Made by a program: the position numbers and the translations under genes
Notes under the pieces: generated by a model
Database searches by the model: none
What the model was told of the DNA's origin: nothing
The model's input: the letters and a program-made list of their open reading frames with translations, nothing else
In this document: piece by piece, positions 1 through 64,000 of the stretch
How the letters are laid out: each line of letters opens with the position of its first letter
How positions within the stretch are numbered: the first letter of the stretch is position 1
NCBI RefSeq assembly: GCF_021869535.1
Contig: NW_026262723.1
Location: 47,678,001-47,742,000 of the forward strand
DNA from: Mytilus californianus
Taxonomy: Eukaryota
Direction: 5' to 3'
DNA: 64,000 nucleotides

Positions 1-103
1 ATTACAATGGCATTATAGTAATACTAATTATAGTATCAATATTAGTAATTAAGATTTTTGAATACAATGAAACAAATGAATAAATACATAGATAATAGGA
101 TTT

Positions 104-136
104 CCTCTCTCTCTCTCTCTCACACTCTCTCTCTCT
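104..136. repeat. (CT)n microsatellite
   Basis: Direct reading. Confidence 0.9.
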
Positions 137-796
137 TTGAAGGATAGAGTAAAATCATCGTTATAGACATTGACATAAAGATGACAATGATGATGATATT
201 AAATAAACGTCGATTCCAAAGGGGAAACGAGAAACTTTAGCCAATATATACTGAAAAAGAAAAAAAATATGCTTGACATATTTAATCTATGTTACACTTC
301 ATAACTTACAGATGTAAAACATCAATGAAATAAAAAAAATATCCAATTTACATATTTATAAGGATTATCTATGTCCAATTCAGAATCATTACGTATGAAA
401 TTGGTTCTACTTCTAATACAATTAAATCGTTTATGTGAGTAGAATAATAACACATAAAACGTGGTGATAAGACGATTTATAATGAAAATACATGTTCCAA
501 AATTAGTCATGATAACATAGGCTACCTAGAAGATTTTACGGGTTTTAAGTCAATGTAAAATTTAAAAAAATTGTTTGATACGTAGAATTTTTATTATGAT
601 TAAATGTTTAATGAAGCTCTATCATGTTGTATATCTTTGTTTTTTCATGGTACAAAAAAAATGAGATGTACGATAGTCGGCAATGCGGAGACACCAAACC
701 AATATCCCAGGCAAAATTTCAATAATATAATTATAATTCCACTGTTTTAATGACTAACAGCCATTAATTCGGTAAAGTGTGAGATACATATCCCGT

Positions 797-863
797 CACA
801 GACAAAACCATATTATTATAGAACACAAGACAAAACCATATATTTATAGATCACAAGAAAAAC
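797..863. repeat. ~29 bp tandem repeat, about 2.3 copies
   Basis: CACAAGACAAAACCATAT..TTATAG repeated. Confidence 0.7.
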
Positions 864-1800
864 TGTCAGAACTAATCTTAATCATTATAACGGAAAATTT
901 TCCTTGTCATAAAACGTATCTTTACAATAACAATTAAAGGCCCTGTTGCTGCAACTTAAGTACATTCTTATGTAAGATGACGGAAAATCATCGCGCAAAG
1001 TTAACAAATGAAAACAAAATGATACCAATATCCTTATGTTACGTGTTTCTGTCGTTATCAGGTCAGATCGAAACCAAACCAAACCAAACCAAATAGATAT
1101 AAGAAATGTATGAACACCAAAACATAAGGGAATGCATGTAAACAAGCAAAAAGTCTAATAATCACTGACAACATTGTCTAATAAGTTGGAGCAGCCTGAA
1201 GGGAAAACAAATTCATAAATAGTCCTTATTTGTGCAGAAAAATACTCAGAGTAATGTAATTTTTCGTGTGTTTTTGGTTTCTGACTCATTGACATATATA
1301 CGGCTGATATCTTCTATAATTTTACATTAATAACTGCATGCAGTGCCACTTGTTTTAAATTATAATGTGTCGATTACCGCTGAAATCAATCGTATATCTA
1401 AAAATCCTGTCTATCACTATAGTAAATTCGGACCATACTAAATGTATACATGTCTGTTAATTGTATATGCTTTTGCAAACTATAATTTCTAGTCCACGGA
1501 CATTCCACTTAAAAAGGTACGTAAAAGATGGGAATTTGTATAGAATATATTCTTCTCTTTTGGCAAACGAAAATATTAATAACATGTGAGATAAGATAAA
1601 AAGGGGATAAAAAAAACATATATATCGAAGAGTGACAGACAACATCATGGTTAAAAGGAGAAAAGACAAAAAGAAAAACACAAGTCAAACCTACACACAT
1701 ACCAAGTTGTGCTTATTTTGTGCGTGATTTCCTCTCCTCATATTTGAAGTAGAGCATACAAGTATTAACATATCATTAAATTTATAAAAAAAGTACTTAC

Positions 1801-2166
1801 ATATGATACCATAGGAAGATTGAATGAAGAAGCTATCCTCCCTTCGTGTATACATGTTTCCTGAGGTCCAATATAAACAGAAATATTATATTTCAACAGT
1901 TCCACTGTTTGCCGAATACTTTCCTTTTCACTTCCATAAGTTTCTGCAGATATGAAAACTAGTTTATGATTTGGTAATATGGTCGAGTCTGAATTAATTT
2001 CGTCCAATGCAAAAGTTAAAGCACCTGATATAGATTGGCCAGGGCGTTGGTAGTATTTACCTAATTGTTCCGATCCCGTTAAATATCCTAAACGGATAAC
2101 GTTACTTCCAGAAGTAAATGTCACAAATCCATAACACATCACCACAAAACAAATAAAATTTATCAT
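1801..2166 (-). CDS. Gyc76C: First coding exon (122 codons) of a receptor-type guanylate cyclase, Gyc76C-like: signal peptide plus start of the ANF-receptor ligand-binding domain
   Basis: MINFICFVVMCYGFVTFTSG hydrophobic leader, then LGYLTGS..YQRPGQSISGALTFALDEIN..AETYGSEKESIRQT..YIGPQETCIHEGRIASSFNLPMVSY, which matches my recollection of Gyc76C-type receptors. Phase-0 donor TAT|GTAAGT at 1801/1800; in-frame stops TAA TGA upstream of the ATG. The next exon was not found in 1-1800. Confidence 0.85.
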
Positions 2167-2230
2167 TTTCGTTAACTTTCATTATCCATATATGCAATCA
2201 CAACAATATTTCTGTAGCTTCGTCTGAAAA
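2167..2230 (-). other. 5' UTR part of the same exon with its splice acceptor
   Basis: Minus strand reads TTTATATTTATTTTTCAG|ACG with AG at 2225-2224, implying a non-coding exon further right. Confidence 0.6.
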
Positions 2231-3570
2231 ATAAATATAAACTTATTCACGCCACATTCATGCATGCATATTGAGTAATTATCAAAGACGCAGAAAAATT
2301 TGCCGCCCCGATAATTTGTTTCTGTGGCGAATATAACTATAATGACTACTTTTAACGTCCTCTGAGAAAAGCAAACGAAGTCAGCATCACTGATGCAGGA
2401 GATTATATAGACTATCGAGTTAACGTGAACTTTGATTTTTCACAAATGGCAAATTAAATTACTATTTTTTCTCCAACAGAGGATAAAGTAAATGATCCGA
2501 AGTATTAGTTGTTTGATAACTTTGTTTTCTCATAGAAATTAATTAGCTGTTAAACTGTTATATCTGAAACGTTCAAAAATAGAAACAAAATTAAATAGAT
2601 TTGTTTTCATAAGTCACTTAACACACGGAGTGTAGATACAGTTTAATTAACTTTCCAGAGAACTTTCCTGGCTTTATCACTGAGAAATCACTGAGATATA
2701 TTTAAGCTCCCAGTATGCAGTTACATTTTCGATGTTGCTCTCCAAGACTTTGAAGATAAAAACTCGCAGCATAAAATTACCTCCTGTTAATTTTATTTCC
2801 TAGTAAGACTTAAAACTATCATTCATTGATAGCTTGTAATTAGTTGACAGTTCTAAAATCCCTCTCTTGTTGAAAATAGAGCTAAACTATGTTTTATATC
2901 GAAAGTAAATCAAACACCGACGGATTGTATCATATTAAGCATGTTACTGAATTTGAATATCATGACAATTATTCGGTTTTTATATGGAGGTATGAAAATG
3001 CGATGCATTACATCTTCGCGCATGACCATTTCATTTGCGCATAAAAAATCCTTAAGTTTGCAGCTTTAGAATACATTTGCGCGCATTCATTTTAAGGTAA
3101 ACACAGGTTATTTTACAAGTACCTTTTCCATTACTGTAAAAAGTCCCTTGCTCACCAACGAGCATGTGGTAGGGGGATTTTAAGCTGGATTATAGCACAA
3201 CAACCAGGGACAGACCCAGGCTCCTAGGGAAGGAAGGCGTTATAGTCCTTATTAGTAATTAGCAGTAAAACATCTTCCGAGCTGGCGTGGCAAATATTTA
3301 TGACGATTTTATGAAATTAAACATTGATATATTTTTCCGGTCAAAAACAGGTGGTGGGTAAGCCCCATGAATCTACCACTGACAATAAATCTTTACAAAT
3401 TTTATGCATCCATAGCGCTTATTGGATTATCCGTAACTATTGTTTGTCTTTGTAAAAATGGCGAGCGAAGCACATAAGGAATATTATGGGGCCAGAATAT
3501 TTATTTTAATGCGTTATAAGGCAAGATTATCTAATTTAAGTAAATGGGGACTAGAACATTTATTTCCAAA

Positions 3571-3745
3571 ATCTACCAGCACCTCCCTCATAATCAAATG
3601 GACGCCCCCTTATAATCTACCAGCACCTCCCTCATAATCAAATGGACGCCCCCTTATAATCTACCAGCACCTCCCTCATAATCAAATGGACGCCCTCTTA
3701 TAAACCACCAGCACCTCCCTCATAATCAAATGGACGCCCCCTTAT
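3571..3745. repeat. 44 bp minisatellite x4
   Basis: Unit ATCTACCAGCACCTCCCTCATAATCAAATGGACGCCCCCTTATA starts at 3571, 3615, 3659 and 3703. Confidence 0.95.
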
Positions 3746-3904
3746 TGAAAGTTGCTTCGATCCAAAAGAAATGCCGTCTTTGTCCTAATAGAATAGAAAT
3801 AATTCATTGGGACTTGATTGTATATTGATTTTACCACGGGTTGGCCCTTAATGCCGATACTAGTGCATTTCGTGTACCAGGAATTTACAATCAGAATGAA
3901 ACAA

Positions 3905-4040
3905 GGTTTGTCAGTCTTTAGTTTTCCTTGTTCTGTTTTGTATATGGGTTTTTTTTTGTCTTTTTGTCTTTTTTGTTTTTTTTAGCATGGCATTGTCAGT
4001 CTATTTTCGACTTGTGAGGTTGGTATCATATGCCTCTCTA
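3905..4040 (+). mobile_element. 3' tip of PLE family A
   Basis: TTAGCATGGCATTGTCAGTCTATTTTCGACTTGTGAG matches the 3' end of the copy at 31742-32172. Confidence 0.65.
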
Positions 4041-4118
4041 TCGCAAATAATTGTGTATTTGCACTAGTACCAGAGATTCCACAGAAAGAAACTACTCTTA
4101 TAACTGCACGAGTAAATG

Positions 4119-4413
4119 TATATATTTGTGTCTGTCCCAAGTCAGGAGCCTGTATGTCAGTGCTTGTCGTTTGTTGCTATATATCACATTTGGTTTTTTT
4201 TTCTTTTTCGTTTATTGTTTTGTACATAAATCCGGTCGTTTGTTTTCTCGTTTGAATTGTTTTACATTTGTCATTTTTGTAGCTTAATATGCGGTATGGG
4301 TTTTGTTGAAGGCCGTATGGTGACCAAAAGTTGTTAACTTCTACGTCATTTGGACTCTGATGGAGAGTTGTCTTTTAAAATGGAAATCATACCACATCTT
4401 CTTGTTTTTTTAT
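4119..4413 (+). mobile_element. Family B short repeat, 5'-truncated inside its twister-like motif
   Basis: CTGTCCCAAGTCAGGAGCCTG ... GAAGGCCGTATGGTGACC ... GGAGAGTTGTC ... CATACCACATCTTC, shared with 48149-48435. Confidence 0.8.
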
Positions 4414-5214
4414 ATAAAATATCAAATCTTAACACAAAACGGTGAAACTATTAGCAACTGTTAGACATGGTGCAATTCTAATTGTAATTGAAGTTGTAAA
4501 TGTAACAATGTTTTTGATGGATTAATGATCACTTAGAATGAAAGCAAATCATATTGTGGTTTTAGTAAGCATGTTTAACTCTTCTTTGAATAACGTAATA
4601 GTATGAATAAAGCTTAAGTTATGCAATTTGTTGATGTTAGCTTGAAATAAAAGTAAACTTTATAGCATATGTACATTGTAGGTCTGGAGGAATTTATTAT
4701 TATGATTGAAGTTTGCAGTTGCGTTTTACAAGTGCTCATATCTTTAAACAACCTGTTGTTCGTTTGCTGAAAGTTGCTTGTTTTGAGGTGAAACTTGAAT
4801 GAGAAACATTATGGAAGCACTACGGCTAATCTCCTGTTTTTGTTTTTTTTTTTGGTGTGTGGAGTTTGTGTTGCTCAATCATAAGACTTCTATGTAGTGT
4901 TTAATTGATAGTTATTTTTTATTTGTATTGTCGTCTTATATCACTTGGTCGTGGTGGTTTTTTTTCCTTTAACATGTTATTTTTAATTTGCCTGTTGGTA
5001 TTTTTTTTCGCATCTTGTGTAACAGGTTAAAATTCCATATTTTGATTGGCTAATACAAGGGTGTTAATTTACTCTATTACCCTTCATGGAGACGCTTGAT
5101 CAAGTGTGCGCTTTAATAAATACGGATGGTTGTTATGTACAAGACGTCATAGTTTATTACTTTGAATTTGAAATTTAATCGACAGTAATAACAGAACATT
5201 CAGTATAATAAATA

Positions 5215-5353
5215 AAATAACACATATCTGAGAGGGTGATAGAGCAGATTGTTACCCCTCGAAAAGACATCGTCAACCTTGGTTTCGCCTCAACTGATAA
5301 TGTTTCCTCGGGGTAACAATCTGCTCTATCACCCTCTCAGCTATGTGTTATTT
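5215..5353. mobile_element. Hairpin MITE
   Basis: ~44 bp near-perfect terminal inverted repeats AAATAACACATATCTGAGAGGGTGATAGAGCAGATTGTTACCCC / GGGGTAACAATCTGCTCTATCACCCTCTCAGCTATGTGTTATTT. Confidence 0.8.
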
Positions 5354-5574
5354 ATATAATGGTTAAGATACCATGGAGCACTACTCTTTAAATTAGTTTT
5401 TAAATCGATGTTGTTTTTTTAATGAGAACATGATTTTAAAATTTTACATTCAATGTTCATAAATCTTTATTTCGAAAAAAAAAAATACAGAAAAAATAGC
5501 CAAAAACTAGAAACCTATTTTCACTACTACAAAACAAAAAAAAACAAACAACACTATAAAGCTTATTATAACGT

Positions 5575-5968
5575 ATAGGTTTTGTTTATTGTTGAAGGTC
5601 GTACGGTGACCTATATAATTGTTACATCCACATCATCTAGTTTCTGGTATATATTTGTTTCATTAGAAACCACGGGGCCTCGGTGGCCGAGTGGTCTAAG
5701 TAGTTACTACTGTAATCACTAGCCAGTCAACACTGAGATTGTGATTTCGAACCAAGCTCGTGAGGGTGTACTCGACTCCAATCTTAATTGACTAGGATTG
5801 TCAGTTTCCCTATCGAAGGTCGGTGGTTTTCTCCGGGCACTCCGGCTTCCTCCACCAATAAAAACTGGCCGCCACGAAATAGCCCAAAAGCGGTGCTTAA
5901 AAGTGGCGTTAAAACACCAAAAATCAAAATCAAAATCATTAGAAACCATACCACATCTCCTTTTTTTC
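5575..5968 (+). mobile_element. Family B 3' fragment interrupted by a SINE
   Basis: GAAGGTCGTACGGTGACCTATA ... CATTAGAAACCA [SINE] TACCACATCTCC. Confidence 0.7.
5673..5935 (+). mobile_element. Full-length tRNA-derived SINE with 13 bp TSD
   Basis: A-box-like TGGCCGAGTGG, B-box-like TTCGAACC, central GGTTTTCTCCGGGCACTCCGGCTTCCTCC domain (V/Meta type, inferred), (AAAATC)n tail; TSD TCATTAGAAACCA at 5660-5672 and 5936-5948. Confidence 0.9.
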
Positions 5969-6554
5969 AAGTCATTTGTTTTTTGTTTTCTATAAAGGAA
6001 AACTCAAAATGACAGACAATTAAAATATATATGTGAACCACTGTAACATCGAAGACAACCTTCATACGAACATAACGGATATATTACTTCGATAACAATG
6101 AAGTCCTGCTAATATAATACATGATATCCCACAATCGAAGGAAATTGATAGGCAATATACGTTTCATTCATGATGTTTAAAATGACAACTTAAGTAGTAG
6201 TTATAAGAGACTGGGACACTAAATACTAAATTAGGGTAGAAAAAACTGCTTTGGTTCGTGCGATGAAATAATGTAGCGAAAGCATAATGGTGCCAGAAAT
6301 CGAGTAGTTTAGATTTATCTACATAAAACTTGATTGCTTGACGTTAGAGGAAAGATTACAGTAACTTTATTTAAGGCTCTTAAAAAACAAAAAGGAATTT
6401 GTAGGACATTCACACTGAAATGAATTTCCTAAAGATTATTTCAGCACGCTATTCCATCTTCATATATATTTTTATTAATGAAAGAACTTACAGAACTTTC
6501 TTGAACCAGATTTTATAATGCTTGTCTCTTACGAAGTTCGTTAATCTAAGATTG

Positions 6555-7087
6555 AAAAGCGAGTCGAAAGATACCAAAGGGACATTCAAACTCATAAATC
6601 CAAAATAAACTGACAACACCAGGGCTAAAAAAGAAAAAAAGACAAACAGACAAACAATAGTACACAAAACACAATATACAAAACTAAAGACTGAGCAACA
6701 CGAATCCCACCAAAAACTGGGGTTGAACTCAGGTGCTCTGGAAGGGTGAGCAGATCCTGCTCCACATATGGCACCCGTCGTGTTGCTCATCTTAGTACAA
6801 ATCCGTTGATAAGTCTAATTCGGTAGGTCACATTCGGGGAAAGGGGACGGGATTGTTGTTACGACAACTGGAACACATCCGTTGTCATGTGTGAAACGGA
6901 TATTCCATAACGGTCAACCAACTCGTGATGGCGTCCGTACAATTTACGGAGGAACGATTTCAACTTCACCACTTGGAACTCTTGGTTTAATAGCTTCCTT
7001 GTGAGCAGCAACCAACACTCTATCAAGGAAATCATGATAGGAAATACAAGCCTTGGAATATCGTATCAACTTGGAGATATACACTCC
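6555..7087 (-). mobile_element. 5'-truncated Penelope-like element, family A (RT C-terminus plus 3' UTR)
   Basis: Frameshifted YISxLIRYSxACISYHDFLDR...KFYGRHHELVDRYGI; collinear with 51605-52136. Confidence 0.85.
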
Positions 7088-7514
7088 GTTTTTTTTTTGT
7101 GTTGACTGAAGCATATTTTGTATGAAGCGCTCAAAACGAAAACTATGCGCCCTATGAAATTATAAAAGAAACAAAGTTGATCATAGTTTACTTTTTCAAA
7201 TTGTAAGCTAGTGTTGCAATACTTAATAAAACAGTTTTAAAAAAAAAGTTATTTAGGTTATACTTTGATATCTTAAGTTAATATTAAGAGGTTTTTTTTT
7301 GTTTACACAAACATTTTAGCTTATTAAATATTTTTGAGCCTCCCTGGTGGAGGCTCCCTATATTTTAAGTTAAGTGGACACAGAAACTATTATCATTTAT
7401 TCTTTCATTTCTATTTAAAACAGCTTGATGGTGATATTTCAATAAACAGACGTTTCAAGAGAAAAAGAAGGGATTTAGTTATCAATTGCAAATCACGTAT
7501 ATTGCCTCAGTTAA

Positions 7515-7578
7515 TGCCCCTTTAATGAGTCTTTTGTAGACGAAACGCGCGTTTAGCGTATACAAGTTTAATCCTTGT
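7515..7578 (+). mobile_element. Retrozyme fragment with a mutated hammerhead core
   Basis: TTAATGA-GTC-TTTTGTA-GAC-GAAA-CGCGC-GTT; the CTGATGA core has two substitutions. Confidence 0.75.
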
Positions 7579-8391
7579 ATCTATGGTGAATTTCTTTAAG
7601 AGTCTATTGACGGACAAGGCTGATATTAACTGATCCAATTTTGAGCAGTTATACTTAAAGATACACTTAATTTTTCAAACTATGTATTTAGCACTAAGAC
7701 TGAGATTGATTCTCCATAAAGCCAAAGTTGATCTTTCCTGTGTAGGCTGTTCTATTTAGTTCACACTCTCGTTTTAAAGATATACATCTAGCTAGCATTA
7801 CTATATGTTCTCCAAAATAATACGGCGTTTCAAACCTTTATTACAGTCAACTATACACTGCCTTTGACATCAGATAACCTAACTAATTAACTTAAATAAC
7901 ACATCTGTACAATTCAAAACATTCGAAAAGTAAACTTAAATAGTGCCATCACAACACGAATTCCAAGACAATAAACAGTGATATTACCTGCCACTGACGA
8001 ATAACATTGGAAATCTTTTGATAGATGATGTATAACAGTAGGGTAGATTTTAGTCCGTCTACTTGTTTCATAAAATACACCCGCGTTAATTGTCTGCGTA
8101 AAAAGGAAGTCTTTGAAATACTTATTTGAAACACAGTTGAGAAAATGGACATTAAACTGTAAGGAGGTGTCTTAGAAGTAACTATAATTTGAAATAGTTT
8201 GTCAGAAGTGTATCAGGAATGTTGGTTTCTAAAGCCGTCTGCGAAATATAGGGGTCAATGGGCAAAACACTCTTATAAATTATCTAGGGAACACCCCAAA
8301 ATTAAGGAATATTTGAAAATGAACATCTTTAAGAACAGATGTCTTCAATTATTTTTGAAAGTTTAAGTGACAGGTTAGATCTGAGGTTTCG

Positions 8392-9730
8392 TTTTTTACT
8401 CACTTGCAATGGCCAAAAGAGCTAAGTGAGCTTATCTCATCACTTAGCGGCCGACGTCGTCCGTTGCCGTCGTTATCCGTTAACCAAAATCTTCTTCTCA
8501 GAAATTGCTGAGCCAAATTTAACCAAACTTGGCCACAATCATCATTAGGGTATCTCATTTAAAAAGGTTTTCGATGAATCCGCTTGCTAATCAACATTGC
8601 TGACATGGCTAAAATAGAACATAGGGGTAAAATACAAGTTTTGTCTTTATCATAAAAAACGCTATAAATATAGAAAATCTGACCGAAACAGAAATGTTAA
8701 GAATCTTGATATCTATCTACTGTGCATTCACATAAAAACTGTCAGAAGACTTCTATTTAGAAGTTATTGCCCTTAAATGACGATATTTACCGTTTTCTTT
8801 CTTTTATGTTTGCCCATTATCTTGAAAAATATAATACTAAAGTAGATAGATAGAAACTTTGTATAGCAAAAATTATCAACAAAACAAGATCTTCAAATAA
8901 GTCACTGTTTGCCGAAATTGTTTATTTACTTTTAAATTAAATGTAATGTTTATTGATCCCTATGGTTACAAATAAGAAGAATTTTATTGTAGGAGTACAT
9001 GTTTTACGCTGGAGGAAGCGTTGTATAGATTCAGACGTTTCGCGGGAAAGTTAGTGATCGGGTCGAAGGTTATAGGGATGCTCGTGTGGGATTCTCTATG
9101 TTCCCTTAGGGGAACATTTGGAGAACAAAACTATCAAGGAATTAATGTAGTCGACCACGGGTATACAAGTGGATGAGAAACCCAACTCTAGGCTGTCAGA
9201 TGAGCTGCCAAAGAGCTGTTAAATTTCGGTCAATGTTCCTATATAGAAGAAGACCAGTAAACCAACAGAGTTACGTGGTATATATATTAGTTGCGTACGA
9301 GTAATAATATTAAAAGGACACTTTGTACCGGGTACAAAGTAAATGTAAAAGTTGATCGAATTTACAGAGCAGACTGTCCCACTCGGAGGACAGACTATAA
9401 GATTGTATAATACTTTTATATATTATTGTTCATTGTTACTTTATATAAACAAAGAGTCCGTGTGTATATTTTAGTTCATTCATTGTGCATAACATAGATA
9501 GATAGTTATAGATTTTTGGTATTGCCGTATTGTTTGTGGACAGCTTGAATCCAAGAATTTACTGGAACGTTCGTTTAAGACATTAACGCCTTACTGGTTA
9601 CAAGTTACACTTTTTACAGAAGTGATTGCCCTTAAATGATAATTTTTTACCCTTTTTTATGTTTTGGACAAAGACTAAAGAAGATAGAGAGAAATTGGAC
9701 ATAGAAAAAAATTATCAGCACTACAAGACC
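8392..9730 (+). mobile_element. Helentron-type non-autonomous element (CvA/pearl-like), interrupted at about 8942-9602
   Basis: T-run, subterminal inverted repeat ACTCACTT..AAGTGAG, (GTC)-type microsatellite, then core repeats ..TTATTGCCCTTAAATGA..; reverse-oriented relative at 30226-31624. Confidence 0.6.
8942..9602. mobile_element. Possible solo LTR
   Basis: Ends TGTAA...TTACA and interrupts the Helentron-type element; no clear TSD. Confidence 0.35.
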
Positions 9731-9756
9731 AACAACAAAAAAAAAGGTTGTGATAT

Positions 9757-9960
9757 ACTCTTTGTCGATATAAAGTAAATAATGAACAATAATATATAAA
9801 AGTATTATACAATCTTATAGTCTGTCCTCCAGATGGGACGGTCTGTCACTACAAGACAGTGCGGGCTGGTACAGCTTGTCCTCCGAGTGGGAAAGTCTGT
9901 CACTACCAGACAGTGCGGGCTGGTACAACCTGTCCTCCGAGTACAAAGTGTCATTTCAAT
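9757..9960. repeat. Inverted copy of 9371-9457 extended by a 54 bp tandem repeat
   Basis: 9757-9844 is the reverse complement of 9371-9457 at about 90% identity; GTCCTCC recurs at 9824, 9878 and 9932. Confidence 0.85.
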
Positions 9961-10789
9961 TGAGTGTCCACAATGTTCGAAAGTATCCGTTGTTGAAGAT
10001 TAACATAGACCTAGGTGAGCGACAAATATTCTTCAGGGCCTCTAGTTTTATGACATTGTCGGATAAAAGTCTGATGAAACTGTATTAAAATGATAAATGA
10101 CAGCTTTATTGTTCTGCTTCGTGTAAAGTATATTAAAATTATTATTGTTAATTTCCTCATGTCAGAAACGATAGACTGAAGCGTATATAACTTGCGTCGT
10201 TCACTTGTCAAATTTCGATCAGTCTATAATACAGGCTGCCTCTTCCTGAAAAATTCAGTGGTACGACATGTTTTTAATCACATATAATGTACTGTATATA
10301 ATGTGATAGATGTTGATACCGCTATATACTCTAAAACTGGAAGTGAAAACCTTGAAAATGAAGACCTGTTTTTTGTAACAAATAGAATAGACAGAAACAA
10401 ATGTACTATACGGAAACACATATGTTCATATACATATATCATGTATATACTGACAATTTCGGGAAAAATCTCTTAAAATTATTATTTGAAACAATGGTTT
10501 ATTGACTATTACACTGCTGGTCTTTTAAATACGACCATTTTGTAAAAAAGCTCGATGTCGATCCAGTTGTTACAGCGGTCCTAGTATTTAACCTGTACGA
10601 CAGTCATTTAAAAGTAATATGTTAAATATCAGACAAATCATTTAATGCAAATAACATTTCAATCTGTATGAGCAAATTAAGTAAATAAATAAATAAACGA
10701 TTGAATCAAGTCGTGAACCAATATTTTCAAAATGACATAACTTTTTTTACAAAAAAAAAGCTATGGAAAAGCATGTATTCTACAAACTC

Positions 10790-10818
<29 letters not shown>
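10790..10818. repeat. (AC)n microsatellite
   Basis: Direct reading. Confidence 0.95.
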
Positions 10819-10820
<2 letters not shown>

Positions 10821-12199
10821 ATACAATGGTACCTGATCAGATTTATAAGAGCATCTTATTTTCACTGTCAACTCAACGATTCACTTCCATGTTTTCAAAA
10901 GTACAAAAAGAAATGCTACTTTTTGATTAATATTACATTATTAGTGTCAATGAAATGTATAAAAAATCAAGCTGTTTGTCGATTATTCGGTTGAATGTGA
11001 CAAATTACTTCTATAATATTGAACTCTTTTGTGACCTTGCTATAGAAAAGTCAGACAGACGTAATAAAGGTCATTCTAGGTTTTAATATTGTTATAAATC
11101 CTAATGTCATTGTATTGCTATGTTTAACTTACCAACCATACAGTGATGTACACATGTGTATAAAGATACAGTACTTTTCAAAAGAAAAAAAAAAAAGAGC
11201 ATTCCTTTGCACACTCGATTTACATTTTACGTTTAATGAAAATACGTAAGACCTAAACTTGAAAAAAGAGTTCCAGGATTTATCATTATGACTAAAATGT
11301 GACAATTCACATCAATCTAGATAGAATAAATTATGAGTAGAAAAAAAAATTTTCCTTGCATTTTAAAAAATTATTTAAAAAGAAATCTACAAATAAACAT
11401 TTAGGGACTGATCATTTGTAACCTGAAAAAGGGGGGAGGGGTGGGGGGGTTGGAGGAAAATAAGGGGGGCCTTGACAATTTTTTGGAATGGAAATTTCAA
11501 ATTTTCAATACTTCAGATGGGGGGGCATCGAAAATGTTTTTACTATATTTGAGAAGCTATGTATTTCAAACATGCAAAAACGATAGCTAATTTGAAGAAT
11601 ACTCTAAATCAGTACCTGCTTATTCATGATAGTTTGTCTAACACTTGATTCAGATGTCATATATATATTTATTGTGTCTTAATTTTTGGCTTCAAACTTC
11701 ATTTCAATGTTTTATTCGTGTGAGTCATCACCATCTTCTGTTTGTTTGTTGGACATGAAGAAAGACACTAATAGGGAATAAAAATTTGATGTTTTTGCAA
11801 GTTTTCTAGAAGGGTTTCTTAATATTTCATCCCTTTCCATATAATAAAAACACTAATAATATTAATAATGGTTTCTTACATGATTAATCGTAAAACTCAT
11901 CATTGAGCATATATTTCAATGATTCAAGATGATATCTAGGAGCCAAGTGTGGAATTTTTAATATGTCTTTATATGAATAATTTTTCGTCATGACATGGAG
12001 AAGTGGATTAATAAAAAAAATTGACAGGAAAATTAAGACATTGTTAAGATAAAATTCCCAAGGTTCAACATTCAAGGACCGTATAAAGAATAATTTTCTA
12101 ACTTCTTAACAAAAAAAAAATAGGAACAATGTGCTGAAATTGAGTGAAGGTGTGATAAATGTCAGTGAGACCATAACGGGCATATCTAAATAAAATTTC

Positions 12200-12665
12200 T
12201 ACATGTGCCTGTCCCAAGTCAGGAGCCTATTATTGAGTGGTTGTTGTTTATTGCTGTTTCTCATATTTGTATTAAGTTTATTGTCTTGTATAGTTTGTTC
12301 TTGTGTTGTGCTGTTGCACCATTGTCCCAGTTTAGGAGAGAGTTGGCGGCTTCAAACATGTTTAGCCTCGCCACATTCTTTATGTGCCTGTCCCAAGTTA
12401 AGAGCCTGTAGTTCAGTGGTTGTCGATGGTTCATGTCTGTCATATTAGTTTTTCGTTAATTTTTTTTTTATTATAAAATAGGCCGTTAGTTTTCTCAATT
12501 GATTATTTCACATCTTTTTTTTTATATCAGGCTGTTTTATAGCCAACTTTATGGTATTGGTTTTTCTCGTTGTTGAAGGCCGTACTGTTGTCTATTATAA
12601 TTGCTTACATCCACTTCATTTGAAATTTGGTGGATAGGTTTCTAATTGGCAATCATACATACTAC
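12200..12665 (+). mobile_element. Family B repeat: partial unit followed by a second unit, twister motif degenerate
   Basis: GTGCCTGTCCCAAGT at ~12204 and ~12384; the second motif has GAGAG, TAG and a broken P4. Confidence 0.8.
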
Positions 12666-14902
12666 ATTTCCTTACATATCTAAACAAAGTTCCCTGAAAT
12701 CACAAACAACTTCCCCACTTGAAGCTTTGTTTCCACTACTGATACTAAGAGAAATTTAGATATTCCCCCCTCCCTCAATGAAAGAAAACGACCAGTCCCA
12801 AAGATTAAAACTAGAGAAATTACAAAAAAATGGTGTCGGTTTCGGATTCTGATAGCTTGATATAGACTTTGGAAAAAAAAATTCTTAAAAAAATTAAGTA
12901 TAGGAAAATATCATGTATATAAAATATCGTTTCATCCAATTGTGTTGTGTAAAACAATTATTCTTTCATTGTTTTAAGCTTTCCATTATAAAATTTTATC
13001 TACTGGTACATTTTTTCAGGACAAAATTATCCAAGGAACAAAGTTGCTCCTGTTGTTATCGCGATAGAATTCCTGTTAAATTTGAACCAAAGCCAAATTT
13101 AAAAAAAAGGTAAAATAGAAACAAAGCAAATCGGGTAAACATCTTTACGTGTTCTTCTCTGCTAATCTTTTATTTTTGGTATCAATTTTTAAATGTTCAA
13201 ACTGAAACCATACAAGACTTTTCAAAGCTATAACAGTTAAAAACATTAAATAGAATCAATCGAACGCAAGATCGTTAAAGTTACATGTGTATCACCATTA
13301 CGGTCTTGTTTTCGACGCTAAAATGTAAAATATTCATTAGTTCATACATGTGATATACATGTATATGAAATGTTAGTTCGCTTTTTTAAATCTACAGGCG
13401 TTTAATGCCACAATGTATTTTCTTCGGAGTATAAATAAATATTAACATTCTATATCCTAATGATCATGAGGTATCCAAGAATACAAATATATGTATTATC
13501 AATAATTGTTATTATAGATTAGATTTAACGCATACGATCGACTCCCAAGTAGATACACCCTGGGAATTAGCTGATAACAAGACTGTCAATGATATCATAT
13601 AGAATATTTAAAGTTATTAATAATAAATAATAACCGGGTTACTGCTCTCAACATATTATTAATTGTCAAGTATTAATTCTAAACTCAACATATATATAAG
13701 GATTGAAATTTAATAAAAAAGACTCATCAGTGACATTTAGATTCTTAAACGTAGAAATCACAAACAATTGAACTTTAGTTTAAATAACAAATTTGAACTA
13801 AAAACTCCAACTTAAATGGCCGATTAGATAAACACATTATGTTCTGTTACAATGTTTTAGCTACAAATGTTTTTTCCGGATTTATTCCTTGTAGAAAATA
13901 AATTAATTTTCCGATAATGCGCTTGGTGTTTACGCAGATTTGTACAATGACTGTTCAGGCAATTCAATACAAAACCTTTTGTACACTCGGTTAAATAAAA
14001 CGATTACTGAACACAGTGATGACGAACTAAGCAGTTAGGAAGCACATGGTTTGAAAACTATGGAATTTACTGCATTCGAAATGTTTGACGTTTGATTACA
14101 AGACTGAGAATGGCTTTATATCCTATCGTACATCTATCGAAATCGATTCAATCAAAATGACAGTTTCATATCAAAATCTGTTCAATATTTATTTTTTTTC
14201 TAAAGACGTTTTTTCGTTTTGCCATCAGACAGTTATTGTCTGTTTTTAATTGCATCAGTGATGACAGGGACAAAAAAAAAGAAGGAAAAAAGTAGCGTTT
14301 TAAAGTTTTAAAGCTGAATATTGAGGAGTAAAATTAAGGTAAAAGTAGTTTATCGGTGTACAAATCTTATACATTGACAAAGAAGAAATATCAATGGAAC
14401 AAACATAATCTGAGGGAATCGGACGAACTAAAATAAGGAGCGAGACTGGGTGCGTCGACAGTGTAGTCGTCACCTGCATCACCTACAATGCGAATCCACA
14501 ATTAGTCAAAATGTCACAATCGGGCTTAGGAAACAACCGATAAGAATACAGATTAGACAATTATTCTGGTTTCCAAAGAATTAAGACTGCGAAAATTTAG
14601 CAAATAGTACTTAGATCTAGAGCTACATGTATAAAAGAGCTTTTTAAAAAAAATATTTTCGATTTTCTTTTAAATGATTCAAGTAATAATAATGTCAAAT
14701 GTTTCGTTTTCGCTTCCTTTCTTTTCCTTCTTTCTTTGTCTTTGTCTTTTCATTTTTATTCCATCCTCCAATTGACAAGAATACCCTTATAACTAACAAA
14801 ATTAAGGAAATATTTATTCATTTTACCACTAATAATAACCCCCCTCTTTAAAAATCGAGAGCAACTATTTCTACAACTGTATTATTTATTTAATAGACAG
14901 CA

Positions 14903-15047
14903 TTTTTGTTTAGGGGCCAGCAGAAGCCCGCCTTCGGGTGCGGGATTTTCTCGCTGTGTTGAAAACCCATTGGTGGCCTTCGGATGTTTTCTGCTCTTTG
15001 GTCGGGTTGTTGTCTCTTTGACACATACCTCATTTCCATTCTCAATT
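14903..15047 (+). mobile_element. Family F 3' end
   Basis: TTAGGGGCCAGC...GGTCGGGTTGTTGTCTCTTTGACACAT...CATTCTCAATT, shared with 46350-46492. Confidence 0.85.
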
Positions 15048-15689
15048 ATATATTACATACTTGTAACATATATTTTGATACTTTGAATACCATAGACTAT
15101 CATTTTTTCTGATATTGGACGATTTTTGTATGCACCCATATAGCATTAGCTAGGACAAAGAAAGCCTCTAATAAACCTTCTAAAAGTTCCGAATAACGTT
15201 TGAACCCCAAATACACATACAAATACACAGTCACAGACATAAACACAAACTCACAAAATAACATGCCATGTTAGTTTTTCAAACAAGACTACGCTTCGTC
15301 GAAAGAATTTTAAAACCAGACAATTACAAACAGGACAAAATGCTGATAACTGAGTGATAACCAAAAATAAAGCTACATCATGTAATCTCTAAACAAGTGT
15401 AAATTATATTTCAATATGAACATTCACCCAATGAATTATTTACCTTGAAAATAACAATTTAAAAATTTGAAAGTCAGGGATATATAAGTAAATTATTTTC
15501 ATTTACCTGTGTTTAAAGTAATTGCAAATGGCTGATATTTTTGTTCGAGCATATTATTTTTCTTAAATTGTTTAACATTTCATAGCAGTTTAACATGTTA
15601 CTTTTATTATTCTTCCCTTAGTTTATTTATTTTGTATTTACATTGTATCATAGGTCAAATTTATTTGTTCAGTGTATGTTCACTGGTGT

Positions 15690-16098
15690 TGATATGTCCT
15701 TTGATTGAGTTAAGTCATTTCAATTGAAATTTTATAGTGTGACTTTCTATGTTGTGATGTTACACTATTGTTTCAGAAAAAGGGTGAAGGTTTGGTACCA
15801 TTAAAACGTTTAAACCCGCTACAATTGTTTGCACCTGTCCTAAGTCAGGAATCTGATGTTCAGTAGTTGTCGTTTGTTGATGTTGTTCATAAATGTTTTT
15901 CGTTTCTCGTTTTTTATATAGATTAGACCGTTGGTTTTCCCGTTTGGATGGTTTTACACTAGTAATTTTTGGGGCCCTTTATAGCTTGGCTCCGTGTTGA
16001 AGACCGTACTTTGACCTATAATGGTTTACTTTTATAAATTTTGACTTGGACGGAGAGTTGTCTCATTGGCACTCATACCACATCTTCTTATATCTATT
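15690..16098 (+). mobile_element. Family B variant (B')
   Basis: Same architecture as family B with a diverged sequence; ends CATACCACATCTTCTTATATCTA. Confidence 0.8.
15773..15856 (+). ncRNA. Twister-like ribozyme (type P5), core apparently intact
   Basis: P5 TCAGA/TCTGA; P2 ACCC/GGGT; L1 GAAGG; TAA; T1 GC/GT; P4 CCTG/CAGG; L4 TCCTAAGT; T2 CCT/AGG; predicted cut at 15811/15812. Confidence 0.75.
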
Positions 16099-16329
16099 GA
16101 CGAGTACTATAATCACAAGGGACTTAAGACGAAAAGCAAAATTCATCTATGATCCACTTTGCCTGTAGATAAAATGTGTGCTGAAGATAAATTGTGTATG
16201 AAAAACTTTTTCCCCAGATCACGATAAAGAAAAGTATTTCTAAAACATTTTTTGCGGTGATATTGGTTGAATAATAAAACAAAAATAATAACGAAAAATA
16301 TAAAAGCAACAATAAAGGTACTAGTTCGA

Positions 16330-16575
16330 TTGATTGATTGATTGAATTTTGGTGTTTTAACTTTTAAGCACCGCTTTTGGGCTATTTCGTGGCGGCCAGT
16401 TTTATTGGTGGATGAAGCCGGAGTGCCCGGAGAAAAACACCGACCTTCGATATGAAAACTCACAATCCTAGTCAATTAAGATTGGAGTCGAGTGCACCCG
16501 CACGAGCTGGGTTTGAACCCACAACCTCAGTGTTGACTGGCTAGTAATTACAATAGTAACTACCACCGAGGCCCG
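16330..16575 (-). mobile_element. Full-length tRNA-derived SINE with 13 bp TSD (one mismatch)
   Basis: Reverse complement of 5673-5935; (TCAA)n tail; GGTACTAGTTCGA at 16317-16329 versus GGTACTACTTCGA at 16576-16588. Confidence 0.9.
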
Positions 16576-18301
16576 GGTACTACTTCGAAAAAGAAGTACA
16601 TAAAGGTAACCGTACATATATAAAAGATTTGAAAATTTACTTACTGTTATGTTATTATTTGTTTGTATTAGAAAAACAACTTAAAATATTTTCCAACTTT
16701 AAAGCCTTCTTTGTAGAAGTGGTAATAACGGTTTTTACAATGCATTAATTCCAAGTAAAATGGAAAAGAATCAGTTTGTGGTTTTAACCGTTAAATGAAT
16801 GTTTGATATCTTCTCCAAATCACTCAATTGTATAAATGATCAAAGTTATGAAACGAATTATGATAACATGAATCTTAGAGTAACTTTATTGGCAATTTAG
16901 TTATAAAGTGGTTTCTTGCTTTGAATGTTTGTTGCAAATGTGATGTTTTATATTCAGTTCTGGTGTGTTTTATAACCATAAGAATATTAAAAATGTTATA
17001 GTTTTATGTCCACGGTGATCATTGAATTTCCACATTCATTGTTTTAAAGTATTTCATGGAAAACTATTGTAAATATTGCAACTATTTAAAACTATTTAAA
17101 AAAGAATGAATTCAATCCTCCGAGAGAATCAGTGCTTGATTTTATATGAGGTTCAGTTATATTTCATAACTAACCAAAGGCAGTAACCCAAATATGTAAA
17201 AAAAACCAAACAACGTAAGGACAATTAAGCTAATAGCTATTATTTATGCTTCAGGTTTTTTTTATAAGCGACATTTTACTTCAAATCTATATATTACACC
17301 TATATCTATTTGAAATATGTAAGAAGATGACAATCCCTTTCTTCTTGATTAAGTACAAGCGTTAGCTTCACAATTAGCCTCGTGTCTTTGATGAAATTTA
17401 AAATAACAAAAATACCGAACTCCAAGGAAAATTCAAAACGGAAAGTCCTTTATAAAATGGTAAAATCAAAAGCTCAAACACATCAAACAAATGGAAAACA
17501 ACTGTCATATTCCTGACTTGGCACAGGCATTTACTTATGTAGAAAATGGTGGATCAAACCTAGTTTTTAAAGTTAGCTAAATACTCACTTGTATGACAGT
17601 CGCATAGAATTCTATTATATTGACAACAATGTGTGAGCAAAACAAACAGACATAATAGGTAAAAATGTCAAAAATTGGGGTTCAGCAGTCAACATTGTAA
17701 TATAATCTTAATCACTATAAAACAAATAACTATTTCAACAAAGAAAAACAAAATGGCATATAGACAAAGTACATAAGCAAAAATGAAAGACAAGAATATA
17801 AAATTGACCATAGCACAATCACACAATGGCGGGATGTATAACTACCGAGCCACGCCAAAAGAATATTACAAAAATGGACTAAACAGTAAAGGTTAAAATT
17901 GTACAAGGACAAATAAAAGAAACACTATAACACGTAATTAAAATGATAAACAACGTCTGTATCTCGAATCTATACTTCAAGACCATCATGTATTATTTGT
18001 GAAGTTGATACGGAATATTTATCAACAATGTCTTGGTATCTTCCAATGAACTTTTTTTTAGAAAAAAGGACGACACGTTCTTTGACATAACCTTGGCTTA
18101 CAACTTTCTGCTCTGACACTGGTGACGTTTTATAAGGTCTGAATAGCAGCTGCAAGCTCTTGAATACCGAATAAATTGGGGAATGTATAGCCCATATGCA
18201 GGTGAAGTTGGTATGTTGCTGCTAGTTGGGGAAATTTATAATTTCAAAATCAAAATCGTCTCGTTTGTCGTAGATTCTGGTACTGAGATTCCCGCTTATG
18301 T

Positions 18302-18600
18302 CAATAAACTCATCATAGATACCAGGATTGAAATTTTATATTTACGCCAGACGCGCGTTTCGTCTACAAAAAACTCATCAGTGACGCTCGAATCAAAAAA
18401 TATTAAAAAGGCCAAATAAAGTACGAAGTTGAAGAGCATTGAGGACCAAAAATTCCTAAAAGTTTTGCCAAATACAGCTAAGGTAATTTATTCCTGAGGT
18501 AGAAAAGCCTTAGTATTTCAAAGTTTTTTTAACAGTTAATTTATATTATGAACATATCAATGATAACTCAAGTCAACACAGAAGTGCTGACTACTGGGCT
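18302..18600 (-). mobile_element. Non-LTR retrozyme-like repeat carrying a hammerhead ribozyme
   Basis: Same family as 18875-19365, 34225-34700 and 35565-35852. Confidence 0.85.
18343..18390 (-). ncRNA. Minimal type I hammerhead ribozyme, intact core
   Basis: CGTCA-CTGATGA-GTT-TTTTGTA-GAC-GAAA-C-GCGC-GTC|TGGCG; stem I CGTCA/TGGCG; palindromic stem III; cut at 18350/18349. Confidence 0.88.
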
Positions 18601-18874
18601 CAAATTCGAGGTTTAAGTTTAAAATTGAGGCAGAGGAAACCGTGTATGTTGTTTCTTAAATTACTAGTTCTGGAGGATATATTAATGGAACCCATTCAGA
18701 AAAATTTGGATTGTTAACGGAAAGAACATCATCAGTATATCTGGCTTTTTTTATCGTCTTGTTTTTGACAAGTATCTGAAGGAACCCCGACTCATATGAA
18801 AATAAGAAGAGGTCCTCATATGAAAATAAGAATAGGTCGGCAAGGAGAGGCGCACACTTCGTTCCCATAGGAAT

Positions 18875-19365
18875 GATGAGTTTTTTTTTACAACCACTGC
18901 GTCGATGCCACTGCTTGTAGAGGTTTCCTCTCCGAAGGTATCACCAGCCCAGTAGTCAGCACTTTTGTTTTGATATGAATTATCATTGGTATTGTCATAT
19001 TTATAAATTAACTGTTCACAAAATTTGAATTGTACGGAAAACGCATGATTTTCTACCTTAGGAATAGATTATCTTAGCTGTATTTAACAAAACCTTTCGG
19101 AATTTTTGGTCCTAAATGCTCTTTAACTTCGTACTTTAATTGGCCTTTTAATTTTTTTGATTCGAGCGTTACTTATGAGTCTCTTGTAGACGAAACGCGC
19201 GTCTAGACTTGTATCTTTGATGAGTTTCTTTTACAATCACTGAGTCGATGCCTCTGCTGGTGGAAGTTTCCACCTGGAGTGTATCACCAGGTAATTTTTC
19301 AGCACTTCTGTTTATCATTTATCATTAATATTGTCATATTTGTAAATTAACGAACACAAATTCAC
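18875..19365 (+). mobile_element. Retrozyme-like repeat, about 1.4 head-to-tail monomers (344 nt period)
   Basis: GATGAGTTT recurs at 18875 and 19219; hammerhead at ~19165-19206 with CTTATGA (core G mutated). Confidence 0.85.
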
Positions 19366-20589
19366 AATACAAGAACTAGTCGTTTTAAAACTTTCTCGAA
19401 ACTCACTTCCGAAAGCCCGAAGCTAGTTAATAAATTATATTTGAATACAAATTATATTTCTTGTTGGGAAGTATACTGGTTTTGATACTGATTCGTAGCA
19501 GTGCAGAGCAAAGGTGAGAAGTAAACAAAATGAAATTGTTACTTTGACTTACAAACATTTCCAGCTTTATAAGTATGTTGGAAGGCAAAATACTAATACA
19601 CAGTTTGTTTTATTTATATAAATCAAATATTATCTTAAAATCAACAAGAATTAAAAATCCGCTAGTTGTTGACTCTTCATTGAGTAACATTGTTGCAAAG
19701 CAGTACTACTGCCCGACAAGAAAAAAAACCTGTTTCAAGTTACAATTTAAGTGTAAAATAATGATTCTGGAAAGGTCCATAACTATGTTACATGTGAAAT
19801 AAGAGGTATCGAATCAACATATTATCATTATGCAATCCAGGATTAGAATATATTTCCTGATTCGATTAAATCTATCTCCCAGCTACAAACATAAAACTTT
19901 ATCAAATGTCTCTTGGAATGTGAAAGTGAAGAACGCAAAAGAAACGTCGCCTATAGATAAAAATATTGTTTTAATGATTGATGCGTACCATCATGTTCCC
20001 CTTATATTTGATTAACCACATTAAGCCGATACTTATAAAGGACCTCATTGGAACCAAATTGTATGGCTTTCATAATATAAAAATATTAGCATTGTCTTAC
20101 GGTATTGTAGCTATAATGACGTGCTTTTGTTTTACTTTTAATTGAGTAGTTTATTTTTAACTACCTATGTATATTGTTGATGTTTTAACCTAAATAAACT
20201 TGACCTTTTACGTAATATATAATATTTTCTTTATTATTAATCATATTGAATGGTACAGTTCGTAAAAGTCTTTTTTCATTCATTGAAATATAAAGCTGAA
20301 ATCAATTAAAAAAAAATGCACTGCCTTTTCATCCTTTTTACTGCCTTTTCCAGAAAAGTAGACATACGAAAATTATTTCTATGTGATTTGAAAGCATAAT
20401 TTTTGTTAAACTTGAAAATGTTAAGAAAGCCGAAAATGAACACTTTTGATTGCATGAAAACAAAACCCTTTAACATATTTCTAAAATACATCTTAAAGCT
20501 GCATCAGCTTCGATTTTGACATTTAAGTTGAAAAGAAATTAAGCCTGTTTAATTTCTTTAATATATTAACCAGAAAAGATTATTGCATA

Positions 20590-21250
20590 ACAAAACGGTC
20601 TTAGTCAACAGTTAGGTTCAATTTTGTTCAATATGCTTAAACTACGCTGAAATATTATTGTCATGCAAGGCATTACTTCGACCTCATTTGGTCCAGTATT
20701 CATGCAACCTATGATGGTACCTCAGTTTGGATATCGATTGCCAATGTGCTCAGTAATTGAAAAAAGAATATCAGATGAGAAAAGTGAAACTATGTTAGAA
20801 AGCAGGAAGACTGGTTTTGTTGACTGATTCGGTCACAAAAAAATATTCTTATACTTGTAAACGATTTTAGTTTTTCTAGATTTTTTTAACCTTTGATTTT
20901 AGATCAAACGGAATAAAACCGTTATCATATTAGAGCACTTGCAGTCAATGTCTGTCTATTTATATTTATTCTAATATTTATGTTTATATTGATATCGGGG
21001 TCAAATAACCACTGGTAATCTTCGGAGATTATGGTAATAGTTTATAAGGAACATCGATCCAGTCTCAAAATACCCACTTCTACGGTATCAATCGAATTAA
21101 GAGTTTGAGTCAATTTGATGTTGTGAATTTGGCAGTTTTAAATGCCGCTTGAAATCAACTCTTCCTGAGTGAGCTGAAAACTTATTCCAAGTTCAATAAT
21201 ATACTTATAAACTGGAAATTTACCATAAAATGGGTGATCTTAATCATGTT
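20590..21250 (+). mobile_element. Degenerate MITE, same family as 26324-27030
   Basis: GGTTCAATTTTG...AAAGTGAAAC...GATTCGGTCACAAAAAAATATTCTTATAC. Confidence 0.5.
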
Positions 21251-22174
21251 AGTACCGACAACTGGCTACTGAGAGGATACAAAACATACTTTTGTAGCAA
21301 CAACAACGTTCATGTTTCTTGTTCAAGTAAATACTTTGTCAGACTTTTAACTTTACTCTTGGGCACTTTTGACCATTAACACTTAGATTGGTACTCTAAG
21401 AAAGTGTCATAAGTATCCTGTTTTTTTTAATAACATCTACTCTATATAGATTTTTAATATCAACTTCATTCTTTTATGTAAACAAATACCAAAGTAAAAC
21501 TGTAAAAACGAAAGTCAGACAAGTGCATTACCCCAGACACAATTTGAATGTATTATTCACTAAACAGGCAGGAAAATAAAACGTTCAAATACAATTTAAT
21601 AGATTTTAGAACTCATATTTTAAAAGTGAGTTATGCATTGTTTTGTTATATATCTTTCGTTAGAAATTCAATGAATGTAGTATTATCTCATAACAGTTTG
21701 TTCAAATCCCTTTGTTAGACACGGTGTCGTCTTAAACATTACATAATTAGTTATTCTTGCTATTTTTACTGTGGCTCAATGACCCTTAAGAACGAAAAAG
21801 AATAGTTTGAGACTTAACTACAGATATGTCTTGTTTTCAAATCACTTAGCATCATAAACGTTCATAATAATGTAACAATACAATGCAATTTAGAACCTCC
21901 AAGTACATTTATAGTCAATGTCTTTTGACAGCAATTCGTTGCTTTAATTTTCAATTTCTATGATCGAACTAATGTATAATCTTGAATTTGAGGACCAAAG
22001 AAAATGCTCTATACAACATTATAAGCTCTATTAAATTTTACATTATTGATTATATTCAATGATTCGGTTTTATGAATAGTAGTAACTATTTAATAGTTTA
22101 TGTTTTAAACAAAAGCAATACAGTTTAGATATATAGGTTATACAGTTTCTAACAATCAGTGGTACGACACAGTG

Positions 22175-22560
22175 ATATAAATAAGAAGATGTGGTATGAG
22201 GGCCAATGAGACAACTCTACATCAAAGTCACAATGTATAAAAAGTAAACAATTATAGGTCGAAGTACGGCCTTCAACACGGAGCCTTGGCTCACACCGAA
22301 CAGCAAGCTATAAAGAACCACAAAATTACTAATGTAAAAAAAATCAAACAGGAAAACCAACGGTCTAATCTATATAAAAAAACGAGAAACGAGAAACATT
22401 TATGAACCACACCAACAAACGACAACCACTGAACAACAGGACTTTGGACAGGTGCATAAAAATGCAGCGGGTTAAAACGTTTTACCAGCCGCCAACCTTC
22501 ACCCTAACCTGAGACAGTAGTGTAACATTACAACATACAAAGACACACTAAAAATGATCA
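22175..22560 (-). mobile_element. Family B' repeat, twister motif degenerate
   Basis: Minus strand GGGTGAAGG...AAAACGTTTTAACCCGCTGCATTTTTATGCACCTGTCCAAAGT. Confidence 0.8.
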
Positions 22561-22899
22561 ATTGAAATGATTATTTCAATTCGCATATTCGTTATTAGTC
22601 AAATAATTTGACAAATATTAAATATTACAGGGGGTTTCGCTGTCAAATTAGTGTTCGCCGATGTGACTCAAAATCTCATATTTGTTTCATAGCATACTAA
22701 CAGTTTATCAAAATTATAAAAACTCATAAAGAAACAATAAACAATGCATGGACTCGTTATGATGGATCAGCATGTGATGTGTGTTTTTGCACAGACGTCA
22801 TCTTACTAACCATCGAGATGACCTCCGAAGAATGCCGATTGTCATACGCCACGATGTTAACATAAACATAAATATAAATACACTTACAACATTGTGCAA

Positions 22900-23250
22900 T
22901 TGTATAAAGGCAATTTTTCTAGATCTGTTTGATTTCATGGCAGTGAATAAAAAAATATTTAAATATTAAAATTGTTTTTTTGTGTGCACAATCAGTCATC
23001 AGTGAACGAAATGGATCCTCCCCGTTGCTTCCTAGTTTCACTTCCAATTTGACTTTTGTTCTTTTTAATAAATGAACATGCTTTACTCCTGCGTAACCCA
23101 TTCCTAGTTCAGGGTTAAATCGAAGGTCGGATGAATACGTATTGAAATAAGTTGAATTATTGACTTGCAAGCCAATAATACATTACCGATGTTTTAAGCT
23201 TATTTTGACGAAATTGAATCAAAATGACTGCTTATAGAGTAACATCATTT
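22900..23250 (-). mobile_element. Degenerate MITE, same family as 26324-27030
   Basis: Minus strand TTCAATTTCGTCAAAATAAGC...GTCAATAATTCAAC...AAGCATGTTCATTTATTAAAAAGAA...AAGTGAAAC. Confidence 0.55.
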
Positions 23251-25261
23251 TAAAATTCCGCTATCATAAATGTTTGAATCAGAGAAAATCGTATTTTTAT
23301 TTTGTCAAAAAATCGTAGTTAATGCCTCTTTATTCGATTGTGCCATTTAAAAGTGTGATTGGAAATTGAAAAAACCATATACAAAAAGGAAGAAGCAAGT
23401 AAAGATGGGTTGACATCTTCAGAAAATATATGCCTCAATATTTCAAAAAGAAATTCGAAAGTTTAAAAACTCAACTGAACAAAATGTATATATAACAATA
23501 ACCCTATGTGTCTAACCATAACCTTTTGTTATAACCACCTACATTAACAGTAATAAAGTAGCCATATAGTGGTTTTTATGAGACTTAGGGCTATCTTTTT
23601 CTTAAATGCTGTATACCTATTCTTTAAAACAGTACTGTTTCCTAAGTTAAACGATTCGTCATGATGCACAAGTCTGCTCTTTTTGTGGCCATGGAATCTA
23701 GAAAAGTACAAGCCCAGTAGATCTTCCGGTAGAACTATGAAATTTCAAAACACGAATCACAAGGTAGAAGATAAATAATTATATAAAAACCAAGCAGAAT
23801 CAGATGGGAGAAGAAACAATACTTCACATAAATGACCTTTAAACGCAATGAAGGTTACATCAGTAGGATAATTTTTGAAAATACATGACAGGAACAGATC
23901 GGTTTGAAATGAAAAAAAGTCCCTAATTTTGGCAACAAAAGTAGCCTGACATGAAACCAACCATTTTATACAATTAACATATTAGACAAAAACAATTATT
24001 AAAATTATTCGAATATATCGTGACGTAAACGTGATAGTTGGCTTCTTTAAATAATAACAAAAACAATACCAAGCTGCGCTAGAATGATATACATCAGACA
24101 TTTCCATCTGAAACCGTTTCTGTTGAATTTCTTGCTACATACATGGTAAATTTGTGGTTTATATCTTCCTGTATTACACGAAGTCATTTATCTAATTTTC
24201 AGGTACTTCGTGAACTTAAGAACGACATAGGATAATTGTATTCATATGATCAAATATAAACTAATTCGTTAGATCCTCGAATGTTGAATAATAAAATGCA
24301 ATAAATAAAATAATGTTACATTACCTTCTAAAAGTAATTTAACCAAAATCCATGATTCCATGGCTTAACACTGTCACAGAGAAGACAAGATAGCCACTGT
24401 TCACCACATTTTTATAAAGCATTTACTGTATCAAATTAGTTTGCATTCAACTAGCTAGCTGTGTTACTGAAATATTTTGAATCCAATTTGATGAAACATA
24501 CTCGATATCTATACACTTGTTTAAACGTTGCAATTAATGTCATGAAAAATTTGCTTCAAAATAAATAAATATATATCATATCCTAATGACGTCTCCATGT
24601 ATACCATTATTATCGGCGTTTTCCCATTTATTATAATAGATTAGTTTAAAGTGTCTATTGAACTTGTAAACCGATCCTACCCTGGGAATAAACTGACCAC
24701 AGGGAAGTCATAGATGTCATTTTCGATACTGTTATAACAATAGAACTATCGTCAATCGTAGCCGGTTAACTTACTATTATTAACTATATAAAAATACGGA
24801 GATGTGATATACTTGACAATGAGACAACAATCCACTAGTCCATGGCATAACTGTAAGCAAGTCTGGTTCCCTAAAATTCTACAATTTTGAGGAAAAACAA
24901 CATATAAAAAAGACAGACTGTTACGATTTCAACTATTCTCTTACCATTTGGAAATGCGTCATAGGTTTGGGTGATTCATGAAATTCAAATGAAAATAGCT
25001 AGTTAATAATATAATTACACAAAAATACCCATAAACAAGTCGCGTTCTTCAACCATCGAACAGTTGTCTCTAGTTTTACCTTCATCATCGATGAATTGTT
25101 GTACAAATGTCAATCAAAATACAATAATGCCTTTCCGAAGATATCCTGTTCATTATTTAAAAGAGAAGCTTGACATAGATAAGGATGCCTACAGCTAAGT
25201 AAAAGCATTCATTTAAACTTTGCAAATTAAGCGGGTTTTCTTTCAAGCGAGTATCGGTATC

Positions 25262-25705
25262 AAAAAAGGAAAGAAAAATACCAAGGGGACATTCAAAACT
25301 CATACTGTGGATTCATTATTATTCGTGGAATACCAATTTTCGTGGATTTCGCTTGGTACTGGTAAACAACGAATTCAAATGTTCAACTATTTACAAACTT
25401 TCCATTGGTTTGTATGCAGACTTAAACAAAACCACGAAATTAAATATCCACGAAAATGCAAGATTTCCTCAATCCACGAAAATTGATACCCACGAAAAAA
25501 ATGAATCCACAGTAAGTCGAGAGAAACTGACAATACCATAGCGAAAAATAAAAGATGACGAAAGGACAACTAAAAAAAAAACTAGAGACTGAGCTACAGG
25601 AACCAAACAAAAACGTGGGATGATCTCAGGTCTTTCGGAAGGGTAACAGATCCTGCTTCACTAGTGACACCTGTCATGTAACTCCTATGGAATACGTTGA
25701 TAAGT
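25262..25705 (-). mobile_element. Family A 3' region interrupted by a MITE
   Basis: ACCAAGGGGACATTCAAAACTCA[MITE]AGTCGAGAGAAACTGACAA...GATCTCAGG...GGAAGGGTAA. Confidence 0.75.
25305..25512. mobile_element. 208 bp Tc1/mariner-type MITE with TA TSD
   Basis: Terminal inverted repeats CTGTGGATTCATT / AATGAATCCACAG flanked by TA at 25303-25304 and 25513-25514. Confidence 0.88.
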
Positions 25706-26323
25706 ACTATTAACTGATGTCATTTAAAACAAAATATCCTTTCTTCCTTTTTCTATCTCTATCTACAATTTCTCCGCTTCTCACTTTTTTGTTTATTGTT
25801 TTGATTTGTCAGATTCATCCTACTGGTTCATTTTTTAATCTCCTACTTTTCTTGTCCTTTTTTTTCTGTCTCCTTTCTCCCAAAACTAATCTCATTACTC
25901 TACCCTCGCTCATTCTTATGCTATTGCATTAAACGTCTTATGTGTATAAGTTTAAAACTTCAGAAAAGAATCTGATTTTCAAATTTTCACTATCATTCGC
26001 TGTCTTATCATCGCATAACCTATCACTAAAAATCTGATAATCTATTTTTCTAGACGTTACAAAGTGTTTATACGTTTTATACGTTTTACCCTCTCCTACT
26101 ACCATTTCCTTGGATTGCTGTATCAAGTAACATTCACGAGGTGTGTTTGAAAAAAAAAATGATTAACTTGAAATACAAAAAAAGTCAACGAATTGTAAAA
26201 ACATTATCTAACAGATGAAAATCCATCCTTGTAGCATTAGTCTTTGTTCAATTTGGTTTAAGTATGCAATTTAATCCAGAATAAACGAGCTAAATTTTAA
26301 AACAAACAGACACAGGTCATCTA

Positions 26324-27030
26324 TTAAAGGTGGCATTAGATATGATTTAGACAACTCATCAAAATATAGTTGGGTTTTTTTTCAAATATTTATAAAACAA
26401 AAGGTACTAAGAAATAATATTTCGCAATCAGTTTGGTTCAATTTTCTCAAAATTATATAAAACTTGCATCGCTGATGTATAATTGGCTGCCAGTCAATAA
26501 TTCAACTTCATTTGAATCCGTGTTTATGCGACCCTTAGCTAGATAATGGTAAAGCATGAGCTAAGCATGTTCAGTTATTAAAAAGAAAAGACTGTCAACA
26601 TTGCAAAGTGAAACAAGGGAGACAACAGGAAGAACCATTGATTCGACCCACAAAATATCATTCTTATACAGGTAAAAGCTATGATTTACATTTCTTTTTT
26701 TTTCTATGAGAGGAAATCAAACAGATCTAGAATAAATTCGTCATTATGTGATTGCACGTGCTTGTCTGTGTATTTACATTTAAATTTATGTTTATATCGA
26801 TAAATCGGGACATATACCATCGGCATTCAAAAGTCATCTCGATGGTCATTTAGATGGCGCATAGTCAAAAATACACACAAAATGTTGATACATTATAACG
26901 AGTTCATGCATTGCTAGATTGTTTATTTTGGACTTTTTGTAATTACGATATAAGTGTTAGTGTGTTATAAGTCAAATATAAGAACTTGAGTAAAAACGGT
27001 GAAGATAAATATGACAACTAATTTCTTTTA
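26324..27030 (+). mobile_element. MITE starting TTAAAGG (Kolobok-like, inferred)
   Basis: Internal blocks shared with 20590-21250, 22900-23250 and 31680-32720. Confidence 0.55.
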
Positions 27031-27367
27031 AAGCACATGGATTATTCAAAACAAAAGTTTATTACAAAACCTAATAGTGACATTTTATGTTTATCTCATC
27101 TCAGATGCTTATTATGCATTGTGTAACTAATTGTGGACTGACATTACGTTAATTTGTCTCTGGTGGAGAGTTGTCTCATTATATTTCACACCAATCTCTT
27201 TATTTTTATATAGAAGATTTTTGCACATTTAAATCCTTACGATTAAACAAACGTTTCATATTCTATGACATGTGTTTTATAGGAAAACATCAGTCTTGGG
27301 AAGACCCCTTACTTTCAAAGAATGTAAGCTGGTACTTTTCGAAAGAATCTTCAAAAGGTTGTCAACA

Positions 27368-27976
27368 TTTTAAAGCCCCAACCGTAGTTGACGGGGGCAT
27401 AAAGTGTTACCCTTCACCGTCCGTCCTTTCGTCTTGCCGTCCTTTCGTTGGTCCCATTTTCGTTTCTGCATTCTAACTAAATTTTGCCTCATGCATATTT
27501 TATGAAACTCATACATAATGCTATGAACAATAACACACATACAGAGTTCGAATTTGGGCAGTGAGTCGCTGACCGTTCTAAAGTTATGCCAATTTTTAAC
27601 TTGGAAAATTACAATTTTTTTCGTCTCCGCACTCTAACTTACGTTTGCCTCATGCAAATTTTATGAAACTCATACACAATACTAAGAATACAAACTGCTA
27701 GACGGAGTTTGAATTTAGGCAGTGAGTACCTTACCTTTCTACACTCATGCCTCTTTATGAATTAGAAAATTGCAAATTTTTTGCTTCCACATTCCATCTT
27801 AAGTTTGCCTCATGCAAATTTTATGAAACTCATACACAATGCTAAGAACGACAACACCCAAACAGAGATGGAATTTGGGTAGTGAGTCATTTACTGTAGA
27901 GTTATGCCCCTTTTCAACTTGTAAAATTACTAAACTTGAGCGGGGGCATTCGTGTCCTCAGAAACATTCTTCTTTT
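27368..27976 (+). mobile_element. Helentron-type non-autonomous element with about 3 internal ~160 bp core repeats
   Basis: 5' hairpin GCCCC..GGGGGC, (CCGT)-type microsatellite, TTTGCCTCATGCA at 27483, 27644 and 27804, 3' CGGGGGCAT. Confidence 0.75.
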
Positions 27977-28805
27977 ATTATGAGAATAATTTCCGCTATC
28001 TTTTCTTCTGTAGGTTGAAAATTAAGTATTGTTGTACATTCATAAGATTATGACAGTTTTTTCTAAACACTTTGAATTAGAAAAATAAATTTTAGACTTC
28101 TGAAATGCTGCTTGAATTCTATTTTTGTTTCTTGTGGCAATATGTAGAAACTATTATTGTTATGACAGTAATTTGTCGACATGCGGCCAATTGCTATGTA
28201 AACGAATCTTTTGAAGATAGTTACGCAATGCAATCAAAAAGTATTATAAGTAGAAACATTTCTCTTTAAATAAAATATTATAAGGTTTGCTTAAAAGCAT
28301 AAAGTAATTATGTAAGTAATATTTCCAATATTACAGTTTATTTGCATGATTCTTGATTACAGCGGCAAATAATGGTGACAGTTGTCTTTAATGTTTGTGA
28401 AGGAATCAAAATCGAACTATGGCTTATATCTAACGTGAAGACATTTCAATTGAAAATTAGCTGATATATCGCTTGATTGCTGTTTTCTAAACTATCAGCC
28501 ACAGATAACTATATTTCGTGGATACATTGTATTTGGTCGAAATTAAGTAAAATACTGGTTTAAAGAAAAGGACACAAGTAAACGAATGTCAGAAAAGGTA
28601 AAAATCTTTCTTTAACTGTGAATTTCATTGTTGCGAGCTTAAAGCTGACTACTTGTCAATTTTAATTTTAAAACGAAAGGTGCTTTTTGCACATGTGTCC
28701 TATGGATACTAGACACTCTAGCTCCCTCCCCTTAACTTTTTTTTAAAAAAAATCGATATTATATATATTATAACAATATTTAACCTTTAGTAGGAAATAT
28801 ATACA

Positions 28806-29100
28806 ATAAAATTGAGAATGGAAATTGGGAATGTGTCAAAGAGACAACAACCCGACCAAAGAGCAGAAAACAGCCGAAGGCCACCAATGGGTCTTCAACA
28901 CATCGAGAAAATCCTGCACTCGGAGGTGGCCTACAGCTGGCTCCTAAATAAAAATGTGTACTAGTTCAGTAAAAATGGACGTCACACTAAACTCCAAACC
29001 TTTTAAATGAACTAAAATTAAAAAACATACAAGACAAACAAAGGCCAGTGGCTCCTGACTTTGGACAGGCGCAAAAATGCGGCGGGGTTAAACATGTTTT
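28806..29100 (-). mobile_element. Family F 3' region, truncated within the twister motif
   Basis: Minus strand begins AAAACATGTTTAACCCCGCCGCATTTTTGCGCCTGTCCAAAGTCAGGAGCC. Confidence 0.85.
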
Positions 29101-29536
29101 GTAAATGCATGAGTTACATCCAAAAATGAATAACATGTTTTCATATGCTATTAGATAAGTGATGTGAGCCCATTTCCGTACATCTCCTTACACATTGTAA
29201 ATGTTATATTTAGGTAAAAACAGTGTTAATCGCGAATCGAAAATTACTATAATTATGACTATGATTCACCAAAAGTTTGAGGTCGAACATTTATTTTTAG
29301 GATGAGATCTTTTTTAAAAACTAAGTATACGTATAACGATTATATTTAGTTCAGAAATGTACTTTGCTTTGTATATACACAACTCTATACCTGTAATCAA
29401 ATATTTATGTTTAAATGTTCATCATTTTTTTTTGTATCCCTTTACTGATTTTTTCAGTGTGAATATGATCTTTAATATTCGATGTTTCATGCAGCTTCTT
29501 TTACTTTACTCCAGATATCATCAACATAATATTATT

Positions 29537-29777
29537 TGATTGGCGTAAACCGTCACTTTCAGCACTATTGGCTGTTCTGAGACGATCCGTTGTTATTGTT
29601 GAAGGAAGCCGGAGGGCCCGGAGAGAACCAGCGATCTGTGGCAGGTTAACTGATAATCCTTGTAAATTAACATTGGATTCGAGCGCACTTCCACATGCGG
29701 GGTTCTAACATAACCGCAGTTTTGACAGGCTAGTGATACAGTAGTTTAAATATTTAGACCACTCGCCCACCGAGGCC
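29537..29777 (-). mobile_element. Diverged tRNA-derived SINE
   Basis: GAAGCCGGAGGGCCCGGAGAGAACC ... TTAGACCACTCGCCCACCGAGGCC. Confidence 0.8.
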
Positions 29778-29794
29778 TCTCTTAATAATATTAA

Positions 29795-29974
29795 AAATAC
29801 ATGCTGGATGAAATCTAGAATTAGTGAGTAAATGAGTCTTCTTTAAACAAAAATATAATGCTGGATGAAATATAGAATTAGTGAATAAATGAGTCTTCTT
29901 TAAACACATATATAATGCTGGATGAAATATTGAATTAGTAAATAAATAAGTCTTCTTTATACACATATATAATA
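29795..29974. repeat. 57 bp minisatellite, about 3.2 copies
   Basis: ATGCTGGATGAAAT at 29801, 29858 and 29915. Confidence 0.9.
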
Positions 29975-30000
29975 ATTTCATAGAAGATACAAAATATGGT

Positions 30001-30185
30001 TGATTTATTGATTGATTTTTAGTGTTAAATGCCAATTGCAGCACTATTAGCTATATTGTAGCGGTAAGATTAAGATAGTAGTCGAACGCACCTGCCAAGA
30101 ACGTGGTTCGTATTCATAACCGGTGTTGACAGGTTAGTGATACCTGTAGATGAACTTCTTATGATACTTGTCCACCGAGGCCCCT
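30001..30185 (-). mobile_element. Internally deleted tRNA-derived SINE
   Basis: TGATTTATTGATTGA tail ... CCACCGAGGCCCC head; central domain missing. Confidence 0.6.
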
Positions 30186-30225
30186 AACATGGTTGAACTT
30201 TGATTATAACTAAAATACATGTATA

Positions 30226-31624
30226 ACAACTAGAGGCCCTTAAGAGTCTGTGTCGATCACCTGCATCTTCAACAATGGCCACGTTTTAGCAAAAATCATC
30301 ATTAAAGGGGTATAACTCTATTAACAGTTAACTGACAATTTCAGTCATGTTGACGTTTTTGTAGATCTTATCCTGCTGATAATTTTTGCTATCTTAGGTT
30401 TCTATCTGTAAAGGTAACAGTAGTATAACGCTGTTCAATAGTAAAAAATCGATGAAGCGAAAACAAATCCGGGTTACAAACTAAAACCAAGGGAAACACA
30501 TCAACTAAAAGGGGAAAATAACGGAACAACAGAAACACTGAACTGTAACAAAAACGCCAATATACAAAGAAACGGACTATTTGATACCAACTGCCATATT
30601 CCTAACTTGGTACAGGAAATTTTAAGGAAAAATGGTGGGTTGAACCTGGTTTTATGGCTAGCCAAACCTCCCGCTTATAAGGCAACGTTAAAAATACCGC
30701 TAAAATGACAACATTACGTGACAGGAATACAGTACAAATAAACGCAAGAACACTCAGGACAGAGAAATACATAAATAAATAATATAATAGTTCATTACAA
30801 CATGTAAAAAAAAGAATAACAACGGACACTTCCCATGAATTTACGACAGTTTTAGTTATAGTTTCAAGATGAAAGGCAATATTGCAAAAATTTGGAAAAA
30901 TCGTCATTAAAGGGCAATAATTTATATGAAGAGTGGAATAACGATTTCGGTCATGTTTGACTTATTTGTAGATCTTGTCTTGCTGGTCATTTTTGTTATT
31001 TAAAGTTTCTATCTATCTATAACAGTTTTCAATAGAAAAGGCCAAAATGCAAAAAAATGGCAAAATCGTCATTAAGTGGCAATAATTTCAATAAAGTGTC
31101 AACTGACGATACCATCATGTTAGCTTATTTGTAGATCTTTTCTTGCTGATCATATTTTGCTATGTAAATATTCTGTTTATCTTTTATAACTTTCGAGATA
31201 ATAAGCAAAATTTTAAAAAATGGTAAAATTCGTCGTGTAAGGGCGATTGCTCCTATACGAACTCGTCTGTCAGATTTGATGTCATTATTCATTAGGTTAT
31301 TTAGTCCATTTTGTCCATTTCTGCCTAGTCACATTTTCTCTATCTATAGCGATTTCAAGTTAAAAGACAAAAAATGCATTCTTAGCCATGTCGGCCATGT
31401 TTGTTGGCAGGCGGTGTCATCTGACATATATTTTAAACAAGATACCCTATTTGTGATGGTGGCTAAGTTTGTTTAAATTTGGCCTAGTAGTTTCAGAGCT
31501 GATAAGCTATATAAAAGTTAACGGAAAACGGACGACGACGGACAACTGACGACGACGACGCATACAATGGACGCAAAGTGATGGCAAAAGCTCACACTGG
31601 CACTTCAGGTCAGGTGAGCTAAAC
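30226..31624 (-). mobile_element. Helentron-type non-autonomous element interrupted by family G
   Basis: (GAC)n microsatellite and AGCTCAC..GTGAGCT subterminal inverted repeat at the right end; ~160 bp cores ..CGTCATTAAAGGGCAATAA. Confidence 0.65.
30411..30830 (-). mobile_element. Family G (C-related) repeat with a near-intact twister-like motif at about 30590-30687
   Basis: Minus strand GCGG-GAGGT-T-TGGCTAGCCA-TAAAACCAGGTT-CAA-CCC-AC-C..CCTG-TACCAAGT-TAGG. Confidence 0.7.
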
Positions 31625-31679
31625 AGATACATCAAAGACGACAACACAGGGCATCTGGTATTAATAAACAGGGACCCTT

Positions 31680-32720
31680 CACTGTTCGCTATATGTTTTG
31701 GTTCAATTTTGTCAAAATAAGCTCAAATCAGCAGTGATACATTAAACCAAGAGTTCCAAATGGTGAAGTTGAAGTCATCCCTTCGTAAATTTTACGGACG
31801 CCATCACGAGTTGGTTGACCGTTATGGAATAACCGTTTCACAGATGATATCGGATATGTTCCTTATGTCGTACTACAATACCCTCCCTTTTCACGAATGT
31901 GATTTATCGAATTAGACTATTTACCGGATTTGTAATAACATAAGCAACATGACGGGTGCTACATGTGGAGCAGGATCTGCTTACCCTTTCGGAGCACCTG
32001 AGATCACCCCCAGTTTTTGGTGGGGTTCGTGTTGCTTAGTCTTTGGTTTTCTATGTTGTGTCATCTGTACTATTATTTGTCTGTTTGTCTTTTTATTTTT
32101 GGCCATGGCGTTGTCAGTTTGTTTTCGATCTATGAGTTTGACTGCCCCTCTGGTATCTTTCGTCCCTCTTTTATTGTCTTGAAAGTCACTAATCAAATTC
32201 CAGTTGAATATTGATGGCGCATATGCTCAGTATGTTCAGTTATTGAAAAGAACATCAGCTAAACGAATCAATTTTAACAGGATGTCGGGTATGGCTGCCA
32301 CAAAAATCATTCTTGCACAGGTAAACGATGATTCACATTATGTTTTATCTATGATATGAAATCAAGCAGAACTTGGAAAGTTTACATTATACTACCGGTA
32401 TTGCACGTGCTATTTTGAATAATAATATTCAAATATGGGTCACATGCCATCAGCAATCTTTTGTTGTCATATCGATGGTTAATGATATGGCATTTAGTCT
32501 CAAATACGCACAAAAATGTTCAAAGCGTATAACAATTCATGCATTGGTTTACTGTTTCATACGGCTTTTTTTGTAATTATTATATGAGTATCAGTATGTT
32601 TTAACAAAATTGAGAGTTTGAGTCATTTCGATGCATATGAATTTGGCAGCTAATGCCACTTTACCATTAGATAACTTTTAAACAAATAACACTTTTCTTA
32701 TCTTTGTATGCGTTTTCTAG
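31680..32720 (+). mobile_element. MITE (26324 family) interrupted by a family A PLE fragment
   Basis: GGTTCAATTTTGTCAAAATAAGC before 31742; ATGTTCAGTTATTGAAAAGAA..CACAAAAATCATTCTTGCACAGGTAAA after 32172. Confidence 0.55.
31742..32172 (+). mobile_element. Young 5'-truncated PLE family A copy
   Basis: LNQEFQMVKLKSSLRKFYGRHHELVDRYGITVSQMISDMFLMS* plus 3' UTR; near-identical to the reverse complement of 51605-52047. Confidence 0.9.
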
Positions 32721-32779
32721 AAAAATATGCGGTGAAAAAAAGGATAAAAGGAACTCCATGGTTAATCCATAACAACTAT

Positions 32780-33660
32780 CAAAATCAAGCGGAACCAACC
32801 AACGAAACGAATGGAAAACAACTATCATATTCCTGACTTGGTAAAGGCATTGTCCGATGAAAATTGTGGGTTAAGCCTAGTTTTATAGCTAGATAAACCT
32901 CCCATTTGGATGACAGTTGTTAAAAGTGCCGTTAAATTGAAATTGGGTGAGGACCCCAAACATACATAAAATGTTAATGTGACAAAAAATGGGATACAGC
33001 AGCCTAAACTGTGTAAACATACATCACTGACACACAACACAACTGACTAAAACATGTATCATACCAAAATATAAATAAACATAACAAAGACGCCAACAAA
33101 AAGTGTTTGCAGTTGATGGTTCATTTAACATGATGCCAACAAAACGGTTTCTGTAGTTTATAGTACGTACCGTATAGAGTAAACACTTTCTCGATCAAGT
33201 ACAATATCAATACAGGGGTATTTAAAATGATAACAACACACTCTGGCCTTTGTAAGTCTTGTATGTGTTTTTGATCTTCGTTCGGAGTTTAGTGTGATGT
33301 CAATTTTCGCTGAACTAATATACATTTTGTTTAGGAGCCAGCTGAAGCCCGCCCCCGGGGTGTGGGATTTTCTCGCTGTGTTGAAGACCCTTTGGTGTCT
33401 TTCGGCTGTTTTCTGCTGATTGGTCGGGCTGTTGTCTCTTTGACACATTTCCCGTTTTCATTCTCAACTTTACTATAAAACTTCCGAATCGCACCTCTGG
33501 ATCCACCTGCATTAGGACACCTTAAGCCAAAATCCCGATAGCTTCATGCATAAATACCAGGTCACGTCTAGAGTCATACGCCCAAACGGATTTTGGGAAA
33601 GTAGGTACAATTTACTCAGGATGTTTATAGGACTTCTGTCAGATATTTCATCCTGTCAAC
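32780..33660 (-). mobile_element. Family C 3' UTR copy with a slightly degenerate twister motif (32819-32920) and a nested family F insert
   Basis: Collinear with 44180-44900. Confidence 0.75.
33241..33472 (+). mobile_element. Family F 3' end nested in family C
   Basis: CTCTGGCCTTTGT...TTAGGAGCCAGCTGAAG...CATTCTCAACTT. Confidence 0.85.
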
Positions 33661-34224
33661 AAATCAATTAAAGAATGTCTGTAAAATTTAATCAAATAAT
33701 TGCTTACTTATAAAATATTGACTGAAATTCATTAGATAGACCGCGTTTTCAAATTACCAATTTCTATTACAGCGTGTAGAACTTTTTCATGATTAACCTA
33801 AATGGCTTGTTATGTAGTTGCTTCATTTATGGATAAATTTGAAGTTCATTTAAAATCGAAAATTACATCCTGCAGTCTTCCAAATGATCAATTATTCTAA
33901 TTGAAATGTAATGACAATGTTTTTGCGTTTATAAAGATTTGACGTGTACGACGTATTTTCTAAATTCAGCACAATCATGTTGATTGCAATATTTTAATCC
34001 TGTTATCTACATAAACGTTATCTTAATGTGAGATAAGCATAAACATTTGGCTACAAATACGTATCTTTCAGACATTAAGTTTATGTTATATTTAGGGGTT
34101 AACATATTTTTCTTGTATTCTCCGTGATTGCGTTTTAGCATTTGTAGGTCTATCTAAATTTTCCTCTGATTTCCCGGTTTACAGTTGGCATTTGCAAGAT
34201 TTTGCATAACCTGAAGGAATATCT

Positions 34225-34700
34225 GATTTTCAATGCTCTTCAACTTCGTTTTTGATTTGGTCTTCCATTTTTTTTTATTCTAGCGCCAAAAATGAGTCTC
34301 GTGTAGACAAAACGCGCTTCTGGCAAACCTAATTATAAGCCATCTTTGATTAGCCTTTATTAGCACTGGCTCGATGGCACTACTGGTGGACGTTTCGTAC
34401 CCGAGAGTATAACCAGACCATTAGCCAGTATTATTAGCCAGTATTATTGATTTGACATGAAAAATCGTTCAAATTGTCAATTTCTCTAAACCGTCTGTTA
34501 AAAAAATGTTGAATTATTCTTAATTCTAAAGGATCTTCGATCCCCTTAGCCAATTGCGGTATGAATTTTTCCGATGTTTTGGTTTTCAATGTTCTACGTA
34601 TGTGATTAGGCAATCCAACTTATCTAATTTTAGTGCCATGTAGACGAAAAGGTCGTCTGGTGAACCATATTATAATAATGGTATCTTTGTTGATTGCAAA
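34225..34700 (+). mobile_element. Old retrozyme-like tandem copy with two degenerate hammerheads
   Basis: GTAGACAAAACGCGCTTCTGGC at 34303 and GTAGACGAAAAGGTCGTCTGGTG at 34640, 337 nt apart. Confidence 0.7.
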
Positions 34701-35049
34701 ACCTACCTATTGACATCAGTTATTAGCCGTTGACTGCATAAAAACAGCATTCCGGAAAGAGTTTGCCTGCCCCAAATAATCTATCTTTCTGGTGATCAAA
34801 AGTATATTCCATGTCGAGAATGGTATATTCGTTATACCTCGTGTTTTATACAAATAAGTTAACCTCCGCGTAACATTATACGCTGTATTGTTAAGCAGTA
34901 TATTTACATCCTTACATCATGAAATACAAAAAACCAGGACCTACGATCAGTAAAACAAGGATTTAATAGTTTACAATTTTCTTAGCAGTAACAGCATTGT
35001 CATAAAATGTAAATTTTTAGCTTTTTTGATTTGAGACTACAGTACTTCA

Positions 35050-35275
35050 TATAATAGAATTATATGCGTCTGTCATACAAGTGAGAGGTTTGGCTAGGTA
35101 AAAAATCAGGTTTAATTCACCAATTTCTACATAAGGAAATGCCTGTACCAAGTAAGGAATAAGAGTTGTTTTCATTTCGTTTAATGTGTTTGAGCTTTTG
35201 ATTTTGCCATTTGATAAGAAACTTTTCGTTTTTAATTTTCCTTGAAGTTCGGTATTCTTTTTATTTTACTTTTTT
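35050..35275 (+). mobile_element. Family C 3' end with a twister-like motif (35070-35168; P4 and P5 damaged)
   Basis: CTGTCATACAAGTGAGAGGTTTGGCTAGG...TTTAATTCACC...GCCTGTACCAAGTAAGGAAT. Confidence 0.75.
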
Positions 35276-35564
35276 ACCAATGTTACAATTTAATAAATCT
35301 AATAAGAAGATACATATCAACTTGAAGATAAAAACAAAAACTGGAGAATCATATCGGTGGCAAAACAGATTTGACCACCATACTGAATCTTACTTTTGAC
35401 TTACATAATTTAAACAACTCAATAAAGCGCTCAAAGTTCAAAGCGTTATTTTCATTTCCAATACATAACCTTTGAAGTCAATAGAACATTAGATGTTCAA
35501 TAGATAGAAATGATATAATTAATGATTTACCTATTATTCTTGATCTACACGAAATGTAAATTGT

Positions 35565-35852
35565 GTAAATAAACTCATCATAGATACCAAGATTAAAATT
35601 TTGTACGCCAGACGCGCGTTTCGTCTGCAAAAGACTCATCAGCGACGCTCGAATCAATAAAGCTAAAAAGGTCAAATATAGTACGAAGTTGAAGTAAATT
35701 CCGAAAGGTTTTGTGAAATACAGCTACGGTTATCTATTCCATTGGGTAGAAAATCCTAAGAAATCGAAAAAATCTAAGTTTTATAAACACTTGATTTATA
35801 ATTATGACCATATCGTTGATAATTCATGTCAACACAGAAGTGCTGACTACTA
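35565..35852 (-). mobile_element. Retrozyme-like repeat
   Basis: Collinear with 18302-18600, with nearly the same boundaries. Confidence 0.85.
35604..35652 (-). ncRNA. Minimal type I hammerhead ribozyme, intact core
   Basis: CGTCG-CTGATGA-GTC-TTTTGCA-GAC-GAAA-C-GCGC-GTC|TGGCG; cut at 35611/35610. Confidence 0.88.
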
Positions 35853-38244
35853 GCAATTTTATTTACTGTTAATTATGTCTCAAAGATAATTATTCACGGA
35901 TTGATATGATGTTTGAAAACACAAAAAAAGGAAACTACAAATATACAAGTGGAGTCTACCTTACTTGCAATATTAGTACTATAATCATCCTTAATTGATA
36001 GAAAAAAGTGGGGGAAATATCAAGGGTTCACTTTTATCAATAAACAAAATTGTATTACTGTAACCTGAGCAAACTGCAATAAATGGAATATTTTTTATTG
36101 TCCGTTGTATTGCTTTTTACAGTGAAAAGTATTTTCAATATATAAATACAGCAAAACAATTTGCAATTGAAAGTGAACCGCCATTTTAATAACAATTAGT
36201 TACCTAATTTTTCGTTGTTGAAAAGGTGCATTTTCAAAGCCTTTTTCTGGAAAATATGAAATCAGAATTGAATCTGAAGAAAATGGTACACTACACCATT
36301 ATCTGAAAGTTCCTCTTTTTGTCCATATCAAAATAATTACTAACATATGTTGAGAAAAAAGATGCCGGATAAATCAGTGCATCTCCTAAAATTTAGTTAT
36401 TAAAAGATTTTGCTTCAAAAGTAAAAAAAAAAAAATCTTCTTTGTTCGGTTTAATAAACACTTTATATTCGATTATGGAAATGAAAAGTTCCCTACTCCA
36501 ACCTTCGACCATTCATCTTCAGCGTCACATAATTTTCATCCCAATCAATAAGCAATCATAAAGGGAATTAAAAAAAATAGTTTACTTATGTTTGACCATC
36601 CTATAAGAAATACCCAAAAGAACAACCGTTTTTGGGAGACAAATATCTAACTTTCAAAACGAAAATAACACTTTGTCATGTATCTTTATATATAGGTCCC
36701 GGGACTTTATAAAAGGAACAACAAGGATAAAATTGTTTAACATTATCTTTATATAGTTACTTCTTTTGTATCAAACAAAATTAAACATCAAAATTGAAAC
36801 TGTGAACATGATTTGTTAAAAAACCAAATTGCAATTCAAAAGATGATTTTCCACCTTCTGACGTTGACATATATGAGGTAAATTTTATGTAATGACAAAT
36901 GCATATCTTTATAAAATAAAAATGCAATAATACAGAAGTGATGTTTAAAATATTTTATTTTTTCAAACACCATATTTTATTGGAAGATTAAAAGAGGGTT
37001 TGAAATTATGCGCACATCTTTTCCAATCTTTCCACCAAATCACTTTGATTTTTTTTTTGGATTTTTTTCGAATTCCAATTTGGCGCTTTAACGCTATATT
37101 CGTAGATAACATACGAATTGTGCATAAGCACACCCGACAGGACAGAAAAAAAAGATTTTAGAATACACTTTGTACATAGTACAGTATCAAATTTGAACCG
37201 TACACACAAATAAACAACATTACCAATACAATATGCATTCTCATCATCTTTACGACACTGTCCTTCCTATATGTCTCTGGAGATAGTAAATACAATTATC
37301 ACGTAATTACTGATACAGGACATTGTCAGTTACGATTTATAGTGTGCATGCGTAATGTTGTTGTTGAAGTTCTTGTATCAAAACAAACAAATATTTCCTG
37401 AAATATTCTAAGTAATTGATACAAATTCGATGCTAGTAGTGTATAGCGTGTTTATTGCAATACGAAAACTAGAAATGCATTTGGGATTTGTCCGGAAATA
37501 ATGTGCCACGATCACAATACTAATACAATATTTCCAGATCAGAATTAGTTTTCTCAAGTCATTCATTGCTTTTGTTGAAGGCAGTATATTATATATTTTA
37601 TGTTAACGCATATAATAATTACTTCTTCTGATAGAATGATATTAAGTTCTCATTTTGCGCATCATAAATGAAGGTTCATTTCAAGTTCATTCTGAAACAA
37701 AATCAGCACATTAATCAAAAAGTTTTAGAGATTAACATAAATAACTAATATAGCTTAATGGCAACAAATTGTCGGGCTTGTTTGATTGATGAATTCCCAT
37801 TTGCACCTTACACATGTCCATGTTATTTCTTTCGGATATTGAAAAAGTGTTCGTTGTAGTCGGAATACGAAATGTTTGTATTGCAATTAGCCTTCCTAAC
37901 ATCTTTATATAGCATTTTACCTTTTCCATTATTGGTGTGAGTTTTACAATTTTTCCAAATAAACCTTTTTGATCTACAAATGTTTTTCAACGTAGATTTC
38001 AAAGCTATAAAAGTGTCTTTGCACGTTTTTACGTTTGATCTGATACGACACCTTTAGTAAAAAAAAAAATAATTAAGACCCTCATAGATATATACAATGT
38101 ATAGTAGTTTAGAAAATTCATGTCATAATGAAATACATTATGTCGTCCCGTACAACATATAGAACCTTCATAACAAAAATCAAAACCATTAACCAACATC
38201 TAAAGATTATTTAAAATCATTTAATACGCAAGAAGATCAGCACC

Positions 38245-38580
38245 AATAAGAGTGATATAAACTATCCACCAGAGGCAAATGACATTGATGTAAGCAAGTA
38301 AAGGCCTTTAACACTGTAAAAAATCCTTTAGTTAGCAGTAAAAGGTTCCGAACATGACAAAATGTGAAAAAAAATCAAACGGAAAATCAACGGCCTGTTT
38401 CATGACAACACAATGAACGAAAATCAAATATGACCCACATCAACAAACTATCATTACTAAATCACTGGCTCCTAGCTTGGGTCGGACACATTTGGAATAC
38501 GGTGGGTCCTTTGAAAGCACCAAACATCCTTCCTTTTAACTTTCTACAATGGTGTAACATCATTAGAACAAACTGTAAAA
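38245..38580 (-). mobile_element. Highly diverged family B copy
   Basis: AACTATCCACCAGAGGC...GGCTCCTAGCTTGGGTCGG. Confidence 0.55.
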
Positions 38581-39252
38581 ATCAGTGGGGAATGGCTTGA
38601 CGTATCAGAATCAGATTGGCAAGAAGCACAAAAAAATATATCTAACATAAAGACAAAACTACCGATGTAAGATTACTCGCATTTACTTTAAACTAGCTCT
38701 ACGCCAATTAAAATCAATAGATAAGTCATGTTTTCCCAGACCAAAGTATGGATCATTACCCATCCAACGGATTTAGTGTAAATAGATCAAAAACAGTCCG
38801 AGAAAAGCATAACCTTTTGCAATGCCAAAATATAAGTACATAGTATCGAAAGGATATTGACCTTATGTTTTATATCTGTATAGCAATACATATATTTGAT
38901 TATATGCTTAAATTTATCAGAAACAAAGTCAATGTGAGTACTGATAAAACAAAATATTCAAAGATCTTACTACCAGTGAGTACGGTGTTATATTGATGAC
39001 CTTTAAGAATAAGTTTATTATGAATTTGTATGGATCGTATCTAAATCTATATGCAAAATCGATAAACTTTATTACAGAAACGTTCTTAGATGTCAAGGAG
39101 AAAGTTTGTAGTTTTAATCATCTCAGCAAAGTTCTAGCAAGTATATCTAGCATATTAATTTTTTTCGTTACAGAGGAAGGTTTTATAAATGTATGAGTTG
39201 TAGTAGAAATCTCTTTGATAAGATTGTGTGGAAGTATAGAGAAGAGAGTCAA

Positions 39253-39556
39253 AAGTAAAATAACAAAAATACCGAACTCAAAGGAAAACTCAAAACGGAA
39301 AGACCCTTATCGAATGGCAAAAACAAATGCTCAAACACATCAAACTAATAGAAAACAACTGTCATATTCCTGACTTGGTACAAACATTTCCTTATGTAGA
39401 AAATGGTGGATTAAACATGCTTTTATAGCTAGCTAAACCTCTCATTTGTATGACAGTTACATAGAATTCCATCATTTTGACAACAATGTGTGAGCAAAAC
39501 AAACAGACATAATAGGTAAAAATGTCAAAAATTAGGGTACAGCAGTCAACATTGTC
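39253..39556 (-). mobile_element. Family C 3' end
   Basis: Near-identical organisation to 17395-17700. Confidence 0.85.
39357..39458 (-). ncRNA. Twister-like ribozyme (type P5, family C), near intact
   Basis: P5 AACTGTCATA/TATGACAGTT (10 bp); GAGGT; TAA-TCC-AC; L4 TACCAAGT; T1 AC/GT; T2 ACC/GGT; P4 TTTG/CAGG via wobbles. Confidence 0.65.
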
Positions 39557-42500
39557 AAAGTGTCATTACTGTCAGGAATTTATGATGTCATTCTTAAGAA
39601 CTTCCTTGAATTATATACGTCATACCACTAATACACTATTGCCTGCTTTATCGGCCGGTTCAAACACAAAACGCCTCTCGAGTACTCGAAATTTGTTTTA
39701 GTCCGAGAAATGGTCGTATTACAAAAGGAACGACCATATAAGTCTGAATGCGGTTATTTTTTTTCCTAAATAAATAGTATGATTCCCAACCTTGAAGAAA
39801 TGATAAGAAGAAGTGCAAAAAATAAGATTGAGATTTTTTTGCCATTTAATTTACTGTTTGCGTTGTACGGAAAAAAAATCAGTTTAAAAAAAAAAAACAT
39901 AACCTTTTATTAATTTCCATATTATTTTTGAAGTGTGGCCATTTTCATTATAAGACAAGTGTACCGAAATTCCAAAGGATTTCAATAAATTTAAGTTGGA
40001 CACTTATGAAAACAGAAGAAGTGTAAAACTTGTTTAGAAAGCACATAAAATTGGAGGAAATCGATCTTAAATTTGTTTTAAAACCATCAAATCTGAAATT
40101 TCAAATATATAGATTTTTCTTGAAAATTGATATGTTGTTGGTATTTAATTTCGTTTGAATGATGTTAAATGATAATAGGGTTACCATCTTCATTTTTACG
40201 GTAGATATCATTCAAAATGGTGTTCTAGGTGAAAAGTACTACAAAACGTCGAATAAGCGTAACGTCAAATGTTGTGTTGTATAAGCCGTAAAACATCGAT
40301 TTTTGACATTTTTCACAACAAACTAGGTAACAGATTGATAAATACATCAAAGTTCGTGTATATCAATAAAACGGAATTTATGTATCAACAACATTTCAAC
40401 TTTTAAGAAAAATCTAAAGATTTGAAATTGGAGGTGTGATGCTTTTTACCTTTTAGGTGTAGTACCACCAAATCATAGTACGTCACATCCGGTTTCATAC
40501 GAAAAAGGGTCGAACAAAATATTCTCTTGATTTTGACAGTTGTAGGAAATTAACCCTGCATTTCATTGCAGAAAAAAATTCTGAGTCATAAATATATATA
40601 TCTTGGGTGTTTAAAAGCACCATTCTTTTTCATTTGCTGTTTCTGTAAAATATTTTGGAAATTTCAGGTGACATGGTTACTAAAGCTTGTTAACAGGGAA
40701 AAAAGGGGTAAAAATTTGATTGGTTTACTTCCGGTGATGGCTATTATCTTATATGCAATGAAATGTTATGTGAAATTTTCACTGTAATATTGGACAGGAT
40801 AATACTTTACTCATGCCAAGTATTTCTTTATTTGAAGCAAAGATAAATTTTGCACAATTATTTGAAAAGTGCCAATTTAACAAAGACTAATAGTTGAAAA
40901 TCAATGGTGGTGATACTCCTTTTGAGAGAACTCATTAGTAATATTTCCGAAAATAAAAGAGATACATGCATCATTTTTTCGGTATTTAGTTATAGTTCAA
41001 TGAGCCAAAGTTGTAAGCAGAATGCTATCAAAGTCTGTGACATAGCTTTAAGTCTTATTGGACCTCCTCTAGAAATGAACATGTTGTTTTCCGTGTCGTT
41101 TTGCCATTGTCTAATTAATCATGCCCTTCTTTCATTCATATGAAGATTTTGTTTTTTCTGTTTTATCATGCATAACATTCTAACTAATGAACAACGACCG
41201 ACATCTTTTTTTTATTAAGATGGCGTTTAATACATATCATCACTTAAATGGCAGCAATAACCAACTGATGAAGAACAAGGGATAGTTAGTTACTGTAGTC
41301 ATTTAGTCGATCAACTCCAAATTTCTTCCTGTTTCTATAGATTTCATAGCAAATTTAAACCTATTACTAGTATTATATTTGATAGAACAAAATACTAGCT
41401 TAATCAGCTCTGATATTGACATATATGTTCTGATTCAAAAATTACTATCTTAATAGTATTTTCAATACTTCTAACGACATTGCTGTGCTACACATTTAAT
41501 TGGTTACTAATTTTAATATATAAAAAAGATTAGCACATTATTGATTAAGGTATAATTACTTATTCGGTTTTCGACACATCGTGGTAGCCACTGGTAGCAC
41601 AAAAAGCGGATACTCTTTCTAATTTTATCCCCGATTTTTAGTCGGTTTTGTGTTTCACGTTCTTGCAATGGTACTGACTGCCATTCTATAAATTATGGTA
41701 TTAGATTAACCCTTTGGTATCTTTATACTTTTCAGTCATACCCATAGAAAAAATACCAACACTCAAATAGTAAAAGCTTCCTTTGATTTTACTGTTTCCT
41801 AGATAAATGTGCTGTCTTTTTAAAGCGCCCTTTCTTTCTTGAATATACCACTTATAATAAACAATATTTTGCATATGTTGTTTGCGAATCTGAAGTATCC
41901 TTCTTTTTTCTCTCCATGTGCAGTTTTGCTCTTGCTGTAAAATTTTGTCTAGGATATAATAGAAAAGAAGAAACTTTCCAACAATTTTTTTTCCTCCACA
42001 TGTCGTTTGAAGAGATTCTGGTGTATTCAAATTACTTTTTCGTTAAGACTTTACCGCGTATTAAATTTGATCAAATAACATACACAAAATGATCAAATTG
42101 TCACATTTATGGCGTCATAGTGGCATCATTATAGAAATTTTATATACTGAAATGACAAAAAACTGTGTTTTTTAGTTTATCTAAATATAAGACGAAAACA
42201 AATTTGAATGAAAAATTGATTTAAACCACGGGTCTTTATATATGTCAAGTATGAGAAAATGAGAACAATTTATAATCATATCAATCATTTGAACGCTATC
42301 ATCAAGCAACGGATGAAGACATACCGGTAGTTAGTAGTTATTTGGTCCATTAACTTTAGTAAATTTTCTGTTTTATAGATTTGATAGCACATTTGAAACC
42401 ATTAATGATGGCCGTAATGTTAATTGATAGAGTTACGTAGGAGTTCTACTGACTCTGACATTTACTACTATATATATATGTTTATAATCCAAATACTCTC

Positions 42501-43310
42501 TTTCTAAGATTAATTTATCTAACTATTGCACAATTAATCACTTAGGGGACGACCATATGAAAATCGGTAGGAAGTTGGGGAGTATTTTATTTTGATTTCA
42601 TACCGGTATTCATTTCATCGTTTGCTATGCATGCTCATCTTTTCCACTGGTTCACGCGCGAAAACTTATTTTCACTTTCGTTCACTGTTTTTATTTCGCG
42701 GAACAAACATTTTTTTCGTCTTTATTCAAAAAGAAACTTTTTTCAATAACAAACAGGAACAATATTTTTTTTTTAAACTCAATGTCATTTTATTTTTTTT
42801 AAATTTAATTCGAAACTATTGATTTTTTCACTTCCCTTCTGAAATTTAGAATAAAACAACTTGTAAAAAAAAAACATGCCTCCAACCACACATCCAAAAC
42901 ACAGATGGTTGGTCGATGCTTGAATTTCAAGGATCTTAATGGGACATAGTCTGTTGAAATTCTACCAAAACAAAATGACTTATGAGTTCCCAAATCTGGA
43001 AAAAATAAGGAAAAATCCTGAAAGCATTCGTTATAGTAGATGCATACTGTTATTAATATACGTGTCACAGTGCAATATTTCAGTGAAGTTTCAAAGATCT
43101 GTGCTAACAATTGAGAATGGAAATGGGGAATGTGTCAAAGATCTGCGACTCATTTCACATAAAATCTTACGAGAGAAAAAAAACTCGTAAGTCATGAACA
43201 TTTCAGTATAACTTATGATCAATTTTTTTCGTAAGATTTTTTAGAAAATACCCCCTAGATGGTATCCGGTAGGTTTTGATATATATCGGAAGATAAAAAA
43301 ATATTCATTT

Positions 43311-43730
43311 AAAAATAAGGAGATGAGGTATGATTGCCAATGAGACAACTTCCCACCAAAGTTCAAATAGAGTAGATGTACATGTAAGCAATTAAAGGCA
43401 ACCGTACGGCCTTCAACAGTGAGAAAAACCCATACCGTATAGTCGGTTATAAAAAAAGGCCCCGACATGAAAAATATGAAACAATTCAATTGAGAAAACT
43501 AACGACCTAATTTATAACAAAACAATTAACGAAAAAAATATGACAGACATGAACCAACGACAACCACTGAACTACAGGATCCTGACTTGGGACGGGCACA
43601 TAAAGAATATGGCTGGGTTAAACATGTTTGTGAGCGCTCAACCCTCCCCCTTACCTTGGACAGTGGTGTAACAGCACAAAATAAGAACAAACTATGAAAA
43701 AAGGCTTAACTCATCAGATCGATACAAAGA
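43311..43730 (-). mobile_element. Family B copy
   Basis: Reverse complement of 48050-48435. Confidence 0.85.
43575..43657 (-). ncRNA. Twister-like ribozyme (family B), single mismatches in P2 and P4
   Basis: GGGG-GAGGG-T-TGAGCGCTCA-C-AAACATGTT-TAA-CCCA-GC-CATAT/ATGTG-CCCG-TCCCAAGT-CAGG. Confidence 0.6.
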
Positions 43731-44179
43731 GAAAAACATCAAACATAAACACAGACCGGACGAAGCATGGTTCATTTTCATGAATTGACGATAAAAACGA
43801 CTTATTTTGACGAATCAGGGTAACTGTTTTCAGATAACGGTAACGCTAATTTGTATGAGACCTCTAATGATTTACAATAAGGATATTTTGATGAATCACG
43901 ATTAAAATTTGACGCTAACAATACCAGAACATTACCGTTTGACGCCTGACAGTAAAAATTACTGTTTCTTCTTAAAACAAAGGAGATGGAAGACATCAAG
44001 GGCAAAACGAAAACTACAAAAAGACGAACAAGTCCTAAAACACTACACAGAAAACTATAGTTTGAGCAACACGGAGAAATGCCAAAACTGAAAAATTGTC
44101 ATATCGCTAATAAGTTAAATGAGATAAATGATTAAAAGGGTAGGGATGTAAAGGACGTAAAAACTCAGTGTATGATTAT

Positions 44180-45255
44180 AAATAACAAAAATACTGAACT
44201 ACAAGGCAAATTCAAAAAGGGGGAATCTGGGAAAACTGACAAAATCAAACGCTATCAATCAATGGAACAAGTGCAAAACAACTGCCATCTTCCTGACTTG
44301 GCACAGGCATTTTCCGAAGAAAATGGTGGGTTAAACCTGGTTTAATAGCTAGCTAAACCTTCCACTTGTATGACAATTGTCTATAGTTCCGTTATATTGA
44401 CAAAATTGGGTGAGCAACCCAAACAGACATAATAAATTAATGTGACTATAATTGGGATCCAGCAGCCTAGACTGTGTAAACATACACCACAGACATACGA
44501 CACAACGGAATAAAAAAATTCAAACAAACATACAAATAACAAAGAAGACAACAAAAAAAGGTGTTTTAGTAGATAATAAACTTGACAAAGACGCCGACAA
44601 AAATGTTTTTCACGTTTACAGTAAATTGAACAAGACGCCAATAACGTAAGTTTTTGTCGTTGATAGTACATACCGTATAATAGTATAAACTTTCTCGATA
44701 AAGTAGAAATTAGATAAAATATAAATCCAAGGGTACACAAAATAGGAAAACACACTGTAAAAAACTACTTGTGTCCGAATCGTACTTCAGGTCCCACCTG
44801 CACCAGGAACGCCCAAAGTAAAAAATCCGATGACAGGATGCATAAATACTGAGTCACGTCAAAAGTCATACGACCAAGAGAAAAAGAATAGCACGAAGAC
44901 ACATAACGGAAAAACTAAAGTAAAATAGAAAGATACACAACTTTAGCACTTAGAATTTATCACTCAAGACCATGTTGTATTATTTGTGAAGTAGACACTG
45001 AATGTTTATCTATAAGGTCTTGGTACTTTTCGATGAACTTTTTGTTTTGTTTTTTACAAGTGTCTAAAGAAACTCCGACTCATATGGAAATAAGAAAAGC
45101 TCGGCCAGGAGAGGTGCACAGTTGGTTCCCATAGGAATGCCAACAACTTCTGTAAATTACTACCTCCAAATTCAACAAATATGTTGTCAATGATAAACTC
45201 CAGCATACTGATCACTTGTTCTTCGGTGTAGCATGTTTTATTTTCGGACACACCC
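44180..45255 (-). mobile_element. PLE family C: internally deleted RT remnant plus full 3' UTR with a twister-like motif at 44280-44380
   Basis: EQVISMLEFIIDNIFVEFGG..GIPMGTNCAPLLA.LFLFPYESEFL, then KKFIEKYQDLIDKHSVSTSQII; twister P3 CATTTTC-TTCG-GAAAATG. Confidence 0.85.
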
Positions 45256-45467
45256 TAATAAAATATGTAGAATTATATCACAAAACAATACATTTGTAGC
45301 GTATGGTACCATTTTTTATTGAGGAAAATATTGTGGATTATTGTTTTAAGACGGGTTTGAATTTATCATGTGGTATGATGGTGTAAAGGGTGCGGAAATC
45401 GTTCTATTAAGATATGATATGAACCAAACGTATTAAAAGCCAGTAACATGCCAAAAAACGGTAATGG

Positions 45468-45848
45468 TTCATCGCTCGTGTATGTAACAACGTATTTGAT
45501 TTCAACGAAAGAAATCTCTGTATTACGGAAAAATTATTACACCAGGGTTTTCGATATCACAAACTAGTCAAAACATTTACTAAATTTTATCATCGGTACA
45601 AGAACATCATTCGTAAATATAAATCAACATGCAGACATCTTATACGTTCAGGTATTTCACATCCAATATTTTATGGTAATATTCTTTACAAAACACAAAA
45701 ATGTCGGCATTCACCTCAAAAGCTAACTAAACCTTTAAACAGACTTATTTGGAAAGGATATAGTTACGATACTGTTGTCAAGTCATTAAGGATTGCATAT
45801 TTTGGTATTAATATTGATTCACTCATAGGGTCTTTGCATCGGAAATAA
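45468..45848 (+). mobile_element. Uninterrupted 126-codon C-terminal frame of a PLE RT protein (family F), missed by the ORF track because it has no start codon
   Basis: FIARVCNNVFDFNERNLCITEKLLHQGFRYHKLVKTFTKFYHRYKNIIRKYKSTCRHLIRSGISHPIFYGNILYK...GSLHRK*; first half parallels RYSRAC..KLL.QG....KL..KFY.RY in families A and C. Confidence 0.8.
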
Positions 45849-46492
45849 ACACATTTATTATATAACCAGTTGTTGGCATGATACGGGTTATGTTCTTCTC
45901 ATATATTTTATGATGGTATGATACTAAACCCCTAACGGGAGGAGATGTACTTGATTTTCATATGATGAAGACATAATCTTTCAATCAGTTTAATTGAGGT
46001 CTGGAGCTGGCATGTCAGTAACTGCTAGTAGTCCTTTGTTCATTTATGTATCATTGTCATTTTGCTTAGTTTCTTTTGTTACCTATTGTGGCATCGGACT
46101 CGGACTTCTTTTAAACTGAATTTTAACTGTGCGTATTGCTATGTGTTTCTTTATTCTACATTGTCTAGAGGTATAGGTGGAGGGTTGAGATCTCACAAAA
46201 CATGTTTAACCCCGCCGCATTTTTGCGCCTGTCCCAAGTCAGGAGCCCCTGGCATTTGTTAGTCTTATATGTTTTTTAATTTTAGTTTATTTAAATGTTT
46301 TGGAGTTTAGTGTGACGTCCATTTTCACTGAACTAGTACACAATTTTATTTAGGGGCCAGCTAAGGACCACCTCCGGATGCGGGCTTTTCTCGCTGCGTT
46401 GAAGAACCATTGGTGGCCTTCGGCTGTTGTCTGCTCTTTGGTCGGGTTGTTGTCTCTTTGTCATATTCCCCATTTCCGTTCTCAATTTTATT
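45849..46492 (+). mobile_element. 3' UTR / terminal repeat region of the family F PLE
   Basis: Contiguous with the ORF; distal 300 nt match the solo copies at 14903, 28806 and 33241. Confidence 0.8.
46165..46252 (+). ncRNA. Twister-like ribozyme (type P5, family F), all core nucleotides present
   Basis: P5 CTAGAGGT/GCCCCTGG (1 mismatch); P2 CCCC/GGTG (1 mismatch); GAGGG; TAA; GC; P3 CGCA-TTTT-TGCG; P4 CCTG/CAGG; L4 TCCCAAGT; cut at 46207/46208. Confidence 0.75.
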
Positions 46493-47904
46493 AGCAATAG
46501 TGAACATGCAAAATTTATGACAGAGTTAAACATTTTACGTATACGATAAAAAATAACCTAGATACCGATGTTGATGAACCAATTCTGATGTGAAACATGT
46601 ATTTTAATTAGGTTTTAACCATAAATTACAATAATCATATATGTACCATGTAGTGATTAGGCAGAATGATGCACTAAATGACTGCTTTGTTATGAAATCT
46701 ACAAGACAGAAAACGTAGGACTAAATAAGCTCTTACGAAGCAATGTATTGTCTGATTGAATGAATGTATAACAGATTAACGAAGACTTTTTCAGGAAGTT
46801 GTACTGATGGAAGTTTCGTGTTGAACAAGAACAATACAAAATACTATCATGGATTATAATTAATAAACTCAAACGAAATAGATACACAATGTAAAATCAG
46901 GGCACTTTCACAAACACGATGACAGTATTTGTTTGATAATTCCGTACAATGTAAACCTTCAGTTGAAATTAGAAATTGAAATATTATAGACATTAAGGTA
47001 TTAGATATCTTATAGATTGTTTGATCTATGCAATTCATTTTTATAGTCTTATGGGCTTTTTTAAATTGATTTATGCTGTTTCGTTATTTCGACGTTATTT
47101 TCCTGTTCATCCTTTATTGAGACTTTTGGTTGATGTTTTTTGTTAATGGTCAATATATGTTGTCTTTTTTTTTTAAATCTAATTTTCAGCGTTTATCTTA
47201 TTTTTGAATAACAACACTGCTTACTAATGGGTATCGCATATGCCCAGAATTTTGAGTTAAATAAGAAAAGAATGTGAAAACTGAAAAGTGAACAAGGGAG
47301 CCAGCAGGACTCGTTCCGTTGACTGATTAAGGATCTTAAAAATCGTTCTTATACTAATAAGTCGATGATTTACATATGTTTTTTTTAAATCTATACCATG
47401 AAGTCAAACAGATTTAGGAAATTCGTTATTTTACTATAGAACGTGTTTTTCTGTCTATTTAATCTTTCCACCTTTCCATGGATACCTTTTGATTTTTTCT
47501 GACTATATATTTTTTCTTCAACTACTTTTGCTTCTAGGATGTCGCTCTTGTTTTGCAACATGTCGATAAGATATTTGGTATATGATATCGAACAGTAATT
47601 GCGCTTTTGAAACTCATCCTTTTTAAATCAAACTCTATTCCGTATTTGGGTAATCTGGGTTTTTTTGTTGTTATCGCTTCTCCTCAGAATGCGTAATTTT
47701 TTTTTCTCCAAAATGTTCTTTACTTCAATAGGATGATCTGATAAATTTGGACCGAATTGGTACGATCACAAGTATTTCCCTTTTTGTGTTCACATAAGTG
47801 ATATGCTGAAGTAACTCATAAATCATAAGTCATATAGACTATTAGTTATTGGCTTTGAACTAGTTGTCAGTAACTGCGAGTACTCTCAGATCTTAGTCGT
47901 ACTT

Positions 47905-48435
47905 TGACCTATAATTGTTTACTTTTTACACATTGTTACTTGGATGGAGAGCTGTCTCATTGGCACTGATACCACATCTTCTTATTTATATCTAGGGTCT
48001 TTTTGTTGTGGGAATGTATAAGTACCCTGCCACGTCCACTCTGTGTTTTTGTTAGATGTATTTCTACTTTGTATCGATCTAATGAGTTAAGCCCTTTTCA
48101 ACTGATTTTTATAGTTTGTTCTTATGTTGTACTGTTACACCATGGTCCCAGGTTAGGGAGAGGGTTGGCGCGCCTTCAAACAAGTTTAACCCGCCACATT
48201 CTGTATGTGTCTGTCCCAAGTCAGGAGCCTGTAATTCGGTAGTTGTCGTTTGTTGCGTATGAATCGTTTTACATTTGTCATTTCGGGGCCTTTTAAAGCT
48301 GACTATGCGGTATGGGTTTTACTCATTGTTGAAGGCCGTACGGTGACCTATTATAGTTGTTTATTTCTGTGCCATTTGGTCTGTTGTGGAGAGTTGTCTC
48401 ATTGGCATTCATACCACATCTTCTTATTCTTATAT
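47905..48435 (+). mobile_element. Family B: a B' 3' end followed head-to-tail by a full unit
   Basis: CCACATCTTCTTATT ends at ~47988 and ~48430. Confidence 0.85.
48149..48231 (+). ncRNA. Twister-like ribozyme (family B), near intact
   Basis: P5 CAGGT/GCCTG; GGGA-GAGGG; TAA-CCC-GC; P3 CACAT/ATGTG; P4 TCTG/CAGG; L4 TCCCAAGT; cut at 48187/48188. Confidence 0.7.
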
Positions 48436-51400
48436 TAAAGTCTTTTGATATGTGGTCCTTAAGTAGGAATTTTTTACCTTTGATTGTTATCGCAACTCCT
48501 CTTTTTCTCCCCTCAAATTTTCAAAATAAGTTCTTTGGTAGGATAACTTCTTATTATACATATTAGAGACTTGAAGTCTTTTGATTTGAAATCATTGATC
48601 TTTGAACGTAAAAATTGAGGTCAAAGGTAAATTTAACGTTCTATATTTTGACCTTTACTATGACTTCATACTTGTACACGATAAACCCATAAGGTCTTTT
48701 GTATGAGATGGGATGGAATATGCCCTTATAGTCAACAGCAAGTGAAATGGTGTAAACAGGAAGAAGCCTTTTTATCTAAATTTATGTTGAAGTACCTAGA
48801 AACTTTATATTTTTAGAACGAATGTGAAGTATTCTATCATATGAGCAGGAAGTGGTATTTTTTTAAACAAGAAGTAGAAAATGGTGTCCCTTAATATTTC
48901 AAGCAACAGCATATATAAACGATAAATTGTTCGAATCTGTGTAAGGATGCTATATATTGTTACGTATAAAATACTAAACTGAAAGAAGCTACTAAGGGAA
49001 ACCCCTTTTTATTTACATAATTGGTGAAAAAAAAAGTATCATGTTTTTTTTTGGTATTTGATAGTAAAAATTAGTTAGTTAGCTTTCAATTAAAACAGGT
49101 TGAATGACCAAATGAATTTTCAAATAAACAGATATACTTGTTTTAAGGGGAGACAGCACTGTAAATTTCCTGTTTTTGGAAGTGAAAATTGACAACTTAT
49201 TTGTGGCTATTGTTGTTCTTTCCGGAGAAGGCGACTAAAACTAATAGTGAAGGAAGGTTTTTTTTAAAAGACCAGGTATAGTTTTATGAAGTTCATACAA
49301 TTTTGATTAACTGAAATGTGCCTTTTTTATTATGTTAAAATTACACTTAACTATTATTTCATTATAAACTAGAGCAATTTCTAATACCACCACTAAGAGT
49401 CACTTGTGCATGGTCCCTCAAAATATGACGTCATAGAAAAAACTGTTGATCGCACTCTTATGTAAGCTATCATATTACATCGAAAGTAAAATTTTGAAGG
49501 CCGGAAGTAACTCTTTCCATTATTACAAATGGAAACACATAGAAACAATATTGTTTTGGAATCAGTGAAAAGTGAGCTATCGTACAAACCGGAAGTGACA
49601 TTTTGTAAACAGGAAGTAACAAATGATCTCCCTTATTTCAAGCAAAAGTAAATACAAACAAGCTATCATATGACACCAAAACTGACATTTGGTAGACCGG
49701 AAGTCGCAAACTATATACCTTGTTTCAAAGGGAAATACAGAGAAACCTAATAGTTTTGAAATCACAGAAAAGTTGGCTATAAGTTGACACTCAAAGTGAC
49801 TTTTGGAACCGGAAGGAAGAGATCATCTTGCTTAATGCAAAGAAAGAACAAAAAAGTATATACTTTTTGGAATCTGTGCAAGATAAGTTATTTTCCCACA
49901 GCATTTCTTTTTAAAACGAAGACTACTTTTTGTAATTAATTTTCTTTCACATATCTGAATAAAAGATCATGTAATTTAAAACCTCAATTATCAAACTGGG
50001 AGTTGGAAAGACCTTGTATTTATTTTTATATTTTTATCGGGTCATACGATTATCGGTAGGCAGTCTCCGGATGTCATCTCGGTGATTCACTAGATGGGAC
50101 CTATTTTTCTAATGTAAACGGTTAATTAGTAGATTTTATTGCTAAAGATATAAAAAAGGAGATATTGGACATTTTATAAGGTCTGATATCAAACGCAACA
50201 TACAAACAACGAGTCTTTCTTAAGTCAGTAGTCAACTTTGATCAATTTTATTTCTCCCGTAAAAAAAAGAAAACTTCATATATCTCATTGAGTGAATTAA
50301 AGATTACGTTTGAAATGTTATCATTTAATGCATGAAAAAGTAAAACAAACAAAAGTGACACGATAAAAGAAGGAGACAAATGCACTCAACTAGTACAGGT
50401 GGTCTATTTACATTAAAAACTGTATTCTTAGAAAAAGGGACAACCGTTTGCTGTTCTGTGAAGAGGGGACATGAGGGTTTTCCCGCACAAGCTTTTATCA
50501 ATAATAATCAAAAATCAATAAATCTTAAACTTGAATCTTGAAAATATTGTGGGAAGATAGTTTAATCTATTTTTGTCTGGTAATTTATTTTTAAAAATGA
50601 TTTTTTCCCATGCTATCTCCCTTCACAGAATATCAAATTGTCTCATTACACATGTAATTGTAAATTTGCACTTACCTTATTTTTCAGTGTATGTCTTCCA
50701 ATACTATACATTTGTATCTGTAAAATTAATTATATGCACATACATTTTTACAATCGAACCAAACTTAACTGGCCAAAAGAAACATGCGTTGTACAATGTA
50801 TATAATAGAAAAACAAAGGCTAATATAAACATGTCAATAGTACGCATTTTTTAATAAATGTGGCTTTACATGTTTTTTTCGAGATATTTAAATCAATAAT
50901 CTGACTTGACGTATTTAGAATACAAGTAAAGTTGAATTATTTACACTGAAAATATAAGAAAGCTTACGAATAATCATCAGCAAATGTTAGGACTATACCT
51001 TGTAGATGCCCTAAATGTTGATTTTATCGGGTTTTAAAATAACCTGAAAGCCTAAAAAAAATATTGGAAACCTAACTTGTATGAATAAACTGGTGATTTA
51101 CGCCATTATAGCTGTCTTGTAACTGATACTAATTGCATCACAAAACAGGGAATGGTTCTAGAGCATATTTCGAATTAACTTCGTTTACAGGCGTTGCAAA
51201 GCCTTAGTGACCCCATGGTTTTCAAAGTAGGTTGTTTTAAAGCAGCCCAGTCAGTGGATGCCACGAACATATGTTTACTTTATATAATCAGTCAATGAAA
51301 ATCAACATATAAAATGTTTTGCAATAAATAGAATGGTCAATTTCCATAGGCTTTGAAAAGGTTCTGATTTTGACTATTTTCAAGTCATTTGCAATTTGCT

Positions 51401-51604
51401 CGTGGAAGGCCTGATACGAGATATGATCCATCGCTTTTTTATTTGACTTACTAGCTCCTTTCGTGGATTTTGTTTAACAATTTTTGGAAAATCTGTATTT
51501 TCGCTTTGTCTAATAAAATACTTTTCTTTTATTTTTACAAGTGTTTGTAAACAATGATCTCTCATTTAAGATGATAAAGGTTTCTCTTAATAGAAACGGT
51601 CAGA

Positions 51605-52136
51605 AAGGGGCTAAAAGATGGACGAAAGATACCAGAGGGACAGTCAAACTCATAGATCGAAAACAAACTGACAACGCCATGGCCAAAAATAAAAAGACAA
51701 ACAGACAAATAATAGTACAGATGACACAACATAGAAAACTAAAGACCAAGCAACACGAACCCCACCAAAAACTGGGGGTGATCTCAGGTGCTCCTGAAGG
51801 GTAAGCAGATTCTGCTCCACATGTGGCACCCGTCGTGTTGCTTATGTTATTACAAATCCGGTAAATAGTCTCATTCAGTAGGTCACATTCGTGAAAAGGG
51901 AAGGGTATTGTAGTTACGACATAAGGAACATATCCGATATCATCTGTGAAACGGTTATTCCATAACGGTCAACCAACTCGTGATGGCGTCCGTAAAATTT
52001 ACGAAGGGATGATTTCAACTTCACCATTTGGAACTCTTGGTTTAATAGCTTCCTTGTGAGCAGCAATCCTCTATCAAGGAAATCATGATAGGAAATATAA
52101 GCCCGGGAATATCGTATCAATTAGGAGATATATATA
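51605..52136 (-). mobile_element. Young 5'-truncated PLE family A copy
   Basis: ORF 51914-52120 IRYSRAYISYHDFLDRGLLLTRKLLNQEFQMVKLKSSLRKFYGRHHELVDRYG...LMS*. Confidence 0.9.
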
Positions 52137-52139
52137 CTA

Positions 52140-53050
52140 AGGGTGGATTTGTAAATGATGCAGATTGGATTTAAATGAGATCGGTAATAGGTCCCAAAGA
52201 CATACGCATGAGTGAGGAGACAACATTTACAGAAGATGATCTGTAATGGGGGTTTGAGTAAGTTGTATCAAAAGATAGTAAATAATGACACAAAATACAT
52301 TCAAAAAGGATGATATGAATAAGTTTGCATAGTGGATTGTATGAAAATTATAGAGGGTAATAATCTATTGAAAGTAAATTGAATGTATTTCTCACATAAA
52401 ATAGTGAGAGCCTCACATATAAATTAAGAGATTGTCAGTATAAGTTCAGCGTCGATTTAGATGGAATGATCAGTAAGAAAACGGAGAGTAAATACTAAGA
52501 AACTGTTAGAATGGAAAGTGTTCTAGGGTCGAGCTAGGAGACTGTCAATTGATTAACAGCTAAAAGTCTGTCAATAGATTAACTGCTAAGAGACTATCAA
52601 ATGATTAACAGCTAAGAGAATGTTAATTAATTAACAGCTAATCGATTGGTTACCACAGCGTTAAGCTTAGAGACACTCAATTGATTAACAGATAAGACAC
52701 TGTTATTTGATTAACAGCTTAAAAAGTGTCAATTAATAACCTGCATTTTTTTCAGATTTGAAAATGATGATCAGATAATTATAAGTTGATTCAAAATTTA
52801 TTTAGATGAAATGAACAGCAAAGGGTTCAAATTTGAATTTTGAAAGTATTTTCAGGAAGGGACTCTAAGTGAATTTAGAGAAGAGATGATCATTGAAAGG
52901 TATAGGTTTGGTTTTATGATGGGAAAAGAGAAGAGAGAAAGTTATCAATAAGTTAGTACAGATTGTGATTAGATGGTTAGAGGTTTAGATTGTTTATACT
53001 AGCAAGAAATTACTTATGTAATAACTTTAATAATTTTGATAATATCATGT
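52140..53050 (-). mobile_element. Possible very old CR1/L2-type LINE relic
   Basis: Scattered motifs across broken frames (RLSLFY, RLLPSII, PHSCVCLWDLLP); weak. Confidence 0.25.
52540..52740. repeat. Degenerate ~26 bp tandem array, about 7 units
   Basis: GACTGTCAATTGATTAACAGCTAA-like units. Confidence 0.8.
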
Positions 53051-56000
53051 GAGAAACAACAATACTGAATATAAAGTGGAGCCATTGTTCCATTTTATGA
53101 AAAGAATAGAACATTGTTGCGTTTGACGAAATGGATTATAAGCATGCAAGTGGAAGAATAGCTAAATCTAAAATAATCAAATCAAAACACAGCTGTTGAA
53201 ATTTGATATGAAGTCAACAATGAGACTTCTAAAATTAAATTAAAAGTATTTATGGAGTTTCAATCTTTTTGCAAAAAATTAACGAAAAATGTGTCTCGTT
53301 TCAATCCAATAAATTCAACGACGTCGGACTCATAATGTAAATCTTCAAATATATAACTGATTAAAAATGAAATAGCACACATCTCTGTTTATGGATATTT
53401 TGAGTCCATTTAAAACTAAGTTATAACAAGCTGGCAATTCTAACTAATACTAACCGTGCTGCACATTTTTTTTAGAAAAATATTCATACTTCAAGCCTTC
53501 AAAATGCTAGTATTCTTGGAGGCAAAAATAAACATGTACTGGTATTACTAATTGCTCATCTCATTATAAGTGTTATAATTCATAGTGGGGTACCATCGGG
53601 CATTCAGGAAGTTTTATCCAAAAATAAAATATCAATTAACGTCTTTCTCTAATCCTATATATTCCATCTATATAAGCTTCATTTTAATCAAGCAAGGGAC
53701 ACTCAAGTTATCATCCAGAAGCAATGAGTTTCAGAAAGCACGAACAAAGCGATCACTATATGATCCCGAGATTTGTTTCGGGGAGTATAAAAACGCTTGG
53801 TGCCGGTTTCCCGACCGTGCGAGGGCTGTATAGCCAGTCAAGGTCGTTAAAAACTCCCGTCATCATCCCAGTACCATAAATTAAGACTATGTTATTATAA
53901 CCATGCATAAAAAAGAAAAAAGAGGGGACATTTTCAGTTTAGCTTTTCTGCAAAATGCCTCAAGCAATTTTGAACTTCGCGGCTATGTATTTTTTTTTAA
54001 GTCGTACAACATCGTCAATTTGTCTTATTTTTTAGAACAAAGAGGGAGAAAAGGAAACACATAGACAAAGAGCAATCATTTTCAGTTTTGAATCTTTACT
54101 TACATTTCATAAAGCAGTATAGCGTATCTTTTCAAAATATGTTGGTATTGTCGAATGCAGTTTGTAATGCTGCAAGTCTTTTAACTCTTGCAAATTATAA
54201 GAACGTACATACTACCAGAATTCTACAGAATTCCGACCAATTTGACTAAGTATCTAACACTGAAATGTTATTTTTCAAAGCTATATTAATACAATTTTTG
54301 AAAAGGTCTTAAATACTAAGTAGCTGATCCCATTTTCTTAAGACAAGGAGTAAAATAACTGATAGAAATGTCTTGTGACCTTTCATCTTACGAAAATATA
54401 TTAAATAACTTTTTCCAGTTAATTTGGTTTTCGAAAATATCAATACAATAACGACAAAAAATATGAATCATATATATTTCAGTTTGATAGAATACTTTTA
54501 TGTAGAAGTACACATAAACCTTTTGGTAATGACTCCAATAGACGTGCTATATAAAATGTGAAAACCAACGTGTTATATATCTTGTTTATGGTTACGTTAT
54601 ATGACAGTTATATAAAAAAAAATACAAGACTTGTGTGCAGTTTTTTTTTTTGTTTTGTATTCCTTCAAAGTCTGTGTCTTTCTAGGAGATTTGATAGATA
54701 GATTGGCCGTCTTGAAAATAAGTTATTATCAAATAAATACATATGTAAAGAAGACGTCCATTTTAGTTAGATAGTATTAAACAGAAAATAGTTTTCTTGT
54801 TTAATATTCCAAAGGTTACGGTCCGTAAAATCATAAAATTAGGTTAGTAGATAATTACAATGACCCGCAGATAAACATACATTGTACCAAGCAACGAATC
54901 TAATCTATCTTTTCTAGTAAGTTTGAAATTGAAAAATTCAGTTAGTTTTTTAGTCTGTAGGGGAAGAAAAAGACGACTATGTAAGATATGATGCTAAAAT
55001 TACACGTTTTAAATCAACATATCGTATAAACCATTCGAATACCACAGTTCACATATCCAATATTAGGGAAATAGTTCCGCATATAGTAAACTCACTGTAT
55101 AACCACATCTATGATCGTTAAAAGAAACACGTCACTCAATAATATACAAGTAGGGATAATTCAGTCTTAAACATGTTAAAAGAGAACAGTAATGGTATCA
55201 AAATTCATGAATCGAAGAGGAACAAACCATGGGCTAAATATAGATTGGTGTGTGTCATTTGCTAAATGTCCAGTGGCAAATATTTCATATTCAGGATTAG
55301 AACAATTTATCAATAAATGAAGAGTGCATAGTTGGTTGACCGGCGTTGATGAAGGACTGGAGATTTGAACTTCCATTGTAAACAGGCGGAATATTGGATA
55401 AGAGTCGAAATTTGCTTTACAACAGGCCACCTTCGGACCGCTTTAAGTGTTTTTGCAAGGGTTATTTAACGTGTAAGAGAGGGTAAACATTTCACTCCAC
55501 GAGGTATGAATGTCACGTCTCCATTTAGACCGTAATATAGATGAGCATTTGTACTACCTGAGCAGCCAATTAGACGTCCTTAAGCAATTAACACTTTACT
55601 GCCGGACAGAGGAATTTTTATGAAATAGAAGTTCCTTCATAGTTGAAGTTCAAAGAGGAAAATTATTCTGTAATACTATTTCCACTGGAGCATATATTAC
55701 AGTATTTGCTCCTTACGGAATAAAAGGTATAGCTAGAATATTTGCTCCTTAAGATATAATGGCATTATTTATAACAAAGTTTCTAGGGGAACTTCTGTTA
55801 AGCTGAACAAATATACGTTGACAGGAAGTCTAGTTGGCTTATAGCCAAAAAATGACAAAGAGACAACAGTCAACAAAACACAACACAGAGATTGAGCGAC
55901 ACAAGCCACAATAAGAACTCAGATGTGCCTGAACTTGAGGTTAAGTTGTTCATGCACCGCTTCTGGCATCTCATCTATTACTATGCCCTACAATGTATGT

Positions 56001-56989
56001 GTTATCTCTATTAAGATTTGTTTAGATACGAAACATCTGGCACAGCATCAAATCCTTGGAAATAAAAAAAAGTGTTTGACTGTTATTTCTTCAGTTTATA
56101 AATTGATTTTTTATTTTGAAAAAGAGAATTTTATTACATTACTTATTAGAGTTACAGTTTAATTCTAGTTAACATTCTTAAACTTTTACATAAACTTTAG
56201 AAGAACCATTTCTGAGCTTTTACAAACGCTAATTCTTAAATAAAAATTATCTTTCTCTCGAATTTATTTTGACAATTAACACGTGATATTGAAACATTTA
56301 ATTATATTGAATTGAAAGCAAAAGGTGATTGGGCCTTGGGCCGTGTGTATTTTGTATGTTGGATAGTATTTTGTACATATATAAATATATTCATGTTGAT
56401 TTACACATGTCACTATAATAAACACTTTACTTACTTACTTACTTATTAGAAGAATAGAAGGTAAGAATAAAGTAACCAGTCAATTAACACAGATAATGAC
56501 TGTTTACATTACAGTATCTACACTGTATTATCAGGTACAGTTTTAATTTCTAATTAGTTAAATGCGTTTAGCATGTTATGTCAGAACTGATCGCAAAGAC
56601 TAAGAATGATTTTTATTACGTACTTTCAAATTTTGTAGTAATGTTTGATATGCTCAAACAGATATTGAATTTTATATTCTGTATCGGCCTTAATTGCTAA
56701 CATGTGTAAACACTAAAAAATCCGCATACAAATTTCCTCCAAACAATTTAATTATCACTCCATCAAAAAATTTAAATCTGAAGGCGATAGATGGTAAAAT
56801 AAGGGCTCTTAAAAAAATTACATGCTGAAGAAATCGAAATACATTTTGTGTACTTTGACAATTAACAATTAACACTATAAATGTCGATAAAAGCGGACAT
56901 TTCTGTCTGATTCATCCACTTGCTACGATTATGTGATATGTTCCCTAAGGGTATCGTATATATATTGACGTAGTTGACATATGGACAAC

Positions 56990-57150
56990 ATTATAATTGT
57001 ACTTGTGGATCAGGATCTACTTACCCTTCCGGAACAACTGAATTTAAATCTGTTTTGGTGGAGTTCGTGTTTAGTTTTATGTGTTAAATTTTATTGTTTA
57101 TCTTTTGAGCATGCATGGTTTTGTCAATCTTTTATTCCACTGAAGTTTTT
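56990..57150 (+). mobile_element. Degenerate family A 3' fragment
   Basis: CAGGATCTACTTACCCTTCCGGAACAACTGA...GGTGGAGTTCGTGTT. Confidence 0.65.
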
Positions 57151-57448
57151 CTACTTGGTTTCTAAATTTTTTTTCTTAATATTTAGAGCGAAATCAAGGT
57201 TGTTGTTATTTTAAAAATCTATATGTATAAAAGGATGACACTGCTAATGGGTTAATATTATACCTCTTATCAATTCCGAATTGTCTCTAATACAGAAGGA
57301 AAATATTAGACTTAATAGTCTATTATTATAAAAAAAAAATAATAGATTTCCGTCACCGGAAAAAATATTCGATTACACAACCCCTTTGTCACGGCATTTT
57401 ACAATAATTTTAAAATTATTCAAGCTTAAAACGAGAAACTATTCCTAT

Positions 57449-58371
57449 CGGCATTTTGCATTTACGCCAATCTGCACTTCATTTGCGCCAAAAAAAATTT
57501 TTTTTTTTTCATTTGCGCCAATTTCCAGGTAAACACAAGTCATGAAACATATGAGTTGTACAGAAATTATATACATGTAATAACAAAATTCAGTACCCAT
57601 TCCGTCTGCCCCCTTCTCACAACGGGAGTGGAAGTGGGATTTCGAGCAGAATTAGTTTATTGTAAAAGTTTCTTAAAATATATTACACGTAAAATAGCTC
57701 TTTTCTAAATAAAATAGTAACAGTTTGACGTCAAAAGCACATTTGCATATTTACAAGTTTGAGTATTTGTATGCAACATGAACTGCGACCTTGTGATATC
57801 CAAGTTCTCTACAATACATCCGACACTTTTCACAAATAAAATAAAAATAAGATGATGAGGTATGATTGCCAATGAGACAACTATCCACCAAAGTTCAAAT
57901 AAAGTGGATGTAAGCAATTATAGGCAACCGCACGGCCTTCAACAATGAGAAAAACACATATCGTATAATCGGCTATAAAAGGTCCCGACATGAAAAATAA
58001 GAAACAATTCAATTGAGAAAACTAACGGCCTAATTTATAACAAAACAATTAACGAAAAACAAATATGAAAGTTAATTTTTTCCTTTTCATGTATTCTTAC
58101 GACTGCTGACATGTCAAGAGATCTGAATTTTACATAAGTTGTTGCCTGGATATTCGGGTGGTGTGAGTAAAACTGATCATTGTAGTACGAGTGAAACGAT
58201 CCACGGCCGTTGTTAGTTCTTTTATAGTCTAAAATATATCAGATCTTAACTGTTCAAATTAAATTGGCGCAAATGAAAAAATAATAATTGGCACAAATGA
58301 AAACTTTGTTGATGGCGCAAACAGTGAAAAAAAAATTATATTTTCAAAATTGAAGCAAATGTCATACGCCC
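57449..58371. mobile_element. MITE with TTTGCGCCAA subterminal repeats, containing a family B fragment (57835-58075, minus)
   Basis: Left ATTTGCGCCAA repeats; right TTGGCGCAAAT repeats ending CAAATGTCATACGCCC. Confidence 0.55.
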
Positions 58372-61300
58372 ATCCCTTTATGGCAGACTATGAGATCATG
58401 TGGTTAACAATAAAAGTTATGGTCAGCTCTACGTTTGATATGAAGTATAAAGAAAATTTTTGCATCATACTAAGGAATCAATTCAACGAAATCAACCTTC
58501 TCTGCTATGAGTAGAAATAGTGTCCGCTAGTAAGGGAATAGATTAATATAAATTGCAAGTTCGAAATAACATATATGGTGAAAAGATTATAGCCTTTATT
58601 CAAGTTAAACCTCTTCCAAGCACGTTAATATAGTAAACTAACATCCAGGAATGTAAAATAGTGAAAAAAGATTAAAGTATACACGCGATTCAAACAATTT
58701 GTTAAAAATAAATTTTAAAATCAAATGTGTTCAAATGGCCTTCAAAAAAGTCTCAAACGCTTATTAACATCAACGTAATAAGGGTCATGAACACAGTGGT
58801 CTAATTAGAAAAATTTGATAATTAAAAAAAGGTAGAAAGTCGTTGAATTCTCGACTTTTCAAAACTGTTTAGACAGTGAACGTTCAAGCATTCGACAAAG
58901 GTGATCAAACGATATGTGTTTAAAATGCATTCAAAGTCAGTCAGATGAAATATTGTATGACTAAAATTTGATGAAATGCAACACATATTTTAACCTATGA
59001 TTTATTTGGTTTTTAGATCTGAATGTTCATTTTATTTATATCTCTGTGGCAAATATTTAACACCAATCATAATTGTTTTGTTACTCTATATATTCGTTCT
59101 TAGTTCATGGCAATATCTATATATATTTGTTAATAATGTATGTGACGAAATATACATGTTTACCTTTTGCAAGGCTCGTTTTTTTTTTTGGCGCCGCTAT
59201 ATCTTCTATTATAAACATAATAATAACCTGCAGATGACTACATTTAGTGTTGCAGAATATTCATTTTCATCTTGTCTTGCGCAGAATTATTCATTTGCAG
59301 TTCTTACCAGGCCAGAATATCAATTGGTCGTCCGCTTATATTCTCAAAACAATTCCCAAATTGGGCTGTAGAAACCTTTTAAACTAGGGATTTCTGTAGA
59401 GATTCAATAATTCATTGAACATGGCTCTTTCAAATAAAATAAATAAGAAAAAAGTGGTCTTTCTACTTAAAAAATGAAGCATAAATCTTACCTTATTCCT
59501 TCCTTACAAACTATAAAATATCCTTACTGATCATTGTTTTGAATGAATTTAGACAGTCTACGCAAAGCAAGCATATGTTATCATTAAAACAACAAAAGTA
59601 GCATTGAGAATGGTCGGGGTAAAAGTATCAGTGAAAAACTAAACCGATAACAGCATTAGGTTAATGCATATTTATGTATAAGTTACTTAGATAGTATGTT
59701 CTGCTGATTAGTAAATATTGAACACGTGTGATTTATGTTATGTGAATGTGCAAATTGAACTTATTAGAACTAATCCGAAGGTATCGATTCTATAGGTAAT
59801 AATATAAAGTGGATTCATACTACGTTAAGATAAATGCAATCGTGATGTTGAGGCAAACTTTGAAATAATAGTTTACTCTTTACATTTCGTTCAAAATATC
59901 CTAATTAATGATAAACTTTACTTAAAAGATATGTTTGTAATTCCAAATTTCCTGTCCTTAATCCTGTGGAATGACTTCAATGACAGTAGAATTAATTTGT
60001 CCAATACATCTCAGATCTACGTCCCTATTTACAAAAAAGTACATGTTTTGTTCGAATTCCCACTTTTGCTTCTTTTTTAGAAATGCTATAACGTGTTTGA
60101 ATTTTTAAAATGAAATATAAGTATGAATTAGTAGATCGCTCTGATCAAACTATAGCTTCAAAACTTGTGCAGTCATAATAAATGAATATGATGCTACAAC
60201 TATTACAGCACCTAAGGAAACTATTGAGTTAATGGTATTTGATTGTGTTTTAATTTGATATTGACCAAATACAACAGTAAAAACTCCTTTGATTCATATA
60301 GATCTTAACGTATGATAATAACGTATGAAAGTTTAATAATTTCACAGCAGCATTGAAATAAGGCAGACCTGCCGTTACTTTCCCAATTTATGGCGGATTC
60401 CCCAATGACCTCAATTATTTAAACTCAATACCTCAAATAGATAATTACGTTAGTTAAGGCACCTGAACACAACAGTAATACAGCAGTTGCATCAAATGCT
60501 GTCTACCGTCAAAATATTTATCGTTATTTGCCGCCTGTAATCATCTTATTCAATCACTTATTGTCAGCCTTTTTTCAGCTAAAACATTTTTTTTAATCTA
60601 AGTTTCTTCAATAGCCCTTTTTGCAAATGATCAGTAATTCAAGATCCCCAAAATGCCAAAAATGGCCGAAACCCTTTACCGAATATTTTTAGGAGTTATT
60701 CGATTTTTACTCATTTTATCGTTTTTGCACTCTATCTTGAAAAAAAACTATTTCGCGATATGTTAAAATGTGACGAACGCAACATTTAACAGATACAAAG
60801 TTAGTTGTGATGAACACTGAATTAAAACAATTAGGATTCTTTTCTTAATAGTTGATTCAAAACACACGAGTAAGTTTCACTTTTGAAATTTTATCACCGA
60901 AGACAACAATAAAATAGATACGTATTGCTTTATTGTAAAATGGCTTCTTTAATTTTTCATTTACCCTCGGTCATTTACGTGAGCTCGTGTTTATAAGAGA
61001 CCCAATATAGTCATTACTATAGCTGTCACAATAGCTGGCCAAATTGCTAAGACTATTCTGAAAACCGCTTTAGTGGTGACATTTAAGCTACTCTTATTAA
61101 TTCTTAGATTTATGAATGGCTGTTTTTAAGGATTTTGCCAGAATTTTTAAGGACAAGACTTGAAAATTTCATAAAATTTTATCTTGGGCGGCAGTTTTCG
61201 TCGATCTTAAACTAGCAGTAGGTCAGAGAACATAACAATATATCTGTAGTATGCAATTACAGCAATATTTATAAATGTATAACATGGCAGAACAGCTGCA

Positions 61301-63329
61301 ATACGTAGCAATTGATCAGCAGTAAGCATAACAATACATCTGTATTTTGCATATTGTATAAAAAAAGTATGATTATTAATCACTTAATTCTAGGACTTAC
61401 AGAAAATGGCAGTTTGGTCAATCAATCATTAAATACAACATATACCTTGTCCCTAGCTATTTAAATCATTCAATCTTCCCAGATTATCTGGGTTTTTTTT
61501 TATGAAATCAGCTTATGTCATATCTATTTTTCTTGATACTTATGCCCGATTAAAGATTTATTTCATTCAAAGCATTTGTTGCTTTCTGTCTCTGCCGCCT
61601 GTTAATTAGATTGAAGATTGTAGACAACACATGAATTGGCAAACATAATACCAAATGAACAATGTTTAACCGAAGTTTGTATACAAATAACAACAGATGT
61701 GAGAAAACAGTCCTTTTCATATCACGTTAGTTTGAAGATATAATAATTGTGATTTTCTTTAAGCAAAAGTACGTACGACTCTCTACTGAGTTAAGTTTGG
61801 TATTCGTCAGACATATTGATAGTATTTAACGATACTATTATATCAAAAGTATTTTTTTAAATTTTTTTTTATATTTTCATTTTGGCAAAAACGGATTATC
61901 AATAGGCACCCTAATAATCAAAGGAATTTGAATTATAGCTTTTTTTTTAAGTTTAAGATTTTAATAACATTTACCATTCTTCTGCTGTAGGATTTGCTAA
62001 ACGATAAATTTGAGTATTCAACACTTTGCCATTTAGCGACTCCTCCTGCGATTGTAGTTTTGATTGCTACACAAAATTGCTGAAGAACAATTTCAAAATA
62101 GTTTGACTCTTAACATTTATCACTCCATGCATAAGTCGTCCCACTTTTTTCGGATAGCTTTAGAATCTCTCTTCATGGGATTGACTGTACTCGCTTATTG
62201 TCTTACCCGAAAACCCTTGTTTTATTTTCATGTAGAAGTGACTTAAACAGTATAGGGAAATTTCCCTTTGAAAATGCAAGTTTTTTCCAATGCTCGTCCA
62301 TCAAAACAACTTTTTCTGTTGTGAGCATTTGTTTGAGTACAAAATGTATTTTAGTTTGTTACGTACTTTTAACCATCAACTTTATAACCCCAGTTCGTTA
62401 TAAAAGTATGCATTGTTCAATCAATGTAAATAATGAAAACAAAATTTTACACGGATGAACGCAAATTAAAGAAAGGTTCTGATTTAAGCTTTCCTTTGTT
62501 AAGTGCACACTTTATTAATTCTATGGATACGACTTACAAAATTTTACTTATTTATGGGACTTCTTAGTGAAATCTTAACTAATCATTTACTAATGTACTG
62601 TGTATATATATATTTCAGGTATCAGCCATCCTTATAATTAAAGATATAAACCTAGGAAGATGTTGACTCTCATTTAAACCTAAGCAGTTTAAGGCCACTT
62701 AAGTTAAAATGTTTTATGCATATGGACCCTGCTTCATCCACCACTGTTGAAGTTGTTACTAGTTACTGGAATTATCCGCAACCGTTGAAGTTTAGAGTCC
62801 TTAATATGTCAAAACAATCTTTTGAATAACGTATCAATTAACAAACGGTTTTGTTTTTCCATTCTATATATTATCTGTATAATACTTTTTATTTGTAGCT
62901 AACTCGAACCATACTTATTTTCCTTTAATTTTAGTAACTTAATAAACAATCTTTAAAATTAGCCATTTCCGTTTATGTTGGAGGTTTTTTTGTATGTTTC
63001 TTTCTTTTTGTCATTTTGTTGCTGAATTATTGATGTATACCTCATATAAATTAAAAGTTAAAATGTTTATTCAATTCTAAGACATAATATTACCAAGAAA
63101 TTGTTTGTTTTCCCTCTAACATCAATACGTTTCTTTCCGTATATTGTGCACAATTTAATGAGAAATCAAACAAATTCGAGGGAAAGTTCACACTTTTCAT
63201 CAATTTGTCGTGCATTTTTTTTTTATAATCTACAAATTCATACAAATAACAAATAAATAAAAGGAAATCCTACATTTTCTATATCTGTAGGTGTTCCGTC
63301 ACCGTACCGGATATAAGATACATATATAT

Positions 63330-63740
63330 TTCACCACTGCAACAAGTGTGTTACGATATTTCTCCACTCGAGACAGTTAAATTTTAATATTTAAAGCGCG
63401 AGGCTTGCCGAGCTTTTTAAATAATTAAAATTTAACTGTTGGGAGTGGAGAAATATCGTAATACACGAGTTATAGTGGTGGAATCTGTTTCTCTAATGAT
63501 TTTTATCCTTCCTTTTCAAAGATTTGCAGAAAGTTGTGTTCTTTATATGTGACGTCATCAGGCATGGTCGCCTTTTTTCATGACGTCACAATAGGAAATT
63601 CAGAAGATACCCAAGAAAATCTGACGTCTTAATTAAATTTCGACCAATCATTTGCCGAGAACAAACATTTCACTAGTGAGGAGAAATATTTTTCTCACAC
63701 CGATCAAGAAAATTGAAAATAGCAGAAAAATTAGAGAAAC
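63330..63740. mobile_element. MITE with a long imperfect hairpin (63330-63483)
   Basis: TTCACCACTGCAACAAGTGTGTTACGATATTTCTCCACTC..CAGTTAAATTTTAAT / ATTAAAATTTAACTG..GAGTGGAGAAATATCGTAATACAC..AGTGGTGGAA. Confidence 0.65.
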
Positions 63741-64000
63741 AATGTTTTATTGCGACTAAACATTTTTTGCCCGGGTACTTTAGACACATTGAACATGTTA
63801 ACGATAAAAACAAGTTGCTTTTAAAAAAAACAGACAATACGTGAACCTTAGAACTTTTTTATTCTAATTTTTAATTCAACTGAATAAGAAATTCTATATC
63901 AGTGTTATCTTGGCCATGTGTGTGGAGGATAATATTTTCTTTTTATTGTAAATCATTACAATTTTGGCATGTTGAGAGAAGTGTTAAATATAAAGCAAGG

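Follow-up and report, generated by a model that had tools for sequence, protein, structure and literature searches.

Does a segment of an abundant repeat in Mytilus californianus encode a twister ribozyme, and would this particular copy cut itself? This question is raised by positions 15764-15867 (+) of a 64,000-nt stretch of the genome (assembly GCF_021869535.1, contig NW_026262723.1, 47,678,001-47,742,000 of the forward strand), hereafter called the window, in which the initial annotation had seen a twister-like fold. We consider it fairly probable that 15764-15867 is a circularly permuted, P5-closed, twister-type RNA located in an abundant short repeat of Penelope-like origin. Given the circular permutation, the ends of the candidate lie in P5. 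The twister class itself reportedly goes back to Roth et al. in 2014.

Twister core of the candidate

By mapping the letters of 15764-15867 onto the published anatomy of twisters, we found every element of the twister core except P1, and the fold that had been claimed was thus borne out for each core element. All parts described here are on the forward strand. The candidate is closed by a two-part P5, with an outer helix between ACUAUUG (15764-15770) and CAGUAGU (15861-15867), recovered both by RNAduplex and in the MFE fold, and an inner helix between UCAGA (15773-15777) and UCUGA (15852-15856). An A-rich junction AAAA (15778-15781), matching the AAA in GUAAA, the published 3' half of L2 (PMC8501958 Table 1), leads to P2, in which GGGU (15782-15785) forms 4 of 4 pairs with ACCC (15814-15817). 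Directly after P2 come the presumed catalytic guanine and an invariant A (15786-15787), equivalent to G45 and A46 of Osa-1-4, and then the 3' strand AGG (15788-15790) of a loop pseudoknot, which pairs with C15839, C15840 and U15841. Direct reading shows a 23-nt segment between this AGG and the AA of the cut site, in the place of P1. It contains a perfect palindrome, UGGUACCA (15793-15800), where the 5' strand of P1 is expected, and a second palindrome, AAACGUUU (15804-15811), whose last base is U-1 of the predicted cut. The U^AA (15811-15813) corresponds to the UAA L1 of published twisters, and the predicted scissile bond between U15811 and A15812 falls within this TAA. Downstream of P2, the GC of L2 (15818-15819) provides one strand of the second pseudoknot, T2, with a C-G and a G.U pair to G15844 and U15845. 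It is followed by the P3 hairpin UACAA UUGU UUGCA (15820-15833), which has an A.C mismatch at 15821, by P4, CCUG/CAGG around the L4 loop UCCUAAGU (15834-15849), and by an AA junction before the 3' strand of the inner P5 helix. L4 as TCCTAAGT (15838-15845) and L1 as GAAGG (15786-15790), both given in the initial annotation, were confirmed by direct reading of the letters.

In S. mansoni, twister elements follow the order P1, UAA, P2, GC, P3, P4, (G)UCCCAAGC, P4, GUAAA, P2, GAGGG, P1 (PMC8501958 Table 1). L4 of the candidate is identical to the published (G)UCCCAAGC except for the compensated U and the terminal U. Four positions of Osa-1-4, namely G13, G30, A46 and G48, are intolerant to substitution (PMC5113685). 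This set and the guanine after P2 are all present in the candidate, as G15818, G15844, A15787, G15789 and G15786. The full Osa-1-4 sequence behind this mapping is one that we assume to be correct. Its numbering was anchored on checkpoints in PMC5113685. Osa-1-4 tolerates C31U, that is AAGC changed to AAGU (PMC5113685), and the candidate copy carries the equivalent AAGU state. The pairs of the Osa-1-4 loop pseudoknot (CCC/GGG) can also be swapped for other Watson-Crick pairs (PMC5113685), which lends indirect support to the statement in the initial annotation that the GAAGG/UCCUAAG pairing occurs in characterised twisters. This CCN/NGG pseudoknot is named T1 in the literature (PMC6154101, PMC5113685), not T2 as in the initial annotation, and we use T1 throughout.

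Like members of the twister class such as Osa-1-4, env22 and Schistosoma mansoni Sma-1, the candidate thus has the U^AA, a 4-bp P2, the L2 GC, an optional P3, a P4-closed UCCNAAGY loop, two loop pseudoknots, G-A after P2 and an A-rich junction. Unlike the class, it has no intramolecular P1 and bears two palindromes that separate the pseudoknot strand from the cut site. Unlike most twisters, it is closed by a long two-part P5, is invisible to Rfam and has a predicted activity. P5 occurs in just about 1% of annotated twisters (PMC6154101).

Missing P1 and Rfam searches

P1 is one of the three stems that define the twister class, and the candidate lacks it: no intramolecular P1 was found in the 23-nt segment, whose monomer MFE is 0.0 kcal/mol, and the same holds in every family. 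P1 is conserved in the class, yet cleavage in vitro is possible without it (PMC5408937). The twister models of Rfam 15 gave no match over the whole window, either at the gathering score or at E values up to 10. Nor did a Rfam twister match appear on a 151-base slice, on window positions 46100-48300 or in two sets of related loci, including the canonical-core locus L130 described below. The lack of a Rfam match for any copy is likely due to the segment that replaces P1. Since the candidate departs from the class in these two respects, P1 and the Rfam models, we class it as a variant of the twister.

Thermodynamic z-scores were unremarkable, with -0.6 for 84 nt and -1.2 for 108 nt. We then used a strict descriptor made of a 4-bp P4, a T.{3}AAGY loop, full T1 complementarity, GA, [ACT]AA, at least 3 of 4 P2 pairs and [GA]C. 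It matched twice in the window, at the candidate copy and at 46228, versus once in 100 dinucleotide shuffles, although such shuffle counts are not probabilities.

Copies, families and compensatory changes

A covariance model built on ten copies detected about 16 copies in the window, and also relatives in metagenome contigs and in contigs mislabelled as "bacterial". Across 25 aligned copies, the expected partners paired in 85.7% of the cells, compared with 28-45% when partners were slid by 1-3 columns. Eleven pairs changed on both sides in these 25 copies, a count that reflects few independent events. Between families, compensatory changes maintain both the helices and the loop pseudoknot. First, all five pairs of P3 covary across families. 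Second, two of the three T1 pairs change on both sides; at pair 18-85 of alignment A4, 15 copies have GC and 2 have AU (the candidate and L130). Third, P2 is also compensated between families, as is P3, and the U-A pair of the candidate P2 stands where copies with CCCC/GGGG have G-C, but P2 is weakly kept overall (62-71% paired). P4 is paired in 93% of cases across the 25 copies, with changes to G.U only. The P5 sequence differs in every family, with a mean of -11.6 kcal/mol for cognate duplexes versus -5.9 for cross-family duplexes, in line with the initial description of TCAGA/TCTGA (15773-15777 with 15852-15856) here and of other complementary pairs elsewhere. In B-type copies the outer P5 helix reads ACCACUG/CAGUGGU, a compensatory C-G to U-A change relative to the candidate family.

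The pseudoknot states reported in the initial annotation are all present: CCT/AGG in the candidate, CCC/GGG in copies 48146 and 46166, and ACC/GGT in the family at 44283, 39360 and 30592. The covariation drawn from them holds for the loop pseudoknot, where a C-G to U-A change is compensated and recurs in L130. It does not extend to the second pseudoknot, T2, where AU (12 copies), GU (11) and GC (1) amount to one-sided variation save for the canonical G-C of L130, and the independent events are few. Likewise, P2 of the candidate does read ACCC/GGGT, but the CCCC/GGGG with which it had been compared has no perfect copy inside the window. There, P2 is CCCC/GGTG (46166), CCCA/GGGG (43572) or CCC/GGG (48146), and perfect CCCC/GGGG occurs only outside, in L126, L129, L130, L133 and L134. 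At the T1 and P2 positions of the candidate, no majority difference was seen among the differences listed for reads at least 90% alike from three organisms. CCU/AGG and ACCC/GGGU are therefore features of the family and not a private double mutation.

The per-copy table shows that most copies in the window are damaged, and many are without the part upstream of P3 (e.g. 4131 and 12208). Still, the G after P2 is conserved in nearly all well-kept copies, and the AA of the cut site is invariant across copies, with U or C at N-1. Among the 21 copies of the table, 15764-15867 is the only one with T1 3/3, T2 2/2, P2 4/4 and P4 4/4. The label of "cleanest twister candidate" is thus deserved as far as the best core in the window is concerned, and less so in that P1 is missing, Rfam gives no match and the A at 15821, a private or minority state, breaks one P3 pair. 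About 95% of family reads have G there, and with this family-majority form P3 is a 5-bp stem.

Relatives sampled through a linked ORF

In order to sample relatives without bias from the RNA motif, a 127-residue ORF tail piece beside the 46xxx copy was used as query, which returned 40 homologous fragments, and ten contigs were fetched. Six contigs extended 600 nt or more beyond the ORF, and five of them carried the motif 265-362 nt downstream of the ORF and on the same strand. One of them, L130, was found through the protein of the element and not through the RNA motif, and its core at 2779-2866 is fully canonical: GGGG G A AGG ... UAA CCCC GC, a P3 of CACAU/AUGUG, and CCUG UCCUAAGC CAGG. It combines the CCU/AGG of the candidate with a canonical AAGC and a perfect CCCC/GGGG P2. 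As L130 shares CCU/AGG, the compensated pair is also present in an ORF-linked lineage of another sample, through shared descent or a second event. Pfam and protein atlas searches with the ORF tail piece gave no usable name.

We also scanned contigs for the pattern CCTGTNCNAAGTCAGG. In metagenomes, it matched at least 120 loci, nearly all by chance, with three to five true relatives among the matches listed. In genome contigs, it matched 6 loci, of which 2 were true relatives, both mollusc DNA in bins labelled bacterial, and in viral contigs there was no match. Two chance matches in human-gut metagenome contigs (L010 and L028) were excluded from later searches. Full copies of these mollusc repeats are found in L124 (FXLX01000049.1, SUP05 bacterium) and L126 (CALHXU010000119.1, Acidimicrobiales MAG), both of which are probably host DNA binned with bacteria.

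The host repeat and its probable Penelope-like context

The candidate lies in a short, non-coding, very high-copy repeat at 15500-16097 (+), whose 5' end is approximate and whose 3' end falls at 16091-16097. Over 15500-16097, coverage by reads and contigs from three organisms was enormous, stopping sharply at the 3' end and falling gradually toward the 5' end, and the candidate RNA sits about 250-330 nt from the 3' end. Neither an ORF nor a tRNA was found in the repeat. A paralogue at 22580-22175 (-) is 80% identical to it. The tail of the repeat aligns blockwise with the 48xxx and 46xxx tails and shares with them the terminal motif GTTGTCTC...CCACATCTTCTT. Between the candidate family and 46xxx, the twister core is the sole part of the tail with significant similarity (82% over 50 nt). 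Another very high-copy repeat lies downstream at 16318-16623, with about 220 nt of low-copy sequence between the two.

Remnants of a reverse transcriptase (RT) are located 300-400 nt upstream of sister copies, and RVT_1 exceeded the cut-off in L136, with weak matches in L130 and at window positions 18659-18940. The best explanation is that the repeat stems from Penelope-like elements that encode an RT, either as a non-coding derivative of their 3' untranslated tail or as a 5'-truncated copy of it. Naiad Penelope-like elements are dominant in bivalve genomes, have very abundant 3' ends and are without canonical hammerheads (PMC8557442). The clade is marked by an RT that carries a CxC linker and, N-terminally, a GIY-YIG endonuclease, by the absence of a canonical hammerhead and by abundant 3' ends in bivalves. 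The parent elements most likely belong to the Naiad clade, a label that we infer since the N-terminal endonuclease was not seen. SECIS_1-like matches were found at window positions 45900-45964 (+) with 25.3 bits and at L129:5554-5618 (+) with 28 bits (gathering score 35). In these two related elements, the match follows the end of the RT ORF and precedes the twister-like motif. Selenoprotein-encoding Naiads have been reported in clams (PMC8557442), and the positions of the two SECIS-like matches would fit such elements. Our verdict is that the candidate is a P1-less twister variant within a short repeat from a Naiad-type tail. It is most likely of twister descent, and twister-like behaviour is predicted for it.

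Proposed cleavage and RNA reads

We propose that, in a sense transcript, the core would fold through P5, P2, P3 and P4 and both loop pseudoknots. The usual twister chemistry, in which G15786 and A15812 would be the key bases, would then cut it between U15811 and A15812, and the products would carry a 2',3'-cyclic phosphate and a 5'-OH. Self-cleavage is plausible at the level of the family and uncertain for the solitary copy 15764-15867. With its one P3 mismatch, this solitary insertion is probably a relic of an active master and not a working unit.

In raw RNA reads (X21), the repeat was covered equally on both strands, about 300-570-fold, with most reads coming from other copies. No pile-up of RNA ends was seen at 15811/15812, nor was any other start or end point of molecules reported, in a test without a positive control, since the near-threshold hammerhead at 18344-18387 was also without RNA ends. 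DNA and RNA depth both about double at ~15808 (bins in 15706-15909), close to the predicted cut, and the rise in RNA mirrors the DNA copy number (1.83 vs 1.93).

Palindromes in the place of P1

The site of palindrome 1 holds a perfect palindrome in nearly every family, each time with a different sequence, and at least nine sequences were seen across copies. At the site of palindrome 2, other families have AAAC(N0-3)GUUU. Palindrome lengths tend to match within a family, being 8/8 in the candidate and L126 and 10/10 in 46166-46252, 43572-43660 (-) and L130. The homodimer of palindrome 1 has an energy of -11.4 kcal/mol in the candidate copy, and homodimers of the palindrome-bearing segment range from -13 to -20 kcal/mol across copies. 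Covarying palindromes of equal length without monomer structure point to pairing between two RNAs, as we infer from these comparisons. Two equal-length palindromes would thus replace the canonical P1, and with palindromes in this place efficient cutting may require two paired copies, either as an RNA dimer or within a tandem transcript. Minimal hammerheads of other Penelope-like elements have been proposed to pair as two RNAs (PMC7229834), and a dimer requirement would parallel them. We tentatively suggest, as a possibility that we rate on the low side, that Naiad-type elements and their short derivatives carry an obligate-dimer twister, which would cut only in dimers or multimeric transcripts. 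If true, this would be a second, independent dimer-gated ribozyme in the Penelope-like superfamily, and it would explain transcript processing in a clade described as "without ribozymes".

Alternative explanations

Three other readings of the locus have to be weighed against a twister-type RNA. The first, which we consider a sizeable possibility if short of an even one, is that the family does include an active twister while 15764-15867 itself is dead, a solitary and decayed insertion with an inherited resemblance and without present function. The mismatch at 15821, set against the G of the family reads, and the lack of a tandem partner speak for it, as does the state of other copies: most of those in the window are damaged, and the closest paralogue, 22428-22514, is broken, with the 3' strand of P4 deleted and a mismatch in T1. 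However, P3 is optional in twisters (PMC6154101), mismatches in helices are often tolerated (PMC5113685), and every core position of the candidate is intact.

Second, the motif could be a structured but non-catalytic element of the 3' tail, involved in RT recognition, dimerisation or packaging, in which the fold would be selected and the cutting would not, whether it descends from a twister or converged on one. The motif is fixed in a 3' UTR, and such RTs recognise 3' UTRs; a cut about 290 nt before the 3' end would moreover strip the tail needed for priming. The two covarying palindromes suggest that RNA-RNA pairing could be the selected property, and the absence of P1, the silence of Rfam, the loose P2 of many copies and the absence of any sign of cleavage in the RNA reads would all suit a non-catalytic element. 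On the other hand, the RNA reads were examined without a positive control that worked, the hammerhead at 18344-18387 being silent too. The bases that are kept are the catalytic ones, namely the A that follows the cut site, the G-A behind P2 and the AAG of L4, and a mere scaffold would not need the full active-site set. We find this second reading rather unlikely.

Third, chance resemblance or another conserved block, such as the promoter of a tRNA-derived SINE with GGTTTGGTACC as its B box, is very improbable: GGTTTGGTACC, as read from the sequence, does agree with 7 of the 9 positions that the B-box consensus specifies, and Rfam calls no twister, but the chance expectation is about 0.01 per window, no tRNA was found, GGTTTGGTACC is without the C and the A that are invariant in B boxes and has no A box upstream, its segment varies between families as a palindrome and not as a fixed box, and compensatory changes occur in five helices. 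A tRNA or SINE head was also rejected for the repeat, since no tRNA was found and neither of two papers on mollusc SINEs contained matching text.

Relation to known elements and neighbouring features

Our preferred reading, a twister variant in a Penelope-like tail, can be compared with two groups of known elements. Like the Perere-3/RTE twister variants of S. mansoni (PMC8501958, PMC7761336), the candidate is tied to a retrotransposon and has many genomic copies; in these variants, P1 varies, as does the count of A residues at the cut site. LINE-type elements carry them at the 5' end, where they trim the upstream transcript, whereas the candidate is located in the 3' tail of a Penelope-like element or its derivatives. 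It also differs from them in being permuted (P5-closed) and in its palindromes. Like the minimal type I hammerheads of the pseudo-LTRs of canonical Penelope-like elements and of animal retrozymes (Cervera and de la Pena; PMC7229834, PMC8557442), it is a small motif of presumed self-cleaving type near a 3' end or terminal repeat in the same superfamily. As in minimal hammerheads and retrozymes, one stem is shortened, action as a dimer or in tandem is thought of, and short non-autonomous derivatives are abundant. Unlike these, the candidate belongs to a different ribozyme class, and the candidate copy was seen neither in tandem nor in circular form.

In bivalves, as in many other invertebrates, Naiads rank among the most abundant retroelements, and they were described without hammerheads (PMC8557442). 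Our literature search returned no paper naming both "twister" and "Naiad". A conserved twister core in Naiad tails would endow a group regarded as lacking ribozymes with one, and would add tens of thousands of twister-type motifs missed by current covariance models. It would also be a naturally occurring case in which to test how a twister functions without P1, possibly as a dimer. The candidate and L130 form a natural compensatory pair in the active-site pseudoknot, and a break-and-rescue experiment would be straightforward.

Other features of the window were recorded as well. Two matches to type I hammerheads, at 35605-35648 (-) with 31.4 bits and at 18344-18387 (-) with 29.8 bits, lie below the gathering score of 34, and both have intact cores (CUGAUGA...GAAA). 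A long near-perfect hairpin at 5227-5341 (+) matched MIR7504, a plant miRNA precursor, in Rfam with 47.7 bits versus a gathering score of 83, and is more likely an inverted-repeat element than this miRNA. Finally, a 133-residue ORF at 1765-2166 (-) looks by eye like an exon of a receptor-type ligand-binding domain and may be an exon of a host gene.

What the first reader, a model, noticed from the sequence alone, without database searches (positions are those of the whole stretch)
45468..46492. Penelope-like element whose 3' UTR carries a twister-type ribozyme rather than a hammerhead
Seen: an open PLE RT C-terminal frame (45468-45848) runs into a 3' UTR containing P5-GGTG-GAGGG ... TAA-CCCC-GC-P3-CCTG-TCCCAAGT-CAGG-A-P5' (46165-46252). 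The same layout (RT stop, then twister motif, then fixed 3' end) recurs in a different PLE lineage at 17395-18875 and 44180-45255. Established: the twister core is UAA, P2, T1 GC, P4, L4 UCCCAAGC and L1 GAGGG, and P5 circular permutations exist; PLE terminal repeats are classically associated with hammerheads. Inference: these PLE lineages use twister for RNA end processing. I am not aware of this being described for bivalves but cannot check the literature.
Basis: partly seen in the sequence, partly recalled or inferred. Interest (0 to 1): 0.9.

Follow-up and report, generated by a model that had tools for sequence, protein, structure and literature searches.

The report
Twister-fold RNA in Naiad retroelement tail
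The flagged stretch is a worn, front-truncated copy of a Naiad-type Penelope-like jumping gene, a group reported to lack ribozymes, whose tail holds an RNA with the full twister-ribozyme fold, a pairing conserved across many lineages, though cutting itself is not shown.

Summary
45465-45848 is the open C-terminal end of a retroelement reverse transcriptase. 46163-46254 carries a circularly permuted (type-P5) twister layout, and the layout recurs at 17509-17590(-) and 44289-44367(-).

The element belongs to the Naiad clade of Penelope-like elements. Full-length relatives have an N-terminal GIY-YIG-type nuclease motif, CxC and DKA motifs, four in-frame UGA codons and a SECIS. That clade is published as lacking hammerheads.

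The fold is real. In 30 distinct sequences fetched through the protein, not the RNA, 92% of cells pair and 15 of 17 pairs show compensatory changes. This includes both pseudoknots, which the search model did not contain. The motif lies on the ORF strand about 316 nt after the stop in 36 of 37 loci that have it.

Three things weaken the ribozyme reading:
- Rfam twister models score only 13-23 bits (gathering score 37.6).
- P1 is replaced by two palindromes.
- RNA reads show no pile-up of ends at the predicted cut, 46207/46208.

This copy also has four broken helix pairs. Self-cleavage is therefore plausible but unproven.

No paper I could search links twister to Penelope-like elements. The scan reached the same reading on other pieces of this genome (s1-302467, s1-328130, s1-307172).

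The parts
45465..45848 (+). C-terminal 127 codons plus TAA stop of a Naiad-type PLE reverse transcriptase. The copy is 5'-truncated at about 45470.
   Evidence: Translation. tblastn 68% identity to P0009, E 6.6e-52. Homologues listed. Full-length relatives L008-L010.
45900..45964 (+). SECIS-like element, 52 nt after the stop.
   Evidence: Rfam SECIS_1 scores 25.3 bits here. The same position scores 28.0 bits in L002 and 32.3 bits in L008. The gathering score is 35.
46163..46171 (+). P5 5' strand. Position 46164 is mismatched in this copy.
   Evidence: It pairs with 46246-46254. The read majority has G at 46164. The intact sister copy L008 folds with this helix.
46176..46184 (+). P2 3' strand (GGTG) and L1 GAGGG, which includes the presumed catalytic G 46180 and the T1 partners 46182-46184.
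   Evidence: Rfam Twister-P5 alignment. Covariation counts. 46178 T>G in the read majority.
46186..46207 (+). Two palindromes, TGAGATCTCA and AAACATGTTT, in the place of stem P1.
   Evidence: Palindromic bases average 13.9 of 27 against 2.9 in shuffles over 18 copies. Twenty-three different perfect first palindromes occur among 47 sequences.
46207..46209 (+). U^AA, the predicted scissile site between 46207 and 46208.
   Evidence: Position in the Twister-P5 alignment. The cleavage rule is from PMC8501958. No read-end pile-up is seen here.
46210..46243 (+). P2 5' strand CCCC, T2 partner GC, P3 hairpin, and P4 with loop L4 TCCCAAGT.
   Evidence: CM R1 hit 46174-46246, 77.8 bits. Pair counts.
46246..46254 (+). 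P5 3' strand. Positions 46248 and 46254 are mismatched in this copy.
   Evidence: Read majority 46248 C>T and 46254 A>C. P5 duplex statistics in sister lineages.
46255..46492 (+). Remaining 3' tail of the element, up to its fixed 3' end.
   Evidence: Reads diverge after 46492 in all four runs (table 7). Homologous tails occur in L002 and L003.
44289..45469 (-). Second Naiad lineage, head-to-head with the first: an internally deleted RT remnant (45049-45469) and a twister-fold motif (44289-44367).
   Evidence: tblastn. CM R1 79.9 bits.
17509..18874 (-). Another copy of that lineage: RT remnant 17883-18874 and a degenerate motif at 17509-17590.
   Evidence: tblastn. CM R1 52.2 bits.

Best explanation
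The region is the 5'-truncated, decayed 3' part of a selenoprotein-encoding Naiad Penelope-like retroelement. Its order is RT C-terminus, stop, SECIS, then about 310 nt on a circularly permuted (type-P5) twister-fold RNA domain, then a tail of about 240 nt to a fixed 3' end.

The twister domain is a conserved module of Naiad 3' UTRs. Helices P2, P3, P4 and P5 and both pseudoknots T1 and T2 are kept by compensatory change, and the loop nucleotides that form the twister active site stay fixed.

Most likely (inferred, not shown) intact copies are slow or conditional self-cleaving ribozymes. They would cut between U and AA, which is 46207/46208 here, and take the role that minimal hammerheads have in canonical Penelope-like elements, namely processing read-through or partial-tandem transcripts. 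Stem P1 is replaced by two self-complementary segments, so activity may need two copies to pair.

The copy in the window has four broken helix pairs and is probably inactive.
For: Identity of the element:
- The window ORF matches the RT C-terminus family.
- Full-length relatives L008-L010 carry an N-terminal IIY..YVGETGR nuclease motif, a KR-rich block, a CxC (SCNCS) motif, PADKAANN (DKA), no C-terminal nuclease, and four in-frame TGA codons at shared positions.
- These features match the Naiad diagnostics in PMC8557442.

Fold:
- A2: 86.6% paired, covariation 0.390 against 0.211 in shuffles, 0 of 500 shuffles as high.
- A3: 86.8% paired, 11 pairs with changes on both sides.
- A6, an independent set of 30 distinct sequences found through the protein: 92.4% paired against 71.5% shuffled and at most 39% when partners are slid. 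Fifteen of 17 pairs carry compensatory changes. T1 and T2 were not in the search model.
- P5 forms long, lineage-specific helices: 0 of 500 shuffles reach the observed energy in L002, L004, L006, L007a and w32829, and 1-7 of 500 in six other copies.
- Twister-P5 is the only Rfam hit on 46140-46280 (17.3 bits, E 0.11) and the best of two hits in L022 (23.1 bits, E 0.0034).

Association:
- 37 strong CM hits in 80 protein-fetched loci, all on the ORF strand and 36 downstream, with a median offset of 316 nt.
- 28 of 36 loci with at least 600 nt of room downstream carry the motif.

P1 is not essential. P1-relaxed twister variants cleave in vitro, and inefficient cleavage occurs without P1 (PMC8501958).

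Dimer. Cofolding natural copies favours a dimer by 8-11 kcal/mol.
Against: - No self-cleavage is demonstrated. Four RNA-seq runs span 46207/46208 and the equivalent site of the copy at 48154-48228, and no read starts or ends reach a fifth of the local depth (table 6).
- The five window or locus copies truncated inside the motif start at other positions, none at A+1.
- Rfam scores stay below the gathering score. Scans of 400 nt or more give no twister hit, and neither does the 161-nt scan around the 15780-15852 copy.
- There is no P1 helix.
- Minimum-free-energy z-scores are unremarkable, -0.07 to -1.6.
- Cutting at this site would separate the ORF and SECIS from the 3' end needed for reverse transcription, so efficient cleavage would be self-defeating.
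- A large sub-family keeps a U-U mismatch in the third T1 pair.
Confidence: 0.6

Rival explanations
1. The domain has the twister fold but is not catalytic in Naiads. It would serve as a structured recognition, dimerisation or packaging element that the Naiad RT binds near the 3' end of its template.
For: - No read-end pile-up at the predicted site.
- No genomic copy starts at A+1.
- P1 is absent in all lineages.
- Rfam scores are sub-threshold.
- The distance to the stop and to the 3' end is fixed, as expected of a template-recognition module.
- Abundant 5'-truncated copies all keep the domain, so uncleaved RNA is the template.
Against: Loop nucleotides that base pairing does not require stay fixed while every helix sequence turns over. 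These are the GA of L1, U-AA, the AA of L4 and the A after P4. They are the positions that make the twister active site. P1-less twister variants can still cleave (PMC8501958).
Confidence: 0.3
2. The short twister-bearing repeats are independent non-autonomous elements (SINE- or retrozyme-like) that form small circular RNAs. The ORF-linked copies would then be secondary.
For: Motif copies occur in partial tandem: 12140-12226 and 12332-12405, and L007 4035-4110 and 4352-4427. Animal hammerhead retrozymes have been proposed to derive from PLE pseudo-LTRs (bioRxiv 10.64898/2026.07.22.740005).
Against: In L022 the commonest short repeat of the window follows directly on a Naiad ORF stop. The short repeats are therefore 5'-truncated Naiad tails. 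No circular-junction reads specific to the cleavage site were seen; the joints link different families. Partial tandems are the normal Penelope-like insertion structure (PMC8557442).
Confidence: 0.07
3. The match is a chance resemblance: a conserved repeat core that happens to spell twister loops, with no RNA structure behind it.
For: Rfam gathering-threshold scans find nothing, and thermodynamic z-scores are weak.
Against: Fifteen of 17 pairs carry compensatory changes in an independent set, and pairing drops from 92% to under 40% when partners are slid by one column. All 37 motif hits lie on the ORF strand.
Confidence: 0.03

Closest known systems
Type-P5 twister ribozyme (Rfam RF02684, clan CL00120)
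   Same: Same order of elements. P2, P3, P4 and P5 are present, and so are both pseudoknots. The loops are L1 GAGGG, U^AA and L4 UCCCAAG(C/U), with an A after P4. The full-length model alignment covers positions 1-58.
   Different: P1 is missing and replaced by two palindromes. The last L4 base is usually U or G, with the T2 partner changed to match. Scores are 13-23 bits, below the gathering score of 37.6. Cleavage has not been shown.
Twister T-variants at the 5' end of Perere-3/RTE non-LTR retrotransposons in Schistosoma mansoni (PMC8501958; also noted in PMC7761336)
   Same: A twister core with a relaxed or absent P1 is embedded in a retrotransposon and present in very many copies.
   Different: There the ribozyme sits at the 5' end, frees the element from upstream transcript and borrows its P1 strand from the target-site duplication. 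Here it lies in the 3' UTR, about 316 nt after the stop, in a different retroelement class.
Minimal type I hammerheads in the pseudo-LTRs of canonical Penelope-like elements, which cleave as dimers (Cervera and de la Pena 2014; Lunse et al. 2017, as cited in PMC6765202)
   Same: A small self-cleaving motif sits in the terminal or 3' region of a Penelope-like element. One stem is crippled and self-complementary sequence suggests action in pairs.
   Different: The ribozyme class is different. The Naiad clade was reported to have no canonical hammerhead (PMC8557442).
Selenoprotein-encoding Naiad elements of clams and spiders (Craig et al. 2021, PMC8557442)
   Same: N-terminal GIY-YIG-type nuclease, CxC and DKA motifs, three or four in-frame UGA codons at cysteine positions, a SECIS shortly after the stop, and heavy 5' truncation.
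   Different: That paper reports no ribozyme and does not mention twister. The SECIS here starts about 52 nt after the stop, against 1-21 nt there.

Membership tests
Twister ribozyme | Helices P2 and P4 flank conserved loops in the canonical order (here the P5-open permutation). | tested here: met
   In A6, P2 is 78-92% paired and P4 98% paired, with compensatory changes. The layout was read directly.
Twister ribozyme | Double pseudoknot: T1 (L1 GGG with L4 CCC) and T2 (L2 GC with the end of L4). | tested here: met
   T1 pair states are GC, AU, UA, UG and GU. T2 pair states are CG 11, GU 5, AU 4 and GC 2. Neither pseudoknot was in the search model. One sub-family keeps a U-U in the third T1 pair.
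Twister ribozyme | Conserved core nucleotides: U-AA at the scissile site, GA(G)GG in L1, the CC.AAG core of L4 and an A after P4. | tested here: met
   Alignments A3 and A6. The first G of L1 is present in nearly all copies. Some lineages have CAA instead of UAA.
Twister ribozyme | Stem P1 next to the cleavage site. | tested here: not met
   The bases after GAGGG and before U^AA are not complementary in any lineage. Two palindromes occupy the space.
Twister ribozyme | Score at or above the Rfam gathering threshold. | tested here: not met
   Twister-P5 scores 17.3 bits and 23.1 bits, and twister-P1 13.3 bits, against 37.6 and 67.2. The whole-window gathering scan finds nothing.
Twister ribozyme | Site-specific self-cleavage. 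| tested here: inconclusive
   RNA reads show no end pile-up at 46207/46208. The reporting threshold is a fifth of the depth, and most reads come from decayed copies inside other transcripts. No biochemical test is possible with these tools.
Naiad clade of Penelope-like elements | The GIY-YIG endonuclease is N-terminal to the RT, and there is no C-terminal nuclease. | tested here: met
   L008-L010 and L016 have IIYLLTuNKPGCGIQYVGETGR..EH upstream of the RT, and the ORF ends about 200 residues after RYLDD. This was judged by motif only. Pfam on the pieces between UGA codons gives no hit.
Naiad clade of Penelope-like elements | CxC motif and a DKA motif in place of DKG. | tested here: met
   SCNCS and PADKAANN in L008-L010, and PADKASNN in L004. 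The criteria are from PMC8557442.
Naiad clade of Penelope-like elements | No canonical hammerhead. | tested here: met
   No hammerhead at gathering score in the window. None at E up to 10 in the 3' UTRs scanned.
Naiad clade of Penelope-like elements | Insertion structure: heavy 5' truncation, partial tandems and an adjacent inverted copy. | tested here: met
   The window holds many tail-only copies. Tandem motifs occur at 12140 and 12332 and in L007. There is a head-to-head junction at 45469/45474, but between two different lineages.
Non-LTR retrozymes (circular-RNA-forming ribozyme repeats) | Unit-length tandem repeats bounded by ribozymes and expressed as circular RNA. | tested here: inconclusive
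   Only partial tandems are seen. No cleavage-site circular junctions appear among the listed joints. The short repeats are ORF-linked tails.

The most novel reading that the evidence does not exclude
Naiad elements carry an obligately paired twister. With P1 replaced by two self-complementary segments, the ribozyme would be silent in a single RNA and would cut only when two copies meet, either as tandem units in one transcript or as two RNAs in a particle. That would mirror the dimer-dependent hammerheads of canonical Penelope-like elements. It would imply that this retroelement class needs a ribozyme gated by RNA pairing, whichever ribozyme class supplies it.
Probability: 0.3. Interest if true: 0.85.

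Novelty: new variant of a known kind. Interest (0 to 1): 0.75.

Why it matters
Penelope-like elements were thought to come in two kinds: those with hammerheads, and the very abundant Naiads without any ribozyme. That contrast was used to argue that the ribozyme might be dispensable or merely parasitic.

A twister fold held at a fixed place in Naiad 3' UTRs would mean the class as a whole keeps a small self-cleaving-type RNA and has swapped one ribozyme class for another. This window alone holds 13 strong CM matches (45-80 bits) in 64 kb, so the full count could be very large and could add a great many twister-like sequences to animal genomes.

It would also give a natural P1-less, palindrome-bearing twister variant on which to test regulated or dimer-dependent catalysis. 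Annotation of bivalve repeats would improve as well, because many 'unknown' short repeats are Naiad tails.

Tried and rejected
- Rfam at gathering score on the whole window gave no hits. E-value scans of 400-800 nt also miss the motif because of the filters. Scans of 131-141 nt show a twister hit. The 161-nt scan around 15780-15852 shows none.
- Pfam, the ESM Atlas and PDB sequence searches on the ORF pieces gave nothing informative. Classification therefore rests on the motif diagnostics of PMC8557442.
- Single-sequence folding gave unremarkable z-scores. Minimum-free-energy folding cannot model pseudoknots.
- I considered a known SINE core domain such as Nin, Meta or MESC. I dropped this because L022 shows the commonest repeat is a Naiad 3' UTR. 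A literal search for the L4/P4 string in papers returned only unrelated primers.
- I considered a DNA-level role for the palindromes. It is not excluded, but 12 of 47 sequences keep self-complementarity only through G-U pairs, which points to RNA.
- Two RT remnants, 6904-7087(-) and 51869-52138(-), have no detectable motif downstream even with filters off. I did not find out why.
- Three contig look-ups returned no DNA.
- The original twister paper (Roth et al. 2014) is not in the library. I could not check whether mollusc examples were in its lists.

Full report
**1. Observation**

The frame 45465-45845 is open and ends in TAA at 45846-45848. Upstream of 45465 the frame is full of stops.

Downstream, the sequence read has the following layout:
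- GGTG-GAGGG at 46176-46184
- two palindromes, TGAGATCTCA at 46186-46195 and AAACATGTTT at 46198-46207
- T^AA, with the predicted cut between 46207 and 46208
- CCCC, then GC, then a small hairpin at 46216-46227
- CCTG-TCCCAAGT-CAGG at 46228-46243, then A
- flanking strands at 46163-46171 and 46246-46254 that can close a P5 helix

The P4/L4 16-mer with up to three mismatches occurs 15 times in the window, against 0.10 expected. The motif therefore belongs to a very abundant repeat.

**2. What the ORF is**

The 127-residue frame matches only unnamed fragments in the large protein collection. A phmmer search with the intact relative P0009 finds 13,477 proteins. Longer members show PKLHK, IPMGTNCAPL, RYLDD and FLDLDI..YDKRDDFxFPIVN.

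L004 has PADKASNN upstream of the RT. Loci L008-L010 were fetched by protein similarity and are 73-75% identical to the query alignment. They hold an ORF of about 1000 codons from the same family as the window copy, with these features:
- an N-terminal IIYLLTuNKPGCGIQYVGETGR..EH nuclease motif
- a KR-rich block
- SCNCS, a CxC motif
- PADKAANN, a DKA motif
- the RT, with no C-terminal nuclease
- in-frame TGA at four shared positions

These are the diagnostics Craig et al. give for the Naiad clade and its selenoprotein-encoding members (PMC8557442).

A SECIS_1 match lies about 52 nt after the stop. It scores 25.3 bits in the window, 28.0 in L002 and 32.3 in L008, against a gathering score of 35. 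Pfam and PDB searches on the pieces gave nothing, so the assignment rests on motifs.

Within the window, tblastn finds five RT remnants. Three of them have the RNA motif downstream on the same strand. The (-) remnant at 45049-45469 abuts the (+) copy at 45474 head-to-head.

**3. Is the RNA fold real?**

Rfam gives nothing at gathering score and nothing in an 801-nt E-value scan. On 141 nt, Twister-P5 is the only hit: 46176-46243, 17.3 bits, E 0.11, model positions 1-58. A cleaner copy, L022, scores 23.1 bits with E 0.0034. L004 gives only a weak twister-P1 hit, and the copy at 15780-15852 gives no twister hit. All of these fall below the gathering score, mainly because the P1 part of the model is skipped.

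The comparative evidence is much stronger.
- Fifteen copies from the window and ENA contigs: 86.6% of cells pair, and covariation is 0.390 against 0.211 in shuffles, with 0 of 500 shuffles as high.
- Seventeen copies including L006 and L007: 86.8% paired, with 11 pairs changed on both sides.
- An independent test followed. I built a covariance model holding only the nested helices P2, P3 and P4. I fetched 80 loci from metagenome contigs using an alignment of the RT C-terminus, not the RNA, and searched them with the model.
- The 30 distinct matches give 92.4% pairing, against 71.5% shuffled and at most 39% when partners are slid. Fifteen of 17 pairs carry compensatory changes, and covariation is 0.530 against 0.160.
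- The two pseudoknots were not in the model, yet they covary. The T2 pair is seen as C-G, G-U, A-U and G-C. The T1 pairs are seen as G-C, A-U, U-A and U-G.

P5 is a long helix of entirely different sequence in each lineage. No shuffle out of 500 reaches the observed energy in L002, L004, L006, L007a and w32829, and only 1-7 of 500 do in six other copies. Single-sequence free-energy z-scores are unremarkable, as expected for a pseudoknotted RNA.

**4. Association with the element**

All 37 strong matches in the 80 loci are on the ORF strand. Thirty-six lie downstream, at a median of 316 nt after the estimated ORF end. The one exception lies 794 nt upstream, as a partial tandem would. Twenty-eight of the 36 loci with at least 600 nt of room downstream carry the motif.

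In L022 the commonest 'short repeat' of the window (copies at 48154, 43578, 12332 and others) follows directly on a Naiad stop codon. The short repeats are therefore 5'-truncated Naiad tails, not separate elements.

**5. State of this copy**

RNA reads from sister copies differ from the window at four positions in more than 95% of reads: 46164 (T to G), 46178 (T to G), 46248 (C to T) and 46254 (A to C). Each of these positions lies in P2 or P5, and the base in the reads is the one that pairs. The window copy therefore has one broken P2 pair and three broken P5 pairs. The natural copy L008:3433-3504 is the intact form.

**6. Does it cut?**

This is not shown. Four RNA-seq runs of the matching species label were laid on 45300-48500. 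They cover the site at a depth of roughly 560-1170 on both strands. No position in either motif copy reaches the tool's criterion for many molecules beginning or ending, which is a fifth of the local depth (table 6).

Copies truncated inside the motif begin at various points, none at A+1. These are 29051-29122(-), L001:1457-1529, and the copies at 12140-12226 and 4119-4146.

Efficient cutting would also separate the ORF and SECIS from the 3' end that primes reverse transcription.

On the other side, the loop nucleotides that make the twister active site stay fixed while every helix turns over. Twister variants with a relaxed or missing P1 still cleave, if less well (PMC8501958). Most reads come from decayed copies inside other transcripts, so a modest cleaved fraction would go unseen.

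**7. The P1 region**

In every lineage the space between GAGGG and U^AA holds two self-complementary segments. Across 18 copies, palindromic bases average 13.9 of 27, against 2.9 in shuffles. Among 47 distinct sequences there are 23 different perfect first palindromes, and 12 cases are self-complementary only through G-U pairs, which points to RNA rather than DNA.

Cofolding two natural copies favours a dimer by 8-11 kcal/mol through the first palindrome, with swapped halves. This is only a nested-structure energy estimate.

A simple two-molecule complex cannot easily form both palindromic duplexes end to end, because the linker is only 1-3 nt. The geometry therefore remains open.

**8. Comparison with what is known**

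Four systems are closest.
- *Type-P5 twister.* It has the same architecture and core, but here P1 is lacking and scores are sub-threshold.
- *Twister T-variants of Perere-3 in Schistosoma.* These also sit in a retrotransposon with a relaxed P1, but at the 5' end of a non-LTR element (PMC8501958; PMC7761336).
- *Minimal dimeric hammerheads of canonical Penelope-like elements.* The host class and the hint of pairing dependence are the same, but the ribozyme class differs (PMC6765202).
- *Selenoprotein Naiads.* This is the same element type, for which no ribozyme was reported (PMC8557442).

Library searches for twister together with Penelope, SINE or mollusc, Mytilus, RTE or bivalve terms found no paper describing this association. 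A November 2026 paper still cites only the Schistosoma case for twister in retrotransposons. The library misses many subscription papers, including the original twister paper.

**9. Earlier notes of this scan**

After reaching the reading above, I found that 119 notes on this genome mention twister. Three follow-ups on other pieces reached the same conclusion.

- the protein-anchored association test
- the pseudoknot covariation on an independent set
- the negative RNA-read test
- the full-length selenoprotein ORF with its SECIS
- the demonstration that the short repeats are Naiad tails

**10. Verdict**

The fold and its link to Naiad elements are well supported, at about 0.9. Catalysis is plausible but unproven, at about 0.6, and this particular copy is probably dead.

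I file it as a new variant of a known kind, with interest 0.75.

Noticed in passing
window 45900-45964; L008:263, 356, 389, 1664 and 3161-3225; L016: This Naiad family looks like a selenoprotein gene. Four in-frame TGA codons sit at shared positions in L008, L009, L010 and L016, in the zinc-finger-like and GIY-YIG region and just after the DKA motif. A SECIS_1 match of 25-32 bits lies about 52 nt after the stop.
   Followed up: partly
window 46186-46207 and the same place in all 47 distinct copies examined: Stem P1 is replaced by two self-complementary segments that covary to stay palindromic. Some keep this only through G-U pairs. Cofolding favours a dimer by 8-11 kcal/mol.
   Followed up: partly
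window 45469/45474: Two Naiad remnants of different lineages meet head-to-head within five bases. This resembles the inverted-copy structure described for Penelope-like insertions, although here the two arms are not the same family.
   Followed up: no
window 47900-48430, 43390-43900, 12080-12600, 22240-22760, 15530-16050: The commonest short repeat of the window is the 3' UTR of another Naiad lineage. In L022:560-1320 it follows an RT stop codon. These repeats are truncated tails, not a separate SINE.
   Followed up: yes
window 12140-12226 and 12332-12405; L007:4035-4110 and 4352-4427: Motif copies occur in partial tandem, about 190 and 317 nt apart, as in Penelope-like pseudo-LTRs.
   Followed up: no
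window 46182-46186 with 46208-46212, and equivalents: GGGUU after L1 is complementary to AACCC at the cleavage site. Minimum-free-energy folds prefer this alternative helix, which could compete with the twister fold.
   Followed up: no
window 6904-7087(-) and 51869-52138(-): Two further Naiad RT remnants have no detectable twister-fold motif downstream, even with search filters off.
   Followed up: partly
window 1765-2166(-): The only ORF above 130 residues in the window. It begins with a hydrophobic stretch that could be a signal peptide. It may be a host exon and was not examined.
   Followed up: no
L002:1893-2574: A tandem array with a period of about 170 nt lies upstream of the Naiad remnant in this contig.
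   Followed up: no

Follow-up and report, generated by a model that had tools for sequence, protein, structure and literature searches.

Type-P5 twister ribozymes were reportedly described by Roth et al. in 2014. Until now the twister has been regarded as a ribozyme that acts as a monomer and does not need its P1. In vitro it cleaves without stem P1 (PMC5408937), defects of P1 are tolerated in natural twisters (PMC11662667), and a mini-twister lacking P1 (Kosutic et al. 2015) is cited in PMC5408937. T-variant twisters are found at the 5' end of Perere-3, an RTE retrotransposon of Schistosoma mansoni (PMC8501958). Cleavage as a dimer is known from minimal type I hammerheads, which occur in Penelope-like elements, in newt satellite and axolotl repeats and in amphibian retrozymes (PMC6765202, PMC7229834); those of Penelope elements dimerize through a palindromic, loop-less helix III (PMC6765202). 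Naiads are reported to be the prevailing Penelope-like elements of bivalve genomes, where their copies number in the tens of thousands and consist mostly of 3' ends, and canonical hammerheads are reported absent from them (PMC8557442). Full-text literature searches yielded dimeric hammerheads, P1-less mini-twisters and the schistosome RTE 5'-end twister variants (PMC8501958), but no account of twisters that form dimers or that reside in bivalve repeats, in Penelope elements or in Naiads. The suggestion made in an earlier note, that the twisters described here may be an undescribed subtype, is borne out to that extent.

The window, a 64-kb stretch of a 1.65 Gb genome of ~32% GC, carries many twisters of this kind; in its repeats and in the host element the DNA resembles that of bivalves. 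In the reading that we favor, with a probability of roughly 0.6, type-P5 twisters reside in the 3' UTRs of Naiad-like elements and in derivatives of these, and their P1 has been replaced by two palindromes selected for pairing between RNA copies. The sample consisted of 355 kb of this genome (the window and loci L001-L050) and 44 kb of loci from other assemblies. Units were detected with a loose core search and our own covariance model, R1, which together found 13 twister units in the window and 85 in the 399 kb. The core pattern has 27,290 exact matches in the genome; the reversed control pattern has 0.

One host is a 5'-truncated family A element at 45472-46492 (+), composed of the end of a reverse transcriptase (RT) ORF and a ~650-nt 3' UTR with the twister. 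The C-terminal remnant of the RT ORF, at 45465-45845 (+) in the ORF listing, is continuous with a 373-aa ORF of L012. Element boundaries were taken from a majority-rule profile of the non-coding 3' region only. Family A copies have a common 3' end (46492 in the window) and scattered 5' truncations, a pattern that marks target-primed reverse transcription. Homologues of the ORF 5' of the family A twister number in the thousands. The RT motifs PADKAANN, FDFSTLY, GIPMGTNCAPL and RYLDDIL are present in relatives of this ORF, P0001 and P0002, and the Pfam RVT_1 match is weak; the short ORF pieces near D, E and F copies gave one weak RVT_1 match. In fuller copies a GIY-YIG-like motif (R..E..WIK.LQT..PLGLN) can be read by eye upstream of the RT, as can a CxC linker between the two, SCNCS in L047 and SCEC...C.H in L052. 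A Pfam search of the element ORFs returned no GIY-YIG domain; the Naiad assignment thus rests on motifs read by eye and on architecture. A putative endonuclease motif, a CxC linker and a C-terminal RT point to a Naiad-like Penelope element as the host.

The twister lies in the 3' UTR (terminal repeat) of such elements at 45472-46492 of the window and at loci L001, L012, L047 and L052-L058. The elements share with the Naiad clade the putative GIY-YIG-like N-terminal motif, the CxC linker and the C-terminal RT, as well as copy numbers in the tens of thousands, mostly 5'-truncated with abundant 3' ends, and a SECIS-like element in the 3' UTR. They differ in carrying a twister, no ribozyme having been described for Naiads (PMC8557442). 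A ribozyme would thereby be assigned to a clade that prevails in bivalve genomes and from which hammerheads were reported absent. The SECIS_1-like element is found ~55-120 nt past the stop codon of the Naiad-like ORF and 5' of the twister, at 45900-45964 (+) in the window (25.3 bits); a younger copy, L012:1778-1842 (-), scores 31.7 bits (GA 35, local E 2.7e-4). Since selenoprotein-encoding Naiads are reported in clams and spiders (PMC8557442), family A elements may encode a selenoprotein too.

The complete type-P5 unit of this element spans 46163-46254 (+) with its P5 arms included, and has mismatches in P5 and P2 in this copy. The P5 5' arm (46163-46171) is followed by UAUA, the P2 3' strand GGTG (46176-46179), L1 GAGGG (46180-46184) and a single U. 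The first half of the P1 slot is palindrome 1 (pal1), TGAGATCTCA (as RNA, UGAGAUCUCA), at 46186-46195. A CA spacer leads to palindrome 2 (pal2), AAACATGTTT (as RNA, AAACAUGUUU), at 46198-46207, whose last nucleotide directly precedes the scissile bond; both palindromes are supported by the covariation counts given below. The cleavage site is T46207^A46208, or U^AA in the RNA. After the cut come AA, the P2 5' strand CCCC, T1 GCC, P3 and P4/L4 (TCCCAAGT) up to 46243, the L4 loop within P4 being UCCCAAGU, and the P5 3' arm at 46246-46254. R1 scores 75.3 bits at 46175-46245.

These units and the described type-P5 twister (RF02684) have in common the ending in P5, the L1 and L4 nucleotides, N^AA, P2, P4, an optional P3 and the T1 and T2 interactions. 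The differences are that the P1 hairpin is missing, its slot of ~20 nt consisting of two zero-loop palindromes, and that the Rfam model gives 17-23 bits against a gathering score of 37.6. Rfam Twister-P5 aligns GAGGG, UAA, GC and GUCCCAAG-C-GG of the core and skips its ~20 P1 positions, with 17.3 bits at 46163-46254 and 23.1 bits in a younger copy, L015; the scores stay below the threshold because P1 does not match. At the gathering threshold Rfam had zero matches in the 64-kb window, and at E<=10 over the whole window it showed no twister, Twister-P5 being seen only in short-range scans. A family C copy had no Twister-P5 match, and a genome-wide RF02684 search gave none among the 79 candidates scored of ~36,000. 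Current Rfam models and stem-based descriptors miss such twisters, and surveys undercount them.

The identity of the core was assessed by covariation. MAFFT alignments placed the palindromes of different families out of register, and the units were therefore realigned with R1. In the 85-unit alignment, which was fitted to the structure and whose copies are mutually related, 89.7% of cells are standard pairs, against 73.9% in shuffles and 30-45% when partner columns are slid. P2 is 85.1% paired and all 4/4 of its pairs show two-sided changes, P4 is 94.6% paired and 3/4 of its pairs show them, and the two helices of the T1/T2 double pseudoknot are 85.7% and 94.1% paired; P3 is also counted among the covarying helices with P2, P4, T1 and T2. 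Across families and assemblies T1 appears as GC:GU, AC:GU and CC:GG, and T2 as GGG:CCC, AGG:CCU and AGA:UCU. Of the 14 tabulated lineages, 13 have both AAG in L4 and AA following the cut. The cores are real twister folds of type P5. In one GC-rich relative, L051, position +1 is G rather than A and the slot has only one near-palindrome, of 12 nt; this possibly decayed case was left uncertain.

The families, designated A, B1-B4, C, D, E and F, vary in the sequences of P3, P5 and the pseudoknots, and B-F are short non-coding derivatives of the Naiad-like Penelope elements. All follow one slot plan: UU(U), a palindrome of 6-10 nt, a spacer of 1-3 nt, a second palindrome (8-11 nt) and then the cut. 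The slot keeps a constant length of 21-25 nt, and in all cases pal2 reaches up to N-1, the nucleotide before the cut. In the window, family B1 is at 43579-43651 (-), with pal1 TGAGCGCTCA at 43631-43640 and pal2 AAACATGTTT. Family B2, at 48155-48227 (+), has pal1 GGCGCGCC at 48167-48174 and a pal2 whose center has decayed to AA in this copy. The family C unit, 15781-15851 (+), combines pal1 TGGTACCA at 15793-15800 with pal2 AAACGTTT and a T2 of AGG:CCU. Pal1 is TAGCTAGCTA both in family E (44290-44366, -; pal1 at 44346-44355, pal2 AAACC-A-GGTTT) and in family D (39367-39446, -; pal1 at 39426-39435, pal2 decayed in this copy). Family F, at 30599-30675 (-), has TGGCTAGCCA at 30655-30664 and AACC-A-GGTT. 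A further family A copy, at 29052-29122 (-), is 5'-truncated inside the P1 slot, and the family A copies sampled are mostly dispersed singletons, not tandem.

The seven palindromes that had been quoted from this DNA are all present where they had been placed, strand included, and the claim that every twister family has a palindromic slot extends from A-F to other assemblies. It had also been claimed that pal2 ends at the cleavage-site T. This is so at 46207; other lineages have U, C or A at N-1, and pairing of this nucleotide is not conserved, so the effective pal2 is usually the inner 8 nt. An N-1 of the unpaired type agrees with the unpaired N-1 of known twisters.

The palindromes are far more frequent than chance would give. 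Two perfect palindromes totalling at least 16 nt within the 21-25 nt slot are found in 43% of 56 copies, against 0.3% of shuffled slots and 0.45% of genomic 23-mers. When copies were clustered on flanking sequence only, the slot consensus of each clean cluster consisted of two perfect palindromes. Among the 85 units pal1 is 91.7% paired, with 5/5 pairs changed on both sides, and pal2 is 90.9% paired; slid controls reach 30-45%. The innermost pair, at the very center of the palindrome, changes freely: AU 25, UA 21, CG 11, GC 5 and UG 5 in pal1; AU 34, CG 25 and UA 7 in pal2.

The same behavior is seen genome-wide in pattern searches that fixed the flanks only, with composition read from the first 100 matches listed. 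The pal1 center within GGCNNGCC is TA in 71, AT in 26 and non-palindromic in 3 of the first 100 listed of 5,070 matches. The family B2 pal2 center is TA in 62, AT in 18, GA in 12, TT in 4, AA in 3 and AG in 1 of the first 100 listed of 1,690. The single-step intermediates between TA and AT, namely TT and AA, are thus rare, and GA is the one clear non-Watson-Crick center, at ~12% of the B2 sample. In families B1 and B3, GAGCGCUC and GGGAUCCC dominate pal1, mixed forms making up ~7% of the first 100 listed of 6,481 matches; the two differ at 4/8 positions and all differences are compensated. In this search the forms GAGCGCTC and GGGATCCC show these 4/8 compensated differences. For GGCGCGCC there are 445 matches, and in the first 100 listed its companions are mainly CpG-decay variants.

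Contigs encoding RT homologues at 49-62% identity were examined in other public assemblies; an ocean metagenome scaffold was among them. In every contig a type-P5 twister follows the stop codon at a distance of some hundreds of nt, and its P1 slot has two palindromes of new sequence. Pal1 is UGAGUACUCA, GGGCCC, GGCGCC, UGGUACCA, GGUUGACC or AGGGCUCU, and pal2 is AACCGGUU, AACUAGUU, AAAUGCAUUU, AAACCGGUUU or AAACUGGUUU. The earlier note's observation that self-complementarity is kept while the sequence changes is thereby upheld by genome-wide center counts, by other assemblies and by the 85-unit pair counts, and it includes the two central bases.

Both palindromes covary through their exact centers. 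The central bases, which would be loop positions in a hairpin, covary as pairs, which fits a duplex of two strands better than a hairpin. Predicted self-duplexes of the isolated palindromes have energies of -5 to -18 kcal/mol. In cofolding the dimer is favored over two monomers by 5-17 kcal/mol, a value that is indicative only, since the two intermolecular duplexes cross in a pseudoknot-like manner and cannot be represented together by RNAcofold. Pairing between two RNA copies is the best fit for the palindromes and is well supported. The palindromes could pair only between two RNA copies, and so the RNA probably works as a pair. The earlier proposal that two copies pair to build a strand-swapped P1 is supported as far as the pairing goes; a functional strand-swapped P1, or cleavage that needs the dimer, would go beyond this.

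In the proposed model, the P1 hairpin has been replaced by two palindromes of 6-11 nt, 1-3 nt apart, that would be under selection for pairing with a second copy, either another transcript or the second terminal repeat of one tandem transcript. Two cores would be joined by two side-by-side helices of similar length, pal1:pal1' (6-10 bp) and pal2:pal2' (8-11 bp), and the resulting strand connections are consistent with one another. At core A the strand leaving L1 would enter the pal1 helix. The strand of copy B that is paired with it would cross the 1-3 nt spacer into the pal2 helix and there pair with the strand running into the scissile N^AA of A; core B would be the mirror image. Each core would sit on a three-way junction in place of the P1 stem. 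If the minimal dimeric hammerheads of Penelope elements are a guide, the element RNA may in this way be processed or handled only where two copies are present. Arrays such as that of family F speak for the model, whereas the dispersed family A singletons and the GA centers of B2 speak against it.

The analogy with dimeric hammerheads of Penelope-like elements, already drawn in the earlier note, is apt because the host is itself Penelope-like (PMC6765202, PMC8557442). In both systems the ribozyme is in a Penelope-type terminal region, and the helix next to the core is a loop-less palindrome that needs two copies to form. The ribozyme class differs, and the hammerhead has one palindrome where the twisters here have two. 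Moreover, helix III is essential to the hammerhead whereas P1 is not essential to the twister (PMC5408937), and dimeric cleavage has been demonstrated for hammerheads while for these twisters it is conjectural. Hammerhead logic is for this reason not automatically transferable. P1-less twisters are a second point of comparison. The mini-twister, as cited in PMC5408937, and the P1-tolerant twisters of the CHiTA survey (PMC11662667) also have a core without a formed P1; they are engineered truncations or have imperfect stems, unlike the constant-length slot with conserved self-complementarity found here. The Perere-3 T-variants are likewise retrotransposon-linked with an unusual P1 (PMC8501958). 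They are open at P1, which is built in part from target-site duplications, and they begin a LINE at its 5' end, whereas the present twisters are of type P5, occupy the 3' UTR of Penelope-like elements and have palindromes.

A natural lineage of more than 27,000 copies in this genome, found in other assemblies as well, would conserve inter-copy pairing in the very slot where the twister's P1 was considered dispensable. These would be the first natural dimer-forming twisters and the second independent dimer-linked ribozyme of Penelope-type retroelements. Tentatively, the model can be carried further to an obligate dimer, in which two parallel intermolecular helices form a double-crossover-like junction in place of P1 and cleavage or re-ligation takes place only when two terminal-repeat copies meet; we regard this stricter form as possible, not as the expected outcome. 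If it were true, Penelope-type elements would have evolved dimer-gated ribozymes twice, from hammerheads and from twisters, and the absence of hammerheads from Naiads would be explained. The function of ribozymes in Penelope elements, and the reason for a design that requires two copies, would become a testable question.

The dispensability of P1 and the tolerance of P1 defects also mean that the monomer may cut alone, the palindromes dimerizing the RNA for another purpose. In that case they would be dimerization signals of the retroelement RNA, comparable to retroviral dimer-initiation sites, accommodated in a dispensable slot (PMC5408937, PMC11662667) of a twister that cleaves as a monomer. 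Such signals might have a part in co-packaging, in template switching or in producing the tandem and inverted insertions that characterize Penelope. Covariation demonstrates pairing and not catalysis, Penelope and Naiad insertions are commonly tandem or inverted (PMC8557442), and in L052 a second, inverted twister lies ~2 kb from the first. On the other hand, all lineages have the palindromes at exactly the same place, with L1 on one side and the scissile bond on the other, and neither a constant 21-25 nt slot nor a pal2 abutting N-1 is expected of a signal unrelated to the ribozyme. We give this explanation a minor though real share of the probability.

Pairing within one copy is unlikely. 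The palindromes would then be tiny hairpins, one a mini-P1 at the cut and the other an inserted hairpin. AAAC-CAG-GUUU and, in L051, GGCC-CGUG-GGCC could indeed form 4-bp hairpins, and some monomer MFE folds pair part of pal1 with its flanks. However, the folding energy predicted for the isolated palindromes is 0 kcal/mol, and those of 6-8 nt (GGCGCC, GGGCCC, UGGUACCA, AAACGUUU) leave at most 2 bp, so that a hairpin is not possible. The would-be loop positions covary as pairs, with AU, UA, CG and GC all found at the innermost pair. An intramolecular P1 stem beside the cleavage site is absent: no hairpin is predicted, Rfam skips P1, and the slot is made up of the two palindromes, in agreement with the earlier statement that no canonical P1 lies between L1 and the scissile TAA. 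Monomer MFE folds also offered an alternative helix, GGGUU/AACCC, that would mask L1 and the cleavage site; it was rejected as a selected feature, being not conserved in other lineages (AGAUU versus AAGCC in L055, for example).

Symmetry at the level of DNA, either as a site for a dimeric protein or the element endonuclease or as a mutational by-product with no role in RNA, is a very improbable account. Palindromes are identical on both DNA strands and several resemble restriction-type sites. Yet symmetry persists through free changes of sequence, which indicates base pairing rather than protein recognition, and position is fixed relative to RNA features. Some palindromes in the other assemblies keep pairing only through G.U, which would fit pairing at the RNA level; these are single copies and could be decayed.

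It is scarcely credible that the twisters are non-functional relics with palindromes kept by descent only: many copies, including the one at 46176, have core mismatches and RNA-seq gave no cleavage signal, but exact matches of the core exceed 27,000 whereas the control pattern has 0, near-identical young copies are present among the units, and compensatory changes separate sub-families and species. The RNA-seq data were four raw-read runs compared with 43300-46500 at 85% likeness, with a threshold for end pile-ups of 1/5 of local depth. Elements are transcribed on both strands, largely inside longer transcripts. The four runs showed no pile-up of molecule ends at 46207/46208, in libraries not built for 5'-OH or 2',3'-cyclic phosphate ends, and circular junctions over 43300-46500 were not convincing either. 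They give no support for abundant cleavage in vivo. This null is weak evidence either way, because the reads derive mostly from embedded copies of old age and the libraries are not directed at ribozyme ends. In one run 17 molecules, at a local depth of 60, start exactly at 45473 (+), the 5' boundary of the truncated family A copy.

Several other features were recorded in the sampled sequence. Two type I hammerheads slightly under the Rfam threshold are present in the window, at 35605-35648 (-) with 31.4 bits and at 18344-18387 (-) with 29.8 bits (GA 34). Both have the loop-less palindromic helix III ACGCGCGU, the dimer type of Penelope elements and retrozymes. A long near-perfect hairpin at 5227-5341 (+) of the window scores 47.7 bits with the plant MIR7504 model (GA 83) and is most likely an inverted-repeat element rather than a MIR7504 microRNA. 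L042:4813-7641 (-) holds a fragment of a PKD/REJ-domain gene and L037:2956-6516 (+) the polyprotein of a BEL/Pao-type LTR retrotransposon, both unrelated to the twister. At 12212-12404 (+) of the window is a partial tandem of family B, with an L4/P4 core at 12212 and a complete but decayed unit 179 nt downstream, which resembles a short retrozyme-like repeat. Six family F slots in the same orientation, 2.82-2.84 kb apart with one gap of 4.0 kb, are found at G000:C1:38905971-38921337, and their spacing suggests a tandem array of roughly 2.8-kb units.
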